64,000 nucleotides of DNA from Lactobacillales bacterium (GTDB taxonomy: Bacteria; Bacillota; Bacilli; Lactobacillales; Streptococcaceae), in assembly GCA_031261175.1 (NCBI GenBank), contig JAISJW010000007.1, forward strand, positions 12,204-76,203, in the 5' to 3' direction. This document shows, one piece after another, positions 1-64,000 of this stretch; position 1 is the stretch's first letter, and each line of letters opens with the position of its first letter. The notes under the pieces were generated by a model. It had not been told where the DNA came from. It did no database searches and saw only the letters and a program-made list of their open reading frames with translations. Both the position numbers and the translations under genes were made by a program.

Positions 1-8798: not shown

Positions 8799-10625
8799 TT
8801 AATTTTTTACGCGCATCGCGCGAAGAGCGTTGAGGATGGCAAGTAGGGCGACGCCCACGTCGCCGAAAACCGCGGCCCAAATCGTGGCAATCCCTAGCGC
8901 GCCGAGCACCAAAATAATGGCTTTGACGCTAAGGGCGAAAATGATGTTTTCCATCACGATTTTTCGAGTTTTGCGTGCGATTTTTATCGCTGTTATAATT
9001 TTTGAAGGCTCGTCAGTCATCAAGACTATGTCGGCCGCTTCGATGGCGGCATCAGATCCGACGCCACCCATCGCTACACCGACCGTGCTACGTGCGAGAA
9101 CTGGCGCGTCGTTTATTCCATCACCGACAAACAAAACTGACCCCGTCGATTCTAAAAGTTCGAGTTGCTCAACTTTTTGCTGAGGTAAAAGTTCAGTTTT
9201 AACATCCGTGATTCCAAGTTCGCGTCCAACTGCATCGCCGACTTCTTTGTTATCACCGGTCAGCATAACGATATTATTTATGCCTAATTTTTTTAAACTT
9301 TCGATAGCTTGTTTGCTGTCTTTTTTTATCTCGTCAGCTATCACAAGATGGCCGATAAATTCGCCGCTCGCAGCGATATAAACTGTCGTGCCGATTTCGT
9401 TGGACGGCGTAAAATCAATCCCGCGCATCGCCATCAACTTCGCATTTCCGGCAAGTACTTCCTGCCCGTCAAACTTAACTCGAACGCCTTGGCCCGCGAT
9501 TTCTTCGTATTCAGAAATTCGCGTTTCATCAATTTTCTCGCCATAAGCCTTTATAATCGAGCGAGCAATCGGATGGCTCGAATGACTTTCAGCGTAAGCC
9601 GCGACCTCAAGGAGCGGCGACTTGCCCACGGTTTTTGTCACTGCAAACGATCCGCTCGTAAGCGTTCCGGTCTTGTCGAACACGACGGTGTCGACGCGGT
9701 TGAGGGCATCGAGAAAATTGCTGCCCTTGATGAGAATCCCCTGCTTCGAGGCGCCGCCGATGCCGCCGAAAAAGCTCAACGGAATCGAAATCACCAGCGC
9801 GCATGGGCACGAAACGACCAGAAAGACGAGAGCGCGCTTGATCCACTCGCTGAAATCAGCACCTGTCAAAAGCGGTGGAAGAACCGCGATGGCAAGTGCC
9901 GCGAACACTACGACCGGGGTGTAAATCCGCGAAAATTTCGTAATGAATTTTTCCGTCGGCGACTTTTTCGAACTCGCATTTTCGACAAGTTCGAGAATTT
10001 TGGAAACGGTCGATTCCTTGAATGTTTGAGTGACCGTGATTGTCAAAAGGCCAGATTGGTTGATTGAGCCTGACAGAACCTGCGCCCCCGGCTCAACCTC
10101 GCGAGGCAGCGATTCTCCCGTTAGTGCCGAGGTGTCGAGTGTCGAATAACCATCGGTTATCGTTCCGTCAAGCGGAATTTTTTCGCCAGGCTTAACTAGT
10201 ATTACGTCGCCGATTTGAACTTCGTCGGGGGCGACTTGCCCGCCATCTTTTAAGGTGGCGAAATCCGGTCTGATGTCCATCAACTCACTGATTGACTTAC
10301 GCGATTTGTCCACCGCAAAGTCCTGAACTGCTTCGCCGATTTGATAAAATAGCATAACAGCTACGCCTTCAGGAAATTCGCCGATTGCGAACGCGCCGAT
10401 TGTCGCGATACTCATCAAGAAGTTTTCGTCGAAGATTTCACCGCGCCGGATGTTTTTCGCAGCATTCATTAGAACCTCGCCGCCGATTAATAGGTAGCTG
10501 ATGAAGAAAATTGTAAATCTTGGCAGTTCGGGAAGTTCGAGCGCTAATCCGGCTACGAATAATATCGCCCCTATTATCATCGCGATTTTTTGAATTCTTT
10601 CAGATTTTTCTTCCATTTTAATCAC
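8799..10625 (-). CDS. heavy-metal translocating P1B-type ATPase (Cd/Zn/Co-like), lacking an N-terminal HMA domain
   Basis: Motifs CPC (VSCPCALVISIP), DKTGTLT, SHSSHP and GDGINDAP. Overlaps and follows an ArsR/CadC-type regulator gene. Confidence 0.9.
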   Translation of the reverse strand: MIKMEEKSERIQKIAMIIGAILFVAGLALELPELPRFTIFFISYLLIGGEVLMNAAKNIRRGEIFDENFLMSIATIGAFAIGEFPEGVAVMLFYQIGEAVQDFAVDKSRKSISELMDIRPDFATLKDGGQVAPDEVQIGDVILVKPGEKIPLDGTITDGYSTLDTSALTGESLPREVEPGAQVLSGSINQSGLLTITVTQTFKESTVSKILELVENASSKKSPTEKFITKFSRIYTPVVVFAALAIAVLPPLLTGADFSEWIKRALVFLVVSCPCALVISIPLSFFGGIGGASKQGILIKGSNFLDALNRVDTVVFDKTGTLTSGSFAVTKTVGKSPLLEVAAYAESHSSHPIARSIIKAYGEKIDETRISEYEEIAGQGVRVKFDGQEVLAGNAKLMAMRGIDFTPSNEIGTTVYIAASGEFIGHLVIADEIKKDSKQAIESLKKLGINNIVMLTGDNKEVGDAVGRELGITDVKTELLPQQKVEQLELLESTGSVLFVGDGINDAPVLARSTVGVAMGGVGSDAAIEAADIVLMTDEPSKIITAIKIARKTRKIVMENIIFALSVKAIILVLGALGIATIWAAVFGDVGVALLAILNALRAMRVKN

Positions 10626-10978
10626 TCCTTTTCGTTGACGTGGTCAAAGCCCATGTCGAGAATTTGTTTGACGTGGTCGTCCGCAAGTGAATAGAAGACG
10701 ATTTTTCCAACTCGCCTCGTCGTGACTAAGTTCGCCTCGCGCAACATTTTTAATTGATGTGAAATAGCTGATTTAGTCATTTCTAAAATCGCCGCGATAT
10801 CGCAAACACACAGTTCACTGATCTCAAGAGCGTGCAAAATCTGCACCCGCGTGCTGTCCGCAAAGCATTTATAAAGATTCGCTAAATTGCTATAATCATC
10901 AGCTACCGCTTTTTCTTTTTGCACACGCTCCACTACATCTGCGTGAATTACATTGCAAGTACATATTTGTGATGTCAT
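10622..10978 (-). CDS. ArsR/SmtB-family metalloregulator (CadC-like)
   Basis: HTH region with the ELCVCDIA motif and N-terminal cysteines (CTCNV). Sits upstream of the P-type ATPase with a 4-nt overlap. Confidence 0.85.
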   Translation of the reverse strand: MTSQICTCNVIHADVVERVQKEKAVADDYSNLANLYKCFADSTRVQILHALEISELCVCDIAAILEMTKSAISHQLKMLREANLVTTRRVGKIVFYSLADDHVKQILDMGFDHVNEKE

Positions 10979-11004
10979 ATCGTTTACCTCGCTAGATTTA
11001 TATC

Positions 11005-11024
11005 AGTTGAGCATATACTCAACT
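11005..11024. promoter_or_regulatory. candidate ArsR/CadC operator overlapping the promoter of the metal-efflux operon
   Basis: Palindrome agttgag-catata-ctcaact. It lies immediately downstream (minus-strand sense) of a TATAAT box at 11028..11033 and about 30 nt upstream of the regulator's start. Confidence 0.55.
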
Positions 11025-11088
11025 ATAATTATACGCCACCTTCCGCTCACAGTCAAACCATATATATTCTCCTTATAAATTAAAATAT

Positions 11089-11150
11089 CGGACTTTTCGC
11101 GTTTTGTGGTCATTTTCATCAAAAAATGTCCACAAAACGCGAAAAGTCCG
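11089..11150. repeat. long hairpin element, family C copy 1
   Basis: 21-bp perfect arms cggacttttcgcgttttgtgg / ccacaaaacgcgaaaagtccg with a 20-nt loop. A near-identical copy lies at 62842..62909. Confidence 0.8.
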
Positions 11151-11200
11151 CATAATATTTGAAAAGAAATCAAAAAAGCCGCCAAAACGGCGACTTAATA

Positions 11201-11335
11201 ATCTACGGGCTAATTTTCTAAGCTCTTCGCGAGCAAGCTCGCTCAATCGCTAAGTTTTAGGAGCGTAGATTCGCTTCGCGAATCTGCGGGCTAATTTTCT
11301 AAGCTCTTCGCGAGCAAGCTCGCTCAATCGCTAAG
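11201..11335. repeat. tandem direct repeat, 2 x 54 bp separated by 27 bp
   Basis: Unit atct(a/g)cgggctaattttctaagctcttcgcgagcaagctcgctcaatcgctaag occurs at 11201..11254 and 11282..11335 with one mismatch. Each unit contains the gcgagc-aa-gctcgc palindrome, and the spacer has its own inverted repeat. Confidence 0.8.
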
Positions 11336-11339
11336 AAAA

Positions 11340-11903
11340 TTATGCCTCAGCTCCGAAATAACGTTGTAACAATCCAGCGAAACCGCGGCCGTGACGAGCT
11401 TCGTCTTTTGCCATCTCGAAGAATGTGTCAGCGATGGCATCTAAGCCCAGCTGTTTAGCCTCTTGGGCCAATTTATACTTGCCGTTACACGCCCCGATTT
11501 CCGCCTTGATGCGGATGCCCAGGTTGTGCTTCGATGACGGCGTCACGACCTCGCCCAAAAGCTCGGCACAGCGAGCCGCGTGATCAGCCTCTTCAAGGCC
11601 TGCGCGACGGTAAAACTCGCCAATTTCCGGCAGACCCTCGCGGTAAGCCGCCCGACTCATCGCTAGATACATCCCGACTTCCGTGCACTCAGCGGTGAAA
11701 TTCTCGCGAATCGCGTCGCGAATTTCCTTCGGCGCACCCTTCGCGTAACCGATCAAATGCTCGGCCAAATACGGATTTTCGTTGTCGTCCTCTTCCAATT
11801 GCTCCGAGAACTTATCTGCGGCAGCACCACAAATCGGGCAAGTCTCCGGCGGAGTATCCCCATAATGCACGTGCCCACAAATACTACATACCCAAATTTT
11901 CAT
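11340..11903 (-). CDS. reverse rubrerythrin (N-terminal rubredoxin-like CxxC...CxxC plus ferritin-like diiron domain)
   Basis: N-terminus MKIWVCSICGHVHYGDTPPETCPICGA. ExxH-type diiron motifs (EEADHAAR, KDEARHGR). Confidence 0.8.
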   Translation of the reverse strand: MKIWVCSICGHVHYGDTPPETCPICGAAADKFSEQLEEDDNENPYLAEHLIGYAKGAPKEIRDAIRENFTAECTEVGMYLAMSRAAYREGLPEIGEFYRRAGLEEADHAARCAELLGEVVTPSSKHNLGIRIKAEIGACNGKYKLAQEAKQLGLDAIADTFFEMAKDEARHGRGFAGLLQRYFGAEA

Positions 11904-11999
11904 TTTTATCGCTCCTTCTATTTATATATATGTTTCTATGTTAACAAAATTTTGAAGTTATGTCTATAATTTCCCGCCGAATTGTTCTATAATACTCGT

Positions 12000-12779
12000 A
12001 TGGAAAAAATCGTAGAATTCACGCACGTCGACCTGATCCGCGACGGCAAACATTTGCTCAAAGACATCAACTTCACGCTCACTCCCGGGGAGCACATGGC
12101 AATTCTCGGCCTCAACGGCTCGGGAAAAACACTGATGCTTCGCCTCATCTCGGGCAATTTATGGCCGTCAAACGGCTCGCTCGTTGTTTTGGATAAAAAA
12201 TTCGGCGAAACGAGCATCCCGGAACTCAAAAAAAGAATCGGCTTTGTTTCGAGTGCTTTGAGCTATCAGCTCGATGAAGGTGAAACGGCGGAAATGATCG
12301 CTTTGTCGGGAAAATTCGCTTCGATCGGTATTTGGGAAAAATATTCCGACGAAGATTTAGAGCGCGCTAAGAATTTATTAATCAGCCTTGGCGGCGAACA
12401 TCTAATCGGTCAAAAATTCGAAATCTTCTCACAAGGCGAGCGGCAACGCGTTATCTTAGCTCGGGCTTTGATGGCTAATCCGGAATTAATTATTCTCGAC
12501 GAGCCGATGAACGGCCTTGATATCTTCGCACGCGAACAACTACTAGCGACGATTACTGAGCTTGCGGCATCACCTGACGCGCCGACAATTTTGTACGTGA
12601 CGCACCACACCGAGGAATTAATTGCCCCGTTCAAGAAATTTTTATTCCTGAAAAAAGGCGAAATCAAAGAGTTCGGAACTCGCGAAGAACTGATTAACGC
12701 GGAAACTTTTTCGAAGTTTTACGGAGCACCTATTAATATGATCGAACACAAAAACGGAGGTGTGACCATTGCGTTTTAA
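12000..12779 (+). CDS. stand-alone ABC-type ATPase (YlmA/ModF-like), no cognate permease adjacent
   Basis: Walker A GLNGSGKT, signature FSQGERQRV, Walker B ILDEP. ATG 12000 lies 6 nt after TATAAT (11988..11993). Confidence 0.85.
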   Translation: MEKIVEFTHVDLIRDGKHLLKDINFTLTPGEHMAILGLNGSGKTLMLRLISGNLWPSNGSLVVLDKKFGETSIPELKKRIGFVSSALSYQLDEGETAEMIALSGKFASIGIWEKYSDEDLERAKNLLISLGGEHLIGQKFEIFSQGERQRVILARALMANPELIILDEPMNGLDIFAREQLLATITELAASPDAPTILYVTHHTEELIAPFKKFLFLKKGEIKEFGTREELINAETFSKFYGAPINMIEHKNGGVTIAF

Positions 12780-14133
12780 CATCAAAGAAAAAATCAAAAA
12801 AACGGCGCCCGTCCACATCGTATTAGGGTTCTATTTCCTAATCGCCATCGTTACGATGATCGCTTTCTCGCTTCCGATTTTCCGGATTCCAGGCAGCCAC
12901 CTTAAATTCATCGACCTCGCATATTTTAGCGTTTCGACGATTAGTTTGACCGGCTTAGCCAATTTCCAAATCCACGAATTCCTGAACACGCACGGCATCA
13001 TCCTGCTCGAAGTCATTTTCCAGATTTGCGGGTTCGGGGTGATGATGATTACGACGTTCGTTTTCATTTTGTCACGACGCAAAATCGGGGTTCGCACGCG
13101 CCAACTCATCATGGTCGACACCAATCAAAACCAGATGTCCGGCGTGGTCCGGATGATCAAAATCATCTTCCTGACCTACCTTGGCATCCAGGCCGTCTTC
13201 GGCTTCCTCTTCGGCCTGTATTTCTACTTCGGCCACTACTACAAACACCTGTCGAGCTGCTTCTTCTGGGGCATCTACAACTCGGTATCGGCGCTGACCA
13301 ACTCCGGCTTCGACATCTTCGGCAATTCCCTGAAAAACTTCAACCACCATTATTTATTTTTATTAATGGTCATATTGTTGATGTTCATCGGCTCGATCGG
13401 TTACCCCGTCACCTACGAAATCTTCATGTGGGCGTCGTCGAAAGACAAAAAACGCTTCACGTTCAGCCTCTTCACCCGCGTCGCCGTCTTCGGCGCTTTA
13501 TTCCTAATCATCTTCGGAACACTAATTATATTCTTGCTTGAGCGCACGCATCTATTCGCCGGAACGACGCCCGTCAGCGGCTTCTTCACCTCGTTCTTCT
13601 ACAGCGTCTCAACGCGTAACGCCGGCCTTGAACTCCACGACATCAGCGCCTTCCGCCCCGTGACCCTCCTATTCTTCTGCCTTCTAATGTTCATCGGGAG
13701 CTCACCGAGTTCCGTTGGTGGTGGTGTCAGAACGACGACAATCTTCATCGTCATCCTCCACATGGCAAGTTACATCCGCGGCGAGCGCGACACAATTGCC
13801 TTCGAGCGAAGAATCGACCTGCGCGACATCCAAAAAGCCTACGTCGTCCTCGTCAGCTCCGTCGCCCTTTGCACCGTCTCGTTCTTCCTGATTATGGCGT
13901 GCGAGGATCACCCGCCACTCGACATCATTCTCGAGGTGGCAAGTGCCTTCGGGACGACCGGCATGACGAGCGGACTTGCCCAGAATTTGGGGATTCTTGG
14001 GAAGCTTGTGATGATTGTGCTGATGTTTGTCGGCCGGGTCAGCATGCTGTACTTCCTGACGCTTTTCTTGCCGCGTGACAAGAAAATTAACACATCAATC
14101 CGCTATCCGAGCGAAAAAATTATTGTTGGTTAA
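12769..14133 (+). CDS. TrkH/KtrB-family potassium (cation) transporter subunit
   Basis: 454-aa polytopic membrane protein with TrkH-type repeats (TNSGFD, SAFGTTGMTSG). TTG start with a GGAGG RBS 8 nt upstream. Overlaps the ABC ATPase gene by 11 nt. Confidence 0.85.
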   Translation: MRFNIKEKIKKTAPVHIVLGFYFLIAIVTMIAFSLPIFRIPGSHLKFIDLAYFSVSTISLTGLANFQIHEFLNTHGIILLEVIFQICGFGVMMITTFVFILSRRKIGVRTRQLIMVDTNQNQMSGVVRMIKIIFLTYLGIQAVFGFLFGLYFYFGHYYKHLSSCFFWGIYNSVSALTNSGFDIFGNSLKNFNHHYLFLLMVILLMFIGSIGYPVTYEIFMWASSKDKKRFTFSLFTRVAVFGALFLIIFGTLIIFLLERTHLFAGTTPVSGFFTSFFYSVSTRNAGLELHDISAFRPVTLLFFCLLMFIGSSPSSVGGGVRTTTIFIVILHMASYIRGERDTIAFERRIDLRDIQKAYVVLVSSVALCTVSFFLIMACEDHPPLDIILEVASAFGTTGMTSGLAQNLGILGKLVMIVLMFVGRVSMLYFLTLFLPRDKKINTSIRYPSEKIIVG

Positions 14134-14143
14134 ATCTTAAGAA

Positions 14144-14188
14144 AACACCTTTGTATTTACTTTTAAATACAAAGGTGTTATACTTTTT
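14144..14188 (+). terminator. intrinsic terminator after the TrkH-family gene
   Basis: Perfect 16-bp stem aacacctttgtattta / taaatacaaaggtgtt followed by atacttttt. Confidence 0.75.
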
Positions 14189-14216
14189 ATATTAAGAAAA
14201 AAAGGATGTGGTAACG

Positions 14217-14444
14217 ATGGCAAAAGCAACTTCAATTCGTTTCGACGATGAATTATTTCACAACGTGGTTCAATACACCGAAGCTAAGGCTCAATCGATT
14301 TCTTCATTTGTTTCCGAAGCTGTCGCAGTTTATTTAGAGGATAAAATCGATTATTTAATTGCCGAAGATGCCTATAAAGCTTGGGCTGCGGATGATTTTA
14401 AAACCTATACGCACGACGAAATGTGGGCGATGTTAGATGAGTAA
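14217..14444 (+). CDS. type II antitoxin, ribbon-helix-helix/RelB-like
   Basis: Small acidic protein (MAKATSIRFDDELFHNV...) overlapping the downstream RelE-like gene. The ORF track offers an earlier alternative start at 14208. Confidence 0.7.
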   Translation: MAKATSIRFDDELFHNVVQYTEAKAQSISSFVSEAVAVYLEDKIDYLIAEDAYKAWAADDFKTYTHDEMWAMLDE

Positions 14445-14724
14445 GTACGACGTTGTCTACACCTCGTCATTTTACAACTCGGCTCGTCGCCTCGATAAAG
14501 AAACGCAGCGGCGGATTAAACGTTGGATCGAAAAGCATTTAATCGGCGTGGATTTCCCGACCTCACCCGGCAAGGTTTTGACGGGCGAATTGGCCGGACA
14601 CGTGCGCTTTCGGATTGGCGATTTTCGTTTAATTGCCAAGGTCAATAATAAAGTTTTACAGATTTACGCTTTGTATGTCGATAAGAGGTCGGTTGTTTAT
14701 AAATTTAGACCAGATGGAGTTTAG
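14437..14724 (+). CDS. type II toxin, RelE/ParE family
   Basis: 95 aa with the motif RFRIGDFRLIAKV typical of RelE/StbE toxins. 8-nt overlap with the antitoxin gene. Confidence 0.8.
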   Translation: MSKYDVVYTSSFYNSARRLDKETQRRIKRWIEKHLIGVDFPTSPGKVLTGELAGHVRFRIGDFRLIAKVNNKVLQIYALYVDKRSVVYKFRPDGV

Positions 14725-14726
14725 TT

Positions 14727-15329
14727 ATGAAAATTGATTTTAAGAAAGATGCGCTGTATAAGGCTAAGGTAGCTCCAGCGATCGTAGATGTTCCGTGCGC
14801 GCCGTTTATAATGGTGGACGGAGTTGGGGATCCGAATACGAGCGCGGAATATCAGCACGCGATTGAGTTGTTATATGCTTTATCATATGCGATTAAAATG
14901 AGTCCGAAAAAGGATTATGTTCCGGAAGGCTATTTCGATTATGTCGTTGCGCCTTTAGAAGGTTTGTGGTGGGATACTGATGGTTCGAAGTCCGATTTCA
15001 AATGGACTGCGATGATTCGCCAACCGGAATTTGTAACTTATGAAGTGTTTGAGTATGGTTTGTCGGTTGCGAAGGCGAAGAAACCTGATCTTGATATTTC
15101 GCTTGCTAGATTTGTTGAGTTTGAAGAAGGTTTATGCGCACAGGTATTGCATGTCGGGAGTTACGATGATGAGCCTGCGACGATTGCTGCGTTGGATTCG
15201 TTTATTTCTGAGCAAGGTTACGCGCTTGACATCACCGAAACTCGGCGGCATCACGAAATTTACCTGAGTGATCCGCGCAAAACAGCGCCGGAAAAATTAA
15301 AAACAATTATTCGTCACCCCATTAAATAA
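14727..15329 (+). CDS. GyrI-like small-molecule-binding domain protein
   Basis: 200 aa. The sequence style (FIMVDGVGDPNTSAEYQHAIELLYALSY...) is typical of the GyrI-like family. Confidence 0.65.
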   Translation: MKIDFKKDALYKAKVAPAIVDVPCAPFIMVDGVGDPNTSAEYQHAIELLYALSYAIKMSPKKDYVPEGYFDYVVAPLEGLWWDTDGSKSDFKWTAMIRQPEFVTYEVFEYGLSVAKAKKPDLDISLARFVEFEEGLCAQVLHVGSYDDEPATIAALDSFISEQGYALDITETRRHHEIYLSDPRKTAPEKLKTIIRHPIK

Positions 15330-15333
15330 AACA

Positions 15334-15460
15334 TACTCCAAATGACCATTTTTTCGAAAAAACGCCCTATTTTTGGACAGTTTGAGTCAGTATAAAATAT
15401 ATACTGACTCAAACTGTCCAAAAACAGGGTGAAATTCAAAGTTTTCGGTCATTTGGAGTA
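15334..15460. repeat. nested-palindrome intergenic element, family A copy 2
   Basis: Terminal repeats tactccaaatgacc / ggtcatttggagta. Central ~30-bp stem ccctatttttggacagtttgagtcagtata ... tatactgactcaaactgtccaaaaacaggg. It fills the gap between two convergent stop codons. Confidence 0.8.
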
Positions 15461-15462
15461 CA

Positions 15463-16398
15463 TTAGTCAAAACCGTGTGAATCGAGCCACTCTTTAGTGG
15501 CTTTTTTGATTAGCGTCGTTTTATTTGGTCCTGGGTTGGCGATATAAACTGCCGGCTCGTTTTCTGCGTTTGCGGCGCAGAACGGAAATTCAACATTTGT
15601 TGCAACTCCCCATTCGCCTTTATTATTCATTGCGATTAACGACATAGCGCCACATTTACCGTAGCGTTTAGTTAGCTTTTCAGCAAAGTCATAAACTGCT
15701 TTGTCACACGCGCTTTGTGGCGACAGACCTTCGCCCATCAAACGCACTATTTCGTATGAAAGGCATCCCTTCATCAAGTCTTCACCGAGACCCGTCGCAC
15801 TCGCTCCACCGATTTCACTATCGACGTAAAAGCCCGAACCGGATAAAGGCGAGTCACCGACGCGTCCGGCTTTTTTCATAAACAGACCTGAACTTGAAGT
15901 TGCAGCCGTCATGCTTACAAACGAATCGAGCGACACCACGCCGACTGTATCGTGTCCATCATAAGGATTTAGATTTTTTTCCGTTACTTCTGCGACACGT
16001 TTAGCCCATATTTCATGAGCCTCAGAAGTCAACATTTCTTTACGTTCAAAACCTGCTTCTTCGGCGTATTTAGTCGCGCCGGCGCCTATTCTAAAACTAT
16101 TGAATTTTTCGTCGCTTAACTTGCGCGCGACCGCAATCGGATTCGCCACGTCTTGAATTCCTGCGACCGCCCCGATTTTAAACGTATCGCCATCCATAAA
16201 GGCGGCATCCATTTCCAAAACGCCTTCTTCATTCGGCAATCCGCCAAATCCGACTGATCTAAAATCAGGATTATTCTCAACATTTTCGACTAATTCTTGG
16301 GCGGCGTCACTTGCCGAGCCACCCGCTTTTAGCACCTCACTTGCCAGCGCTGTTCCTTCGAACGCCATGCGCCACGTCGCGATAACTCCCCAGCTCAT
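15463..16398 (-). CDS. Ntn-hydrolase of the asparaginase-2 family (isoaspartyl peptidase / glycosylasparaginase-like)
   Basis: 311 aa with the GHDTVGVV autoproteolytic threonine motif. Confidence 0.8.
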   Translation of the reverse strand: MSWGVIATWRMAFEGTALASEVLKAGGSASDAAQELVENVENNPDFRSVGFGGLPNEEGVLEMDAAFMDGDTFKIGAVAGIQDVANPIAVARKLSDEKFNSFRIGAGATKYAEEAGFERKEMLTSEAHEIWAKRVAEVTEKNLNPYDGHDTVGVVSLDSFVSMTAATSSSGLFMKKAGRVGDSPLSGSGFYVDSEIGGASATGLGEDLMKGCLSYEIVRLMGEGLSPQSACDKAVYDFAEKLTKRYGKCGAMSLIAMNNKGEWGVATNVEFPFCAANAENEPAVYIANPGPNKTTLIKKATKEWLDSHGFD

Positions 16399-16414
16399 AT
16401 TTTTTCTCCCTAAT

Positions 16415-18265
16415 TTAGCGTTTCAAATGGTAATTGTAGCTCGAGATGATGACGTCTTCGTAGTTCGCTAAAACGTATTTGATCCGAACGGCGCTTTGGT
16501 TGTGCAAGACGCGTTTCCATGGTTTGTTCGGGATGAACTGCGGCACAAGGACGGTCGTCGTGTGGTTGTATTTGTGCGAAGTTTCGCTGATGCGTTTCAC
16601 CGACTTAACAATCGGTTTGATGATCGAGCGCGAAGTCGTCGCGGGCACGCGGACGTAGCGAATATCGGGGAAGTTCTCCGAAAATTCTTCACGGACTTCG
16701 GCATCCTTCTCGGGATTTTCACTGTTATCAACGTGAAGTGCCACGATATAATCACCAATCGATCGCGCGTAATTAATCGCGCCGAGGTCTACGTTTGTCA
16801 CGTTCCCAATCAACACAATCACGGTATTTCCTGCGTAAATATGCGACGGTTTCGGCTCGCGCAAACGCAGTTGCTCCGCGACGTTTTGATAATGTTTTTT
16901 GATTTTCAAAAAGATCGCAATAATGATCGGCATAATGACAAAGAACGGCCAAATATGCGGCAGGCGGAACACAATCATAATCACAACGATGGTCGCCGAG
17001 ATAATTGCCCCCACGATATTCGGAATCGACCTCAAGAGGAAATTCCGGCGATTCTGACGGTACCAATGCACCACCATCCCGCTCTGACTCAGCGTGAACG
17101 GCACGAACACCCCAATCGAATACAGCGGAATCAGGCTCTCAACCTTCCCGTGGAACATCACGACCAAAATCGCAGCCCCCGCGGCAAGTGTGATAATCCC
17201 ATTCGAATAGCCCAGACGCGCTCCGCGCTCTTTAAACATGTGCGGCATAAATTTATCTTTTGCGAGGTTGAAACTCAGCATCGGAAATGCCGAGAACCCA
17301 GTGTTTGCGGCAACTGCAAGAATCATTGCTGTCGCAAATTGCATAATGTAAAATAAGATATTTTTTCCGCCGAATATTTCACGATTGACTTGCGCTAAGA
17401 CAGTCATTTTTTCTTCGGGAACTATTCCATACCAGTAGTTTAAAAACGTGATTCCAAAGAAGAAGAAACCTAAAATCAGACCCATAATCGTCAAAGTTTT
17501 CGCCGCATTTTTCGCGCGTGGTTCTTTGAAAAATGGCACGGCGTTACTGATTGCTTCAACACCGGTAAGCGATGCTGAACCGCTCGAGAAAGATTTAAGT
17601 AACAGCGCTACGCCGACAGCTGGAATCGCAGTTCCCACGGCAGCAGTTGCGTGGAACGGGACTTGCCCAGTGGCGATTTTAAAGAAGCCGAAGCAGATCA
17701 TGCAGAACGTGATGACGACGAATAAATACACGGGCACGATTAGGAAGCCGGCCGATTCGCGAACGCCGCGCAGGTTCAAAACGGTTATTAAAATTATGAT
17801 AAAAATCGAGATTGCGACTTGGTGGTGTTCCAAAACGGGAAACGCCGAGATTATCGCTTCAGCACCCGCAGCGACTGACACCGCAACAGTCAACATATAA
17901 TCGACTAGCAAAGCTCCGCCGGAAACCAGACCAGCACCTGTTCCTAGGTTTTCGCTCGACACCCGGTACGCTCCACCACCGCCCGGATAGGCGCGGATGA
18001 TTTGCCGATAGCTCAAAACGAGCGAGAATAGCAAGATCAAAACGCATACCGCGATTGGAATCGAGAACCAGATCGCCACAGCGCCTGCCACCATTAAGAC
18101 GACTACGATTTGCTCGGTTCCGTATGCGACTGATGACAACGCGTCGCTGCTTAGCATTGCTAAGGCTGCTAATTTGCTCAGCTTGTGTTCACTTGCCGAA
18201 CTGCTCTTGAGCTCTTTTCCCACGACGACGCGTCGGAATCCGCCAAAAAAATCATACAAACTCAT
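16415..18265 (-). CDS. APC-superfamily permease, KimA-like (possible K+/H+ symporter)
   Basis: 616 aa. The N-terminus (...KLSKLAALAMLSSDALSSVAYGTEQI) resembles the KimA/YdaO family. 12-TM core plus a cytoplasmic C-terminal domain. Confidence 0.65.
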   Translation of the reverse strand: MSLYDFFGGFRRVVVGKELKSSSASEHKLSKLAALAMLSSDALSSVAYGTEQIVVVLMVAGAVAIWFSIPIAVCVLILLFSLVLSYRQIIRAYPGGGGAYRVSSENLGTGAGLVSGGALLVDYMLTVAVSVAAGAEAIISAFPVLEHHQVAISIFIIILITVLNLRGVRESAGFLIVPVYLFVVITFCMICFGFFKIATGQVPFHATAAVGTAIPAVGVALLLKSFSSGSASLTGVEAISNAVPFFKEPRAKNAAKTLTIMGLILGFFFFGITFLNYWYGIVPEEKMTVLAQVNREIFGGKNILFYIMQFATAMILAVAANTGFSAFPMLSFNLAKDKFMPHMFKERGARLGYSNGIITLAAGAAILVVMFHGKVESLIPLYSIGVFVPFTLSQSGMVVHWYRQNRRNFLLRSIPNIVGAIISATIVVIMIVFRLPHIWPFFVIMPIIIAIFLKIKKHYQNVAEQLRLREPKPSHIYAGNTVIVLIGNVTNVDLGAINYARSIGDYIVALHVDNSENPEKDAEVREEFSENFPDIRYVRVPATTSRSIIKPIVKSVKRISETSHKYNHTTTVLVPQFIPNKPWKRVLHNQSAVRIKYVLANYEDVIISSYNYHLKR

Positions 18266-18354
18266 TTCAATTACCCCATAATTTTCATGCTAGATAATTA
18301 TCACACTTTCGCGCCGCAAAATCAAAAATTTGCTATATATTAATTTAAACATTT

Positions 18355-18386
18355 AAAAAGCCCCTTGGCAAGTCAAAGGGCTTTTG
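18355..18386 (-). terminator. intrinsic terminator after htpX
   Basis: Minus strand reads gccctttg-acttgcc-aaggggc followed by ttttta. Confidence 0.6.
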
Positions 18387-18392
18387 CGTACG

Positions 18393-19310
18393 TTATTTAA
18401 GTTCTTCAATTGCGGCAATTCGCTCGTCGAGACTCGGATGGGTCGAAAACCAATTTTTCGCCGTCTTTTTCTCGCGCCACGGATTTCCGATATACATAGC
18501 TGCCGTCGCCTTGTTTGCGTGTTTAAGTTCGTGCGGATCAGCACTGATTTTGTTTAGCGCATCAATCAGCGCCTGCGGATTGCGGGTCAATTCGACCGAC
18601 TTAGCATCCGCCATAAATTCGCGTTTACGACTAATCGCCATCGACATAAGCTGCGTGATAAGCGGTGACAAAATCATCAGAACGAGCCCGATAATCATCA
18701 GAATCATTTCGAGATTTCCGTTTTTGCTGTCGCTCGATTTCTTGCTACTCTTACCGCCACCCCACCAAAGAGTGCGCATGTAAAAATCGCTAATCATCAC
18801 GATGAAGCCCACCATCACGCTAACCACAGCGTTCAGGCGAATATCGTAATTGACGATATGCCCCATCTCGTGGGCAATTACCGCCTCCATCTCGTAATAA
18901 TCAAGAGTGCTTACAAGCCCCGTCGTTACGGCAATTACCGCGTGCTCCGGATTGCGTCCGGTCGCAAAAGCGTTCGGTTGATCATCCGGCACAATGTATA
19001 AGCGCGGCTTATTCGTCAAACCTGAACTTATCATTAAACCATCGATAATATTTTCTAGTTTCGTATAATCTTCGCGGCTGATCAGCGCGTCACTTGCCAA
19101 TTTCGCCCCACTTGCCGCGATGACGATTTTGTCGCTGTTGTAGTAGCTCAGGCCGGCGGTGACGATGGCGAAGCCGAGGCCGATGACAATCGCGAACGGG
19201 CCGAAGTCGAGCTGGTAGCTGATGGCGTAGGCGAGAAGTGCGATGATGACGATGAACAGCGAGATGATGAGAGCTGTTATGCGTTTATTTCGCTTGACGT
19301 CTTGGTACAT
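18393..19310 (-). CDS. htpX: M48-family zinc metalloprotease HtpX
   Basis: HEMGH motif (AHEMGHIVNYD), TM segments, and the conserved lemA-htpX pairing. Confidence 0.9.
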   Translation of the reverse strand: MYQDVKRNKRITALIISLFIVIIALLAYAISYQLDFGPFAIVIGLGFAIVTAGLSYYNSDKIVIAASGAKLASDALISREDYTKLENIIDGLMISSGLTNKPRLYIVPDDQPNAFATGRNPEHAVIAVTTGLVSTLDYYEMEAVIAHEMGHIVNYDIRLNAVVSVMVGFIVMISDFYMRTLWWGGGKSSKKSSDSKNGNLEMILMIIGLVLMILSPLITQLMSMAISRKREFMADAKSVELTRNPQALIDALNKISADPHELKHANKATAAMYIGNPWREKKTAKNWFSTHPSLDERIAAIEELK

Positions 19311-19311
19311 A

Positions 19312-19863
19312 TTAGAACTGAACCTTCACAGGTGCCGCCGCAGCTGGCTCGCTAATTTCAAGGAAATCAGCAGGCTTGAAGCCGAAGATACTTGCCACGA
19401 TGTTTGACGGGAACGTCACAAGTTTCGTATTGAAACGCGCCACGCTGTCGTTTAGGAACTGGCGCGAATACGCGATTTTATTTTCGGTATTTGTCAGCTC
19501 AAGTTGAAGTTCGCGGAAGTTTTCGCTCGCTTTCAGGTCAGGATAATTTTCGCTGACCGCAAACAGGTGATTCAGCGCCCCGGTCACTTGATTGTTGATG
19601 TCAAGCTGCTCAGCGACGTTGTTCGTGTTCAGAAATTGCGTGCGCATTTCAGTGACTTTCGTCAGCGTTTCCTGCTCGTAATCCTTGTATCCCTTCACAG
19701 TCTCAACCAGATTCGGAATCAGGTCAAAACGACGTTGCAACTGCACCTTGATTTGGCTCGATGCATTCTGAATCCCCACGCGCAGTTGGGCAAGTGAGTT
19801 GTACACGCCGATCACGAACGCGACAACGACAACAATAACAACTAATAAAATAATTAATGCCAT
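19312..19863 (-). CDS. lemA: LemA family protein
   Basis: 183 aa with an N-terminal TM and typical LemA sequence (NSLAQLRVGIQNASSQIKVQLQRRFDLIPNLVETVKGY). Confidence 0.9.
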   Translation of the reverse strand: MALIILLVVIVVVVAFVIGVYNSLAQLRVGIQNASSQIKVQLQRRFDLIPNLVETVKGYKDYEQETLTKVTEMRTQFLNTNNVAEQLDINNQVTGALNHLFAVSENYPDLKASENFRELQLELTNTENKIAYSRQFLNDSVARFNTKLVTFPSNIVASIFGFKPADFLEISEPAAAAPVKVQF

Positions 19864-19910
19864 GATTTTCTACCTCATTTTCTTTGTTTAGTTTACACGC
19901 AAATTATACA

Positions 19911-20564
19911 CTATGCGTCGTGGTTTAGCAATAGGATTGCGGGTAAAATTTCTTCGGGCAAGTCGACGATTTGGTCGGCTCCGGCTTGCTCGAGTTCTTC
20001 GCGCTCGGAGAAGCCTCCCCACGTAATGCCGATGGATTTGATGCCGACGGCTTTAGCGCCGATGACGTCGTGATCGCGGTCGCCAATGATTAGGGATTGC
20101 GCTTTGTCGCGGTCGCCGATGGCGTAGTTTAGGACGTCTTCTTTCGTCGCGCGCGTTCCGTCAAGCGTTGCGCCGCAGATGTTCTTGAAGTATTTGGAGA
20201 TTCCCGCATCTTCGAGGATTTTTCGCACCATGATTTCGCCTTTGCTCGAGGCGGTGTAGAGTTCGTAGCCTTCTTTGTCGAGTTGTTTTAGGAGTTCTTC
20301 GACTCCCGGGTAAACTCGGTATTCGAGGTAGCCTTTGTCGAAGTAGTATTCGCGGTAGACGTCGACAGCTCGCTGCGACTCTTCGGGATCCATTGCGAAC
20401 AAGCGGGCGAAGTTGTCTAGTAACGGTGGGCCGATGAAAGAACGTTTTTCTTCGGGCGTTACTTGTCTTAGATTTAATTTGTTGATCGCGTAGTCGAGTC
20501 CGGCATAAATTCCGACCGAATTGTCGATTATCGTGCCATCAACATCAAAAAATATGTATTTCAT
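19911..20564 (-). CDS. HAD-superfamily hydrolase (phosphoglycolate phosphatase-like)
   Basis: Motif I FFDVDGTIID, plus the later GDRDHD motif. Confidence 0.8.
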   Translation of the reverse strand: MKYIFFDVDGTIIDNSVGIYAGLDYAINKLNLRQVTPEEKRSFIGPPLLDNFARLFAMDPEESQRAVDVYREYYFDKGYLEYRVYPGVEELLKQLDKEGYELYTASSKGEIMVRKILEDAGISKYFKNICGATLDGTRATKEDVLNYAIGDRDKAQSLIIGDRDHDVIGAKAVGIKSIGITWGGFSEREELEQAGADQIVDLPEEILPAILLLNHDA

Positions 20565-20580
20565 CCTTGTATATCCTCAC

Positions 20581-20673
20581 AAATAGCCCTTTTATGACAC
20601 GTTTTTGAAATTCTGCCCTCTTTTTGTCACAAAAGAGTGTGTTTTTTGAAATCATGTCATTTAGGGGCTATTT
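20581..20673. repeat. nested-palindrome element, family B copy 2 (short form lacking the central hairpin)
   Basis: Arms aaatagcccttttatgac / gtcatttaggggctattt. Internal tttttgaaattctgccctctttttgt(c/t)ac is almost identical to copy 1. It abuts the recO stop codon. Confidence 0.7.
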
Positions 20674-21410
20674 TATATGTTATTATCTAAAAAGTCACGT
20701 GATTTCAGCTTGATCCCGACGAACGCGTCGTAATATTCGCGCGTGAACGTTCGGATCGCTTCTTTCGTTTCGGCGCTGAGCTTCACGAGCTTTCCACGTT
20801 GTAGTAAACCGAGCGCGTAGGCCGCGCGGGGCGTAAGCGTTGGCAAGTCAAAGTGCTTAGCGCATCCGACTACGTTTTGCGTAAAGTTAAAATCGAACTC
20901 GACTGCCTGCGTGCGGTCTTTGAAGTTTTGCTTCGCGCCGCAAATTGCGCACTGACCAAAATCGACTTCAACGCCTAAGCGTTTCAAGAGCTGCATTTCA
21001 TAAACGAAGCGAAGCGCTGCCGGGTCAAACTCGCCATCGTCGAGTTTTCTAAGCATACCGACTAGGAAATGGAAAAGCTCCGCATCGGGTTCGTCGTCTT
21101 CAATCGCTTTGTCAGCGAGTTCGAGAAAATAAATCGCATAAGAATATTTTTCAAAATCTTCACGTGTGTTTTCAGGCGTGAAATCTTCACCGACACTATT
21201 TAGATAACTCAACCCGGGAAAGTTGAATTTCCCGTTGAACATAGCAACCGTACCGGGCTGAACGTGGCGCGCTAACGCGGAATTCTTTTTCTTCACGCCC
21301 CGCACGAGAAACATTTTCTTACCATGACTCAACGTAAAAATCTTTACCAACGCATCGTTTTCTTGATAATCGCGCGTGCTCAGGACAATCCCTAAACTCG
21401 AATCCGTCAT
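20673..21410 (-). CDS. recO: DNA repair protein RecO
   Basis: 245 aa with a typical RecO N-terminal OB region and a Cys-rich motif (CAICGA...GCAKH). Immediately downstream of era. Confidence 0.9.
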   Translation of the reverse strand: MTDSSLGIVLSTRDYQENDALVKIFTLSHGKKMFLVRGVKKKNSALARHVQPGTVAMFNGKFNFPGLSYLNSVGEDFTPENTREDFEKYSYAIYFLELADKAIEDDEPDAELFHFLVGMLRKLDDGEFDPAALRFVYEMQLLKRLGVEVDFGQCAICGAKQNFKDRTQAVEFDFNFTQNVVGCAKHFDLPTLTPRAAYALGLLQRGKLVKLSAETKEAIRTFTREYYDAFVGIKLKSRDFLDNNI

Positions 21411-22316
21411 TTAATAATTATCCTCATTATAGCCTAATTCATTGAGGTTGAAGCGTTTATCGCGCCAGTTTTTCGTCACGCGCACAAACGTTTCTAGATA
21501 AACTTTATCTCCTAGCAAACCTTCGATATCGCGGCGGGCAAGTTGCCCAATTTTGCGAATCATTTGGCCGTTTTTGCCGATCAAAATTCCTTTTTGGCTA
21601 TCGCGTTCAACGATGATGACGGCCTTAATGTGGATTTTCTCGAACTCATCGCGCTCGACAGATTCGATGATAATAGCCACGCTGTGCGGAATTTCTTGTT
21701 CCGTCAACAACAAGATTTTTTCGCGAATTAATTCAGCTACGATGAAGCGCTCTGGGTGATCAGTCACCATTTCAGACGGATAATACTGTGGCCCCTCGCT
21801 CAAATAACCGCCTAAAACTTCGATTAAAGTTTCGACGTTATTTCCTTCTTTAGCGCTAATCGGCACTACGTCAGCAAACGTCATTTGCGTGCGATAGTCA
21901 TCGATCAACTCCAAAAGGCGATCCGGGTGGATAATATCGATTTTATTGATGACTAAAACGACCGGAATATCCGTATTTTGCAGACGTTCGATAATCAGAT
22001 CATCCCCTCGTCCACGCCCAACACTACCGTCGATGACGAACATAATCACGTCAACTTCACGCATTGTATTGTAGGCTTGCTTGTTCATAAAGTCGCCCAA
22101 AGCACTCTTTGGTTTATGAATTCCCGGCGTATCGATAAAGATAATTTGTTCGCTATCCGTCGTGTAAACACCTTGAATTTTATTGCGCGTCGTTTGCGCT
22201 TTGTCGCTCGTGATGGCAATTTTTTCGCCCAGAACTTGGTTGAGGAAGGTTGACTTGCCCACGTTTGGTCTGCCGATGATGCCGATGAATCCTGATTTGA
22301 AATTTTCGCTGCTCAT
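21411..22316 (-). CDS. era: GTPase Era
   Basis: G1 motif [17 protein letters not shown], and a C-terminal KH domain. Start taken at [10 protein letters not shown]. Confidence 0.95.
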
Positions 22317-22372
22317 TTTCGCCACGTCCTTGTAATTTTTGATACTACTATTATAACACAAAAGCCCCTCAT

Positions 22373-22912
22373 TTATTTGAGCGGCTTTTTGTTGGAGAAT
22401 TTTTTCTTAACGGTATTTTTGCGGCGTTTCATATTTTGCTGAAAAATGTAGCTCGACTCGCGAATTGCCCAGTATTTGTCGACGAAACTTACGAGCCACG
22501 CCTCCTTGTAGCGCGGCGGTCGTAGCAAGGTCGACGAGCCCCACATGTGTTTTAGGATGATATCTTCCTCTTTGTGATTCAACTCGGTCACCTGTTTCGC
22601 GTTCAAAAGTGCTACTTTCGGATGCGTCCAGGCATGACTTTTAGACTCCTTTTTCAGGTCCTTCTTCCACTCTTCCTGCATCTCATAATGGAAAAGATCG
22701 TGGAGCAACGCCCCGCGGGCGGTCGAAGTATAGTCCCACTTGCGCTTTTTGGCAATTTTATACGCCGTATAGGACACATTCAGCGAATGCTCCAGGCGAT
22801 TCGAATAGCGATGCTGCTTGAATTCCTCAAGCTGCTGCACGATGTCGTGGTTGATCAAATCGTCCACAATCGCGAGATACTCGGCGTCCTCGTTCCAACG
22901 TTCCTGCTTCAT
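22373..22912 (-). CDS. HD-domain phosphohydrolase
   Basis: Contains the H...HD motif (HSLNVS...LLHDLFHY). Start taken at ATG 22912 (RBS aggtga). Confidence 0.7.
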
Positions 22913-23045
22913 ACTTTTCACCTGCCTCAAAATAATTATACTCCGTTTCGCAGCATTTTGCGAAAAATATGTCGTTTTTAAAGGGCAAAATGCGGGCAAG
23001 TCAAAAGAAAAAGAACCCGCCTCTCGGCGAATCCCTTCCCAAAAT

Positions 23046-23443
23046 CTAATATAAAGTCTTCAGTTCCTTCTTCGTTATCTCAATCCCCACGCGTTCAAAT
23101 CCGCCAGCCTGCTTATCAAACAAACTCTCAACAACTGAGTCCCGCACAACCGGCGTCCCGTAATGCAGCAGACGATGACAACACGGACAAAGGCATGAAA
23201 TGTTTTCAACCACATCAATCCCGTGCTCAAACAATGGCTGGTAACTAATCGGCACCAGATGATGCGCCTCCATATACGGCTTCCCGCTTGAGTGCGCCAC
23301 AAACGTCTCGTGCCCTTCGTTCACCGCACACTGATAACCCGCTAGAGCAAGTCCCCTCGCTCCGACAAGCGGATTGCGAGCGTAATAACTTTTCAGCCCT
23401 TCGACCTTATCCGCAAACCTATAATCAGTCCGATTTTTTTATT
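23046..23443 (-). pseudogene. 5'-truncated, internally deleted copy of the HNH endonuclease gene at 25039..25764
   Basis: DNA from about 23019 to 23443 aligns nearly base-for-base with about 25004 to 25500. The copy retains the HNH core (EAHHLVP...CLCPCCHRLLH) but lacks the N-terminal ~135 codons. Confidence 0.8.
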
Positions 23444-23474
23444 TATATTTTTTCACAAAACATCTTTTTCTAGA

Positions 23475-24752
23475 CTAATCAATTAATTCGTAATAAGTGC
23501 TAGGTCCACTACCTACTCTTTTGACTTTCCCTCTTTCAACCAAATTAGCTAATTCACGCTTGACTTTAGCATCATGTAATTCTAGAATTTTGGCAATATC
23601 TGAACGTTTTAATGAACGTTTGCTTAATTCATTAATAATCAGTCTATCAGCAGCAATGTCATCATCGTAACTAATAACTGGCAAAGTTACCTTAATATAA
23701 TTTTCGCTAACTTCAAATTCCGGAAGCTCGAGAAACTCTCGATACTGCTCTTTAACTCTACGAATTCCCGTGGCAAATGTCTCAATTATTTTTATTCGGT
23801 GCAACACACTTGCTAATAGGTTGTTACGAATATCAGATACAGAACCCGCTTTATATTCTTCGGCTGAAATACCGTCAGGAAGTCCTCCCGGAGAGACAAT
23901 TTCTAGTCTATCTGAGAACATAGATATTCTAACATTGCTATTTATATCCCAATTTCGATGCGCTATCGCATTAGCCAACACTTCTTTAAAAGCTATCTCC
24001 GGAATGTGGATCCGTTGTTCTCTAGTATTTGCATTAACTACTTCATAAGGTGCATACCACTTGTTAAACATCTCTTTCGCTTGTTCATATTGCTCTAGAA
24101 TAGAAATTCCAACTAACGTCTTTCTATCCAGGAAAATATCATCGTTATCGCCAAATTTAACTATGTCAATACCAAATTTACGACTACTTATATCTGCTAA
24201 AAGTTCTGCCGTAACGTTATATTCATTTTTAACCAGCAATCCTAGAGTGCGCAAACCTTCATTGGTTAACTTCTCAATTCCCGTTTCTTTCTGCAAATAT
24301 TTTTCTAACAAATTGAACTTGAAATCGCGTTCCGCTACCGGCTTTTCATCGTAGGTGAATCTAGCGCTATGCAAAACCAAACGATTCATTTCGAACGTAT
24401 CAACAGCTACCGTAGTCGTTCCTTGCCTCTGATACACATGATGTCCAAAATAATATGGCTGTTTATCTCCTTTGAACACGTTTAAAATCACTATAGTTTT
24501 ATTTTCATAAATTTCTGAGCGTATTGAAAAAGGAGGGATTGGAGATACTTTATCATTGATAGAATTTGCTATCGATAATTCAAATTTATCAACTCCTCCA
24601 TTGATCCCAACGACCTCACCATCATCTTTAACTCCGAAAATTATTTCTCCACCACCATAATTAGCGAACGCACTTACCGTTTTATAAAAATTATCAGTTT
24701 TTTTCAATTTCAATTCAACAACTTCAGATTCTTTTTTGTTAAACATATTCAC
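23475..24752 (-). CDS. Schlafen/AlbA_2 domain + HATPase_c_4-like + C-terminal wHTH protein (often mis-annotated as RecG-like)
   Basis: N-terminal ESEVVELKLKK...TVSAFANYGGGEIIFGVKDDGEVVGI is AlbA_2-like. The central KEVLANAIAHRNWD...LEIVSPGGLPDG is HATPase_c_4-like. The C-terminal region is wHTH-like. Confidence 0.75.
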   Translation of the reverse strand: MNMFNKKESEVVELKLKKTDNFYKTVSAFANYGGGEIIFGVKDDGEVVGINGGVDKFELSIANSINDKVSPIPPFSIRSEIYENKTIVILNVFKGDKQPYYFGHHVYQRQGTTTVAVDTFEMNRLVLHSARFTYDEKPVAERDFKFNLLEKYLQKETGIEKLTNEGLRTLGLLVKNEYNVTAELLADISSRKFGIDIVKFGDNDDIFLDRKTLVGISILEQYEQAKEMFNKWYAPYEVVNANTREQRIHIPEIAFKEVLANAIAHRNWDINSNVRISMFSDRLEIVSPGGLPDGISAEEYKAGSVSDIRNNLLASVLHRIKIIETFATGIRRVKEQYREFLELPEFEVSENYIKVTLPVISYDDDIAADRLIINELSKRSLKRSDIAKILELHDAKVKRELANLVERGKVKRVGSGPSTYYELID

Positions 24753-24760
24753 CTCATCTT

Positions 24761-24886
24761 ATCGGAACAATAATCGGAACATTATGTTCCGATTAATTTG
24801 CATTCCATATATAATAACATAAACCCCTTTTGTTTTCAAGGCTTCAACTACTACACATAATGTTCCGATACCTTCCAATCGGAACA
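24761..24886. promoter_or_regulatory. array of five ATCGGAACA boxes upstream of the AlbA_2-type gene
   Basis: Forward boxes at 24761..24769, 24773..24781 and 24878..24886. Reverse boxes at 24785..24793 and 24861..24869. Region 24773..24793 is a perfect 21-bp palindrome. Confidence 0.6.
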
Positions 24887-25038
24887 ACATCAGAGTCTTT
24901 CGCTATATTTATATAAATAACATCTTATAATTTCAAAGCATTCAATTCGTTATTTCAAAATAAATCACTTTGGCAAAGCGCTACAAAAAAAGTTTTTTAG
25001 AAAAAGAACCCGCCTTCCGTCGAATCCCTTCCCAAAAT

Positions 25039-25764
25039 CTAATATAAAGTCTTCAGTTCCTTCTTCGTTATCTCAATCCCCACGCGTTCAAACCCATCAA
25101 CCTGCTTATCAAACAATCCCTCGATAACCGAGTCCCGCACAACCGGCGTTCCATAATGCAGCAGGCGATGACAACACGGACAAAGGCATGAAATGTTTTC
25201 AACCACATCAATCCCGTGCTCAAACAATGGCTGGTAACTAATCGGCACCAGGTGATGCGCCTCCATATACGGCTTCCCGCTCGCTCGCGCCACAAACGTC
25301 TCGTGCCCTTCGTTCACCGCACACTGATAACCCGCTAGAGCAAGTCCCCTCGCTCCGACGAGCGGATTGCGAGCGTAATAGCTTTTCAGTCCCTCGACCT
25401 TGCGCACGACCGGCTGCGGCCCTTCGGTCCACCTGATTTCAGAATTCTTGGCAACTAATCCCTGCACCTCATTCTCAAAATCATAATCAGTCCGATCAAA
25501 AATCACTTCGTTACGGCTAGAAATAAATTTAATATAATTGCTGACAGCAGCCGAATACATCCGCTTCGGATCCTTTTCCATCAGCGATTCCATCTTTTTG
25601 ACAACCAAAAGCAACTCGCCAAGCTCATCTAAATCATCAATCTCATACATATCCCGACTGATTTCTTTAAATATTCTAGTCGGTGCCTGAATAGCGTATT
25701 TACGAACAGAACTTTCGGCAAGTCCTTTCAATTTCAAATAGTTTTCAAAATTTTGTTTATTCAT
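25039..25764 (-). CDS. HNH endonuclease with an uncharacterised N-terminal domain
   Basis: C-terminal HNH motif EAHHLVPIS...CLCPCCHRLLHYG. 241 aa. Confidence 0.8.
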   Translation of the reverse strand: MNKQNFENYLKLKGLAESSVRKYAIQAPTRIFKEISRDMYEIDDLDELGELLLVVKKMESLMEKDPKRMYSAAVSNYIKFISSRNEVIFDRTDYDFENEVQGLVAKNSEIRWTEGPQPVVRKVEGLKSYYARNPLVGARGLALAGYQCAVNEGHETFVARASGKPYMEAHHLVPISYQPLFEHGIDVVENISCLCPCCHRLLHYGTPVVRDSVIEGLFDKQVDGFERVGIEITKKELKTLY

Positions 25765-25871
25765 AATCGAACCTCGTTTTTCTTAGATTCAATAATACAC
25801 CAATAATCCAAATTAATCAAAATATACTAAAAAACAAATCTGAATTTCCGGAGTTTTTTTCGTTATTCATT

Positions 25872-27763
25872 TTATTTGATTATTTTGCGCTCTTCATCAA
25901 TGATTTTTATAGCATCTGTTATTTCATCTTCACTATATGCAAGAGCCTTCAACATCTCTTTAATTAATATCTTTTGTCTTGCTTCTATTTTGTCTTTGTT
26001 CCAAGCCTTTTCATCTTTTAAAGTTTTATTTAACCACAATCCATTATTAAAGCCAATGTTACTTACCGTTCCATCTTCCTTAGTTACAACGGCATTTTGT
26101 TTTGACTCGAAAGAACTATTGGCTAGATTTGAATTATAATCTGTCAAAGTTAAATTTCCTATTTTATGTACAACTTCTGCTTGGATTTCACCAGCTTTCT
26201 CTTTATCTTCATCTAAAGCTTTACTCCAGCCGTTAGGCAGTTTATCATCTTGTGGAAGTATGTGTTCTATACTCCATTTCGAACCCTCAATCCATAAATT
26301 TTTAGAATACTCATTAGTATCTGGTTCGTTATTCTCCTCAACTTGGCGCAATAAATAATTAACGGCATTTCTAAATTCTAAATATGCATCACCATTTAAC
26401 GCTTTTGCAACCAGTGTCATATCACTTGATTTCTCTTCTAATTTTTGTTCTACAATTTCAACAATATTATCTGCTTTCAATTGCTTATCTTCAATTTTTT
26501 TTATCAAATCCATAAATAAATCTTCTAACGTATTAGATGCAGGCGAATTAGTAATTGATTTTTTAGCAAAAAACACAATTAATTTATCTAAAATTTTATT
26601 AATAAGTTTTGCATTCATATCAAATGAATCTTTATTTTTCAACAAGCGCATTAACAATATAACAGAAAAAAGCCCTTCAGTCATGCGCAACTTATTAAGT
26701 AATTTGCGCGTATTATCATCTATTAAATCTAAATATTCTTCAGTTGATTCTCCAATTAATATCGAGAATATTTTTGCATTAGTCGATAAATCTTCTAAAA
26801 ATGCGCTTGGAGATTCGTTTTTTATAGCTATGATTTTTTCATATATTGTTATTACGTTTTGTTTTCCTGCTTTGTGTCCCAACGGAAACTCTTGGCTAGA
26901 AGTTTGCCCGCTTCCCACAGCGTGATTATTATATTCTTTACGGAAAGCATCGTAATTGTATCTTAAAAAACGCTCGTGATTTTGTGTTTTTTCTCCCAAA
27001 TAATCCTTTATTGTTTTCCAAATTTCACCAGCATTTTCTACATTTTCTTCTTTTTTTTCCACCTCGGAAATTACAATGTTTTTCACTAAATCAGTTATCG
27101 TTAAAGGCTCTCCTCTGTAATTAATAGCACCGAATAACAAACCCGCATCTGCAACGCTAGCTACATTGATATCTATTAATACTAAAGAATTTACTTTACG
27201 TAAAAGTTCCCATATTTTTTCATTGTCATCAGAAATATAACTTTCAATCGATTTCTGATAAAACGCAAATGCAGTATGCATTCTTCTGTTTTTAATATTA
27301 GGTATTGATTCTGTTCCTAGCGTATTCAGACCGTTTTCTTTTAATAAAATTTGCCATGAAATATCATTATATTCTTCCGCTTGCGGACTAATTACAATTG
27401 ACTCTAACGTTGGATCATTGCGCATTAACCTATTTTGCAATCCAGCGTATTCTTCGGTCAACGTTCTATCATCCGCATTAGGGACTAACCCTTTATCTTT
27501 GATTTTATTTAAAATAGCCAATAAAAAATACTGGTTGTAATTAGTCTTTGTTGGCCATCAATTATTTCGAAAACTTTATCATCTTTTGTTTTTTTTGTAA
27601 TTACAGATCCTATAAAATATTCATAATCATTGTCTGTTATATCCTTAAATAAATCTTCCTGATTTTTTTTAGTCCAAGAATAGGGTCTTTGGTAAACTGG
27701 AATCTTATAACGTTTATCCGTTAAAAATTCTTTAATAGTAAATCTTTTTGGCGTAATGTCCAT
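25872..27763 (-). pseudogene. GmrSD-type (DUF262 + DUF1524) type IV restriction enzyme gene, frameshifted
   Basis: N-fragment 27509..27763 carries DUF262 motifs (KIPVYQRPYSW, IIDGQQRL). C-fragment 25872..27521 carries a DUF1524/His-Me motif (WSIEHILPQ...HKIGNLTLTDYNSN). The frames differ, and the junction lies at a homopolymer run near 27523..27528. Confidence 0.75.
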
Positions 27764-27796
27764 TTTTTACCTCGCGTATAATTTGTAATTTAAGAG

Positions 27797-29242
27797 TTAT
27801 ATAAATAAATTTTTAATTTGCTTGTATATGTATTTCTTGTTAATCCACCATGCTTGTTTTGTCATATAAGTATCAGAATGTTCTTCTCTTACTGTTTCCG
27901 GAAGGTTTTTCCATTTTATTTTCGATGGAAGTTCATCGCTATGAGGTCCTTCAACATACGATGTTTGTGCGGCAGATACTTTGCTAAATAAAATATTTGT
28001 TTTCGATGAATTTATAAAATTAGTTGTTCTTTTTCTAGATTTTTCTGTTTCTATATAAGTTATTTCAACGCCGTTTTTTATTTTATAGACAGTATCTTCC
28101 CAAACGGCTCGAACACTTCCCTCTATATCTTCGTCAGGAACACAAAAGAATTTGGCTCCTTTAAGATATTGTTCTTCGCCTTGCTTCTCGAATACAATAA
28201 TTAGGAACTTAGTGTCTTGTAAAAATTCTCTTAGTTCACTTGTCTCCCAAGTTTCTCGTGATGTTTCATGGAATTTGTAATTGAATAATTTAAATTCTTC
28301 TTTTAACGCTGTTTTCCCTTTTTCAACAACTACCGTTTTAGGCTTTATATTAGCTTTTTGGAATTCTTGAACAACCTCCAAATCATTATCCACATCAAGA
28401 ATGTTCTTTATTATTTGTTTTGCTATCTCAGGATTAGTTGCCTTTGTATCATTTTTTATAGAAAAGCGTTTTGCTAAATCGTCTCTTGATTGCCCAGAAA
28501 ATTTATTTATTTTTTCCAAAATAAATTCTTCTAGTGATTTTGTTTTCAGTTGTTTCGAATCTTTAATAACTGACTCACTAGGTTCGTCTCCCAATACGTA
28601 AGTATTATACAAATAAGTCATGTATCCACTTTTTAAAGAATAAGCTCTTTGTTTTGCTTTTTTATCAGAAAAAGGCTGATTTCTTACGGTATCTGAATTA
28701 GCTCCTTTAGTGCACGGAGATAAATATGTTGTCAAACTTTCTGAAAGCTCATGAGCTTTACCTTGTTTTACATAGTCATCAATGATTTCCCAGTCTTTCT
28801 TTATTATTTCGAAATCGACCTCGTTTTTCATCATTTCGTATAAAGCGACGTTTTTTATTACATACTCATCTTTTGTTTTGCATCGTTCCCATTCATAGAA
28901 AGCCAGCTCGAGAGTTCCATTTTTATAAAGAAAGTGGCTCGATTCAAATTTCTCATTTACTATTTCCATATAGTTTATGATATTAAGAACAAGACGTTCT
29001 TTCGCACTATATTTTCCATTTTTATTCTTTTTTATCGGAGTGGCTTTTAATTCAACCCCCACTTCTGTTATATCAGGCGCACTTTCGTTATCCGGAGCTT
29101 TTCCGAACCACGCCTCCCAGGCGGCCCCCACTCCGTGCTTTCCGCCTGCAAGTGTTTTTCCGCCATTAATTTCTTTGACGGTCTTATCTACAGCTTCCAG
29201 AGCTCTTTGGTGAACTTCTGCCTTTGATTTGAATTTATCCAT
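27797..29242 (-). CDS. Sau3AI-family type II restriction endonuclease (GATC-type, MutH/Sau3AI fold)
   Basis: 481 aa. Long stretches match my memory of Sau3AI: GVELKATPIKKNKNGKYSAKERLVLNIINY, KAHELSESLTTYLSPCTKGANS, AKQRAYSLKSGYMT. Confidence 0.85.
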   Translation of the reverse strand: MDKFKSKAEVHQRALEAVDKTVKEINGGKTLAGGKHGVGAAWEAWFGKAPDNESAPDITEVGVELKATPIKKNKNGKYSAKERLVLNIINYMEIVNEKFESSHFLYKNGTLELAFYEWERCKTKDEYVIKNVALYEMMKNEVDFEIIKKDWEIIDDYVKQGKAHELSESLTTYLSPCTKGANSDTVRNQPFSDKKAKQRAYSLKSGYMTYLYNTYVLGDEPSESVIKDSKQLKTKSLEEFILEKINKFSGQSRDDLAKRFSIKNDTKATNPEIAKQIIKNILDVDNDLEVVQEFQKANIKPKTVVVEKGKTALKEEFKLFNYKFHETSRETWETSELREFLQDTKFLIIVFEKQGEEQYLKGAKFFCVPDEDIEGSVRAVWEDTVYKIKNGVEITYIETEKSRKRTTNFINSSKTNILFSKVSAAQTSYVEGPHSDELPSKIKWKNLPETVREEHSDTYMTKQAWWINKKYIYKQIKNLFI

Positions 29243-29251
29243 ATAAGCACC

Positions 29252-30562
29252 TTATCCATTTTCTATGCTGTACAACTCATCACCAATCCGTTTTACGATT
29301 TGCGTCACCAACGCGTTACCCATGAAGAACATGCGCATTCTATCGCTGACTTCAACTTCTTTCCCATCTCTGGTTTTCTTCACTTTTGTCCAATCTTTCG
29401 GGAAACTCTGCAATTGTTCCGCCTCTATTGGCGTTAAAATTCGGTACCGACCATCTGTTTTCAAAAAATGTGTCGATCTATTGATTGACCCTTCCGAAGT
29501 CAGCATCGTTCTGCCTGGAAGATGCAATTCATCTACTGGTGACATTCCACCTTCTGCATAAATCCACTCGTGACCTTCTTTTGTCACTTTCGGAATTTTT
29601 TTAGCTGCGCGAAGATATTGGAACTTCTCGATTTTTTCTTTATCTGAAATATAATATTTCTCGTCAATTTCTTCTTTAGACTGAATGATTTCGGCAAGAG
29701 GAATCGGGCTTTCATCCCCAACTGGCTCCGTATCAATAGTGTAGTATTTTCCGAAACGCATAACACCAGAATTCCAAACCTTACCGCTAAAGTTGTCAGA
29801 TATTTCTACCATATCATCATCTAACTCATAGGCCGCATGACGATTTTTAACTGCTGTTTCTTTCACAGGAAATTGACTAGCGAATAAACCTTCTTTGAAT
29901 ATATACTCATCATATTTATCTGCTTGGAATGCTTTTTTTGATTTAGCCGTATCATTGAATTGCTTGTTAATTTTTTTTGCAAATTCGGTATCATTTCGAT
30001 AAACAAAAATAAATACACGTCTTCTTCGTTGTGCACATCCATAATCAGCAGCGTTAATAACGCGCCATTCAACTGAATAATTTAGTTTGTTGAATTCTGA
30101 CAACATGATTGCGAAATCTCGTCCGCGTTGTGTAGATGGTGACTTCAACAAGCGATCGACATTTTCTAAAACTAAATATTTAGGTTTTATGTTACTTACA
30201 GCTCTAGTAATCTCCCAAAATAGAACACCCTTTTTACCTGTAATACCTGTCTCGTTAGTTAAACTACGCGCCACCGAATAATCTTGACAAGGGAAACCAC
30301 CGACAATCAAATCAGCATCCATTTTTTTGAATTCTTTATCCGTAATTTCAGCAATGCTCTTATTAATATTTTCACTATCTGAAAAATGATAATCATAAAC
30401 TTCAAATGCATCTTGCGCTTTTTTCCCTGGCTCAAACTGGTTGGCCCACTTCGTTTTATAAAACTCCGGATGGCTTGCTTCAAACCCAACCCTGAATCCT
30501 CCGACACCTGCAAATAACTCTAATACTTTTAATTCTTTACTCACAATATTTACGAGCTCCAA
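29252..30562 (-). CDS. DNA (cytosine-5)-methyltransferase, partner of the Sau3AI-like enzyme
   Basis: C5-MTase motifs LELFAGVGGFR (I), GGFPCQDYS (IV), ENV (VI), QRRRRVF (VIII), GNA (X). The start may be GTG 30544 rather than TTG 30562. Confidence 0.9.
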   Translation of the reverse strand: MELVNIVSKELKVLELFAGVGGFRVGFEASHPEFYKTKWANQFEPGKKAQDAFEVYDYHFSDSENINKSIAEITDKEFKKMDADLIVGGFPCQDYSVARSLTNETGITGKKGVLFWEITRAVSNIKPKYLVLENVDRLLKSPSTQRGRDFAIMLSEFNKLNYSVEWRVINAADYGCAQRRRRVFIFVYRNDTEFAKKINKQFNDTAKSKKAFQADKYDEYIFKEGLFASQFPVKETAVKNRHAAYELDDDMVEISDNFSGKVWNSGVMRFGKYYTIDTEPVGDESPIPLAEIIQSKEEIDEKYYISDKEKIEKFQYLRAAKKIPKVTKEGHEWIYAEGGMSPVDELHLPGRTMLTSEGSINRSTHFLKTDGRYRILTPIEAEQLQSFPKDWTKVKKTRDGKEVEVSDRMRMFFMGNALVTQIVKRIGDELYSIENG

Positions 30563-30577
30563 AACTCAAGAGTTTTG
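30560..30577. promoter_or_regulatory. 18-bp palindrome in the leader of the methyltransferase operon
   Basis: caaaactc-aa-gagttttg. Read in the sense of the minus-strand gene it is caaaactcttgagttttg, identical to 30715..30732. It lies just downstream of a TGgTATAAT box (minus strand, + strand coordinates about 30604..30612). Confidence 0.6.
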
Positions 30578-30669
30578 AAGCTTCCTTTCTGAAATTTAAG
30601 AATATTATACCATAAAAGCGGCTTTCTATCTACCTTTTTCACCTTTGAACATCGCAGATCAATAGATTT

Positions 30670-30705
30670 AAAAGCCCAGAAAACTTGCCATTTTCTGGGC
30701 TTTTT
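30670..30705. other. terminator-like hairpin inside a divergent promoter region
   Basis: aaaa gcccagaaaa cttgcca ttttctgggc ttttt. It is a 10-bp stem flanked by an A-run and a T-run. No annotated gene ends here on either strand. Confidence 0.5.
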
Positions 30706-30714
30706 AGCTATACC

Positions 30715-30732
30715 CAAAACTCTTGAGTTTTG
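30715..30732. promoter_or_regulatory. 18-bp palindrome in the leader of the NUDIX/type IV operon
   Basis: caaaactcttgagttttg, 13 nt upstream of ATG 30746. Confidence 0.6.
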
Positions 30733-30745
30733 AACCCTTGAAAAT

Positions 30746-31147
30746 ATGGCTAAAAAACTAATCAAAGTCGTTGGTGCAATCATCATAAAAGACGATGAAA
30801 TCCTTTGCGCACAGCGGGGTTATGAAAAGTCGCTACCAGGTCTTTGGGAATTTCCAGGTGGAAAAATCGAGCAAAACGAAACTCCTCGAGAAGCTCTGAA
30901 AAGAGAACTTGTCGAGGAGTTACATATCGATGTTCAACCGGACGAACAACCGTTTGAAACGACTACCTATGAATATGATTTTGGCATCATCGAACTGACA
31001 ACTTTTATCTGTGAAATCACCGACAATCAACAGCCTATTTTGACCGAGCATATCGCCATCAAATGGCTCAAACCATCAGAACTAAACGAACTCGATTGGG
31101 CGCCAGCCGACTTGCCCGCAGTTGAGAAATTAGGAGGCCTCCAATGA
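30746..31147 (+). CDS. MutT/NudG-type NUDIX (deoxy)nucleoside-triphosphate pyrophosphohydrolase
   Basis: NUDIX box GLWEFPGGKIEQNETPREALKRELVEELHI. 133 aa. The stop overlaps the start of the next gene (ATGA). Confidence 0.85.
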   Translation: MAKKLIKVVGAIIIKDDEILCAQRGYEKSLPGLWEFPGGKIEQNETPREALKRELVEELHIDVQPDEQPFETTTYEYDFGIIELTTFICEITDNQQPILTEHIAIKWLKPSELNELDWAPADLPAVEKLGGLQ

Positions 31148-33945
31148 GCGAACATCTTGAACTTGCGCTAAGAAAAGGGTTCATCAACTACAATCAGGAT
31201 GCGTTTGACGTTTATGAGCCGAAGTTGATTACGAACGATCAGGAAAATAGAATTTTCACGCTGAACGCTTTGCAGGAACAGCTCGACACCTGTAAATCTT
31301 TTTTTATTTCGGTTGCATTCGTTACTCAGTCGGGGCTAAACGGGCTCAAAAGTCACTTCAGCGATTTGGCGTCGAACGGTGTGCGCGGGCGGCTTTTGAC
31401 TAGCAACTATCTCGCGTTTAACTCGCCGGAGGTTTTTCGCGACTTGCTGAAGATTCCGAATCTCGATGTTCGCATCACCGAGGCGGCTGGTTTTCATGTT
31501 AAGGGTTATCTGTTCGAGCAGGCCGACTATGAAACGATGATTATCGGCAGTTCTAATCTGACAATGAATGCGCTCAAAACGAATGTCGAGTGGAATGTGA
31601 AGCTGACTAGTTTCGAGAATGGCGATTTGCTTCGTTCTACTAAGAACGCTCTCGAAACGATGTGGGATGCCGCTAAGCCGTTGAACGAAGATTGGATTAA
31701 CATCTATAAAATCAGCTGGAAGCCTAAGTTCTCTAACGTTATTTACGAGCCCGAGTCCGTTTATTCGACCATTCGGCCTAACTCTATGCAATTGAAGGCA
31801 CTTGCCGGGCTGCAACAACTTCGCAAAGAAGGCAAGTCAAAAGCGCTCCTTATCTCCGCTACCGGGACCGGAAAGACTTATCTTTCCGCTTTTGAAGTTC
31901 GGCAAGTTAATCCCGAAAGGATGCTGTTTATTGTCCATCGCGAGCAGATTTTAAAGGCAGCGATGACTACTTTTCAAAACGTCATTGGCGGTTATGATTC
32001 GGATTTTGGTCTGTATACCGGAACTTCGAAAGATCTTAATGCGAAATATTTATTCGCTACAATCCAATCGATTTCTAAGGATGACGCACTTTCAGAATTT
32101 GCTCGTAATCACTTCGATTACATTATTATCGATGAAGTTCACAAAGCTGGTGCTGCATCTTATTTGAAAGTTCTTGATTATTTCGAACCATCGTTTTTAA
32201 TGGGGATGACAGCGACTCCTGAGAGAACCGATGATTTCAATATTTTTGAATTATTCGATTACAACATAGCTTATGAAATTCGCTTGCAAGAAGCGATGGA
32301 AGCTGACCTACTATCACCTTTTCATTATTTTGGTGTTAGCGATTTTGTCCGCGATGGATTAACGGTTGATGAAACCTCTAAATTACAATACTTAGTCGCT
32401 GATGAACGCGTTGATTATTTGCTCAAAAAAATTAAATATTACGGTGTCTCTGGCTCGAAAGTTCGCGGGTTAGTTTTCTGCCCTAGCATCGAGGTCGCTA
32501 TGGAAATGAGTTCTGCCTTTAATGATCGCGGTTTTAGATCGGTCGCTCTTACGGGTGCCGCCTCAATTGCCCAACGGGAAGAAGATGTCGCCCGGCTAGA
32601 AACTGGGCCGCTCGATTATATTTTTACGGTCGATATTTTCAATGAAGGCATCGATATTCCGAGTGTGAATCAAGTTATTCTGATGCGCAATACAGAATCT
32701 AGCATTATTTTTATTCAGCAACTAGGGCGCGGTTTGCGCAAACATTCTTCCAAGGAATTTGTGACGATAATTGATTTTATCGGTGCCTATAAAAATAACT
32801 ATATGATTCCGGTTGCGCTGACTGGCGATAATTCTGGGAATAAGGATAATTTGCGACACGGAACTTTTGACACTAATTATATCAGCGGCGTTTCCTCTAT
32901 TAATTTCGAGGCGGTGGCTAAAGAGCGCGTGTTCGAGGCTATTAATAACGCTAAGCTAGATGATGCTAAGCGTTTGCGCGAAGCTTATCATGCTTTAAAA
33001 AATCGTTTGAATCGCAAGCCTATGCTCATTGATTTTCTCGAACAAGGTTCTGTTGATCCATATCTAATTGCAAATAAATATGATTCTTATTATTCGTTTC
33101 TCGTTAAAATAAATGAGGCCGAATCCGTTTTAAATATTTCTGCTCAAAAACTTTTAAAATTCGCTTCTCGAGAGTTATTGCCTGGTCTTCGGCGGGATGA
33201 ACTGGATTTATTAGTTGATTTGTTAGCAGGAAAATCAGTTTCTGCCGCTTCACTTGCCCACACTAATGTCCTTTCCGTTTTAGACTGTTCTTGGTTTAGC
33301 GGAAGCGATAAAAAGACGTACGAGGGTTGTGCGCTTATAAAAGTAGATAATGAAATTATTAATCTATCTGATGATTTTCGAAGAGCTTTAGATAACGATT
33401 ATTTTGCACTGTTATTTAGCGATTTACTTGCCACGGGTCTTGAAAAAGCGAAGAAATATTCAGCTGCACGTTTGACTCGCTATGCTAAATATACGCGGAA
33501 GGATGCCATTAAATTGCTGGGGTGGAACGAGCAGATGGTGGCGCAAAATATCGGTGGTTACGCGTGTAACGAAAATGATTTTGCTATTTTTATTACGCTA
33601 CATAAGGGTGATGATTTCGCTGGCGCACAGATGACATACGAGGATGAATTGATTTCGCAGAACACTTTGAAATGGTTCACTAAGTCGCCTAGGACGATTA
33701 ATTCTCCCGAAGTTGTCAAACTTTTAAACTACTATAGCGATTACGGTATTCACGTATTTATGCAAAAAAACGATGATGAAGGTGGCATTCAATTTTATTA
33801 TTTAGGCGAGGTTTACCCGGATAAAAATTCTATTTTAGAGGTTGAAAAGCCTGTAAAAGATGGCACTCTGAAACCTGTCGTTGAAATGAATTTGCATTTC
33901 AAAGAGCCTATCGATTATAAATTATTTAAATATTTAACCGATTAA
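31144..33945 (+). CDS. SauUSI-like enzyme: PLD-family nuclease + SF2 helicase + DUF3427-like C-terminal domain (putative modification-dependent type IV restriction enzyme)
   Basis: PLD HxK motif HVKGYLF...IIGSSNLT. Helicase motifs SATGTGKT, IIDEVH, MTATPER, QQLGRGLR. The C-terminus (GWNEQMVAQNIGGY...WFTKSPR...FYYLGEV) resembles DUF3427. Confidence 0.75.
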   Translation: MSEHLELALRKGFINYNQDAFDVYEPKLITNDQENRIFTLNALQEQLDTCKSFFISVAFVTQSGLNGLKSHFSDLASNGVRGRLLTSNYLAFNSPEVFRDLLKIPNLDVRITEAAGFHVKGYLFEQADYETMIIGSSNLTMNALKTNVEWNVKLTSFENGDLLRSTKNALETMWDAAKPLNEDWINIYKISWKPKFSNVIYEPESVYSTIRPNSMQLKALAGLQQLRKEGKSKALLISATGTGKTYLSAFEVRQVNPERMLFIVHREQILKAAMTTFQNVIGGYDSDFGLYTGTSKDLNAKYLFATIQSISKDDALSEFARNHFDYIIIDEVHKAGAASYLKVLDYFEPSFLMGMTATPERTDDFNIFELFDYNIAYEIRLQEAMEADLLSPFHYFGVSDFVRDGLTVDETSKLQYLVADERVDYLLKKIKYYGVSGSKVRGLVFCPSIEVAMEMSSAFNDRGFRSVALTGAASIAQREEDVARLETGPLDYIFTVDIFNEGIDIPSVNQVILMRNTESSIIFIQQLGRGLRKHSSKEFVTIIDFIGAYKNNYMIPVALTGDNSGNKDNLRHGTFDTNYISGVSSINFEAVAKERVFEAINNAKLDDAKRLREAYHALKNRLNRKPMLIDFLEQGSVDPYLIANKYDSYYSFLVKINEAESVLNISAQKLLKFASRELLPGLRRDELDLLVDLLAGKSVSAASLAHTNVLSVLDCSWFSGSDKKTYEGCALIKVDNEIINLSDDFRRALDNDYFALLFSDLLATGLEKAKKYSAARLTRYAKYTRKDAIKLLGWNEQMVAQNIGGYACNENDFAIFITLHKGDDFAGAQMTYEDELISQNTLKWFTKSPRTINSPEVVKLLNYYSDYGIHVFMQKNDDEGGIQFYYLGEVYPDKNSILEVEKPVKDGTLKPVVEMNLHFKEPIDYKLFKYLTD

Positions 33946-34035
33946 AAAGGGCTATGCTGTGTGATTTTTAGGTCGCATAGCATAGCTTTTCGGGTTTAAT
34001 TGCCCGGGTTTCGCTCTTTTCGAACAAAAGAAAAA

Positions 34036-34063
34036 CACCTCACCGGATCCGGGCGAGGTGTTT
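34036..34063 (+). terminator. weak terminator-like hairpin after the helicase gene
   Basis: cacctc-a-ccgg-at-ccgg-gc-gaggtg followed by only ttt. Confidence 0.35.
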
Positions 34064-34135
34064 ACGTGTGTAAACCCTGTACTAGCAGGGGAGACCTACG
34101 ACTTGCGCAGGAAGCAGGTTGAACTTAATCAACGA

Positions 34136-34151
34136 ATATATATATATATAT
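34136..34151. repeat. (AT)8 microsatellite
   Basis: atatatatatatatat, read directly from the sequence. Confidence 0.9.
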
Positions 34152-34313
34152 CTATTCTTCTAGGCCGATGGCCTTTCTTTGCAAACGGTTAGACTCACTT
34201 GCTACGTACATAAGGAACGTTCTGAATTCTTCCGGAGTAGCATTTTTGGATAATTCTCCATAACTTCTATTATATTTTTCAGCGATTGCTTCTGCTTTTT
34301 CTTTTTCAGTCAT
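34152..34313 (-). CDS. 53-aa hypothetical protein overlapping the end of the zeta-like gene
   Basis: My own translation: MTEKEKAEAIAEKYNRSYGELSKNATPEEFRTFLMYVASESNRLQRKAIGLEE. Strong RBS ggagga 8 nt upstream. The ATG overlaps the upstream stop (AATGACTGA). Below the ORF-track size cutoff. Confidence 0.4.
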   Translation of the reverse strand: MTEKEKAEAIAEKYNRSYGELSKNATPEEFRTFLMYVASESNRLQRKAIGLEE

Positions 34314-34973
34314 TTAGTTTATCCTCCAATTCTTCTCTAGTATATTCATTTGGTAATGCTGATTTGATATTTATTTCATTTTTAATTATACCATAAATAT
34401 TATTTTGATAGTCCTTGAAAACTATATTAACTTCAATTTCTTTATCAAATTTTTCTTTCGCCCTAATAATATTTTCACGCGCTTTAAAATATGAATTGAT
34501 AAATCTTTCTTTCGGCACGAATCTTCCCTCGACAATTTCGCGCGCTCTAGTAAACTCCCAAGCTATGTATGGATCCTGATAGATGTAGTAAACCGTTACA
34601 TCATACCCCCTTTTCAAAGCCCTTTCAATATTTTGTTGCGCCCTTTCCAAAGCAAATGTCCCGTCTAATATAAATGAATATCCGCTCTTTAACACGTGAT
34701 CAAGTGTAATATCAACCAATCTCGCTGCACCTCTTTGGAAATCGTTTGAATTACTCCCGTCGTATCCTGGGAATTTACTCCTGAATACATCGGCATCTAT
34801 ACGCATAAATTATCAATTAATTCTGTCAGCGCAATTGCCGTTTCCGTTTTTCCCGACCCTGGGCTACCTGCCATAAAAATTGCTACTTTGTCCTCCTTGA
34901 CATCATTTCCTTCTATAACTTCCTCGATAAATTTTTGCTTGTTCTTTTTCGCAAACTCTAAACTTTCATCCAT
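34306..34973 (-). pseudogene. zeta-toxin-family P-loop kinase gene, split by a frameshift
   Basis: The N-fragment (about 34797..34973, 58 codons by my reading) contains Walker A MAGSPGSGKT. The C-fragment 34306..34806 (RIDADVFRSKFPGYDG...) is in another frame. Coordinates of the N-fragment are +/-1. Confidence 0.6.
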
Positions 34974-35521
34974 TAATTTTTTCTCCTTCTCTTTTTTATC
35001 CGCCCCACCGTCGACTTCCCGACCTTAAAATCTTTAACTGCTTGGGCAATTGAGTACCCTCCCGCGGCTAAACGGCGTATCATTTCCGCCTCTTTTTCTG
35101 GGCTCAATTTGCGCGGGCGACCTTCGCGGAAATTGGGATTGTGAAGCCGTGCGTATAACTTGCCCGCTTGGGTTCGCTCGATGATCATGTCGCGCTCCAT
35201 TTCGGCAATCGAGAGAAGCGTCCGGAGGAAGAACTTGCCCAGATAGCTCGATTCGATGATACCGAGATTCAGGACGTTGAAAGTGACGCCAGACTCGAGG
35301 AGCGGCTCGATGAGGTTGAGCGCCAGACGGTCGAGCTTGGTCACAACGAGCATATCGCCTGGTCGAATGCGTTTAATCAATTTATTCAACTCCTTGCGAT
35401 CTGTCGTCGTCCCGGTCACCTTCTCCTTGAAGACCTTACCGACGTGCGCCTTTTTCAATTCTGCGATTTGCGTCGACAAATCCTGTTGAGTCGTCGAAAC
35501 TCGTGCGTATCCATATATCAC
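34973..35521 (-). mobile_element. small serine recombinase (resolvase/invertase family)
   Basis: N-terminus (M)IYGYARVSTTQQDL with the catalytic Ser, and a C-terminal HTH. GTG start. The region after DRL looks shorter than usual. Confidence 0.85.
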
Positions 35522-35530
35522 CGGCTTCTC

Positions 35531-36211
35531 TTAGTCATACCATCTCATCTTCCCATCTTTATAATCATTTAGCAACTGCCGTTCTTGCTCATCCAGCTCC
35601 CACTCGGTATAATTATGAGCTATTTTAACAAGCCATTCCGGCGAACCTTCCAAGACGATTCCATCGATGAAAAACGACCTCATTTCTTCCACTAATTTCC
35701 TCTTTGGGTCGGAGCTGTTCTTGTTATGCAATTCCACTGTATAGACTTGTGAAAAGTTCTTCAGTATTTTTCCTTCTTCGTTAATCATTTTGAATTTTTT
35801 AATTCCTGGGCCTTTGTAATCAAATGCCCATTCAAAATCTAAAAAAGCAATTTCGTGATTGACTTTCCATGATATTCGATCATCATCGTAACCAAGAATA
35901 TTAGTCGTTCTGCTATAAAATTGGCCGTGATTAAAGCGGCAACGCGATGGCAGCGTTATTTCGACGACCTCGGTTCCAAAGCTGTCCTCTAGATGAACTC
36001 TCGCCGCAATCTTAACGTTATAATCATCAATACAATTTCTATATTCATAGTCGCGATAAGTTTCATAATAGTGATATGGATTAATTATCTCAACCCATTT
36101 TACGGGAAGGTCAGTAATATCCCTAATTAAATCTCTTAGCACCTCCTCGTTTCCCTTGCTTCCTAGTATTTTTTTGAACACTAACGGTTCATTTGGTTTT
36201 TCTTGAATCAT
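35531..36211 (-). CDS. PD-(D/E)XK nuclease family (PDDEXK_2 / Rpn-like putative transposase-nuclease)
   Basis: The N-terminus (FKKILGSKGNEEVLRDLIRDIT) resembles the Rpn/PDDEXK_2 family. Start taken at ATG 36211 (RBS gagaggaaag). The longer ORF-track N-terminus runs into repeat B3. Confidence 0.5.
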   Translation of the reverse strand: MIQEKPNEPLVFKKILGSKGNEEVLRDLIRDITDLPVKWVEIINPYHYYETYRDYEYRNCIDDYNVKIAARVHLEDSFGTEVVEITLPSRCRFNHGQFYSRTTNILGYDDDRISWKVNHEIAFLDFEWAFDYKGPGIKKFKMINEEGKILKNFSQVYTVELHNKNSSDPKRKLVEEMRSFFIDGIVLEGSPEWLVKIAHNYTEWELDEQERQLLNDYKDGKMRWYD

Positions 36212-36230
36212 TTTCTTTCCTCTCTTTCTA

Positions 36231-36366
36231 AAAGTGGCCCCCAATTTACTTTTTTTCATTAAAACAGGGCTTTTTTGTCGTTCAAGGGTCACTATATATT
36301 TTATACTGGCCCTTTGCCGACAAAATATGGCCAAAACTCTAAATTTTTCTTAATCCGGGGCCAGTG
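36231..36366. repeat. nested-palindrome element, family B copy 3
   Basis: Arms aaagtggccccc ... ggggccagtg. Central hairpin caagggtcactatatattttatactggccctttg. The right arm overlaps the last codons and stop of the gene at 36350..37063. Confidence 0.65.
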
Positions 36367-37063
36367 CATTCTTTATCATTCTAATCATTGCTTTAAATTT
36401 TATTGGATCTTTCATCATTTTGTCATTTATCTGAAAACATTTTATCCCCATTTCAGCATAAACGTTCAATTTTTCCTCATCTTTCCTGATATCGTCCTTA
36501 TTTTTCATGTGATGTTTCTCGCTTTGAAATTCTATCGCCAATTTATCCTTTGGCCAATAGAAATCTGGCCGAATACTCCACCTATCTGTCAACGCATGCT
36601 GGTGCTTGTTCAGCCAAATAGTGTAATTACATTTCGGCATTTTAATCCTCTCCTTTATCAGCTTGAAATATAACTCCAACTCTTTCACTGAATCAATCTG
36701 ATTAGGGGCATCTCGCAAAAATCGCAGCTCTCTATCCAACCTCAATTTAGGGATTTTCGAAAGTATCTGTTCCTTAGAATATCGCTTGGTCAGTTTGATA
36801 TAGATATCTGCAATATCATTATCTTTCAAATCATTGCAAACTTCTGCGAAACAATATTCCATCAGCATCACACGTTCACCCCCGACAAAATCCGTGCAAA
36901 CCTCAATCGGTTCCTTGCACTTGTGCACCTTAACCCCCTTCCTATTGTGGGCACGGCCTACACCTAGTTTTGTAACATGCCTAGCCGCTTCCATTTCTAT
37001 TTCTTTGCACCACTTCTTCAAACCGTATAAATGCGAATAGGCTTCATTTGCTTTTAATTCCAT
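36350..37063 (-). CDS. hypothetical protein with a C-terminal DUF559/Vsr-like endonuclease domain
   Basis: C-terminal RPDFYWPKDKLAIEFQSEKHH...D...L...G resembles the DUF559 (restriction-endonuclease-like) signature. Confidence 0.5.
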   Translation of the reverse strand: MELKANEAYSHLYGLKKWCKEIEMEAARHVTKLGVGRAHNRKGVKVHKCKEPIEVCTDFVGGERVMLMEYCFAEVCNDLKDNDIADIYIKLTKRYSKEQILSKIPKLRLDRELRFLRDAPNQIDSVKELELYFKLIKERIKMPKCNYTIWLNKHQHALTDRWSIRPDFYWPKDKLAIEFQSEKHHMKNKDDIRKDEEKLNVYAEMGIKCFQINDKMMKDPIKFKAMIRMIKNALAPD

Positions 37064-37143
37064 ATTTTTTTACCCCCTACTATATATATACGTATTTTTT
37101 TGCGTTTTGTTACATTTTTCGCCAAAATAATTTCGAAAAAAGG

Positions 37144-37178
37144 CAAAAAAAATAACACCACCTAAAATTAGGTAGTGT
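37144..37178 (-). terminator. intrinsic terminator after the membrane-protein operon
   Basis: Minus strand reads acactaccta-attt-taggtggtgt followed by tatttttttt. Confidence 0.7.
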
Positions 37179-37185
37179 TTATTCA

Positions 37186-37632
37186 TTAATATACGATGTT
37201 TAAAATAACCTTGCTAGTCCAAAATCCAGCGTACCAGATACAGATTAAAGCCGTTGCAATCGTTTGGGCATCGATGATTGGCATTCCGAGATAGGTGTGA
37301 GCCGCACCGGCGAAAACCATCACTAGCGATAGCAGTGTAACCACAATTATACTCGCAATCGCAAGTCCAAGTTCTTGGATTCGTTGCAGCCGTTCGTCAA
37401 ATTGTAGCGCCCGCCATTCTTTAAATTTCTCTTCGTTACGCGAAATCCGAATGTTTCTGACGATTCTAAACAGAGCATCCACCCAGATATATGCTCCAAT
37501 CATTGGGATAATTTCGTTACCGAGATTTAAAAACATCGTCGCCATCCCGATAATAAACAGATTCCCCTGAATCAGGTAGTTCAGCTTCATCCGCCGCTGC
37601 GCGTTCTCCGCACTATTAATTAAATTGTTCAT
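37186..37632 (-). CDS. small integral membrane protein (4 TM)
   Basis: Hydrophobic profile. Downstream of the XRE regulator in one operon. Confidence 0.6.
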   Translation of the reverse strand: MNNLINSAENAQRRMKLNYLIQGNLFIIGMATMFLNLGNEIIPMIGAYIWVDALFRIVRNIRISRNEEKFKEWRALQFDERLQRIQELGLAIASIIVVTLLSLVMVFAGAAHTYLGMPIIDAQTIATALICIWYAGFWTSKVILNIVY

Positions 37633-37641
37633 TTTGCTCTC

Positions 37642-38046
37642 CTAATAAATTTTTTTGAAAATTTTTTGGGCAATTGCGTAAACCGCACACCAGCCGTAAA
37701 GAACCATCACACCTGCATCCGATAAAGCAACCTGCGTGCTAGCTGCAAAAATTGATATTAACCCAAGCACCGCGGCCATAACCAAAGTTGCTGCGACATA
37801 AGAACGTTGCGTAATAAAAACATTACGTTCGTCGAGTTTTATTACTGCATATTTTTTCATTAATTCTGGATTTTTGAAAATGCGAATTTGGCTGATTGTT
37901 ACAACCAATGCAGCTGCGAAAATTGCCCCCGATAGCGAAGCTTGTGTGATTGTTTCTAGTTTGAATAGTCCGACTAATCCGATAACTGTGAATATCGACC
38001 CGATTACAACGTTCCATTTTACTCGTTGTTCTATTTTGTTGTTCAT
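37642..38046 (-). CDS. small integral membrane protein (DUF2178-like)
   Basis: Four hydrophobic segments. The start overlaps the stop of the XRE gene. Confidence 0.6.
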   Translation of the reverse strand: MNNKIEQRVKWNVVIGSIFTVIGLVGLFKLETITQASLSGAIFAAALVVTISQIRIFKNPELMKKYAVIKLDERNVFITQRSYVAATLVMAAVLGLISIFAASTQVALSDAGVMVLYGWCAVYAIAQKIFKKIY

Positions 38047-38252
38047 AACGATTCATCCTCCCCATTAAAAATAAAAATGTCTTCGATTGTTTGTTCAAAA
38101 TACTCGGCAATTTTGTGCGCTAAAATTAGCGATGCATTGTACTTTCCCTTTTCGAGCGAAATGATTGTCTGCCTCGTGACCCCTAGCGCGTCCGCGAAAT
38201 CACTCTGGCTGACCTTCTTCGCCGTTCGCAACTCATGAATTTTATTTTCCAT
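38043..38252 (-). CDS. XRE-family HTH transcriptional regulator (69 aa)
   Basis: LRTAKKVSQSDFADALGVTRQTIISLEKGKYNASLILAHKIAEYF is a canonical Cro/CI HTH. Confidence 0.85.
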   Translation of the reverse strand: MENKIHELRTAKKVSQSDFADALGVTRQTIISLEKGKYNASLILAHKIAEYFEQTIEDIFIFNGEDESL

Positions 38253-38310
38253 CTCGTGCGACCTCCTTAAGTTTATGTATAGTTAACTTTACAATCAATA
38301 GTATAGCACG

Positions 38311-38330
38311 CTTTACATATCAATGTAAAG
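38311..38330. promoter_or_regulatory. candidate XRE operator
   Basis: Palindrome ctttaca-tatcaa-tgtaaag, with extra TTTACA boxes on both sides. It overlaps a TTTACA-18-TATACT promoter on the minus strand. Confidence 0.4.
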
Positions 38331-38359
38331 CGCATTTTACATTTTCTTAAAATTTTTTC

Positions 38360-38386
38360 AAAAAAAAGCAGGAGATTTCTCTCCTA
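38360..38386 (-). terminator. intrinsic terminator after the fusB-like gene
   Basis: Minus strand reads aggaga-gaaa-tctcct followed by gctttttttt. Confidence 0.6.
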
Positions 38387-38396
38387 CTTCTCTATT

Positions 38397-39032
38397 TTAC
38401 TTCAAATTATCTAGAAACTCATTTAGCGAATCTAGCGAATACAAATGCTGGTTGCATTTTTGCGAATCACGACAAATGTAATTACCACGTTTCGTGTAAG
38501 TGCCCTCAGCGCCTGACTTCACAGTCGCAAGGAACATCGAAACGCCATCAATTTGCTTGCATATTGCGCAAGCTCCGTTGATAACCTCGGTCGCAAGCGT
38601 GCCATAAACTCCTTCGAGCTTACCTTCGCGGCGAGCTAAGATATACTTGCGTCCACTTCCGGCATCGTTCCAACCGTAGTAAGTGTTCTCGCGCAAGTCA
38701 GTCAGATCCCATTCGGGTTCGTTCAACTTTTTCACCTTGCGGAAAGTTTTCTCAAGTTGCTTCCTGCTAGGTTTCTCGAACGGTTCAACGTGTTCTAACA
38801 ACCCGTCAAAATAGTTCGCCAGCCGCGCGCGCGACAGCTCTTTATTCATTGTATATAGTAAAGCTTCCTCGGCGTACACATTCGACGGAATCAATTGCCG
38901 AACGTTCTCGCCGGTTTGCACTTGCAGCGATTCGTGCACTCGCTTGTCGTTCACGCTGTGATACGCGTTGACGAGCAAGGTGCATTGGTTGCGCAGGTGC
39001 CAGTATTCGTGGGGTTTTAATTTTTCTCCCAT
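38397..39032 (-). CDS. FusB/FusC-family EF-G-binding protein
   Basis: Matches remembered FusB features: VNDK, PFEKPSRKQLEKTFRKVKK, GWND, CAICKQ and YICRDSQKCNQHL (C-terminal zinc-binding region). Confidence 0.8.
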   Translation of the reverse strand: MGEKLKPHEYWHLRNQCTLLVNAYHSVNDKRVHESLQVQTGENVRQLIPSNVYAEEALLYTMNKELSRARLANYFDGLLEHVEPFEKPSRKQLEKTFRKVKKLNEPEWDLTDLRENTYYGWNDAGSGRKYILARREGKLEGVYGTLATEVINGACAICKQIDGVSMFLATVKSGAEGTYTKRGNYICRDSQKCNQHLYSLDSLNEFLDNLK

Positions 39033-39042
39033 TTTTTATCTC

Positions 39043-40440
39043 CTATCCTATAGAACCCTCCATATTATAGGCAATTAAGCGATTAAGCTCAACCGCATAT
39101 TCCATCGGGAGCTCTTTAACAAACGGTTCAATGAAGCCCATGACGACCATTTGGTTGGCCTCGGCTTCAGAGATACCGCGACTCATTATGTAGTGTAGTT
39201 GTTCTTCGGATATTTTCGAAACACTTGCTTCGTGCTCTAAAATCGCCGTCGAATTTTCAATTATATTGTTTGGAATGGTGTCGCTCGTCGAAATTTCATC
39301 CATGATAATCGTGTCACATTCCACGTGGGAATGCGCATGATCAGCCTTCTCGCCAAAACGCACAAGACCGCGATAATCGACCGCACCGCCTGACTTCGAA
39401 ATCGATTTCGAAATAATCGTCGAGCTAGTATTCGGTGCTAAGTGAATCATTTTCGCACCTGTATCCTGGATTTGGTTTTCACCGGCAAATGCAATCGAAA
39501 GCATCGTGCCCTTCGCACCCTCGCCGTTCAACACGACCGCCGGATACTTCATCGTCGCCTTCGAACCCAAGTTCCCGTCGACCCATTCAACCGTGCCACC
39601 GCTTTCCGCGATCGCCCGTTTTGTAACTAAATTGTAGACGTTATCCGACCAGTTCTGGATCGTCGTATAGCGGCAAGTCGCATCCTTCTTAACGAAAATC
39701 TCAACAATCGCAGCGTGCAAGCTCGACTTAGAGTAAGTCGGTGCCGTACACCCTTCGACGTAATGCAGCGATGCACCTTCGTCAACGATGATCAAAGTCC
39801 GCTCGAATTGCCCAGTTCCTTCTGCGTTGATGCGGAAGTAGGTTTGCAAAGGCGTATCGACCTTGACACCCTTAGGCACGTAAATGAACGACCCGCCCGA
39901 CCAAACTGCCGAGTTCAAAGCCGCTAATTTATTGTCGTCGTTAGGAATTAACGTCGAAAAATATTCCTCGAATAATTCCGGATAATCGCGCAAAGCCGAG
40001 TCCGTATCGGTAAAGATAATCCCTTTATCGACGAGCTCTTTTTGCAAGGAATGATACACGACCTCAGACTCATACTGAGCCGAAGCCCCCGCCAGCCAAG
40101 CACGCTCAGCCTCGGGAATCCCGATTTTCTCGAAAGTATCCTTGATTTTATCTGGCACATCGTCCCACTCGCGCGCCGGTTTATCCGACGCCTTTTGGTA
40201 GTAAATGACGTCATCGAAATCGATATCGCTCAAATCCGGTCCCCACGTGTGCATCGGAATCGCTTTGAACTTTTCGTACGACTCAAGTCGGAACTTGAGC
40301 ATCCACTCAGGCTCCCCCTTGATCCCACTCATCTCGCGAATGACCGCCTCACTCAGACCGTGCCCACTCGAAAACTCGGGCGTGAAATCGTCGTGAAAGC
40401 CAAATTTATAATCTTCTTTTTCTGGAATATTATTCGTCAT
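39043..40440 (-). CDS. sufB: Fe-S cluster assembly protein SufB
   Basis: 465 aa with typical SufB sequence throughout ([23 protein letters not shown]..., [10 protein letters not shown]...). Confidence 0.9.
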
Positions 40441-40461
40441 ACAATCCTCTTCTATCAGGGT

Positions 40462-42831
40462 CTAACGAACCTCCGCCAACCCGTCTAGTGCTTTCTCAAT
40501 CTTCGAAATCGCGCGGTTAATCTCTTCGTCCGTCAGCGTCGCTTCCGGGTTCACAAACGTCAAACCGTAGGCAAGTGACTTCTTACCTGCGGGGATATTA
40601 GCCCCTTGGTAAAGGTCGAACAGGTTCACGTCGGCAAGGAACTTGCCACCGTGCAACTCGAACAAGTCGACTAATTCAGCATTTGTCACTGTTTCGTCAA
40701 CAAGGAGCGCGATGTCGCGTTTAACGCTCGGGAACTTCCCGACGTTAGTGAAAATCTTAGGACTAGCTTCGCGGGCAAATACCTCAGCGAGATTAATTTG
40801 CGCAACGTAAGTTTCGTCAATATCATATTTTTTAGCCGTTACCGGGTGAACTTGCCCGATGAAACCGATGATTTCGTGACCGATTTTCACGTAAGCGCTG
40901 CGGCCTGGGTGAAGATCAGCGAAATCACTAGTCGCTTCAAAGCGGAGTTTTTCGCCAGCTAGAGCGTCTTCTAAAACGGCTTTCGCCGCGAAGAAATCGC
41001 CGACATTGCTTAACGCAATGGCAAAAGTTTCGATTTCTTGCGGTAACAATTCGCCTTCAACCGTTTGGAAAATTTTCCCAATTTCGTATAAAGCGACTTC
41101 TTTATTTTTGCGGGCTTGGTTGTAGCTAACCGCTTCAAGCAGGCCGCTTACGATGTTGACGCGAGCCACACTGTGGTCAAGCGACATCGGCCAATCAAGT
41201 GCTATCGTGCCGAATTCGCCCATATAGTTACATTTAAATTCTTCGTTTTTCTCAGCTGTTGTCAGCGAGTAAGTGATCGCTTCGTTCAGGCCGTTTGCTT
41301 CAAAGCTTGCGCGCAATTTGCGCAAAGCGCTTTGCTCAGCCGTTAAGCTTGCAGCATTATCCGTGCGTGGAAGCGTCATCGGAATGTTGTCGTAGCCGTA
41401 CATGCGGGCTACTTCTTCAACGATGTCCGATTTGATTTTAATGTCTTGACGGTGTGAAGGTGATGTCACAACGTAATCGCCTTCGTGCGCTTCGAAATGG
41501 AAGTGCAAGCGACGGAAGATTTCGTCCACTTCAACACCTTTCAAATCAGTGCCGATGCGTTCGTTTAATTCAGTTAAAGTGATTTCAACTTGTTGAGCAG
41601 TCGCTTCAGCTTTCGAAGCCCAAACGCTACCTGTCGCAATTGATCCTTCGCCTAATTTAGCAATGAAGGCAGCCGCAACATCAAGTGCTTTTTCGACCGT
41701 ATCAAGGTTGATTCCTTTTTCAAAACGCGCTGAACTTTCGCTACGAAGATTGAAACGTTGCGACGTTTTGCGAACATTTTCGCGGTTGAAAACAGCTGCT
41801 TCAAGTAAAACGGTCGTTGTGTTATCATCGATTTCTGTCGATTCGCCACCCATAACACCCGCTAAGGCGATTGGTGATGCGCCGTCAGTAATCACGACGT
41901 CAGCGTCCGTTAATTCGCGCTCCACGTCGTCGAGTGTTGTCAGCTTTTCGCCCTGACTTGCCTTACGCACTAGGATTTCTTTTGAGCCTAGTTTGGCGTA
42001 GTCGAAGGCGTGCATTGGTTGGCCGTAAAAGAGCAGGATGAAGTTCGTGATGTCAACGACGTTGTTGATCGGACGGATGCCCATTGACCAAAGCGTGCGT
42101 TGCAACCACAAGGGTGACGCTGCGATTTTTACGTTTTCGACAACGCGCAAACCGTAAGTCGGCGTGTCATCTTCATTTTCAACTTTTGCACTAACAAAAT
42201 CTTCGATTTTTAGCTCAGCCGCTTCATGCGCAACTGGCATTTTGAACTCGGGTTTTTGGTTGTAAATTGCCCCGACTTCGTACGCAACGCCGACCATGCT
42301 CAAGGCATCGGGACGGTTTGCGAGAACGTCAAGTTCGATGATGTCGTCATCCATATCTAGGATGCCAAACACGCTCGAACCGGGTTCTGTATCTTCAGGT
42401 AAAATATAGATTCCATCAGCCCATTCCTTCGGAATTACGCTGTCAGAAAAACCTAATTCTTCAAGCGAACAGATCATTCCAAGCGATTCGAAACCACGGA
42501 TTTTACCTTTTTTGATTTTGTAATTGCCCGCAATGCGGGCCCCTGGGAGAGCTACTATTACATTTTGCCCAGTATCGATATTTGGCGCTCCGCAGACGAT
42601 TTGACTCGGCGCATCCGCTCCAACGTCAACCTGACAAACGTGCAAGTGATCGCTATCCGGATGGTCAACGCACTCTAAAACGCGACCTGCCACGATGCTT
42701 TTCAGGCCGTCTTCAAGACGCGTAACGCTTTCGACTTCGATGCCGGTCAAGCTCATTTTATCGGCAATATCACTTGCCGGGATTTTTGAAAGGTCAAGCA
42801 GTTCGCTCAGCCATTTATAAGATACTAACAT
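40462..42831 (-). CDS. pheT: phenylalanine-tRNA ligase beta subunit
   Basis: 789 aa starting MLVSYKWLSELLDL. tRNA-binding, B3/4, B5 and FDX-ACB domain order. Confidence 0.95.
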   Translation of the reverse strand: MLVSYKWLSELLDLSKIPASDIADKMSLTGIEVESVTRLEDGLKSIVAGRVLECVDHPDSDHLHVCQVDVGADAPSQIVCGAPNIDTGQNVIVALPGARIAGNYKIKKGKIRGFESLGMICSLEELGFSDSVIPKEWADGIYILPEDTEPGSSVFGILDMDDDIIELDVLANRPDALSMVGVAYEVGAIYNQKPEFKMPVAHEAAELKIEDFVSAKVENEDDTPTYGLRVVENVKIAASPLWLQRTLWSMGIRPINNVVDITNFILLFYGQPMHAFDYAKLGSKEILVRKASQGEKLTTLDDVERELTDADVVITDGASPIALAGVMGGESTEIDDNTTTVLLEAAVFNRENVRKTSQRFNLRSESSARFEKGINLDTVEKALDVAAAFIAKLGEGSIATGSVWASKAEATAQQVEITLTELNERIGTDLKGVEVDEIFRRLHFHFEAHEGDYVVTSPSHRQDIKIKSDIVEEVARMYGYDNIPMTLPRTDNAASLTAEQSALRKLRASFEANGLNEAITYSLTTAEKNEEFKCNYMGEFGTIALDWPMSLDHSVARVNIVSGLLEAVSYNQARKNKEVALYEIGKIFQTVEGELLPQEIETFAIALSNVGDFFAAKAVLEDALAGEKLRFEATSDFADLHPGRSAYVKIGHEIIGFIGQVHPVTAKKYDIDETYVAQINLAEVFAREASPKIFTNVGKFPSVKRDIALLVDETVTNAELVDLFELHGGKFLADVNLFDLYQGANIPAGKKSLAYGLTFVNPEATLTDEEINRAISKIEKALDGLAEVR

Positions 42832-42859
42832 TTTTTTCTCCGATTATTTGAATTGACGG

Positions 42860-42972
42860 GTTAAATTCGTTAAAAAGCTCCTCCTTACATATTGCGCCAG
42901 TCAAGCAGGCTTGACTGAACTAAATGGCGCAATACGTGCAAGACCGTCGCTTTTTAAACGAACGAATTTAAC
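42860..42972. repeat. highly structured ~113-bp element filling the pheS-pheT spacer
   Basis: Outer arms gttaaattcgtt..aaaaagc / gcttttt..aacgaatttaac. Middle arms attgcgcca / tggcgcaat. Innermost arms gtcaagc / gcttgac. Confidence 0.7.
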
Positions 42973-42975
42973 ACC

Positions 42976-44013
42976 TTATTTAAACTGATTCGTGAAACGC
43001 ACGTCGTTTTGGTAGAAGCCGCGGATGTCGTTGATCCCAAAGCGCAGCATCGCCACGCGCTCAACGCCGATTCCAAAGGCAAATCCAGTGTAGGTTTCCG
43101 GGTCGATTCCGCTCATTTCAAGCACTTTCGGGTGAACCATTCCGCCGCCCAAAATTTCGATCCAGCCGGTATGTTTGCAGACGCGACAACCTTCGCCACC
43201 ACAGGCGAAACAGCTGATGTCGACTTCGACCGATGGTTCCGTGAACGGGAAGAAGCTCGGACGCAGGCGAATTTCGCGCTCAGCCCCAAACATCTTTTTG
43301 ATCAGGTGATCAAGCGTTCCTTTAAGGTCGCTCATCGCGATTCCCTTATCGATGACCAAACCTTCGATTTGCATAAATTGGTGCGAGTGGGTCGCGTCAT
43401 CCGTGTCGCGGCGGTAGACTTTACCGGGTGCGATCATTTTCAACGCGCCCTTCGTGAAGTCATGCTTCTCCATCACGCGCGCCTGAACGGGCGACGTGTG
43501 CGTGCGGAACAACGTTTCCGGCGTGATGTAGAACGTGTCCTGCATATCGCGAGCCGGGTGGTTCTTCGGCAAGTTCATGCGTTCAAAGTTGTAGTTATCG
43601 CTCTCGATTTCGTAGCCGTTCTCAACTGAATAACCCATCCCGATAAAGATGTCTTCGATTTCTTCGCGCGTTTGCGTCAAAATGTGGCGACTGCCTTTCG
43701 TGCGCTTAGTCGCAGGTAACGTCACATCGATCGTTTCTTTAGCTAATTTAGCCCCGATTTCAGCCGCTTCTAATTCGACTTTTTTCGCTTCGATGGCGTC
43801 TTCAATTGCCGATTTTACGATGTTGACCGCCGCTCCGAGTTTCGGTTTGTCCTCGTTTGATAGGTCTTTCATCTGTTTCATCACGTCGGTGATTGGGCCT
43901 TTTTTGCCCAGATATTCCACTCGTTTATCGTTCAATGTGCTAAGGTCACTTGCCGCGTTGATTTGCAGCAATGCCTCGCTTTTTAGGGTTTCTAAGTTCT
44001 CGAAAACGCTCAT
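42976..44013 (-). CDS. pheS: phenylalanine-tRNA ligase alpha subunit
   Basis: 345 aa with class II aaRS motifs ([36 protein letters not shown]). Confidence 0.95.
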
Positions 44014-44093
44014 CGTTTTTTCTCCAATGCAAAATATATTGCTCTAATTATACCATATTTTAAGGGCTTTTACGGGCAAGTAAAACCGACCTT

Positions 44094-44120
44094 AAAAAAA
44101 GGCGCCAAAAGGGCACCTTT
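44094..44120 (-). terminator. intrinsic terminator between rfbB and pheS
   Basis: Minus strand reads aaaggtgcc-ctttt-ggcgccttt followed by tttt. A TGgTATAAT box follows it ahead of pheS. Confidence 0.65.
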
Positions 44121-44285
44121 ACTTGATGAAAATCTCACGAACCTCTGTTTTGCCCAAAATTTTCTATTATCCATTTATCTTCGTCAATCTCCTCGACCCA
44201 TGCCCCGCATGGCACTCGTCGATTTCCTTGCTAAATGAAAAACAGAAATTTTTGTGCTAAAACTAGTTTCGCTCGCTTTCCATTT

Positions 44286-45344
<1,059 letters not shown>

Positions 45345-45409
45345 TTAACTTATTTATTATACCAAAAATCGGTTGAGGCTCGAAATATTTTGTTAATATT
45401 TAAGCCTAG

Positions 45410-45474
45410 TCGCATCCAAGCCGTTTTTTAACTAATTCAAGACCTGAATTAGTTAAAAAACGGCTTGGATGCGA
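45410..45474. repeat. 30-bp perfect-stem hairpin abutting a stop codon
   Basis: tcgcatccaagccgttttttaactaattca - agacc - tgaattagttaaaaaacggcttggatgcga. It lies directly 3' of the stop of the gene at 45475..46455. Confidence 0.8.
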
Positions 45475-46455
45475 TTAGAACTTTTTAAGAGCAATTATTT
45501 CGTCACACCAAGCGTCAAATTCGGGATCTTCGACTTGAAGTTCCGGTGATGCGAGGAAGTTGAGCGTCGCCTTAGTCAGGCCTTCCGCCATCGTCGTTGT
45601 ACAGACGAACTCAGACGCCACCGCTTTAATTTTTGAATTATCGAACAAGACCGGAACGGCTTTGTCGCCGAACATCTGTCCGCGATAGTTGTAGTGTTCA
45701 CCTAGAACGGCTAAGTCATCTGATGTGATGTGGACAATTTTCACTTCAACACCCGCTGCACGCGCGATTGTTTGATAAATTTGATTCCAACTCATCGTTT
45801 CGTCAGTCGTAATATGATAAGCCTGCTGAGCCGCGTGAGGATTTCCCATCAATGCAACGAAACCTTTTGCGAAATCGCTCGCGTGCGTCATCGTCCACGA
45901 ACTTGTCCCGTCACCCGGTAAAATTACCGGTTTATTTTCGAGCATCCTTTTAACGACTTGCCACGGGCCTTTTTCTCCTTGAACGCAGACCAGCGGCTTC
46001 TCGCTATACGTGTGGCTCGGGCGAACGATTGTCACCGGAAAATCTGGTTCATCAAGGAGAACCCGCTCGCAGTCAGCTTTGAGCGAAGAATAATCCCAAA
46101 ACGGATTGATCAAAGGCGTGCTTTCCGTGATGATCAAATTGACCGGTGGTTTTTGGTAAGCCGAGGCCGTGCTGATGAAAATATATTGGTCAGTATGCCC
46201 TTTAAACAAGCGAATATCGCGTTCGACGTCCGCTGGCACAAAGGCTATAAATTGGGCGACGACATCAAAGTGTAAATCTTTAATGGCGGCAGCCACACTT
46301 GCCTCGTTATTGATGTCGGCGATGATTGAGCCGACGCCCGCCGGCAGTGGTTTGTTGCCGCGGTTTAAGAGTGTGACGTCCCAGCCTTTTTCGATGGCGC
46401 GCTCGACGACGGCCCCCGAGATGTTTCCCGTGCCTCCGATGAATAGTGCTTTCAT
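45475..46455 (-). CDS. NAD-dependent epimerase/dehydratase family protein
   Basis: MKALFIGGTGNISGAVV Rossmann N-terminus. Start taken at ATG 46455 (RBS ggggga), one base after the stop of the upstream small gene. Confidence 0.8.
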   Translation of the reverse strand: MKALFIGGTGNISGAVVERAIEKGWDVTLLNRGNKPLPAGVGSIIADINNEASVAAAIKDLHFDVVAQFIAFVPADVERDIRLFKGHTDQYIFISTASAYQKPPVNLIITESTPLINPFWDYSSLKADCERVLLDEPDFPVTIVRPSHTYSEKPLVCVQGEKGPWQVVKRMLENKPVILPGDGTSSWTMTHASDFAKGFVALMGNPHAAQQAYHITTDETMSWNQIYQTIARAAGVEVKIVHITSDDLAVLGEHYNYRGQMFGDKAVPVLFDNSKIKAVASEFVCTTTMAEGLTKATLNFLASPELQVEDPEFDAWCDEIIALKKF

Positions 46456-46456
46456 G

Positions 46457-46729
46457 CTAATCCCCCGTGATTGTGTAGCCGCGACCAATGAGGTTCGGCG
46501 TGATTTTGCGCCCATCGCTCGTCGTGTAGCCGCGACTGATCAAATTCGGTGTAATCTTGACGCCCTTATTGGTCGTGAACCCCTTACTTATCAGGTTCGG
46601 CGTGATTTTCGTGCCGTGATTACCCGTGTAGCCCTTGCTGAGCAGGTTGGGCGCAAAGTGCTCGCTCGTGCCATTCCCACGATAAACCGTGAAGCCGTTA
46701 TTTATTACGTCAAAAACAATTTTTCCCAT
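46457..46729 (-). CDS. 90-aa protein made of four ~17-aa repeats (K-I-T-P-N-L-I-x-x-G-Y/F-T-T), function unknown
   Basis: Repeats HFAPNLLSKGYTGNHGT / KITPNLISKGFTTNKGV / KITPNLISRGYTTSDGR / KITPNLIGRGYTITGD. GGAG RBS 8 nt upstream. Confidence 0.7.
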   Translation of the reverse strand: MGKIVFDVINNGFTVYRGNGTSEHFAPNLLSKGYTGNHGTKITPNLISKGFTTNKGVKITPNLISRGYTTSDGRKITPNLIGRGYTITGD

Positions 46730-47005
46730 GTCGTCACGCTCCTTTTTCTTATATTATACAACTTAATGCACCGAAAAATGTTGATTTCTAAAGTTTTCGC
46801 CCTTTTTTGCTAAGTAACGGTGCGTATAAAATCTATACGCACCGTTACCTCACAAATATCGCCTGTTTTTTTTTGAATTTAACTTTTTAGTGTGCATTTC
46901 GGGCCAGCGACTACAATTCTTCACCACCCTCGGTTTCCATAATCGTTCTCCTTTTTAGTTTCCGCTATACACCCATCTGCACCCAAAAGACACCTAGAGC
47001 AAGTA

Positions 47006-47036
47006 AAAAGCGAAGCCCTTAAGAACTTCGCCTGTC
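47006..47036 (-). terminator. intrinsic terminator after the ABC-2 permease gene
   Basis: Minus strand reads gcgaag-ttcttaaggg-cttcgc followed by ttttta. Confidence 0.6.
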
Positions 47037-47042
47037 AAAAAT

Positions 47043-48236
47043 TTATTTTTTCTTATTCGCAAAGCGACTCCAAATCGTCGTCCCACTCAACAAGACCGAA
47101 CGTTGGTAGACCTTCGCTGAAACCCAGATGGCAAGTGGCAGAACCACCACCGATACAGCGAACGAGCCTAGCATTTCAGGCAGTCCGATAACCCCCATCG
47201 CAAACGAGGTTGGCGCAACGTAAATCGAAATGAACGGGCACCAAACCGCGATGTGTAGCCAAATCGAATTCGCCGCCAAGGTCATCGGCATATAAATCCC
47301 GGCATACAGCGCGAGCACCGACACCAGCGTGATCGGCATAATCGCCGTCTTCGCGTCATCCTGATTCGACGCCGTCGCCCCGAACGCTGCGAAGACCACC
47401 GCGTAACTCAGATAGCCGACGATAAACCACATCGCCAGAACAATGGCAATTGACCCGACATTAATATCCGGCAATTGCTTCAAGAGCCCGAGACATCCGC
47501 TCGTAATCAGCCCGGCGGCAAGTGGCACCGCAAACTGAACGAAATTGACAATCCCGATCCCAATCACCTTCCCAGCCATCAGCTGAGTCGGTTTCACCGT
47601 CGACAGTAAAACTTCGACGATTTTTCCGCCTTTTTCCTCGGCTATACCTTGGGCAATTAAAGACCCACCCATAAAAATCAAGAAAAACAGCATCATTGAA
47701 CAAGCCAACCCGACAAAATATTTAGACATATTTTTACTAATCGAAGTTTTTTCAAGCGTGTCTTCTTTGATTTTAACATCAGCTGAAGCCTTCATAATTT
47801 CAGCGGGATTTCCACCTAATTTAGCGATGCTTTCTGCTAAATTACCTTGCGAAGCGTAGCTGACTAAGAAAGTTTTCAATTGATCACTCACCGTCGTATA
47901 TTGCGTTTTTGTCACAACTTTGATTTGTGAACCCTTAAGATCGACTAAAATTTTAGCCTTCCCGTTTTTTAGATCAGCCTTACCTTCGGCGTAATCTTTA
48001 ACAATAATAACCTTAGAATTAGCGTCGCCGGTTTTAATTGCCGCCTGCAAACCTGCAGCCGAATCGGTCAAAGCGTACGTGATTTTTTCGGCTGGTTTTT
48101 GTGTAAGATACGCACCCACGCACGAGCCGCCGACTGCACCGACTAACAGGAACGCCATCACGCCTAGAAAGACTTTGTTGAAGATGCGCGTTGTGATTTC
48201 GCGCTTCATGATGATGAAAGTTTTTTTATTAAACAT
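47043..48236 (-). CDS. ABC-2-type transporter permease (NatB/YhaP-like)
   Basis: 397 aa with an N-terminal TM, a large extracytoplasmic loop and five C-terminal TMs. Overlaps the ATPase gene. Confidence 0.75.
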   Translation of the reverse strand: MFNKKTFIIMKREITTRIFNKVFLGVMAFLLVGAVGGSCVGAYLTQKPAEKITYALTDSAAGLQAAIKTGDANSKVIIVKDYAEGKADLKNGKAKILVDLKGSQIKVVTKTQYTTVSDQLKTFLVSYASQGNLAESIAKLGGNPAEIMKASADVKIKEDTLEKTSISKNMSKYFVGLACSMMLFFLIFMGGSLIAQGIAEEKGGKIVEVLLSTVKPTQLMAGKVIGIGIVNFVQFAVPLAAGLITSGCLGLLKQLPDINVGSIAIVLAMWFIVGYLSYAVVFAAFGATASNQDDAKTAIMPITLVSVLALYAGIYMPMTLAANSIWLHIAVWCPFISIYVAPTSFAMGVIGLPEMLGSFAVSVVVLPLAIWVSAKVYQRSVLLSGTTIWSRFANKKK

Positions 48237-48987
48237 TTTCAGTCACCTCCGTTGGAGCTAAGAGCTCTTTGAAAATATGCGATAGCGGCGTCGGAACCTC
48301 GATGGTCTGAGGCACATGCGCTTCTTCGCGCAGCTCCTGCGGCGAACCGTTTTGCACGATGCGACCGCCCTGAATAATCACGACCTTGTCACACAATTCA
48401 TCGATTAATTCAAGTTGGTGTGACGAAAACAGCACGGCAATTCCCGACTTCGCCATCTTCGCAATCGTGTCACTCATATTCGCGACCGCAATCGGGTCGA
48501 GTCCGCTAAACGGCTCGTCGAGAATTAAAATATCAGGGCGCGAAACCAGCGCTGAGGCAAGTTGAACCCGTTGCGCATTCCCAGTTGAGAGAGTCTTCAA
48601 AACCGAATCCGCGTACTGTTCGATGTTGAGTTCGCGGAGCCATTTCGCGACTTCTTCACGGGCATCGTTTTTTGTTAAACCGTGAAGCTCGGCTAGATAA
48701 ACTAGCTGCTCGCCGACTTTCATCTTCGGGTACATCCCGCGCTCGCTCGGCATATAGCCGATATGTCCGCGGTCATCTTGGTTAATCGGTCGCCCATCGA
48801 CTAGAACTTCACCGTTATCGCCGGCTAGGACGCCCATAATAATGCGCATAGTTGTCGTTTTTCCGGCACCATTTGCGCCGACGAATCCCATAATTTCGCC
48901 TGGCTCAATCGCAAACGATACATCAGTTAACGCTTCGATATTTTCGAAGCTTTTTGAAATATTTTTTACTTCTAATTTAGCTGTCAC
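48229..48987 (-). CDS. ABC transporter ATP-binding protein (NatA-like)
   Basis: Walker A GANGAGKTT, signature LSTGNAQRVQLA, Walker B ILILDEP. Confidence 0.9.
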   Translation of the reverse strand: MTAKLEVKNISKSFENIEALTDVSFAIEPGEIMGFVGANGAGKTTTMRIIMGVLAGDNGEVLVDGRPINQDDRGHIGYMPSERGMYPKMKVGEQLVYLAELHGLTKNDAREEVAKWLRELNIEQYADSVLKTLSTGNAQRVQLASALVSRPDILILDEPFSGLDPIAVANMSDTIAKMAKSGIAVLFSSHQLELIDELCDKVVIIQGGRIVQNGSPQELREEAHVPQTIEVPTPLSHIFKELLAPTEVTENV

Positions 48988-49616
48988 TATTTTTCTCCTT
49001 TAATTTTTAATGAATAAATAACTGTGCTGATGATTGATAAAATCAGTGCAGCACTTGCCACGATTAGATTGATCGGCTCGCTTAAGAAAACCGTCAAAAC
49101 GATTACAACTCCTGCTAGGAGGAACGCTGCACCGCCGAAGCGTTGCGTTTTATCCCACAGGATGTCGTCGTTCATGACCCACGGAAAGCGGAAACCGAGA
49201 ACTTTGTTGCGGCGAACTTTCGGGGCATAATTTCCCAAAATCATAAATAAAATTCCGAAGGTGACTAGCGAAATTCCTTCAATCGGAAATTTCAAACCGT
49301 CAGTCACGGCGATTGTGATCGGCGCAACAGCTAGGATAATTACGGTGATAAACAAACTTGTCAAAGGGACGATTTTTCCCGAAGTGTCTTTGACTTGCCC
49401 GTTCGCATCGACCCGAGCGCCATGTCTTGCCACGAGCGTTGCAGTGATGGCGATTAGTGGTAGCAGCAAGATGCTCCACTTGCTCGCGTAGCCGTCGACT
49501 TGCCCCGAGAGGTTCCAGTGGATTGGCATTCTGGTTGGCAGTTTGTCGTTAAAGATTATCAGCGCGAGCAACTCGAGAGCTCCGAGGCCGATTTCGATGT
49601 TAAATAATTTTTTCAT
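48987..49616 (-). CDS. SdpI/DUF1648-family membrane protein
   Basis: The N-terminus (LPTRMPIHWNLSGQVDGYASKW) is DUF1648-like, followed by an SdpI-like TM domain. Sits downstream of an SdpR-type ArsR regulator. Confidence 0.7.
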   Translation of the reverse strand: MKKLFNIEIGLGALELLALIIFNDKLPTRMPIHWNLSGQVDGYASKWSILLLPLIAITATLVARHGARVDANGQVKDTSGKIVPLTSLFITVIILAVAPITIAVTDGLKFPIEGISLVTFGILFMILGNYAPKVRRNKVLGFRFPWVMNDDILWDKTQRFGGAAFLLAGVVIVLTVFLSEPINLIVASAALILSIISTVIYSLKIKGEK

Positions 49617-49617
49617 T

Positions 49618-49881
49618 TTATTCCCCTTTTAGTTTTGCGACCCAACCGACGACTTCCTCGAAAATCGACGTGTTGAGATAGTAAGTGATGAAGGTGCCTT
49701 TTTTCTGCGCGTCGATCAGACCCGCAGCTTTCAGGATTGACAGGTGGTGCGAAATGGTCGCCCCTTTGAGCTCGAAGTGCTCACCAATCTCGCCGGCGTT
49801 CTTCGGACCGGACTTTAGTTGTTCTAGAATTTCGCGTCTCACCGGATCGGCAAGTGCCTTGAGTGTCTCGTTAATTCCCAT
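49618..49881 (-). CDS. ArsR-family autorepressor (SdpR-like)
   Basis: 87 aa: LADPVRREILEQLKSGPKNAGEIGEHFELKGATISHHLSILKAAGLI. Confidence 0.8.
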   Translation of the reverse strand: MGINETLKALADPVRREILEQLKSGPKNAGEIGEHFELKGATISHHLSILKAAGLIDAQKKGTFITYYLNTSIFEEVVGWVAKLKGE

Positions 49882-49903
49882 AATTCCCCTTTGCTGTTTC
49901 GAA

Positions 49904-50000
49904 GTTTATCTAAATAACTAAGATTAGTATATCACTTATTTAGATAAACGTCAAAATATTTATAGAAATTTCTTAATATATTTCGATGTTTATCTAAACA
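49904..50000. promoter_or_regulatory. three copies of a GTTTATCTAAA(T/C)A box upstream of the sdpR-like operon
   Basis: Forward copies at 49904..49916 and 49988..50000, and a reverse copy at 49937..49949. Confidence 0.55.
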
Positions 50001-50016
50001 GCAAAAGCGTATTTTT

Positions 50017-50089
50017 AATTTTGCGAGTATAAACTTGCGGTTTTCGCCTTAATTTTAAACAAAAAGCTGGAGTTTATACTCGCAAAATT
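50017..50089. repeat. 19-bp perfect inverted repeat separated by 35 bp
   Basis: aattttgcgagtataaact ... agtttatactcgcaaaatt. Confidence 0.75.
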
Positions 50090-50184
50090 TAAAGTCCTTC
50101 TATAGTAACTAACAAAAACGGAAATCCAGTTCTTAAGAAAGCTAAGCAATCTTTAAAAGTGTATTGCGACTTTTATTGTGTATA

Positions 50185-50200
50185 GTGTATTATAATACAC
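50185..50200. promoter_or_regulatory. 16-bp palindrome containing a TATAAT box; candidate GntR(YtrA) operator, copy 1
   Basis: gtgtattataatacac. The surrounding ~40 bp is conserved with 52337..52375. Confidence 0.6.
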
Positions 50201-50235
50201 ATAACAAACGAACGAATTCAAAAAGGAGAAAACAT

Positions 50236-51123
50236 ATGTTAGAAATAAAAAACTTATCAAAACAAATCGATGGCGCGACCATCATTGAAAACATCAACTT
50301 AGAAATCGGGGGCAAACAGCTGATCGGTTTAATCGGGCGCAACGGAACTGGGAAAACGACTTTGTTCCGCACGCTAGCTAACTACTACATACCGACAACG
50401 GGAACTTGCACTATCGACGGTCACAACCCGACAAAGGAAACCGACTACCGCGAAGACATCTTCTATATCGACGAGCAGTACAACCCACTCGTTAAGATGT
50501 CACTGAAAAAAAACATCGAGCTTTACGACTTAGCCTACCTAAAATTCGACGCGCAGTTCGCCTTCGACCTAGTCAGAAAAACGCAACTACCTCTTAACAA
50601 GAAATACCGTCAAATGAGTAAAGGGATGCAAGCGCTCTTCAAAATCATCTTAGCCGTTTCATCAAATTCTAAATACATCCTACTAGACGAACCGTTCGAC
50701 GGCCTTGACGTCATCGTTAAGAAAAACGCAATCAGCGTCTTGCTCGACGGCCTAGAACACAGCGAGTCTTCAATCATCATCAGCTCGCACCAACTGCCCG
50801 AGTTGGAATCAATCGTCAGCCGCATCCTGGTTCTCAGAGACCACACGATCGTGCGCGACTATCAACTCGACGAAGCGCGCATCACAAATCGCAAAGTTCA
50901 AATCGCCTTCGCAGACGGCCAAATTCCGACGCTCATCAGCGAACACGCATCGCACATCGAGCAAAACGGCAGCATCATCCTAGCTACCTTCAACAACTAC
51001 AACGCTGGTCTGAAAGCTGAAATCTTAGCGCTAAGCCCGGTCGTGTTCGACGAGCTTGACGTTACACTTGAAGACGTCTTCACCCAAGAACTTAAAAACA
51101 AATCCGACGAACTGGTCGCTTAA
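50236..51123 (+). CDS. ABC transporter ATP-binding protein (module 1)
   Basis: Walker A GRNGTGKTT, signature-like MSKGMQALFK, Walker B LLDEPFDGLD. Start taken at MLEIKNL (RBS aaggag). Confidence 0.85.
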   Translation: MLEIKNLSKQIDGATIIENINLEIGGKQLIGLIGRNGTGKTTLFRTLANYYIPTTGTCTIDGHNPTKETDYREDIFYIDEQYNPLVKMSLKKNIELYDLAYLKFDAQFAFDLVRKTQLPLNKKYRQMSKGMQALFKIILAVSSNSKYILLDEPFDGLDVIVKKNAISVLLDGLEHSESSIIISSHQLPELESIVSRILVLRDHTIVRDYQLDEARITNRKVQIAFADGQIPTLISEHASHIEQNGSIILATFNNYNAGLKAEILALSPVVFDELDVTLEDVFTQELKNKSDELVA

Positions 51124-51139
51124 CATAAGGAGAAAAATC

Positions 51140-52309
51140 ATGGATATCAAATTATTAAAATTAATACTAAAACGCGTCGGCTTCTCAATTGCCGCCCTGT
51201 TCGTTGTAACAATCTTCGCAAGCTACTTCCTAGCTTCGAGCGGCGCAAAGAGCTACGATGCCAATGTCACGCAAAAATTAAGCGAAAACAAGCAAACCAA
51301 AGCAGCCAAAGAACGCGACCAAAACGACAGTGGCTACGACCCCGATTTTTACATTTATCACTACACCGAAGGATCGCAGAATTTCTCGGCAAATCCGCTT
51401 CGCGAGAACTACAAAAAAGCCAACGAGGCTCTGAAAAAATCGCAAGTCCTAGCCATCGGAGCTGACGGCGTTTCGCTCAATTACGAAAACGACAACAACT
51501 ACAGCCAACCGGTTCAACTTGCCTTTGTCTTTGCTTTCTTCCTCGCGGCAATTCTGTTCTTCACCGACACGGTTTCAAACTTCAACAACGTGCTGTTTGG
51601 CACGCGTTACCGCAAATGCCAAATCTTCGCGACAAAATACATCATCGGCCTATTCGCAACAATCATCGCCTTCACCGCGACGAGCTTGACCACTTTCTTC
51701 GCCTACAAAATGGCAATTCCTGAGCACTTCAAGTATCACTTGACCGACCTACTTCCATCGACGGTCAACATGCTAGGCGTCGCCCTTGTCATCTTCACCG
51801 TCATTTGCGCCTTCAGCGCCCTCTTCGGCGGGATCGTTCCCTTCATCATCTTCGTCGTCGCAGTTGTTCCGAGCTTCATCCTATTCCTAGTCGGCCTGTC
51901 AAACATCCTTCACCCGCTAGGACACAGAGCATCTAAGGCAAGTGCCTCGACGAGCGACATCCTGCACCGCTTAGCGTTCGATATCCCGAACTCGCTTAAA
52001 ATCACCAACATGCAAGGCGACTTCCTCGTTTTCGGCTTTTTCCTATTAGTCGCAGCTCTCTTCGTAGCGCTCGGGCTATTCATCTACTCGCGCTCAAGTG
52101 CTGAAAACTCAGGCCAAACAATCTACGCTCGCGGCTTCAAAATCCCGGCTTTCTTCTTTTTGTTGACTTACGCTGGCATCGCCCTTATCCCGAACCTGGT
52201 AAAATCGCCTATTTCATTGGTTGTCTACACGGTCGCAATCACCGCAGCTACTTACTTCTACATCTTCGGTTTCACCAAAGCTGCTCAAGTTAAAAACAAA
52301 TTAGTTTAA
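51140..52309 (+). CDS. ABC-associated multi-pass membrane protein (module 1)
   Basis: N-terminal TM, ~100-aa extracellular segment and five or six further TMs. Paralogue of 53677..54891. Confidence 0.65.
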   Translation: MDIKLLKLILKRVGFSIAALFVVTIFASYFLASSGAKSYDANVTQKLSENKQTKAAKERDQNDSGYDPDFYIYHYTEGSQNFSANPLRENYKKANEALKKSQVLAIGADGVSLNYENDNNYSQPVQLAFVFAFFLAAILFFTDTVSNFNNVLFGTRYRKCQIFATKYIIGLFATIIAFTATSLTTFFAYKMAIPEHFKYHLTDLLPSTVNMLGVALVIFTVICAFSALFGGIVPFIIFVVAVVPSFILFLVGLSNILHPLGHRASKASASTSDILHRLAFDIPNSLKITNMQGDFLVFGFFLLVAALFVALGLFIYSRSSAENSGQTIYARGFKIPAFFFLLTYAGIALIPNLVKSPISLVVYTVAITAATYFYIFGFTKAAQVKNKLV

Positions 52310-52354
52310 GGTTTTGAAAATAATTTAATAAAATCCTTGCACTTCGTTTGTGTA

Positions 52355-52370
52355 TGGTGTATTATAATAC
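52355..52370. promoter_or_regulatory. candidate GntR(YtrA) operator, copy 2
   Basis: gtgtattataatacgc (one mismatch from a perfect palindrome), directly upstream of the GntR gene. Confidence 0.55.
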
Positions 52371-52401
52371 GCATAGAAGTAAATCTGAAAGGAGCACCAT
52401 C

Positions 52402-52752
52402 ATGGTTATCTTAGATAAAAACAGTCCGACCCCGCTTTATGAGCAGATCGCACTCGACATCAAAAAACAAATCAACGCTGGCATCCTGCGTCCCGACGAT
52501 AAATTGCCCTCGGTCCGCGAGCAAGCGAAGGAACTTCTCATCAACCCGATGACAATCTCGAAAGCGTATCAAGCGCTCACCGAAGAAGGCGTCATCGCAT
52601 CGCGCAAGGGGGTCGGCGTGTTCGTCAGCGACTTTCACCACGCTGATGAGGATAAAATTCCGGAACTGCAGAAAAAATTCACACAATTATTAATCGAGCT
52701 TCGTTTCAACGGCGTGTCCGACGAAACCATCATCGAATGGCTCAAAGCCTAG
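52402..52752 (+). CDS. GntR-family transcriptional regulator, YtrA subfamily
   Basis: PLYEQIALDIKKQINAGILRPDDKLPSVREQAKELLINPMTISKAYQAL, with a short C-terminal domain. Confidence 0.85.
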   Translation: MVILDKNSPTPLYEQIALDIKKQINAGILRPDDKLPSVREQAKELLINPMTISKAYQALTEEGVIASRKGVGVFVSDFHHADEDKIPELQKKFTQLLIELRFNGVSDETIIEWLKA

Positions 52753-52763
52753 GGGGTAACAAA

Positions 52764-53651
52764 ATGCTAGAAGTTAAAAACTTAACGACTAAACTTGATG
52801 GCACGACCATCATCGACGATATCAATTTCAAAATCGACACGCAGGAGATCATTGGCCTTGTCGGTCGCAACGGCTCGGGGAAAACGACTCTCTTCCGCAC
52901 TCTCGCAAACATCTACGAAGCCGACGGCGGCGAGTACCTGGTAGATTCAGAAAATCCGGGCAAGTCCCCGGCGCTCCGCGAGGATATTTTCTATATTGAT
53001 GATTCTTATAATCCTTTAAAATCGAATACACTTAAGAAAAATATCGAATTATTGGATTTAATTTATTTGAAATTCGATGCTAAATCGGCATTTGATTTAA
53101 TAGAAAAAACAAAATTACCTTTAAATAAAAGATTCCGTTCTTTGAGTAAAGGGATGAAAGAATTGTTCAAAATCATCTTAGCTGTTTCTTCTAATGCAAA
53201 CTATATTTTGCTCGACGAACCGTTTGATGGACTTGACCCAATCGTTAAGAAAAACGCAACTAAACTTATCTTAGATCGTTTAGCTGAAAGCGGATCTTCA
53301 ATCATTATCAGCTCGCACAACTTAAGCGAACTTGAAATGATCGTAAGTCGCGTTTTAATCTTAAAAGATCACACGATTGCCCGTGATTATGAATTAGATG
53401 AAGTTAGATCTTCGAGCCGCAAGGTTCAACTTGCCTTCGAGACAGCCGAACTTCCTGCTATTATAACTGACAACGCATCGCACATTGAGCGTAACGGGCG
53501 TATAATTACGGCGACGTTTGAAAGTTATAACGATAATCTGAAAGCAGAAATTCAAGCGTTGAACCCACTGTTGTTCGAAGAACTTTCAGTTACTTTAGAC
53601 GACGTCTTCGCCCAAGCGCTTCAGACTGACTCAGATGACTTCACTGTTTAG
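52764..53651 (+). CDS. ABC transporter ATP-binding protein (module 2)
   Basis: Walker A GRNGSGKTT and Walker B LLDEPFDGLD. Colinear paralogue of 50236..51123. Confidence 0.85.
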   Translation: MLEVKNLTTKLDGTTIIDDINFKIDTQEIIGLVGRNGSGKTTLFRTLANIYEADGGEYLVDSENPGKSPALREDIFYIDDSYNPLKSNTLKKNIELLDLIYLKFDAKSAFDLIEKTKLPLNKRFRSLSKGMKELFKIILAVSSNANYILLDEPFDGLDPIVKKNATKLILDRLAESGSSIIISSHNLSELEMIVSRVLILKDHTIARDYELDEVRSSSRKVQLAFETAELPAIITDNASHIERNGRIITATFESYNDNLKAEIQALNPLLFEELSVTLDDVFAQALQTDSDDFTV

Positions 53652-53676
53652 TCACTAAATACCTAGGAGAAATACT

Positions 53677-54891
53677 ATGGATAAAAATCTATTTAAAATC
53701 ATATTTAAACGTGCCGGACTACTCATCGTTGGCTTGTTCGCTCTATCGATGCTAATTACAGCAATCGGGGCTAGCAACGGAGCTTCATCTTATAATGCGT
53801 ATATCAAACAATCTATCGAAAGCAACTCGCTTACTAAAAACTATATCGCTAAGCATAAAAACGATAGCGATTTTCACGCCGACGAGACGTTCTATATAGG
53901 CTCTTCAACTGACGGAACAGATCTAACCTCTCATCATTATGCCAACTATAAAGAAGCTAACAATTCTTTAAGAAAAGAACAAATTTTACAAGTATTAAAA
54001 ACGAGTGGTTATCAACATAACACTACCTATTCAGTCTTCGTAGCTCTAATCGTTGCTGCTGCAGTAATTATCGGAATTGCACTCTTCGCGACCGATACAT
54101 TCACTAACTTCAACGTTTTCTTGTTTAATAATCGCTACAAAAAATGGCAGATTTTTACTGCTAAATATTTAGTCGGCTTAGTTGCTACTATCATCACATT
54201 CTTTACTGCTAACCTAATAAATTTCGCGACCTATAAAGCGATCACTCCTGAACATTTCCACTATAACTTCTTCGATTTGTTCCCGACTTCGCTTAATGCC
54301 TTATTGATATGCATCTTCTTCTTTAGCGGAGCTGCACTTGCCGGGGTTCTCTTTGGCGCACTTGTTCAATTAGCTATTTTCGCAGTCGCTGTAGTTCCGA
54401 GCTTCATTTTATTCTTACTTAGTTTGATTGAGATTATAAGTCACGGGCCGGTTGCTATGAATACATATACTACAAGTGCTAACGGAGTTGTTACCGTAAC
54501 TCACAACAAAGACGTGAACCCTCTTGTGAAATTCTTCTACGATTTTGGAACTAATATGAATGTATCTATAAGCAATAGCCACCCCTGGATAATCGGTCTA
54601 TTAATATTACTCGCCGCAAGCGTTGTTCTATTCGTTCTCGGTGTTGTGGTTTACTCTCTTGGTCGCAGCGCTAATCGCGGACGTGCGATTTACGCTAAAG
54701 GTCTTGAATTGCCTGGGTTTATCGTTTTAACAATCTATTCACTTATCGCAATCATCGGAAATCTTTGGAGTGGCGGTAGCGGTCTCGGATTCGGCTGGCT
54801 AGTAGTATTCTTTGTCGGCATCGTGATCGCAAGCTACATCTACATCTACGGATTCCGCGGAATCGTTAAATTAAAAAATAAATTCAGTTAG
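53677..54891 (+). CDS. ABC-associated multi-pass membrane protein (module 2)
   Basis: Same topology and shared motifs (FNNRYKKWQIFTAKYLVGL vs FGTRYRKCQIFATKYIIGL) as 51140..52309. Confidence 0.65.
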   Translation: MDKNLFKIIFKRAGLLIVGLFALSMLITAIGASNGASSYNAYIKQSIESNSLTKNYIAKHKNDSDFHADETFYIGSSTDGTDLTSHHYANYKEANNSLRKEQILQVLKTSGYQHNTTYSVFVALIVAAAVIIGIALFATDTFTNFNVFLFNNRYKKWQIFTAKYLVGLVATIITFFTANLINFATYKAITPEHFHYNFFDLFPTSLNALLICIFFFSGAALAGVLFGALVQLAIFAVAVVPSFILFLLSLIEIISHGPVAMNTYTTSANGVVTVTHNKDVNPLVKFFYDFGTNMNVSISNSHPWIIGLLILLAASVVLFVLGVVVYSLGRSANRGRAIYAKGLELPGFIVLTIYSLIAIIGNLWSGGSGLGFGWLVVFFVGIVIASYIYIYGFRGIVKLKNKFS

Positions 54892-54901
54892 GGGATTCAT
54901 T

Positions 54902-55033
54902 ATGGCGCTAATCACCTGTTTCGAAATTGCGACGCTCGCGAGTTTGTTTCTCGTTCCGCTGATGATAATCGTCGTAATTACAATTCTGTTCAACCTATTA
55001 TTCATAGCCAAGAGCGGCTATTTGAAATCATAA
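54902..55033 (+). CDS. 43-aa hydrophobic peptide
   Basis: My own translation: MALITCFEIATLASLFLVPLMIIVVITILFNLLFIAKSGYLKS. RBS gggga 7 nt upstream. Below the ORF-track cutoff. Confidence 0.4.
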   Translation: MALITCFEIATLASLFLVPLMIIVVITILFNLLFIAKSGYLKS

Positions 55034-55071
55034 AAAACGCCCTCGAAAATTTATTCGAGGGCGTTTTTTTA
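55032..55071. terminator. bidirectional intrinsic terminator
   Basis: aaaaa cgccctcgaa aatttat ttcgagggcg ttttttt, between convergent genes. Confidence 0.8.
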
Positions 55072-55689
55072 CTTGCCTGATTTCTTGTTTTTTTCGTGCT
55101 CGATGTCGCACTGCTTGACCGCCTTTTCGACCTTGCGCTCGGGCAGAATCCAGTACATCGTCATCCCGACATTGATAATCATAATTAAAATCGGCGCGAT
55201 GAATCCAGCTAAAAGGGCTATGACGTTGAGTGCAAGCGTGATATAGTTCTTTTTATAATCGCTGTAAAGTTTGGCGAAATGCGAATCTTTCCCGCCCGAT
55301 TTAACGAGCGCAATTTGAACCGCTAGCCACGCCGCATCGGCTCCTAAAATTACCACCCCGTGGATGAATTGCGGAGCGAAACTGTTGATGTGTTCCCCCA
55401 TCCAAGCCGTCGTAAATGGGAAAAGCGAAAGGAAAAACATGAAGATATTGTTAGTCCAAAGCACCCTCCCATCTATTTTTTTGACGATATGAAACATGTG
55501 GTGATGGTTGTTCCAGTAAACTGCCAAATTGAAAAAGCTGACCGCGTAAGCGATGAACATCGGCGCATTCTCTCCGGCGAATAAATCGGTGAAACTTGCC
55601 CCCTTCGGCACTGCAAGTTCGAGCACCAAAATGGTCATTATGATTGCGATTACGGCATCCGTGAACGCCTCTAAACGGGATTTAGTCAT
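55069..55689 (-). CDS. TMEM175/DUF1211-family membrane protein (putative K+ channel)
   Basis: N-terminal RLEAFTDAVIAIIMTILVLEL signature. Confidence 0.8.
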   Translation of the reverse strand: MTKSRLEAFTDAVIAIIMTILVLELAVPKGASFTDLFAGENAPMFIAYAVSFFNLAVYWNNHHHMFHIVKKIDGRVLWTNNIFMFFLSLFPFTTAWMGEHINSFAPQFIHGVVILGADAAWLAVQIALVKSGGKDSHFAKLYSDYKKNYITLALNVIALLAGFIAPILIMIINVGMTMYWILPERKVEKAVKQCDIEHEKNKKSGK

Positions 55690-55708
55690 TACTTTACCTC
55701 TCTTGGAT

Positions 55709-56314
55709 TTATTTTGCGTCGCTCTTTCTTTGGAGAATGTCGAGTTCGATTAAATCGTGTTTGATGTCGATTTTTTTCGGTTCAAAGGAGAAGCCATTTT
55801 TTTCAAAAATTTTGGTATCGATGGTGAAGGCTTTAGTTTTTTCGTCGTATTTAACACCCTCGTGCGAACCGAGGAATTTTTTGTTGACCATTTCTAGGAT
55901 GCCGGGAGCCGTTAGTGGCAGGCGTTCGATCTGAAGTTTTTTGATTTCAACTTCGACTAAGCCATCTTTGAGTAGTTTAGGGACGACCTCAGCTGTGAAG
56001 TTGTGGTCTTTCCCAAACAATGGAAACTTAGCGCTCATTTTAAGGATTTCACCGTCAGCCGAGAATGTAACGTCGGCGTTTTCAAATTCTTTTCCTAATA
56101 TGGCCTTGTTATTATTGATGATATTTGTTAGTTGCTCGGTGTTCGCCGATGTTGAAATCAGGACGACTTTGTCTTGACTTGCCGAAGTGGTTTTTGTCTT
56201 TTCAGCCGATGAATACGGGACGGAGAAGAGGATGGCAATTGTCGCGGCGATTGCTACGATTGTGAGGATTACGCCGCTGAGTGTGCCTAGGAGGAACCAT
56301 TTTAGTTTTTTCAT
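55709..56314 (-). CDS. YpmS-like (DUF2140) membrane-anchored protein
   Basis: N-terminal TM anchor, size, and position downstream of a YpmR-like SGNH hydrolase. Confidence 0.5.
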   Translation of the reverse strand: MKKLKWFLLGTLSGVILTIVAIAATIAILFSVPYSSAEKTKTTSASQDKVVLISTSANTEQLTNIINNNKAILGKEFENADVTFSADGEILKMSAKFPLFGKDHNFTAEVVPKLLKDGLVEVEIKKLQIERLPLTAPGILEMVNKKFLGSHEGVKYDEKTKAFTIDTKIFEKNGFSFEPKKIDIKHDLIELDILQRKSDAK

Positions 56315-57108
56315 TTTTTCTTCCTCGCTGGGAAATTATTGTCTTGAGTGACGGCTTTCGCGAGCGCTTTCGCCCAGAGTTTGTGGGATTTAGCGTTCGG
56401 GTGGAAGTAGTCGTAAGTTGAGAGCGGGTCGCCGGAGTCTTGGGGTTCGTCGCTCAGGTCGGACGCGCTGTCGAAGTCGATTTTCGGGTATTTGATGAGG
56501 TCGCTCGTTTGAACGTAGGTCACCTTTTTGTCTTTTTCAATTACGCGTTTAATGGCGTCGTTGTAGCGGTTGATGACCAGGTCGAAGAGGTCGCGGTCGC
56601 GTGGGAAGGTGTTGTAGAACGGATTGTAAATTCCCATCACGTAGATTTGCGCTTTTTTGTTTTGTTTGCGGATTGCTTTGATTATTTTGGTTACGGTTTT
56701 TTCGTAGGTTTCGATCGCTGGATAGAACTCGGCTTGGTCGAGGTTGAGGTTGGTTACGATTTTTTCCATCACGCAGTTTTTGATGTCGTTTCCGCCGACT
56801 GTGATTGAGATGATCTGCGCATTCTTGATATCGTCGTTGATGCCGTTTGTGTTGTCGGTTAGGCGCTGCAAAATCTGCTCGCTCGTGTTTCCGCTGACGC
56901 CGTAGTTGTGTTGCTTTATTTTTATATCATATTTTTCGTTCATAAGTTCCGTAAATGCGCTCGCAAAACGGTCGTTTTCCTTATTTCCGTCACCTGCCGT
57001 TAGCGAATCGCCGATTGCGACGTAGTCTACTTTTGCGCCGGCTTTAAACCCGGTTAAAGTTGTAAAAATTAGGGTTAATGCTAATATTATTTTTATTTTC
57101 TTCTTCAT
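56311..57108 (-). CDS. secreted SGNH/GDSL hydrolase (YpmR-like)
   Basis: Block I VAIGDSLTAGDG, block III GGND, block V DYFHPN. Start taken at MKKKIKII (57108). The longer ORF-track N-terminus runs through a hairpin element. Confidence 0.8.
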   Translation of the reverse strand: MKKKIKIILALTLIFTTLTGFKAGAKVDYVAIGDSLTAGDGNKENDRFASAFTELMNEKYDIKIKQHNYGVSGNTSEQILQRLTDNTNGINDDIKNAQIISITVGGNDIKNCVMEKIVTNLNLDQAEFYPAIETYEKTVTKIIKAIRKQNKKAQIYVMGIYNPFYNTFPRDRDLFDLVINRYNDAIKRVIEKDKKVTYVQTSDLIKYPKIDFDSASDLSDEPQDSGDPLSTYDYFHPNAKSHKLWAKALAKAVTQDNNFPARKKK

Positions 57109-57150
57109 ATTATCAATTATAGCAAAAATTTCGGGGTTTAAAAAGCCCCA

Positions 57151-57217
57151 TGTGCTTTTAAGGCGTTTTTTACGCAATCCAGACCTCGAAATGCATAAAA
57201 AACGCCTTAAAAGCACA
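57151..57217. repeat. 21-bp perfect-stem hairpin between two minus-strand genes
   Basis: tgtgcttttaaggcgtttttt ... aaaaaacgccttaaaagcaca. Confidence 0.75.
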
Positions 57218-57227
57218 TAGGCTCATT

Positions 57228-58823
57228 TTACTTAGGTGAAAACTGGGTAATTATGCTCTCAGCACACTTCAAACCGTCGATTGCGGCGGAAACTATGCCG
57301 CCCGCAAAGCCTGCTCCTTCGCCACTTGGGTAAATTCCCGCGATCGATAGAGATTCAAGCGAATCGTGGTCACGGTTAATCCGAACCGGCGAAGACGAAC
57401 GCGATTCAACTCCCGTCATTACGGCGTCAGGCATCGCGAACCCTCGAAGCTTGCGGTCCATCCCAATCAAACCATTTTTCAAAGCCGAAGTTATATAGTG
57501 CGGGAACAGCTCGCTCAAATCCGTCGGCTTAACGCCCAGACTGTAACTCGGCTTCACTGATCGCATCTCCGTAGATGCCTGCCCTTTCAAGAAATCTCCG
57601 ACCAACTGCGCCGGTGCTTGGTAGGTACTACCACCTAACTCAAATGCCTTCGCCTCTAACTTGCGCTGGAACTCAATCCCTGCCAGCGGGTGTTCACTTC
57701 CGAAATCTTCCGGCGTCACCTGCACGAGCAAACCGCTATTTGCGTTCGGCTGGTTCCGCGCCTGCTCGCTCATTCCGTTCGTTACCAAACAGCCCTCTTC
57801 CGACGTCGACGCGACAACCATCCCGCCCGGACACATACAGAAAGTGTAGACTCCACGCCCGTTATTCGCCTTGTGCGTCAAGTGATATTCCGCCGCCCCA
57901 AGTCGCTCGTGCCCAGCAAATTCCTTATATTGCGCCTTGTCGATCACCGCCTGCGGGTGTTCAATCCGCACCCCAACCGCAAATGGCTTCGCACTCATAT
58001 CGACCCCCTCGCGGTGCAGCTCGGCGAACGTATCGCGCGCGCTGTGACCGATGGCAAGTATGGCGCGTTCCGCGGGCAATTCCTCGCCGCCAGCTAAGAC
58101 TAAACCGCTTAAAGCGCCGTTAGAACTTACGAATTTTTCGACTTGCGTATTAAAGCGAATTTCGCCGCCGCGCGAAATGATTTCTTTACGAATATTTTTG
58201 ACGATATCGCGCAAAAGATCAGTTCCGACGTGTGGGTGGGCTTTGTATAAAATTTCTTCTGGCGCCCCGGCTCGAACTAGTTCCTGTAAGACTTTACGTC
58301 CGCGCAAATCTTTGACCCGCGTTGTCAATTTCCCATCTGAAAAAGTGCCAGCTCCGCCTTCACCAAACTGCACGTTTGAATTAGGTTTCAATTCGCCCTT
58401 AGTCCAAAAAATTTCGATTGATTTTACGCGTTCATCGACTGATTCGCCACGTTCTAAAACAATTGGTTTATAGCCATGTTGGGCAAGTAACAAAGCCGCA
58501 AACATTCCCGCTGGTCCGAAGCCGACAACGACTGGACGGTTGGCTAATTTACCAGCACCGATTTCGGGGTCTTTATATTCAGCATCAGGTGTCAGCGCGA
58601 CATTTTTATAGCTGCCATTTAAAAAGCGAGCTTCGTTTTTGACGTTGACATCAACAGCGTAGATGAACCAGATTTCGCCGCGACGACGAGCATCAATCGA
58701 CTCTTTGAAAATGCGATAGTCGATAATTTCACTAGCCGAAATTTTTAAGCGTTGCGAAATTAACGATTTTATTTTCTCTAAATCATCGTGAATTGAGATT
58801 TTGATTTGCGTAATTCTTAGCAT
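57228..58823 (-). CDS. FAD-dependent oxidoreductase (COG2509-like)
   Basis: VVVGFGPAGMFAALLLA dinucleotide-binding motif. 531 aa. Confidence 0.75.
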   Translation of the reverse strand: MLRITQIKISIHDDLEKIKSLISQRLKISASEIIDYRIFKESIDARRRGEIWFIYAVDVNVKNEARFLNGSYKNVALTPDAEYKDPEIGAGKLANRPVVVGFGPAGMFAALLLAQHGYKPIVLERGESVDERVKSIEIFWTKGELKPNSNVQFGEGGAGTFSDGKLTTRVKDLRGRKVLQELVRAGAPEEILYKAHPHVGTDLLRDIVKNIRKEIISRGGEIRFNTQVEKFVSSNGALSGLVLAGGEELPAERAILAIGHSARDTFAELHREGVDMSAKPFAVGVRIEHPQAVIDKAQYKEFAGHERLGAAEYHLTHKANNGRGVYTFCMCPGGMVVASTSEEGCLVTNGMSEQARNQPNANSGLLVQVTPEDFGSEHPLAGIEFQRKLEAKAFELGGSTYQAPAQLVGDFLKGQASTEMRSVKPSYSLGVKPTDLSELFPHYITSALKNGLIGMDRKLRGFAMPDAVMTGVESRSSSPVRINRDHDSLESLSIAGIYPSGEGAGFAGGIVSAAIDGLKCAESIITQFSPK

Positions 58824-58835
58824 AATTTTCCTCGC

Positions 58836-59396
58836 TTATTTATATTCAACGTCGGCTTTTTCGACTTTAGTAATTTTCGGCGTAGCACCCTCGCCAAACG
58901 GCACATAAACCGTAATCAGTTTAAAACTCTTATGCCCAAGTTTTGCATAAAATTTATAATTTTTTCCATTCACTAATTGCGTTGCGACCTTGACCGGAGT
59001 ATATTCTGCATACTCAGTCCCGCGAACGGCCTTAGTGAAAATTGCCTTCTCGTCCTTGTCGACCTTAACGCCTTCAGTATAGCCACCCAGTTTCTTACTC
59101 AAAACTTCGCGCTCACCCATCGCGTAAGGGATTTTGAAAGTATAAGTTGGAAAAATCCACGTCGACAAAATCGAAACTAAAATAACGCCAATGGCGGCAT
59201 ACTTAAACCACTTTTCGGTAACAGGTGAAATTTTCTTGTGCACCCATAATAAAATCGCAGCAAATGCCCCGAAATTAAGCAAATCAATAAAAATAACAGG
59301 CCAGTCGCCTTCAATGTGCATTGTCACAAATTCGAATAATAAAACCAACGCTAGACAAATCCCTAACAACACATTTTTCTTCGTTAAATATTTCAT
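58836..59396 (-). CDS. membrane-anchored protein with a C-terminal cystatin-like region
   Basis: Start taken at MKYLTKKN. Four hydrophobic segments are followed by ...YTPVKVATQLVNGKNYKFYAKL..., which carries a QxVxG-type motif. Confidence 0.5.
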   Translation of the reverse strand: MKYLTKKNVLLGICLALVLLFEFVTMHIEGDWPVIFIDLLNFGAFAAILLWVHKKISPVTEKWFKYAAIGVILVSILSTWIFPTYTFKIPYAMGEREVLSKKLGGYTEGVKVDKDEKAIFTKAVRGTEYAEYTPVKVATQLVNGKNYKFYAKLGHKSFKLITVYVPFGEGATPKITKVEKADVEYK

Positions 59397-59466
59397 ATTT
59401 CCACCCCAAAAATCTTTTCTTCCATTATAGCACAAAACCGCCCCTAACGGACGGCTTTGCGAGAAT

Positions 59467-59628
59467 TTAACTAATCGGCGGCGCCAGTGGATCGATGACT
59501 TCGCTATAGTCGCGAGCGCTTTGATAAGGATCCGGATCAACTATCCAATGACCTGGATCCCCCGCCGCTGCCGTGATAACCCACGGCAGAAATAGCGCCA
59601 ATAGCGCTATAATTGCAAATTTTTTCAT
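59467..59628 (-). CDS. 53-aa secreted peptide
   Basis: My own translation: MKKFAIIALLALFLPWVITAAAGDPGHWIVDPDPYQSARDYSEVIDPLAPPIS. RBS aggag. The signal peptide shares PWVITA with the next gene. Confidence 0.45.
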   Translation of the reverse strand: MKKFAIIALLALFLPWVITAAAGDPGHWIVDPDPYQSARDYSEVIDPLAPPIS

Positions 59629-59642
59629 TTTTTCTCCTTTAT

Positions 59643-60185
59643 TTAAAAGGGATTAAACATCCCGTGTTTTTCTTCGACATATTTTAAGAACGCAGGTTTT
59701 GCGGCCTCGTGATATACTTGAAGATCGTCTTCGGTTCTATTAAGGCTCGCTGCACGTGTCCAAGCACAAGCGAAACTCCACGCTACCGTAAGCTCAAATG
59801 GTTGCTCCACGTTCAGTTCCGTATACACGCTGTGTTCCGCACTCAGCGTTGACGAGAAGCACGCCACATCCATGTTGATGTAGGCTTCTAAAAGGCGCAT
59901 CGTGCTCGCGTAGTCACCACGAGGCAAGTCAGACTGCCAGTCGCCATTGCTATCAAAAGCTCCGACACGTTCAGGCGCCCAATTGCCATTTTGCGAATCT
60001 GCTTCATACCACTCGTGAACGCGCAACTTTTGTTCAAGGCGAACTTCGTATTTGGCGTGCGCATCCTCGTCGATCGAGAACCACGAAATCGTTGGTTCCG
60101 CCGCACTTGCCGAAGCAGTGATAACCCACGGGGCAAGTGTCGCCACCGCCATTGCTGCGATTAATAATTTTTTTACTGTTTTCAT
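59643..60185 (-). CDS. secreted protein of unknown function (paralogue set, member 1)
   Basis: Signal peptide MKTVKKLLIAAMAVATLAPWVITASASA. C-terminal KPAFLKYVEEKHG motif shared with members 2 and 3. Confidence 0.6.
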   Translation of the reverse strand: MKTVKKLLIAAMAVATLAPWVITASASAAEPTISWFSIDEDAHAKYEVRLEQKLRVHEWYEADSQNGNWAPERVGAFDSNGDWQSDLPRGDYASTMRLLEAYINMDVACFSSTLSAEHSVYTELNVEQPFELTVAWSFACAWTRAASLNRTEDDLQVYHEAAKPAFLKYVEEKHGMFNPF

Positions 60186-60218
60186 TTTCTTTCTCCTTCG
60201 CTTTCGCTATTTATTTTA

Positions 60219-60881
60219 CTAGTAATGCTCAATGCCACCAGAATCTGAATCGCCGTAATGGCTATAGTCGGGCTTGATGATGCTAGCCATTGTTGGCGTT
60301 GGACGTTCCATCATGCCACCGCCGCTATCTTTTTCCTTTTGAGGCTTTTCTGGAACGAAATAATCGTCGATAATATAGGGATATTTTGTCTCAACCATTT
60401 TCATAAACGCCGCTCTGACCGCAGGATATTCCGCTACTTTAGCTTCGTATTTCGCTTGGTCATAATTTCCGACATACGGCATTTCGTCGATGTCGTTATG
60501 GATTTTCGCGAATTCATAACCCGCCTGCAAATCCGCCGGAATCGCCGCGTGCTCGGCCTCAAGCGAATCCATTTCATCTTTTATAATTCTCGTATAAGGC
60601 GCGATATTAGCTTTGATTTTTACATAAATTCGGTTCGTCGCTGTCGCGTAATATGTCACCGGATTCGCGTAATCCTCTTCATCTTCAATGAAGTTCATAT
60701 GACGTGTGCGATCCCACGTGTCATTGTTCAAATCACGCGTATAGCAATCCAAAATATACAGCTCGTGCCACAAATTAATTTCAAGCGGTTTCTTTTCAAA
60801 CGACTCCGCCCGAACCACTGGGCTTATTAGTGCCATCAGCAGCGCGCAAACCGTCACTGCAATTGCAAATTTTTTTACCAT
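60219..60881 (-). CDS. secreted protein of unknown function (member 2)
   Basis: Signal peptide ...ALISPVVRA. C-terminal VRAAFMKMVETKYP motif. The start overlaps the stop of member 3 (ATGGTAA). Confidence 0.6.
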   Translation of the reverse strand: MVKKFAIAVTVCALLMALISPVVRAESFEKKPLEINLWHELYILDCYTRDLNNDTWDRTRHMNFIEDEEDYANPVTYYATATNRIYVKIKANIAPYTRIIKDEMDSLEAEHAAIPADLQAGYEFAKIHNDIDEMPYVGNYDQAKYEAKVAEYPAVRAAFMKMVETKYPYIIDDYFVPEKPQKEKDSGGGMMERPTPTMASIIKPDYSHYGDSDSGGIEHY

Positions 60882-61297
60882 AATATATCACCAAATTTAC
60901 TTTCTATCATTTCCATAAAGTTTTTGCGAATCGTTTTGTATTTCGCTAGCTCATTTGCGTTTTGCTCTCCTGAAGCGATCATTTCAGCTACCACTTCGTG
61001 TTCAACGACAAAATTATAAGCTACATCTAAATCGTTAGCCTCATCGTGTTCTTCTTTGACAATCGGAGCGTACTTGCTCAATATTTTTTCAATATCTTCG
61101 CCGTACATTTGGAGTGCCGCGGTGTTGTCGCCCATGTTCGCATATTTATTAGACGCATCGATTCCGTGCAAACTTTTCCAAAGCGCGATTTCGCAATCGT
61201 CCTTGACCGGGATTGTTTTCTGGATAATTGCTGCCGATGCCGAGGTTGGCATCATTAGAAGTACTACTAATAAAACTACAATAGTTTTTTTCATCAT
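60875..61297 (-). CDS. secreted protein of unknown function (member 3)
   Basis: Signal peptide MMKKTIVVLLVVLLMMPTSASA. C-terminal IRKNFMEMIESKFG motif. Confidence 0.6.
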   Translation of the reverse strand: MMKKTIVVLLVVLLMMPTSASAAIIQKTIPVKDDCEIALWKSLHGIDASNKYANMGDNTAALQMYGEDIEKILSKYAPIVKEEHDEANDLDVAYNFVVEHEVVAEMIASGEQNANELAKYKTIRKNFMEMIESKFGDILW

Positions 61298-61519
61298 CTT
61301 TTCTTCTCCTCGTTTTTATTTATTCTATCAAATTATTAATTGTATTTTTGCGACTTTTATGAAAAAACATAAATCAGCTACTTTCCGGACTAACGTTTCA
61401 TTGATCTTATTCAAAAATATGATTATCAGTCATAAATTGCCAAGAAATTTGCTTTTTGCTTTCTTAACATTTAAGACAACAAAAAAAGACCAGCCCTAAT
61501 TAAGCTGATCTTGTTTTTA

Positions 61520-61747
61520 TTATTTGCCCACTAGATGAGCTTGCGAATTGTTAGCTACGACTTCCTCGCTAGGCAGCGAGACCACTACTGCGTTCCCCAG
61601 TGCCCCAATAGCTTTTTCGCCTTCCACCGGTTTTATTTCACCAGCCCCGGGATCTTGGACATTCCCTGGATTTGATTCAGCTAGACACTGCGTTCCGGCA
61701 AGTAAAAATATTGCTGATAACGTTAAAATAGCTATTAATTTTTTCAT
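61520..61747 (-). CDS. 75-aa secreted, acidic low-complexity peptide
   Basis: Signal peptide MKKLIAILTLSAIFLLAGTQCLA. Extended -10 (tggtataat) upstream. Divergent from the Rgg-like regulator. Confidence 0.55.
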   Translation of the reverse strand: MKKLIAILTLSAIFLLAGTQCLAESNPGNVQDPGAGEIKPVEGEKAIGALGNAVVVSLPSEEVVANNSQAHLVGK

Positions 61748-61894
61748 TTTTTATTCCCCTTTTTGTTCTAATGTTGTAATTATACCAAAAAAGAGTTTCC
61801 AAGCATTTTTATCTTATAAGTTCATTAAATTTTTAACATTTTCTTATCGGTGTGTTATACTATTTTTATCTATTGAAATAAGAGGTCGAAAAAT

Positions 61895-62827
61895 ATGGAC
61901 TTTATTACTCCTGAAAATATTGGCAACATGGTCAAGGCGGCACGCATCAAAGAAGGCTATTCCCAAAAAGATTTGGAAGGGATAATCGCCCAATCGCGCC
62001 TGAGTCGATTTGAAAATAATCAATGTACGATTTCTTCGACGGATTTGCTGCAGATTCTCGATGCCATTCATGTTTCGCCAAAAACTTTTTTCTTCAATAC
62101 AAAAAACAACTATTTTAGTGATATCCAAACAGCGATTATTGTCGCTGGATCCGCAGATGATCTCGCGCGACTTGCCGCTTTGAAGAGCGAGGTCGAGGAT
62201 GCTAAAAACGAGTCTAGTCCGACGCAGCAACAGCTTTTACTTGCCCTGATTGAGGTTTTCGAAGCGCGGATTCTGCCGGATAAAAAGATGCTTAAAAATA
62301 ATTTTCTGCTGAATTATTTTAGCGAGTTTCGGTATCCGCACAGTTTTGATCTTGTGATTTTTAACAATACGCTGATTGCGCTGCCAGAGGCGACTATTTT
62401 GAAGTGGTTCGAGCTGTTCATCCGCGAGTTGCAAAATCCGGCCAACCCTTTTAATCGCACGATTGTTAAAATGATTATCCAGAATATTATTTTGACTTTT
62501 CTCGCCGAAGGAAAAAACGAAATTGCTCAACAGTGTAACGATGAATTCAAAGCCATCGCGGGTTCGCACGGAGAACTTTCGATTTTTATTAACGTTAAAA
62601 TAATTGATGCGATTCTGCTTTTCCGTAGCGGGGATACAGTCGCAGCGACAAATCAAATCAATAAAACAATCGATATTGTCGAATCGCTAGAAGCCACTAA
62701 TTTCGACTACCTCGAGGATTTCTGCCACCTGATTATCACGACTGAGGTGCTGGCACAAAATCGTAAAAATCCGAATTATACGGCTTATCACGACCACGTC
62801 GGGTTGATTAGCTTGGTTAATTTCTAG
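61895..62827 (+). CDS. Rgg/GadR/MutR-type (RNPP-like) transcriptional regulator
   Basis: N-terminal XRE HTH (GNMVKAARIKEGYSQKDLEGIIAQSRLSRFENNQ) plus a ~240-aa helical repeat domain. TTAACA-17-TATACT promoter at 61833..61861. Confidence 0.65.
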   Translation: MDFITPENIGNMVKAARIKEGYSQKDLEGIIAQSRLSRFENNQCTISSTDLLQILDAIHVSPKTFFFNTKNNYFSDIQTAIIVAGSADDLARLAALKSEVEDAKNESSPTQQQLLLALIEVFEARILPDKKMLKNNFLLNYFSEFRYPHSFDLVIFNNTLIALPEATILKWFELFIRELQNPANPFNRTIVKMIIQNIILTFLAEGKNEIAQQCNDEFKAIAGSHGELSIFINVKIIDAILLFRSGDTVAATNQINKTIDIVESLEATNFDYLEDFCHLIITTEVLAQNRKNPNYTAYHDHVGLISLVNF

Positions 62828-62841
62828 TATAAAAATCAATT

Positions 62842-62909
62842 TATCGGACTTTTCGCGTTTTGTGGTCTTTTTTCACGGAAAATGACCACAAAACGCGAAA
62901 AGTCCGATA
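62842..62909. repeat. long hairpin element, family C copy 2 (probable bidirectional terminator)
   Basis: 26-bp arms tatcggacttttcgcgttttgtggtc / gaccacaaaacgcgaaaagtccgata, between convergent genes. Confidence 0.8.
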
Positions 62910-62913
62910 TTTA

Positions 62914-63783
62914 TTATTTTATCGCTTCGATTATTTTGTTTAGGCCGGCTTCACACTCAGGAACGAGTGGAACGTAAGGCCAAACGTGGCAGAGGCCATC
63001 TCCTACTATGAAGTCAACTGGTGTTTTCAGGTTTTCGACAAACTCAGTCACCGCCGGATAGAAAACTTCGTCTGTTCCTGAGAAAACGAGTAATGGTGGA
63101 AAGTCCCCACGGCTTAAAAGTTCGTAATTATCTTTGGTTACTTCTGGCATTAGGCTTCCGATAACGTCAAACATTTTCGTAGTCAGCATGATGTCACGAG
63201 GTTCAATCTCTTTCATTTTCGCGAGCATTTTTTCGTCTTTGACTGCGACCTGCCCAGGAGATACCAGAATCATTTTACGCGGAAAGTCTAGCTTATTGAT
63301 GCTTTGCGCTAGATTGATCGCAAGAATTGCCCCGGCAGAATCGCCTAGAACGGTGATGTTCTGAGGGTTGTAACTTGCCAGCATTTCTTTGTAAGTACTG
63401 AGTACGACGGCGCTCATTTGACTTGCCGAAAAATCGGGGAGTAGCGGGTAGACGAGGAACCAGATTTCGGCGCCGCTCGCGCGGAGGATTTTGTCGATGG
63501 CGACCCAGTGCGCCCATTCGGCTTCGAGGATGAAGCCTCCGCCGTGGAGAAACAGGACGACCGGTCGGTTCGAGCCGGGATTGATGATGTGGCAGTTGCA
63601 GCCTGCGATTTTACGGGTTTCGATTTTGTAACGGGCACGGATCAAGCGCGGCGGATCTGTTTTTCGCTTGTCTTTTTCTGTTTTTAGATATTCAAGGAGT
63701 TCGCCTTCGCTCAGCTCGTAGATCCACTTATGCTGCGTTTTGAGGATGATTTGTTTTGCAATTTCGTAAGTTATGCTCGCCAT
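62914..63783 (-). CDS. alpha/beta hydrolase (esterase/lipase, HSL-like)
   Basis: HGGGF oxyanion motif (LFLHGGGFI) and GDSAG nucleophile elbow. Confidence 0.85.
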   Translation of the reverse strand: MASITYEIAKQIILKTQHKWIYELSEGELLEYLKTEKDKRKTDPPRLIRARYKIETRKIAGCNCHIINPGSNRPVVLFLHGGGFILEAEWAHWVAIDKILRASGAEIWFLVYPLLPDFSASQMSAVVLSTYKEMLASYNPQNITVLGDSAGAILAINLAQSINKLDFPRKMILVSPGQVAVKDEKMLAKMKEIEPRDIMLTTKMFDVIGSLMPEVTKDNYELLSRGDFPPLLVFSGTDEVFYPAVTEFVENLKTPVDFIVGDGLCHVWPYVPLVPECEAGLNKIIEAIK

Positions 63784-64000
63784 TTATTCACCTTTAAATT
63801 GCACCATAAAATCCAGCGGCAGCTCTTTGCAAACCACTTTCACCTGGTATTTCGTTCGGCGCGTAAAAAGCGTCGTTTTTTCTGCGTAGTGATACGGGCA
63901 ATTAACCCCCTCCAAGAACTCGAGATAAACCGCGACGTCGTCTGGATTTTGGGTCGAGTAATGGCTAGTCACCGCGAAGTTGCTACCCATTTGAGATTCG
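63784..64000 (-). CDS. hypothetical protein, possibly 5'-incomplete at the window edge
   Basis: 68-aa ORF from ATG 63990. The frame stays open to the end of the window. I recognise no motif. Confidence 0.35.
   Translation of the reverse strand, partial: ESQMGSNFAVTSHYSTQNPDDVAVYLEFLEGVNCPYHYAEKTTLFTRRTKYQVKVVCKELPLDFMVQFKGE

Follow-up and report, generated by a model that had tools for sequence, protein, structure and literature searches.

Two divergent defense operons, separated by a region with two identical palindromes, lie within the 64-kb stretch of DNA analyzed here (the window). The left operon, on the minus strand, encodes a C5 cytosine DNA methyltransferase (MTase; 29252..30544, 430 aa from a GTG start; Pfam PF00145; PADLOC MTase_II PDLC03329) and a Sau3AI/MutH-type type II restriction endonuclease (REase; 27797..29242; Pfam MutH; PADLOC REase_II PDLC03553, matched over its full length). 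Judging solely by this Sau3AI-type partner, the MTase would produce GAT5mC. As the original prediction had it, no C-protein-like ORF lies beside the restriction-modification (R-M) operon, and with no small HTH controller gene in or next to it, the operon does not fall into the C-protein-controlled class; the nearest XRE gene is 7.5 kb away and has a different operator of its own.

The right operon, on the plus strand, consists of genes for a NUDIX hydrolase (PDC-S07; 30746..31147) and a SauUSI-like predicted type IV restriction enzyme (31144..33945), the start of the latter overlapping the NUDIX stop. The SauUSI-like ORF (933 aa) is intact, with Pfam PLD nuclease, SF2 helicase and DUF3427 domains, and matches PADLOC mREase_IV PDLC03658 over its full length (E 6.7e-266); the NUDIX ORF is also intact. 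A linked upstream NUDIX gene has been described for SauUSI (PMC3141236), and this set of domains and genes is that of the SauUSI-type class. The gene assignments originally made for both operons thus hold by Pfam and PADLOC. The conflict between a writer of 5mC and a 5mC-dependent cutter is real in principle, but published SauUSI prefers S5mCNGS (PMC3141236), so GAT5mC would not match. The two operons also differ in composition, with a GC content of 0.33-0.38 in the R-M block versus 0.41-0.44 in the NUDIX operon.

The first palindrome (copy 1, 30560..30577) reads CAAAACTCAAGAGTTTTG on the plus strand and CAAAACTCTTGAGTTTTG on the minus strand, which is the MTase sense strand; the second (copy 2, 30715..30732) reads CAAAACTCTTGAGTTTTG on the plus strand. 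Read in the sense direction of its neighboring gene, each copy is therefore the same 18-mer, as had been noted from the start, and the two form an 18-nt inverted repeat with 100% complementarity and 137 nt between the arms. Each 18-mer is dyad symmetric in an 8-2-8 arrangement with a nonpalindromic center, AA in copy 1 versus TT in copy 2 on the plus strand. The palindromes end 15 nt short of the MTase start codon and 13 nt short of the NUDIX ATG. Beyond the 18-mer, similarity ends sharply in both orientations, except that three flanking bases (C...AA) agree in the direct sense. The central TT kept in the sense orientation was expected to form a CUUG loop on a 7-bp stem, and folding predicts this structure at -5.2 kcal/mol. 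The dissimilar flanks rule out that a longer piece of the leader was duplicated, whether inverted or direct; the two fallbacks offered with the original prediction, RNA hairpin and inverted duplication, are in part right.

The pair is rare. No further copy with up to 3 mismatches occurs elsewhere in the window, where 0.06 matches are expected, and none of 100 shuffled window controls had four or more matches. A window search for CAAAAC-N(0-12)-GTTTTG found the two sites and nothing else, and no copy occurs in a further 13 kb of flanking DNA, so that the pair is the only one within the ~77 kb of the genome examined. In 759 kb of other fetched loci, only 2 perfect inverted pairs reach 16 bp or more with a gap of 60-500 bp. 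Among species-representative genomes (596 Gb), 47 scattered exact matches were found, roughly the chance level, none of them in related Firmicutes or similar contexts; a small repeat family with the same arms in Methylococcales MAGs was judged unrelated. Viral contigs gave 0 matches, plasmids no meaningful match, and Rfam no family for the palindrome region. The objection that the 18-mer is a common dispersed repeat can thus be set aside.

An alignment (MAFFT) with nine homologous loci, together with folding, places copy 1 at the core of a near-perfect 28-nt palindrome, AGCTTCAAAACTCTTGAGTTTTGGAGCT (30555..30582, minus strand, 13-2-13), which is a clean insertion separating the MTase start codon from the ancestral Shine-Dalgarno sequence (SD). 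The ancestral SD, AGAAAGGAAG (30581..30590, minus strand), contains GAAAGGA, conserved among the homologs. The closest homologous MTase leaders (9 of 9) run SD, ~10 nt, start codon; here the 28-nt insertion has pushed the SD out to 38 nt from the GTG. The hairpin predicted for the leader has a 12-bp stem (-13.6 kcal/mol, z -4.3) with GGAG inside its 3' arm, and the sole imperfect pair of the 28-nt palindrome is G.U in the sense RNA and C-A in the antisense. Read from the sequence, a TTG in the hairpin loop starts a 10-codon upstream ORF that stops 5 nt beyond the MTase GTG.

The palindromes bound a segment of 137 bp (30578..30714, GC 0.34), a candidate invertible segment, which contains a promoter, the ancestral SD, strong and located at the promoter-distal end, and, at the opposite end, a hairpin terminator. 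The promoter is of the sigma-70 type with an extended -10 element (TAGATA-17-TG-n-TATAAT; 30604..30632, minus strand) and is directed at the MTase; it accounts for the TGgTATAAT box that had been placed upstream of copy 1, found in the scan as TAGATA-17-TGgTATAAT at 30632..30604. By consensus scan it is the sole promoter-like site on either strand within 30300-31000. It reads outward through copy 1 and lines up with the -10 boxes at homologous loci. Behind it, and directly before copy 2 and the NUDIX gene, lies a strong hairpin (30670..30704) with a 14-bp stem, a GCCCAG/CTGGGC core and flanking A and T runs, which folds at -20.9/-21.5 kcal/mol (z about -5.5) and is terminator-like in both directions. 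This hairpin went uncalled in the consensus terminator scan, because its T run is partly within the maximal stem.

The NUDIX gene has no recognizable SD and no promoter-like site between this hairpin and its start, in contrast to all 10 homologous NUDIX loci examined (SD present at 10 of 10). Likewise rejected are a plus-strand promoter for the NUDIX gene and a small RNA that ends at the hairpin, with only sub-threshold matches by eye and none in the promoter scan. The original prediction placed a palindrome in the leaders of both operons; this stands for copy 1 but not demonstrably for copy 2, since no promoter-like site separates the hairpin from the NUDIX start. Copy 2 forms just the 7-bp stem and lies precisely where the composition changes from one operon to the other.

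Homologous loci lack the element. The 18-mer occurs at none of 80 homologous MTase loci, where the best matches have 6-9 mismatches, and at none of 10 homologous NUDIX loci, ruling out a conserved leader motif of M.Sau3AI-like or NUDIX/SauUSI operons. Nor does any of the 80 MTase loci carry an inverted pair of this kind close to the promoter. The only other assembly of this region (Logan SRR14710919, L001) is identical to the window and in the same orientation, with its contig passing unbroken through both repeats; no flipped copy is seen in the two existing assemblies.

A gene for a small serine recombinase (34973..35521, minus strand), with a resolvase/invertase domain and HTH_7 and with Gin as its best solved relative, lies 4.2 kb from the palindromes in the same island. 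It is the only recombinase gene among the window ORFs scanned, which extend to 55.7 kb of the 64 kb. A 6-aa deletion found in no close homolog has cost the enzyme the conserved catalytic Arg (now Leu) of its LDRxARN motif, which is kept in 117 of 117 close homologs, and the enzyme is probably catalytically impaired. Two of its closest relatives also adjoin R-M systems, and its neighbors here are decayed, with the zeta toxin and GmrSD split. The res-like sites of its nearest homologs (Latilactobacillus plasmid, TGTCA-type; L144) bear no resemblance to the 18-mer.

What could a pair of such sites around a single promoter be for? We tentatively propose that the 18-mers are the core sites of a promoter cassette bounded by inverted repeats, either an invertible switch or a recently frozen relic of one, with the R-M operon ON and the type IV operon OFF as the candidate current setting. 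In the present orientation, the promoter and SD of the segment would serve the MTase-REase operon, leaving the NUDIX/SauUSI-like operon behind the terminator with neither signal. Recombination between the palindromes would flip the segment, bring promoter and SD to the NUDIX gene, place the terminator in front of the MTase gene, and create the junctions TTACGAGCTCCAAAACTCAAGAGTTTTGGGTATAGCTAAAAAGCCC and AAATTTCAGAAAGGAAGCTTCAAAACTCTTGAGTTTTGAACCCTTGAAAATATGG. The asymmetric AA/TT center would lend polarity to an otherwise symmetric site, as in hix/gix. Since each site would be a palindrome between SD and start codon, it could also fold as an mRNA hairpin that partly restores their proximity. 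The repeat, the 28-nt insertion, the promoter and SD within the segment and their lack at NUDIX are shown here; a recombination role for the sites, inversion in the past or at present, and the enzyme responsible are inferred. A fuller version, in which the cassette, now or until very recently, alternates one promoter and SD between two operons that are never coexpressed, with the site doubling as an SD-bridging hairpin to either start, is rather doubtful.

Several features speak for a switch. Copy 1 is inserted between SD and start, the very position needed for a flip to deliver SD as well as promoter, and in a hypothetical flipped leader a 9-bp hairpin would still form, its end 11 nt short of the NUDIX ATG. 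The segment has the build of an inverton, a short stretch (137 bp) between perfect 18-bp inverted repeats with, by consensus and folding, an outward promoter inside and a hairpin at the far end, and the palindromes with their AA/TT center (13-2-13 at copy 1) have the layout of serine-recombinase crossover sites. The missing NUDIX signals and the Gin/Pin-like recombinase gene in the same island also count in its favor. Against a switch, both assemblies show one orientation, the sites are out of register with the Din consensus, and the 80 MTase loci offer no counterpart. In addition, the effective SD-start distance for NUDIX after a flip, ~14 nt, would be long, the sole recombinase gene in the scanned ORFs has lost its conserved Arg, and a cell toggling between a writer of 5mC and a nuclease dependent on it could poison itself. 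Given the GC contrast between the operons, a switch would have evolved after their recent juxtaposition.

A rearrangement scar is a somewhat unlikely explanation. An illegitimate join of the low-GC R-M block to the NUDIX operon would have removed the NUDIX promoter and SD, and during repair a template switch would have copied 18-21 nt of the MTase-leader palindrome; the type IV operon would merely be silenced and the palindrome pair functionless. The position of copy 2 at the GC junction, the abrupt end of identity beyond the 18-mer, the loss of the NUDIX signals, the decay of the island (split GmrSD and zeta toxin, recombinase with a deletion) and the single orientation in two assemblies all agree with it, and loss of a type IV enzyme after gain of a 5mC MTase is biologically sensible. 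However, it requires two separate rare events and leaves unexplained the origin of the 28-nt palindrome, the SD-like distance of copy 2 from the NUDIX ATG and the intactness of the full-length NUDIX and SauUSI-like ORFs.

An operator pair for a dimeric DNA-binding protein comes closest to the original prediction, and we consider it unlikely. The two 8-2-8 sites, centered ~+29 and -127 from the transcription start predicted near 30597, bracket the MTase promoter, and a repressor bound to both might loop out 155 bp, as in gal, and control the R-M operon and perhaps NUDIX; in one variant the binder is the damaged recombinase itself, which retains HTH_7. Perfect dyad symmetry and the placement of two copies around the sole promoter favor such a pair. 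As double-stranded DNA, both sites are the same object rotated, which a symmetric dimer would see identically, and the three flanking bases shared in the direct sense hint that the sites are constrained in ways that a simple inverted copy would not be. The spacing of 155 bp, however, amounts to 14.8 helical turns and is off-phase, and no regulator gene adjoins either operon. The idea that one trans-acting factor binds an operator in both leaders finds no direct support, because copy 2 has no promoter to control, copy 1 sits between SD and start codon, an odd and costly place for an operator, the genes of the proposed binders carry other upstream motifs, and the motif is absent from the 80 MTase and 10 NUDIX homologous loci. 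The XRE gene (38043..38252) is preceded by a different repeated motif, TGTAAAATGCGCTTTACA, and the AlbA_2/wHTH gene (23475..24752) by five copies of ATCGGAAC, and both products were rejected as binders of the 18-mer. What survives of the proposed co-control is the physical coupling of the two operons through the element.

Less probable again is an element acting at the RNA level only, an mRNA hairpin near the ribosome-binding site. The 12-bp hairpin of the MTase leader would return the ancestral SD to 10 nt from the GTG and tune translation, and the NUDIX copy would act similarly on its own transcript. With an active promoter, transcription of copy 1 is certain, and the stability of its fold, the imperfect pair that is G.U in the sense RNA, and the SD that would otherwise be stranded far from the start are as this explanation expects, as are the sense orientation of both copies and their distances of 13-15 nt from the start codons. 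Copy 2, however, has no upstream promoter or SD and a weak stem, Rfam offers no family, the lack of conservation in any homolog leaves no covariation to examine, and two identical copies bracketing a promoter go unexplained. A MITE carrying a promoter is rejected: the ends show no target-site duplication, no other copy exists in ~77 kb, and the interior, with its -10, spacing and SD, aligns collinearly with the leaders of homologous MTase genes and so is native rather than foreign.

If the cassette does flip, it would be the first described switch to make a methylating R-M system and a methylation-dependent enzyme mutually exclusive, showing how a cell carries both immunities without attacking itself. 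It would also represent a rare recombination site between ribosome-binding site and start codon, with transcription and translation signals moving together. Even without flipping, the locus documents a 5mC-dependent nuclease operon silenced on the arrival of a 5mC MTase, through loss of promoter and SD and placement of a terminator in front, and it shows a compact ribosome-binding site tolerating a palindromic insertion of 28 nt.

Among known systems, the proposed promoter cassette can be compared first with Hin and Gin. Crossover sites of the Din family are 12-2-12, with a center that is usually AA, a best-conserved inner AAACC|GGTTT and variable outer parts (PMC3241671 Table 3; PMC5175349). 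The locus shares with hix/gix two inverted quasi-palindromic sites with an identical, nonpalindromic central dinucleotide (AA/TT on the plus strand), a short mixed inner core flanked by A-tracts, variable outer positions and a Gin-like recombinase gene nearby; as with Hin, the promoter within the segment reads out through one site. It differs in its site, 8-2-8 (13-2-13 at copy 1) instead of 12-2-12, in a segment of 137 bp versus 1-4 kb, in having no known enhancer or Fis, and in a recombinase gene that is not adjacent and encodes an enzyme without the conserved Arg; nor has inversion been observed here. The locus does not match the 26-bp Din site TTC---AAAC- -A -GTTT---GAA: its A-tract is 1 bp out of register, it has no outer TTC, and copy 2 lacks symmetry in its outer half-sites.

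Other known counterparts are the short promoter invertons of Bacteroides, acted on by the Mpi serine recombinase, and the cwpV and flgB switches of Clostridioides difficile, invertible segments of 150-230 bp between short inverted repeats that carry a promoter or create a terminator, resulting in ON/OFF phase variation of one downstream operon, mostly for surface structures. The short segment, the short inverted repeats and the promoter and terminator inside are alike (for general background on short promoter invertons, see PMC9881135 and PMC10403206). Here, in contrast, two divergent defense operons would be toggled and the SD would be carried along, with the recombination site between SD and start. 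Phase-variable R-M systems are known from type I hsdS "epigenetic invertons" (PMC7672463) and from B. fragilis (PMC7641763). These systems likewise vary restriction-modification activity by site-specific inversion, but what they shuffle is hsdS specificity genes, not a promoter that serves a type II R-M operon in one orientation and a type IV enzyme in the other.

Repression loops of the gal/lac type are formed by two operators bracketing a promoter. The identical palindromes upstream and downstream of the MTase promoter, ~150 bp apart, resemble them; no repressor has been identified here, and the downstream site falls between SD and start codon. In phage T4 genes 38 and 25, a stable hairpin folds away the excess sequence between SD and start so that their spacing becomes functional, much as the hairpin here may bridge them, except that this one arose from a recent insertion of 28 nt and its core recurs 155 bp away. 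The right operon matches the NUDIX-SauUSI pair (PMC3141236) in its PLD, helicase and DUF3427 domains and in the linked upstream NUDIX gene; it differs from that pair in having lost its own promoter and SD.

The two operons are divergent. On the minus strand, the genes for a C5 cytosine methyltransferase (MTase; 29252-30544, GTG start) and a MutH/Sau3AI-type restriction endonuclease (REase; 27797-29242) form the left operon; on the plus strand, a NUDIX hydrolase gene (30746-31147) overlaps that of a 933-aa PLD-helicase-DUF3427 protein (31144-33945), which is SauUSI-like because its match to PADLOC type IV model PDLC03658 runs the entire length. Linkage of NUDIX and SauUSI genes has already been published (PMC3141236). 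The original prediction called these genes rightly and placed an 18-bp palindrome correctly on each side, at 30560-30577 before the MTase (copy 1; plus strand, CAAAACTCAAGAGTTTTG) and at 30715-30732 before the NUDIX gene (copy 2; plus strand, CAAAACTCTTGAGTTTTG), and this element does link the two operons physically. With 137 bp between them, the copies are a perfect inverted repeat of 18 bp, and each is an 8-2-8 palindrome whose sole asymmetry is the central AA/TT. No further copy occurs in the window with up to 3 mismatches (0.06 expected), and the looser pattern CAAAAC-N(0-12)-GTTTTG matches only these two sites. Compared in both orientations, the flanks show no similarity beyond the 18-mers except three bases (C...AA) agreeing in the direct sense. 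Elsewhere, 759 kb of other fetched sequence yielded 2 perfect inverted pairs with arms of 16 bp or more and a gap of 60 to 500 bp, so such pairs are rare.

Both strands of 30300-31000 hold a single promoter-like site, TAGATA-17-TG-n-TATAAT (30632..30604, minus strand), located within the 137-bp segment (30578-30714) and directed toward the MTase. At the opposite end of the segment, a hairpin with a 14-bp stem (30670-30704; -20.9/-21.5 kcal/mol, z of about -5.5) has a GC core flanked by A and T runs; we read it from its predicted fold as a bidirectional terminator, one that a simple terminator scan did not call. Copy 2 follows 10 nt past it, and a further 13 nt lead to the NUDIX ATG; neither a promoter nor a Shine-Dalgarno (SD) sequence was found between hairpin and ATG. 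A recognizable SD is present in 10 of 10 homologous NUDIX loci fetched, and the six closest also have a TATAAT box upstream.

For comparison, 80 metagenomic loci encoding MTase homologs were fetched; the 18-mer is absent from all of them (best match, 6 to 9 mismatches), as is any similar inverted pair. A compact leader (TGnTATAAT, 14-16 nt, GAAAGGA, ~10 nt, start codon) is common to nine of the closest, and the window leader is collinear with it in its -10 box, 14-nt spacer, SD, and last 10 nt; thus, the segment's promoter and SD belong natively to the MTase and keep their native orientation. The one departure is that 28 nt have been cleanly inserted between GAAAGGA and CGTAAATATT-GTG, so copy 1 came as a palindromic insertion in a working ribosome-binding site. 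The insertion, AGCTTCAAAACTCTTGAGTTTTGGAGCT, consists of copy 1 lengthened into a 13-2-13 palindrome that includes one G.U pair, and its predicted 12-bp RNA hairpin (-13.6 kcal/mol), whose 3' arm supplies GGAG, would return the SD to 10 nt from the GTG. Most homologous M.Sau3AI-like loci (L055-L134) have a -35 box, TTGATC, 17-18 nt from TATAAT; since it holds GATC, the presumed recognition site of the R-M system, methylation-sensitive autoregulation is suggested. The window retains TTGATC at 30657-30662, a distance of 47 nt from the -10, with TAGATA as the working -35. The loop TTG of each palindrome also opens a short ORF (30537-30569, minus strand; 30723-30761, plus strand), MSFGARKYCE stopping 5 nt beyond the MTase GTG and MSFEPLKIWLKN 13 nt beyond the NUDIX ATG; these statistically unremarkable ORFs could permit translational coupling.

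What, then, is the pair for? The most likely reading, itself tentative, is the geometry of an invertible promoter, because the palindromes bracket exactly a predicted promoter-plus-SD module, with one flanking operon (MTase-REase) putatively served by it and the other (NUDIX) lying behind the putative terminator without either signal. Inversion would give the NUDIX gene a promoter followed by AGAAAGGAAG-CTT-palindrome-13 nt-ATG, a leader whose predicted 9-bp hairpin would end 11 nt before the ATG, and the MTase would face the terminator. The 18-mers match the layout of recombinase core sites, having dyad-symmetric arms and an asymmetric center identical in both inverted copies. However, they do not fit in register the consensus of Din-family sites, which are 12-2-12 with a mostly AA center, a conserved inner AAACC/GGTTT, and variable outer parts (PMC3241671, PMC5175349).

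A small serine recombinase, with Gin as its best solved relative, is encoded 4.2 kb from the element (34973-35521). It carries LDRLALN and a 6-residue gap (in-frame deletion, Arg-to-Leu), a lesion unique against 117 close homologs, all 117 of which have LDR[LF]ARN[TS] at constant spacing. Because LDRLALN replaces this motif, the protein has lost the Arg of LDRxARN, which we take, from Tn3 and gamma-delta resolvase, to be part of the catalytic set; since its HTH is intact, it may be an inactive enzyme or a remnant that binds DNA. Among its closest relatives, two adjoin R-M systems, of Eco57I type (L143) and of DpnII type on 12-kb contigs (L144-L147). No second recombinase was found among the scanned window ORFs, which lie before 55.7 kb. 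No flipped copy was seen in the one other assembly with the locus, Logan SRR14710919, which is 100% identical in the same orientation. Also counting against inversion, the effective SD-to-ATG distance afterwards would be long (~14 nt), and a cell that toggles between an enzyme writing 5-methylcytosine (5mC) and one whose cutting depends on 5mC might harm itself. The published SauUSI preference, S5mCNGS (PMC3141236), would not include GAT5mC, the MTase product inferred from the Sau3AI-type partner REase. The lack of a flip, the misfit in register, the lack of homologous pairs, the recombinase lesion without another recombinase, the long spacing, and the possible self-toxicity are why we rate the invertible promoter no higher.

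Possible, though with lower probability, is a rearrangement scar, in which 18-21 nt were copied from a template to give copy 2 as the R-M block and the NUDIX operon were joined, and the type IV operon was left silenced. Copy 2 falls precisely where base composition changes between these blocks, GC content passing from 0.33-0.38 (R-M) to 0.41-0.44 (NUDIX/SauUSI-like; core genes, 0.47-0.49), and the surrounding island is in decay; but two rare events are needed, and the 28-nt insertion is left unexplained. The island (~23-38.4 kb), flanked by era/HD and fusB-like/sufB, is a partly decayed defense mosaic: the type IV GmrSD is split into ORFs of 84 and 549 aa, a zeta toxin gene into ORFs of 58 and 166 aa, and a 92-aa HNH fragment duplicates part of a 241-aa HNH gene (25039-25764). 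With GmrSD split and the SauUSI-like operon intact but promoterless, both type IV enzymes look switched off beside the 5mC MTase. Nearest relatives of both operons, from Carnobacteriaceae, Enterococcus, and related taxa, reach only ~70% identity, and the organism is a rare Lactobacillales member whose core proteins are singletons at 90% identity.

Broken island genes lie at 25872-27763, 34306-34973, and 23046-23324. A 72-bp repeat (23337-23408 and 25330-25401; 94% identity) falls at the point where the Logan contig stops and thus probably breaks short-read assemblies. Between the SauUSI-like gene and the convergent zeta/recombinase block downstream of it, 33946-34155 holds a pair of terminator-like hairpins together with a (TA)8-9 run. 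Other long perfect hairpins (6895-6959, 45410-45474, 11089-11150, 62842-62909, 57150-57218, and 50017-50089; two sites with 30-bp arms and 5-nt loops, and a palindromic family, CGGACTTTTCGCGTTTTGTGG, common to the sites at 11.1 and 62.8 kb) are possible terminators or REP-like elements.

An operator pair or repression loop is doubtful. It accounts for the symmetry and the bracketing, but no regulator was identified, copy 2 has no promoter to regulate, and the XRE and AlbA_2 proteins, both proposed binders, have other motifs in front of the genes that encode them. Control of both leaders by one factor, as the original prediction favored, has no direct support. Upstream of the AlbA_2/HATPase_c_4 gene, ATCGGAAC/GTTCCGAT occurs five times in 24760-24890, with a 15-bp inverted pair (24773-24787/24855-24869) among the copies, likely an autoregulatory array unrelated to the 18-mer, and the 69-aa XRE gene has in its promoter region (38309-38342) a 20-bp palindrome, ATGTAAAATGCGCTTTACAT, with an extra ATGTAAAGCG half-site, probably its own operator. 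An RNA hairpin alone is the least probable explanation: judged from folding, an effect on MTase mRNA is physically almost certain, but the second copy, weak and apparently untranscribed, is left unexplained. The alternatives first offered, RNA hairpin and inverted duplication, were apt; the readings are not fully exclusive, and the RNA effect on the MTase holds whichever of them is right.

In Methylococcales MAGs (L004, L016, L017, L024, L027, L030, L034, and L044), unrelated gammaproteobacteria, a dispersed/tandem repeat family has same-arm hairpins (CAAAACTC-NN-GAGTTTTG, centers TT and AC), probably a REP-like element that converged on these arms by chance. Precedents exist for invertible promoters and for phase-variable R-M systems (PMC9881135, PMC7672463, PMC7641763), and the literature searched contained no cassette swapping a promoter and SD between type II R-M and type IV operons. 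The 137-bp cassette is a candidate variation on these known systems.

Follow-up and report, generated by a model that had tools for sequence, protein, structure and literature searches.

The locus lies in a 64,000-nucleotide stretch of a Lactobacillales genome (the window) and consists of two genes on the forward strand: a NUDIX hydrolase gene of the MutT/NudG-like family (30746..31147, 133 aa; PADLOC family PDC-S07) and a gene for a 933-aa SauUSI-like protein with PLD nuclease, SF2 ATPase and DUF3427 regions (31144..33945). Reading the sequence bore out both open reading frames at the coordinates given by an earlier sequence-only reading of this DNA, together with the ATGA overlap between them. 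At the junction (31132..31147, forward strand), the start codon of the SauUSI-like gene overlaps the NUDIX stop codon in ATGA (31144-31147), and an AGGAGG Shine-Dalgarno sequence (31132-31137) lies within the NUDIX gene at a spacing of 6 nt from the SauUSI-like ATG. The two genes are one operon, and the earlier annotation was right on this point. A GC-rich palindromic hairpin (34033..34063, no strand assigned), located about 90 nt 3' of the SauUSI-like stop codon as a terminator-like consensus match only, probably marks the operon end.

Upstream and divergent, at 183 bp from the operon (180 bp in the sequence-only reading), lies a C-5 cytosine methyltransferase gene (29252-30562, reverse strand; Pfam DNA_methylase, 8.2e-62). 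With the gene for a MutH/Sau3AI-like endonuclease (27797-29242, reverse strand; Pfam MutH, 1e-26; PADLOC REase_II, 1.8e-144) it forms a type II R-M module (27797..30562, reverse strand), which we treat as context outside the operon. The divergent control region (30560..30732, no strand assigned) is shared with the methylase gene and contains two exact copies of an 18-nt palindrome, CAAAACTC-NN-GAGTTTTG, at 30560-30577 and 30715-30732, each 13-15 nt 5' of the start codon of its own gene. Between the copies is a strong terminator-like hairpin (30671-30708; RNA fold z = -4.65). Two palindrome matches in the window compare with 0.03 expected; no copy was found elsewhere in the window or in 80 related loci, and no comparable palindrome was found upstream of NUDIX in the other loci. 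The pair is embedded in a low-GC island (30-42% GC versus about 47% in the backbone) that spans roughly 23.4-38.3 kb, about 15 kb in all, between Era/RecO/HD-domain genes at one end and FBP/SufB/PheT at the other. As had been proposed, the operon occupies the middle of this defence island, away from housekeeping genes.

For the 933-aa protein, the sequence-only reading had suggested the tripartite PLD/SF2/DUF3427 architecture of SauUSI and had recommended Pfam searches of both proteins. Pfam matched all parts, with PLDc_2 at residues 69-157 (1.5e-7), ResIII at 210-361 (1.7e-37), Helicase_C at 436-533 (1.2e-13) and DUF3427 at 673-932 (6.8e-63), and the PADLOC model mREase_IV matched over the full length (6.7e-266). 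A phmmer comparison with the SauUSI structure 7CLG (E 9.2e-257) aligned residues 8-932 to 11-952, end to end, so that phmmer, PADLOC and identity all indicate full-length colinearity. The approximate domains are a PLD nuclease (1-190), an SF2 DExH ATPase (210-605), a coupler (606-780) and an SRA-like target-recognition domain (TRD, 781-933). Identity to SauUSI is 45% overall, i.e., 49% in the nuclease, 55% in the ATPase, 31% in the coupler and 40% in the TRD; the nearest relatives of the two-gene unit are 58% identical.

All motifs listed earlier (HVKGYLF, IIGSSNLT, SATGTGKT, IIDEVH, MTATPER and QQLGRGLR) were found in the translation. The H-x-K motif of the N-terminal PLD nuclease is kept, with H118/K120 aligned to SauUSI H119/K121; the H119A mutant of SauUSI is a nuclease-dead control (PMC7913695). 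The SF2 ATPase contains GTGKT (Walker A), DEVH (Walker B), TATP (motif III) and QQLGRGLR (motif VI), and T245 of Walker A and R532 of motif VI align with SauUSI T256 and R544. An alanine replaces SauUSI R283, which contacts a sulfate and belongs to none of the six canonical motifs of the published description. In the SRA-like DUF3427 region, five of the six predicted 5mC contact residues are kept (Y806, F816, I817, D834 and W844, matching SauUSI Y831, F841, I842, D858 and W868), the exception being M829, which is G804 here. From the 45% identity and the kept catalytic and pocket residues, we infer SauUSI-like activity for the window protein.

The small protein is of the MutT/NudG type as proposed, matching Pfam NUDIX (2.1e-19) and, over its full length, PADLOC PDC-S07 (1.6e-52). 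Its Nudix box is intact in the catalytic residues (G39-KIEQN-E45-TPREALK-R53 E54-L-V-E57 E58-L-H-I), and G38, G39, E42, E45, R53, E54, E57 and E58 are 100% conserved among 77 SauUSI-linked homologues. The sole change is that of the final G to H59, a position that is variable in the linked clade and is K in 5X1X, the S. aureus NUDIX protein encoded directly upstream of sauUSI, to which the window NUDIX is 55% identical over the full length. A literature search found no publication on 5X1X or its substrate. The C-terminal motif, formed by E101-H102 and A119-P120-x-D122, is kept as EH...APxD in 77 of 77 linked NUDIX proteins and is common with NudG (APAD) and Q5LBB1 (AEAD); MutT has EG...PAN.

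Against family models, the window NUDIX reached 94.9 bits with the NCBIfam NudG model NF007834 (cut-off 156), 82.7 with the MutT model NF008044 (cut-off 148) and 82.6 with TIGR00586 (cut-off 97.9), thus staying under all three cut-offs. Among characterised enzymes with solved structures, Q5LBB1 (3GWY) scored 82 bits, NudG (2RRK) 71 and MutT 51, at identities of 39-40% for Q5LBB1 and NudG and 34% for MutT. Judged from these comparisons, the window NUDIX is NudG-related and not a NudG equivalog. In a MutT-rooted neighbour-joining tree, which has no support values and uses ~130 aligned positions, NudG and Q5LBB1 fall within the SauUSI-linked NUDIX radiation. Proteins 53-58% identical to Q5LBB1 adjoin SauUSI-type genes (in Fusobacteriota and metagenome contigs), and Q5LBB1 itself, from B. 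fragilis, and two close relatives (86% and 65% identical) lie in housekeeping gene contexts. For E. coli NudG, 5-methyl-dCTP pyrophosphatase activity is listed, and the enzyme also hydrolyses CTP. Q5LBB1 hydrolyses 5-Me-dCTP and 5-hydroxymethyl-dCTP with a kcat/Km of ~4-5 x 10^6 M-1 s-1 (PMC5158307).

Conserved NUDIX-DUF3427 synteny in other genomes, on which the sequence-only reading had made its idea depend, was found in 77 of 80 species-level loci, in which the NUDIX gene is adjacent to a SauUSI-type gene. NUDIX lies upstream on the same strand in 61 of these, downstream and convergent in 15, and downstream on the same strand in 1. In the 61 loci the gap takes values between -28 and +128 nt; overlap is thus frequent without being obligatory, and the variable gaps and the 15 convergent arrangements indicate that co-translation is not required. 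No flanking gene at all is shared in 52 of 70 same-genus pairs of loci, and the persistence of NUDIX adjacency in three arrangements with differing flanks suggests that the pair moves as a cassette. NUDIX distances and SauUSI-like distances are correlated (Mantel r = 0.60, a value reached in 0 of 2000 permutations), a correlation confounded by species phylogeny. Islands gather defence genes, which inflates adjacency in general.

Adjacency to a C5-methyltransferase is real in the window but is not conserved among NUDIX-SauUSI loci: none of 80 loci from genomes and none of 38 from metagenomes has one. At loci without SauUSI, the C-5 DNA methylase is the commonest neighbour family of NUDIX (4 of 35 dereplicated loci, first of 95 families), and in one such locus a homologous methyltransferase (51% identity) and endonuclease (35% identity) adjoin a 59%-identical NUDIX gene. 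Other partners in the absence of SauUSI are McrA-like HNH, EVE-HNH and McrBC-like genes, the association with non-SauUSI 5mC modules amounting to about 7 loci only. The McrA-like and McrBC-like calls are insecure because matches of the former are confined to the HNH part, while the latter is the PADLOC candidate PDC-M26. Some NUDIX relatives pair with an SLFN-g3/DUF2075 helicase that has no known 5mC link.

The window locus is a divergent member of the nudix-sauUSI unit that was originally reported from Staphylococcus aureus. The sequence-only reading had considered the pairing of NUDIX with a SauUSI-type gene undescribed, and this was wrong: it was reported in 2011 (PMC3141236), again in 2012 and 2020, and in a S. 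suis preprint. Xu et al. (2011) described a conserved NUDIX gene beside sauUSI, with at least 60 linkages (PMC3141236). Purified SauUSI alone cleaves 5mC DNA (PMC3141236; PMC7913695). Restriction was retained in the S. aureus nudix deletion of Monk et al. (2012) (PMC3312211; data not shown there), for which neither an effect on the transformation barrier nor toxicity was reported (PMC3312211). MutT homologues beside SauUSI homologues were noted by Bell et al. (2020) (PMC7641849), PDC-S07 and type IV RM co-localised in 23 of 23 cases in the S. suis preprint, and PADLOC carries the NUDIX family as phage defence candidate PDC-S07.

Motif, tree position and genomic association with 5mC enzymes make removal of 5-modified dCTP the most likely role of the NUDIX protein, with 5-methyl- and 5-hydroxymethyl-dCTP as probable substrates and a protective function suggested by the comparative evidence. 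The joint explanation that we favour, and whose chances we judge to be about even, is that a SauUSI-type enzyme shreds modified DNA while the NUDIX protein clears modified dCTP as a safeguard. The C-terminal SRA-like domain would flip out 5-methyl- or 5-hydroxymethyl-cytosine, this recognition would activate the SF2 motor for translocation along DNA, and the dimeric N-terminal PLD nuclease would then shred the modified foreign DNA. Shredded foreign DNA, the host's C5-methylated DNA and salvage could all supply modified cytosine nucleotides; the model presumes that 5-methyl-dCMP is phosphorylated to the triphosphate in Bacillota. Acting in trans on the nucleotide pool, the NUDIX protein, a predicted catalytically intact, NudG-like nucleoside-triphosphate pyrophosphatase, would convert 5-methyl-dCTP and 5-hydroxymethyl-dCTP to the monophosphate and PPi and block random re-incorporation of modified cytosine into the chromosome. 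Such stray 5mC would expose the chromosome to attack, since SauUSI initiates on hemimethylated DNA (bioRxiv 10.1101/2025.10.16.682607) and cleaves single-site DNA (PMC7913695). The NUDIX protein would be a conditional safeguard rather than a cofactor. Removal of 5-modified dCTP against self-restriction was not found published in our literature search.

A wider version of this proposal is possible, if tentative: the NUDIX clade may be a portable safeguard of the nucleotide pool that serves enzymes reading or writing 5mC in general, not SauUSI alone. SauUSI-type, McrA-like, EVE-HNH, McrBC-like and C5-methylase R-M systems would then be interchangeable partners, and destruction of 5-methyl- and 5-hydroxymethyl-dCTP would prevent modified cytosine from entering the chromosome. 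In modification-dependent restriction, this would correspond functionally to what a protective methylase does for classical R-M systems. In the window, the NUDIX protein could serve the Sau3AI-like C5-methylase system and the SauUSI-type enzyme at once, the former filling the genome with 5mC and the latter attacking 5mC in the wrong sequence context.

We think it rather unlikely that the NUDIX protein is an ordinary antimutator, i.e., a MutT-type 8-oxo-dGTPase or broad housecleaning enzyme that is functionally unrelated to its neighbour and co-inherited by adjacency only. Database names of relatives and of 5X1X ('8-oxo-dGTP diphosphatase', 'Mutator mutT protein') and the 82.6-82.7 bits obtained with the NCBIfam MutT models point in this direction, but the protein stays under every MutT equivalog cut-off and has D at the N of the MutT PAN motif, N119, which presumably reads 8-oxoguanine. 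An antimutator would also fit the intact restriction in the S. aureus nudix deletion (PMC3312211), as well as the finding that the PDC-S07 model matches 99% of Enterobacter genomes and thus catches housekeeping NUDIX proteins. It accords poorly with adjacency in 77 of 80 species despite three arrangements and changing flanks, with the central position of the gene in a low-GC defence island, and with the enrichment of other 5mC enzymes among the neighbours of NUDIX genes that lack SauUSI.

A role as an anti-phage effector that depletes dCTP, or the 5m-/5hm-dCTP needed by phages, and so complements the nuclease is improbable. The PADLOC candidate status, the occurrence of the family in defence islands and the efficient hydrolysis of 5-Me-/5-hydroxymethyl-dCTP by characterised relatives (and of CTP by NudG) are consistent with it, but the protein consists of a 130-aa catalytic domain alone, which without a sensory or regulatory part could not be switched on by infection, and no anti-phage phenotype is reported in the literature found. 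Among phages of Bacillota, incorporation of modified dCTP as the nucleotide is not known to be common, and the starving of hmC phages, which the sequence-only reading had offered as an alternative, is without specific support. Adjacency to a C5-methylase R-M system would also be left unexplained, as such systems methylate after replication. Least credible is an accessory factor needed for the SauUSI reaction or tuning it, for example by clearing pyrophosphate or nucleotide products or by binding SauUSI. Helicase-type ATPases yield ADP and Pi, not PPi; the tight operon, whose codons overlap in the window as in several relatives, the product removal suggested by the original authors in 2011 (PMC3141236) and the phylogenetically confounded Mantel correlation are outweighed by the unaided cleavage by purified SauUSI, the restriction barrier kept in the nudix deletion (PMC3312211), the 15 loci with convergent, separately transcribed genes and the pairing of the NUDIX clade with unrelated nucleases and methylases.

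In S. aureus, SauUSI is what chiefly stands in the way of genetic manipulation and horizontal gene transfer. Enzymes related to it are widespread in Bacillota, and the conserved NUDIX gene beside it has been remarked on several times from 2011 onwards. If the NUDIX protein clears methylated dCTP, this would explain how modification-dependent enzymes spare their own chromosome during nucleotide recycling, a form of self-protection by pool clearing for which the literature searched holds no described precedent. It would also give PDC-S07 a function and be relevant to strain engineering and to feeding modified nucleosides to bacteria. With a 5mC-dependent nuclease sharing its island with a C5-methylase system, the window is a natural test case. 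If the NUDIX protein is instead a plain housecleaning enzyme, the locus is one more SauUSI homologue.

Compared with SauUSI, the window protein is alike in domain order, length (933 vs 953 aa), full-length alignment, PLD H-x-K, Walker A/B and motif VI, and the S. aureus locus likewise has a NUDIX gene immediately upstream. It differs in being only 45% identical, the coupler and TRD having diverged most. SauUSI M829, a predicted DNA-inserting residue, is glycine in the window protein and in eleven aligned Lactobacillales relatives, so the sequence context preference may differ from that of SauUSI. Whereas S. aureus USA300 has no C5-methylase, the window host carries one close to the operon. The S. 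aureus NUDIX protein 5X1X (SAUSA300_2432 / Newman Sae2385, 'Mutator mutT protein') resembles the window NUDIX in size and in how its gene is placed and oriented with respect to the restriction gene, but the junction is TAA-T-ATG with a 1-nt gap in S. aureus and an ATGA overlap in the window. MutT of E. coli (1MUT) shares the NUDIX fold, the Nudix box and recognisable homology (51 bits, 34%), yet the window protein is less similar to it than to the cytosine-nucleotide enzymes and has EH...APAD in place of EG...PAN. With NudG (Orf135; 2RRK) and Q5LBB1 it has in common the fold, the size and the EH...A-x-A-D C-terminal motif that is absent from MutT, although at 39-40% identity and under the NudG equivalog cut-off.

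The NUDIX and SauUSI-like genes that had been read from the sequence alone were recovered as described. The NUDIX ORF (133 aa, 30746-31147, + strand) matches Pfam NUDIX and the PADLOC 'phage defence candidate' PDC-S07 (1.6e-52). The 933-aa SauUSI-like ORF (31144-33945, + strand) carries the Pfam domains PLDc_2, ResIII, Helicase_C and DUF3427 (6.8e-63), and PADLOC classified it over its whole length as a type IV methyl-directed restriction enzyme (6.7e-266); all motifs quoted in the sequence-only reading are present in its translation. At the junction ATGA (31144-31147, + strand) the stop codon of the NUDIX ORF overlaps the start of the 933-aa ORF, and an AGGAGG ribosome-binding site lies within the NUDIX gene, 6 nt before the second start codon. 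The pair sits midway in a ~15-kb low-GC island between Era/RecO and SufB/PheT, where the same reading had placed it.

The linkage of the two genes was surveyed by scanning one genome per species and keeping the best 80 SauUSI-like loci. A NUDIX homologue was directly adjacent in 77 of these 80 loci (61 upstream on the same strand, 15 immediately downstream and convergent, one downstream on the same strand), which bears out the expectation of a conserved NUDIX gene beside DUF3427 helicases. Since 52 of 70 same-genus pairs had no flanking gene in common within 4 kb, the two genes move as one cassette. The variation of flanks even within genera also speaks against the NUDIX gene as a fixed housekeeping anchor beside an integration hotspot, as does its location inside the island of the window. 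Translational coupling is not the defining feature, given gaps of -28 to +128 nt in the 61 upstream same-strand pairs and the 15 convergent loci. Selection therefore does not preserve co-translation as such, as the 15 convergent pairs show, and an enzyme that works in trans on a small molecule better fits the pattern. A mirror-tree comparison of NUDIX and SauUSI-like proteins gave a Mantel r of 0.60, with 0 of 2000 permutations as high, but was given little weight as evidence of co-evolution because it is not separable from shared species phylogeny.

The sequence-only reading had known of no described NUDIX and SauUSI-type pairing. This claim of novelty does not stand, as the pairing was published in 2011, 2012, 2020 and 2025. 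Xu et al. (2011; PMC3141236) reported a conserved MutT/NUDIX gene, SAUSA300_2432, linked to sauUSI, and at least 60 SauUSI-like enzymes with a NUDIX neighbour whose function 'remains to be examined'. The nudix gene of S. aureus Newman was deleted by Monk et al. (2012; PMC3312211), MutT homologues adjoin SauUSI homologues in Streptococcus (Bell et al., 2020; PMC7641849), and an S. suis preprint (2025) reports co-localization of PDC-S07 with type IV RM in 23 of 23 cases. Literature searches found no paper describing PDB entry 5X1X, the NUDIX encoded directly upstream of sauUSI, and nothing mechanistic under the locus tags SAUSA300_2432 or SAOUHSC_02791. On one metagenome contig (L085), a gene reaches 2077 bits against the SauUSI structure 7CLG; the gene directly upstream (stop TAA, one base, ATG) matches the deletion primers of Monk et al., and its NUDIX product is 99% identical to 5X1X ('Mutator mutT protein') and 55% identical to the window NUDIX.

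None of the catalytic Nudix-box residues varies among the 77 linked homologues, which argues that the SauUSI-linked NUDIX is maintained as an active hydrolase. Against solved structures, with 5X1X set aside, the window protein scores best with Q5LBB1 of B. fragilis (3GWY) at 82 bits; at 71 bits, E. coli NudG (2RRK) comes just after two functionally unassigned NUDIX structures, and MutT reaches 51 bits. Q5LBB1 acts on 5-Me-dCTP and 5-hydroxymethyl-dCTP at ~4-5 x 10^6 M-1 s-1, with much lower values for canonical NTPs (PMC5158307), and NudG is the classical 5-methyl-dCTP pyrophosphatase. Neighbour joining with MutT as root (~130 positions, without support values) placed both characterized 5-methyl-dCTPases among the SauUSI-linked NUDIX proteins. 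NUDIX proteins 53-58% identical to Q5LBB1 adjoin SauUSI-type genes: P0290 is followed after 7 nt by a 961-aa PLD-helicase-DUF3427 gene, P0319 overlaps a 974-aa SauUSI-type gene, P0314 adjoins a degraded one, and in Psychrilyobacter atlanticus (L170/L171, 856-7220) a single NUDIX lies between two full-length SauUSI-type paralogues on the same strand (963 and ~940 aa).

The reverse search, with 5X1X as query against metagenome contigs, gave 38 SauUSI-linked loci and 17 that were clearly not linked. Linkage drops with divergence, from 22 of 25 loci that score at least 130 bits with the window NUDIX to 8 of 17 that score below 110 bits. Among the SauUSI-less loci (n = 35, dereplicated), C-5 cytosine DNA methylase was the commonest of 95 neighbour families, with four loci: L093, whose C5-methylase and MutH/Sau3AI-like endonuclease have 51% and 35% identity to those of the window; L114, in the order NUDIX, C5-methylase, SacI-type endonuclease; L123, with an R-M pair including a C5-methylase; and L161, in the order NUDIX, EVE-HNH, C5-methylase. 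McrA-like HNH proteins, matching in the HNH part only, occur at two further loci, and one locus has an McrBC-like AAA_5 protein and DUF2357/PD-(D/E)XK pair, the PADLOC candidate PDC-M26. These mutually unrelated partners, which read or write 5mC, suggest that 5-methylcytosine nucleotides are what connects them, in a small sample and with defence genes clustering in islands anyway. No paper generalizing the NUDIX to 5mC readers and writers was found in a literature search of incomplete coverage. Other NUDIX relatives have an SLFN-g3/DUF2075 helicase as partner instead, a second recurrent pairing: on two unrelated contigs (L165, 4001-6402; L172, 693-8399) this helicase comes 0-1 nt after a NUDIX that has 57-59% identity to the B. 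fragilis 5-methyl-dCTPase. One of the contigs belongs to Vibrio sp. RE86, and there the pair lies between type I HsdR and an McrB-like gene. At six loci (L121, L122, L126-L128, L136) a more distant NUDIX shares one stop-to-stop frame with an MFS transporter, whether as a true fusion or as separate genes, and a DeaD/DbpA RNA helicase comes next. This housekeeping-looking context marks the edge of the defence-linked NUDIX clade.

For the function of the NUDIX we propose, with about even confidence, that it hydrolyses modified triphosphates derived from shredded 5mC DNA and thereby guards the chromosome from the SauUSI-type nuclease. The nuclease would shred 5mC/5hmC DNA to modified mononucleotides, for which the host's own C5-methylated DNA would be a further source, and these could be phosphorylated again and built into DNA at random. 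Stray 5mC would put the chromosome at risk because SauUSI starts translocation on hemimethylated sites (bioRxiv 10.1101/2025.10.16.682607) and cuts single-site DNA (PMC7913695); hydrolysis of the modified triphosphates would prevent such incorporation. No candidate C5-methylase was found in S. aureus USA300, so ordinary cultures would be expected to contain little 5mC and could do without the safeguard. The nudix deletion of Monk et al., made without loss of the restriction barrier, fits this safeguard model. The data sharpen the question of NUDIX function, which has gone 15 years without explanation, into a directly testable hypothesis.

Of the other explanations, a plain antimutator that merely hitch-hikes with the nuclease appears unlikely. 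The MutT/NudG-type label of the sequence-only reading is right at the family level. Against the curated equivalog models, the protein scores below threshold for MutT and for NudG alike. NudG and Q5LBB1 share the motif EH...A-P-x-D with the SauUSI-linked clade, whereas MutT has EG...P-A-N. The MutT asparagine reads 8-oxoguanine, and the NudG aspartate is required for substrate recognition. A check on whether Q5LBB1 lies beside a type IV enzyme showed its relatives at 86% and 65% identity, and likewise P0341, in housekeeping contexts. A stand-alone effector depleting the nucleotide pool is less probable still. Matches to PDC-S07 alone are no evidence of a defence role: 99% of Enterobacter genomes are reported to have one (PMC12851794), and the model there is most likely picking up housekeeping NudG/MutT. 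That the NUDIX is a cofactor of the nuclease is highly improbable, being contradicted by the nudix deletion (PMC3312211), by Xu et al. (PMC3141236), by the structural study (PMC7913695) and by the convergent loci. The 2011 idea that it removes pyrophosphate from ATP hydrolysis fails because the motor yields ADP and Pi and the NUDIX is no inorganic pyrophosphatase.

The proposed safeguard has a particular setting in the window. A type II R-M module of a C-5 cytosine methylase and a MutH/Sau3AI-like endonuclease (27797-30562, - strand; endonuclease PADLOC REase_II, 1.8e-144) is transcribed divergently from the NUDIX-SauUSI operon, methylase first, which places a 5mC writer and a 5mC-dependent nuclease 183 bp apart, in agreement with the ~180 bp noted earlier. 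As a conserved third partner the methylase was rejected: none was found within 4 kb in the 80 genome loci or the 38 SauUSI-linked metagenome loci, and the window is the only one of ~118 SauUSI-linked loci with a C5-methylase detected at that distance. L173, with an RE_SinI-family gene next door, may be a second. The side-by-side arrangement in the window implies that the two specificities are compatible. Sau3AI-type systems make GAT(5m)C, and the reported SauUSI preference is S5mCNGS. Were the window methylase to do likewise, its methylated C would follow a T and lie outside that preference. The sequence context preferred by the window enzyme could itself differ from that of SauUSI.

Between the divergent genes, an 18-nt palindrome, CAAAACTC-NN-GAGTTTTG, is present in two exact copies (30560-30577 and 30715-30732), one 13-15 nt before the start codon of each gene (C5-methylase, NUDIX) and both reading alike on their own gene's mRNA strand. 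A strong terminator-like hairpin, GCCCAGAAAA / TTTTCTGGGC followed by a T-run, lies between them (30671-30708). These elements could form a shared operator or RNA element, and co-regulation of the R-M module and the NUDIX-nuclease operon is possible. A conserved operator upstream of NUDIX was rejected: the window palindrome is absent from all 80 related loci, and palindromes with arms of at least 8 bp occur 5' of NUDIX in 2 of 61 loci against 3.3 expected.

The island contains further restriction genes. A GmrSD-type (type IV) gene (25872-27763, - strand) is split by a frameshift, as a pseudogene or by assembly error into an 84-aa ORF (27509-27763; GmrSD_N profile positions 1-76) and a 549-aa ORF (25872-27521; the rest of GmrSD_N and GmrSD_C) that overlap by 13 nt. 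A 241-aa HNH protein (25039-25764, - strand), whose nuclease part matches the PADLOC mREase_IV model PDLC03656 (8e-12), may be another modification-dependent nuclease of the same island; its homologues directly adjoin NUDIX in two SauUSI-less loci (L125, L153). Schlafen AlbA_2 with HATPase_c_4, an N-terminally truncated zeta-toxin ORF (profile positions 48-195), a serine resolvase and a weak PDDEXK_2 match (23475-24752 and 34306-36334, - strand) are signs of a mosaic, mobile defence island.

The architecture claimed for the large protein is confirmed by comparison with SauUSI (7CLG), to which residues 8-932 align (E 9e-257) with 45% identity overall and 49% in the nuclease, 55% in the ATPase, 31% in the coupler and 40% in the target-recognition domain. 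The window protein retains the catalytic H118/K120 of the PLD nuclease, the threonine of Walker A and the arginine of motif VI. Among the six residues predicted to hold the flipped 5-methylcytosine (PMC7913695), five are kept (Y806, F816, I817, D834, W844), whereas the inserting methionine is glycine in the window protein and its Lactobacillales relatives. Because the catalytic and 5mC-pocket residues are conserved, predicted activity on 5mC/5hmC DNA is well founded. An identical large protein was found in a Lactobacillales metagenome-assembled genome, with identity down to 58% in the next relatives. The feature exists and its annotation is right; the locus adds a divergent member to the known nudix-sauUSI kind.
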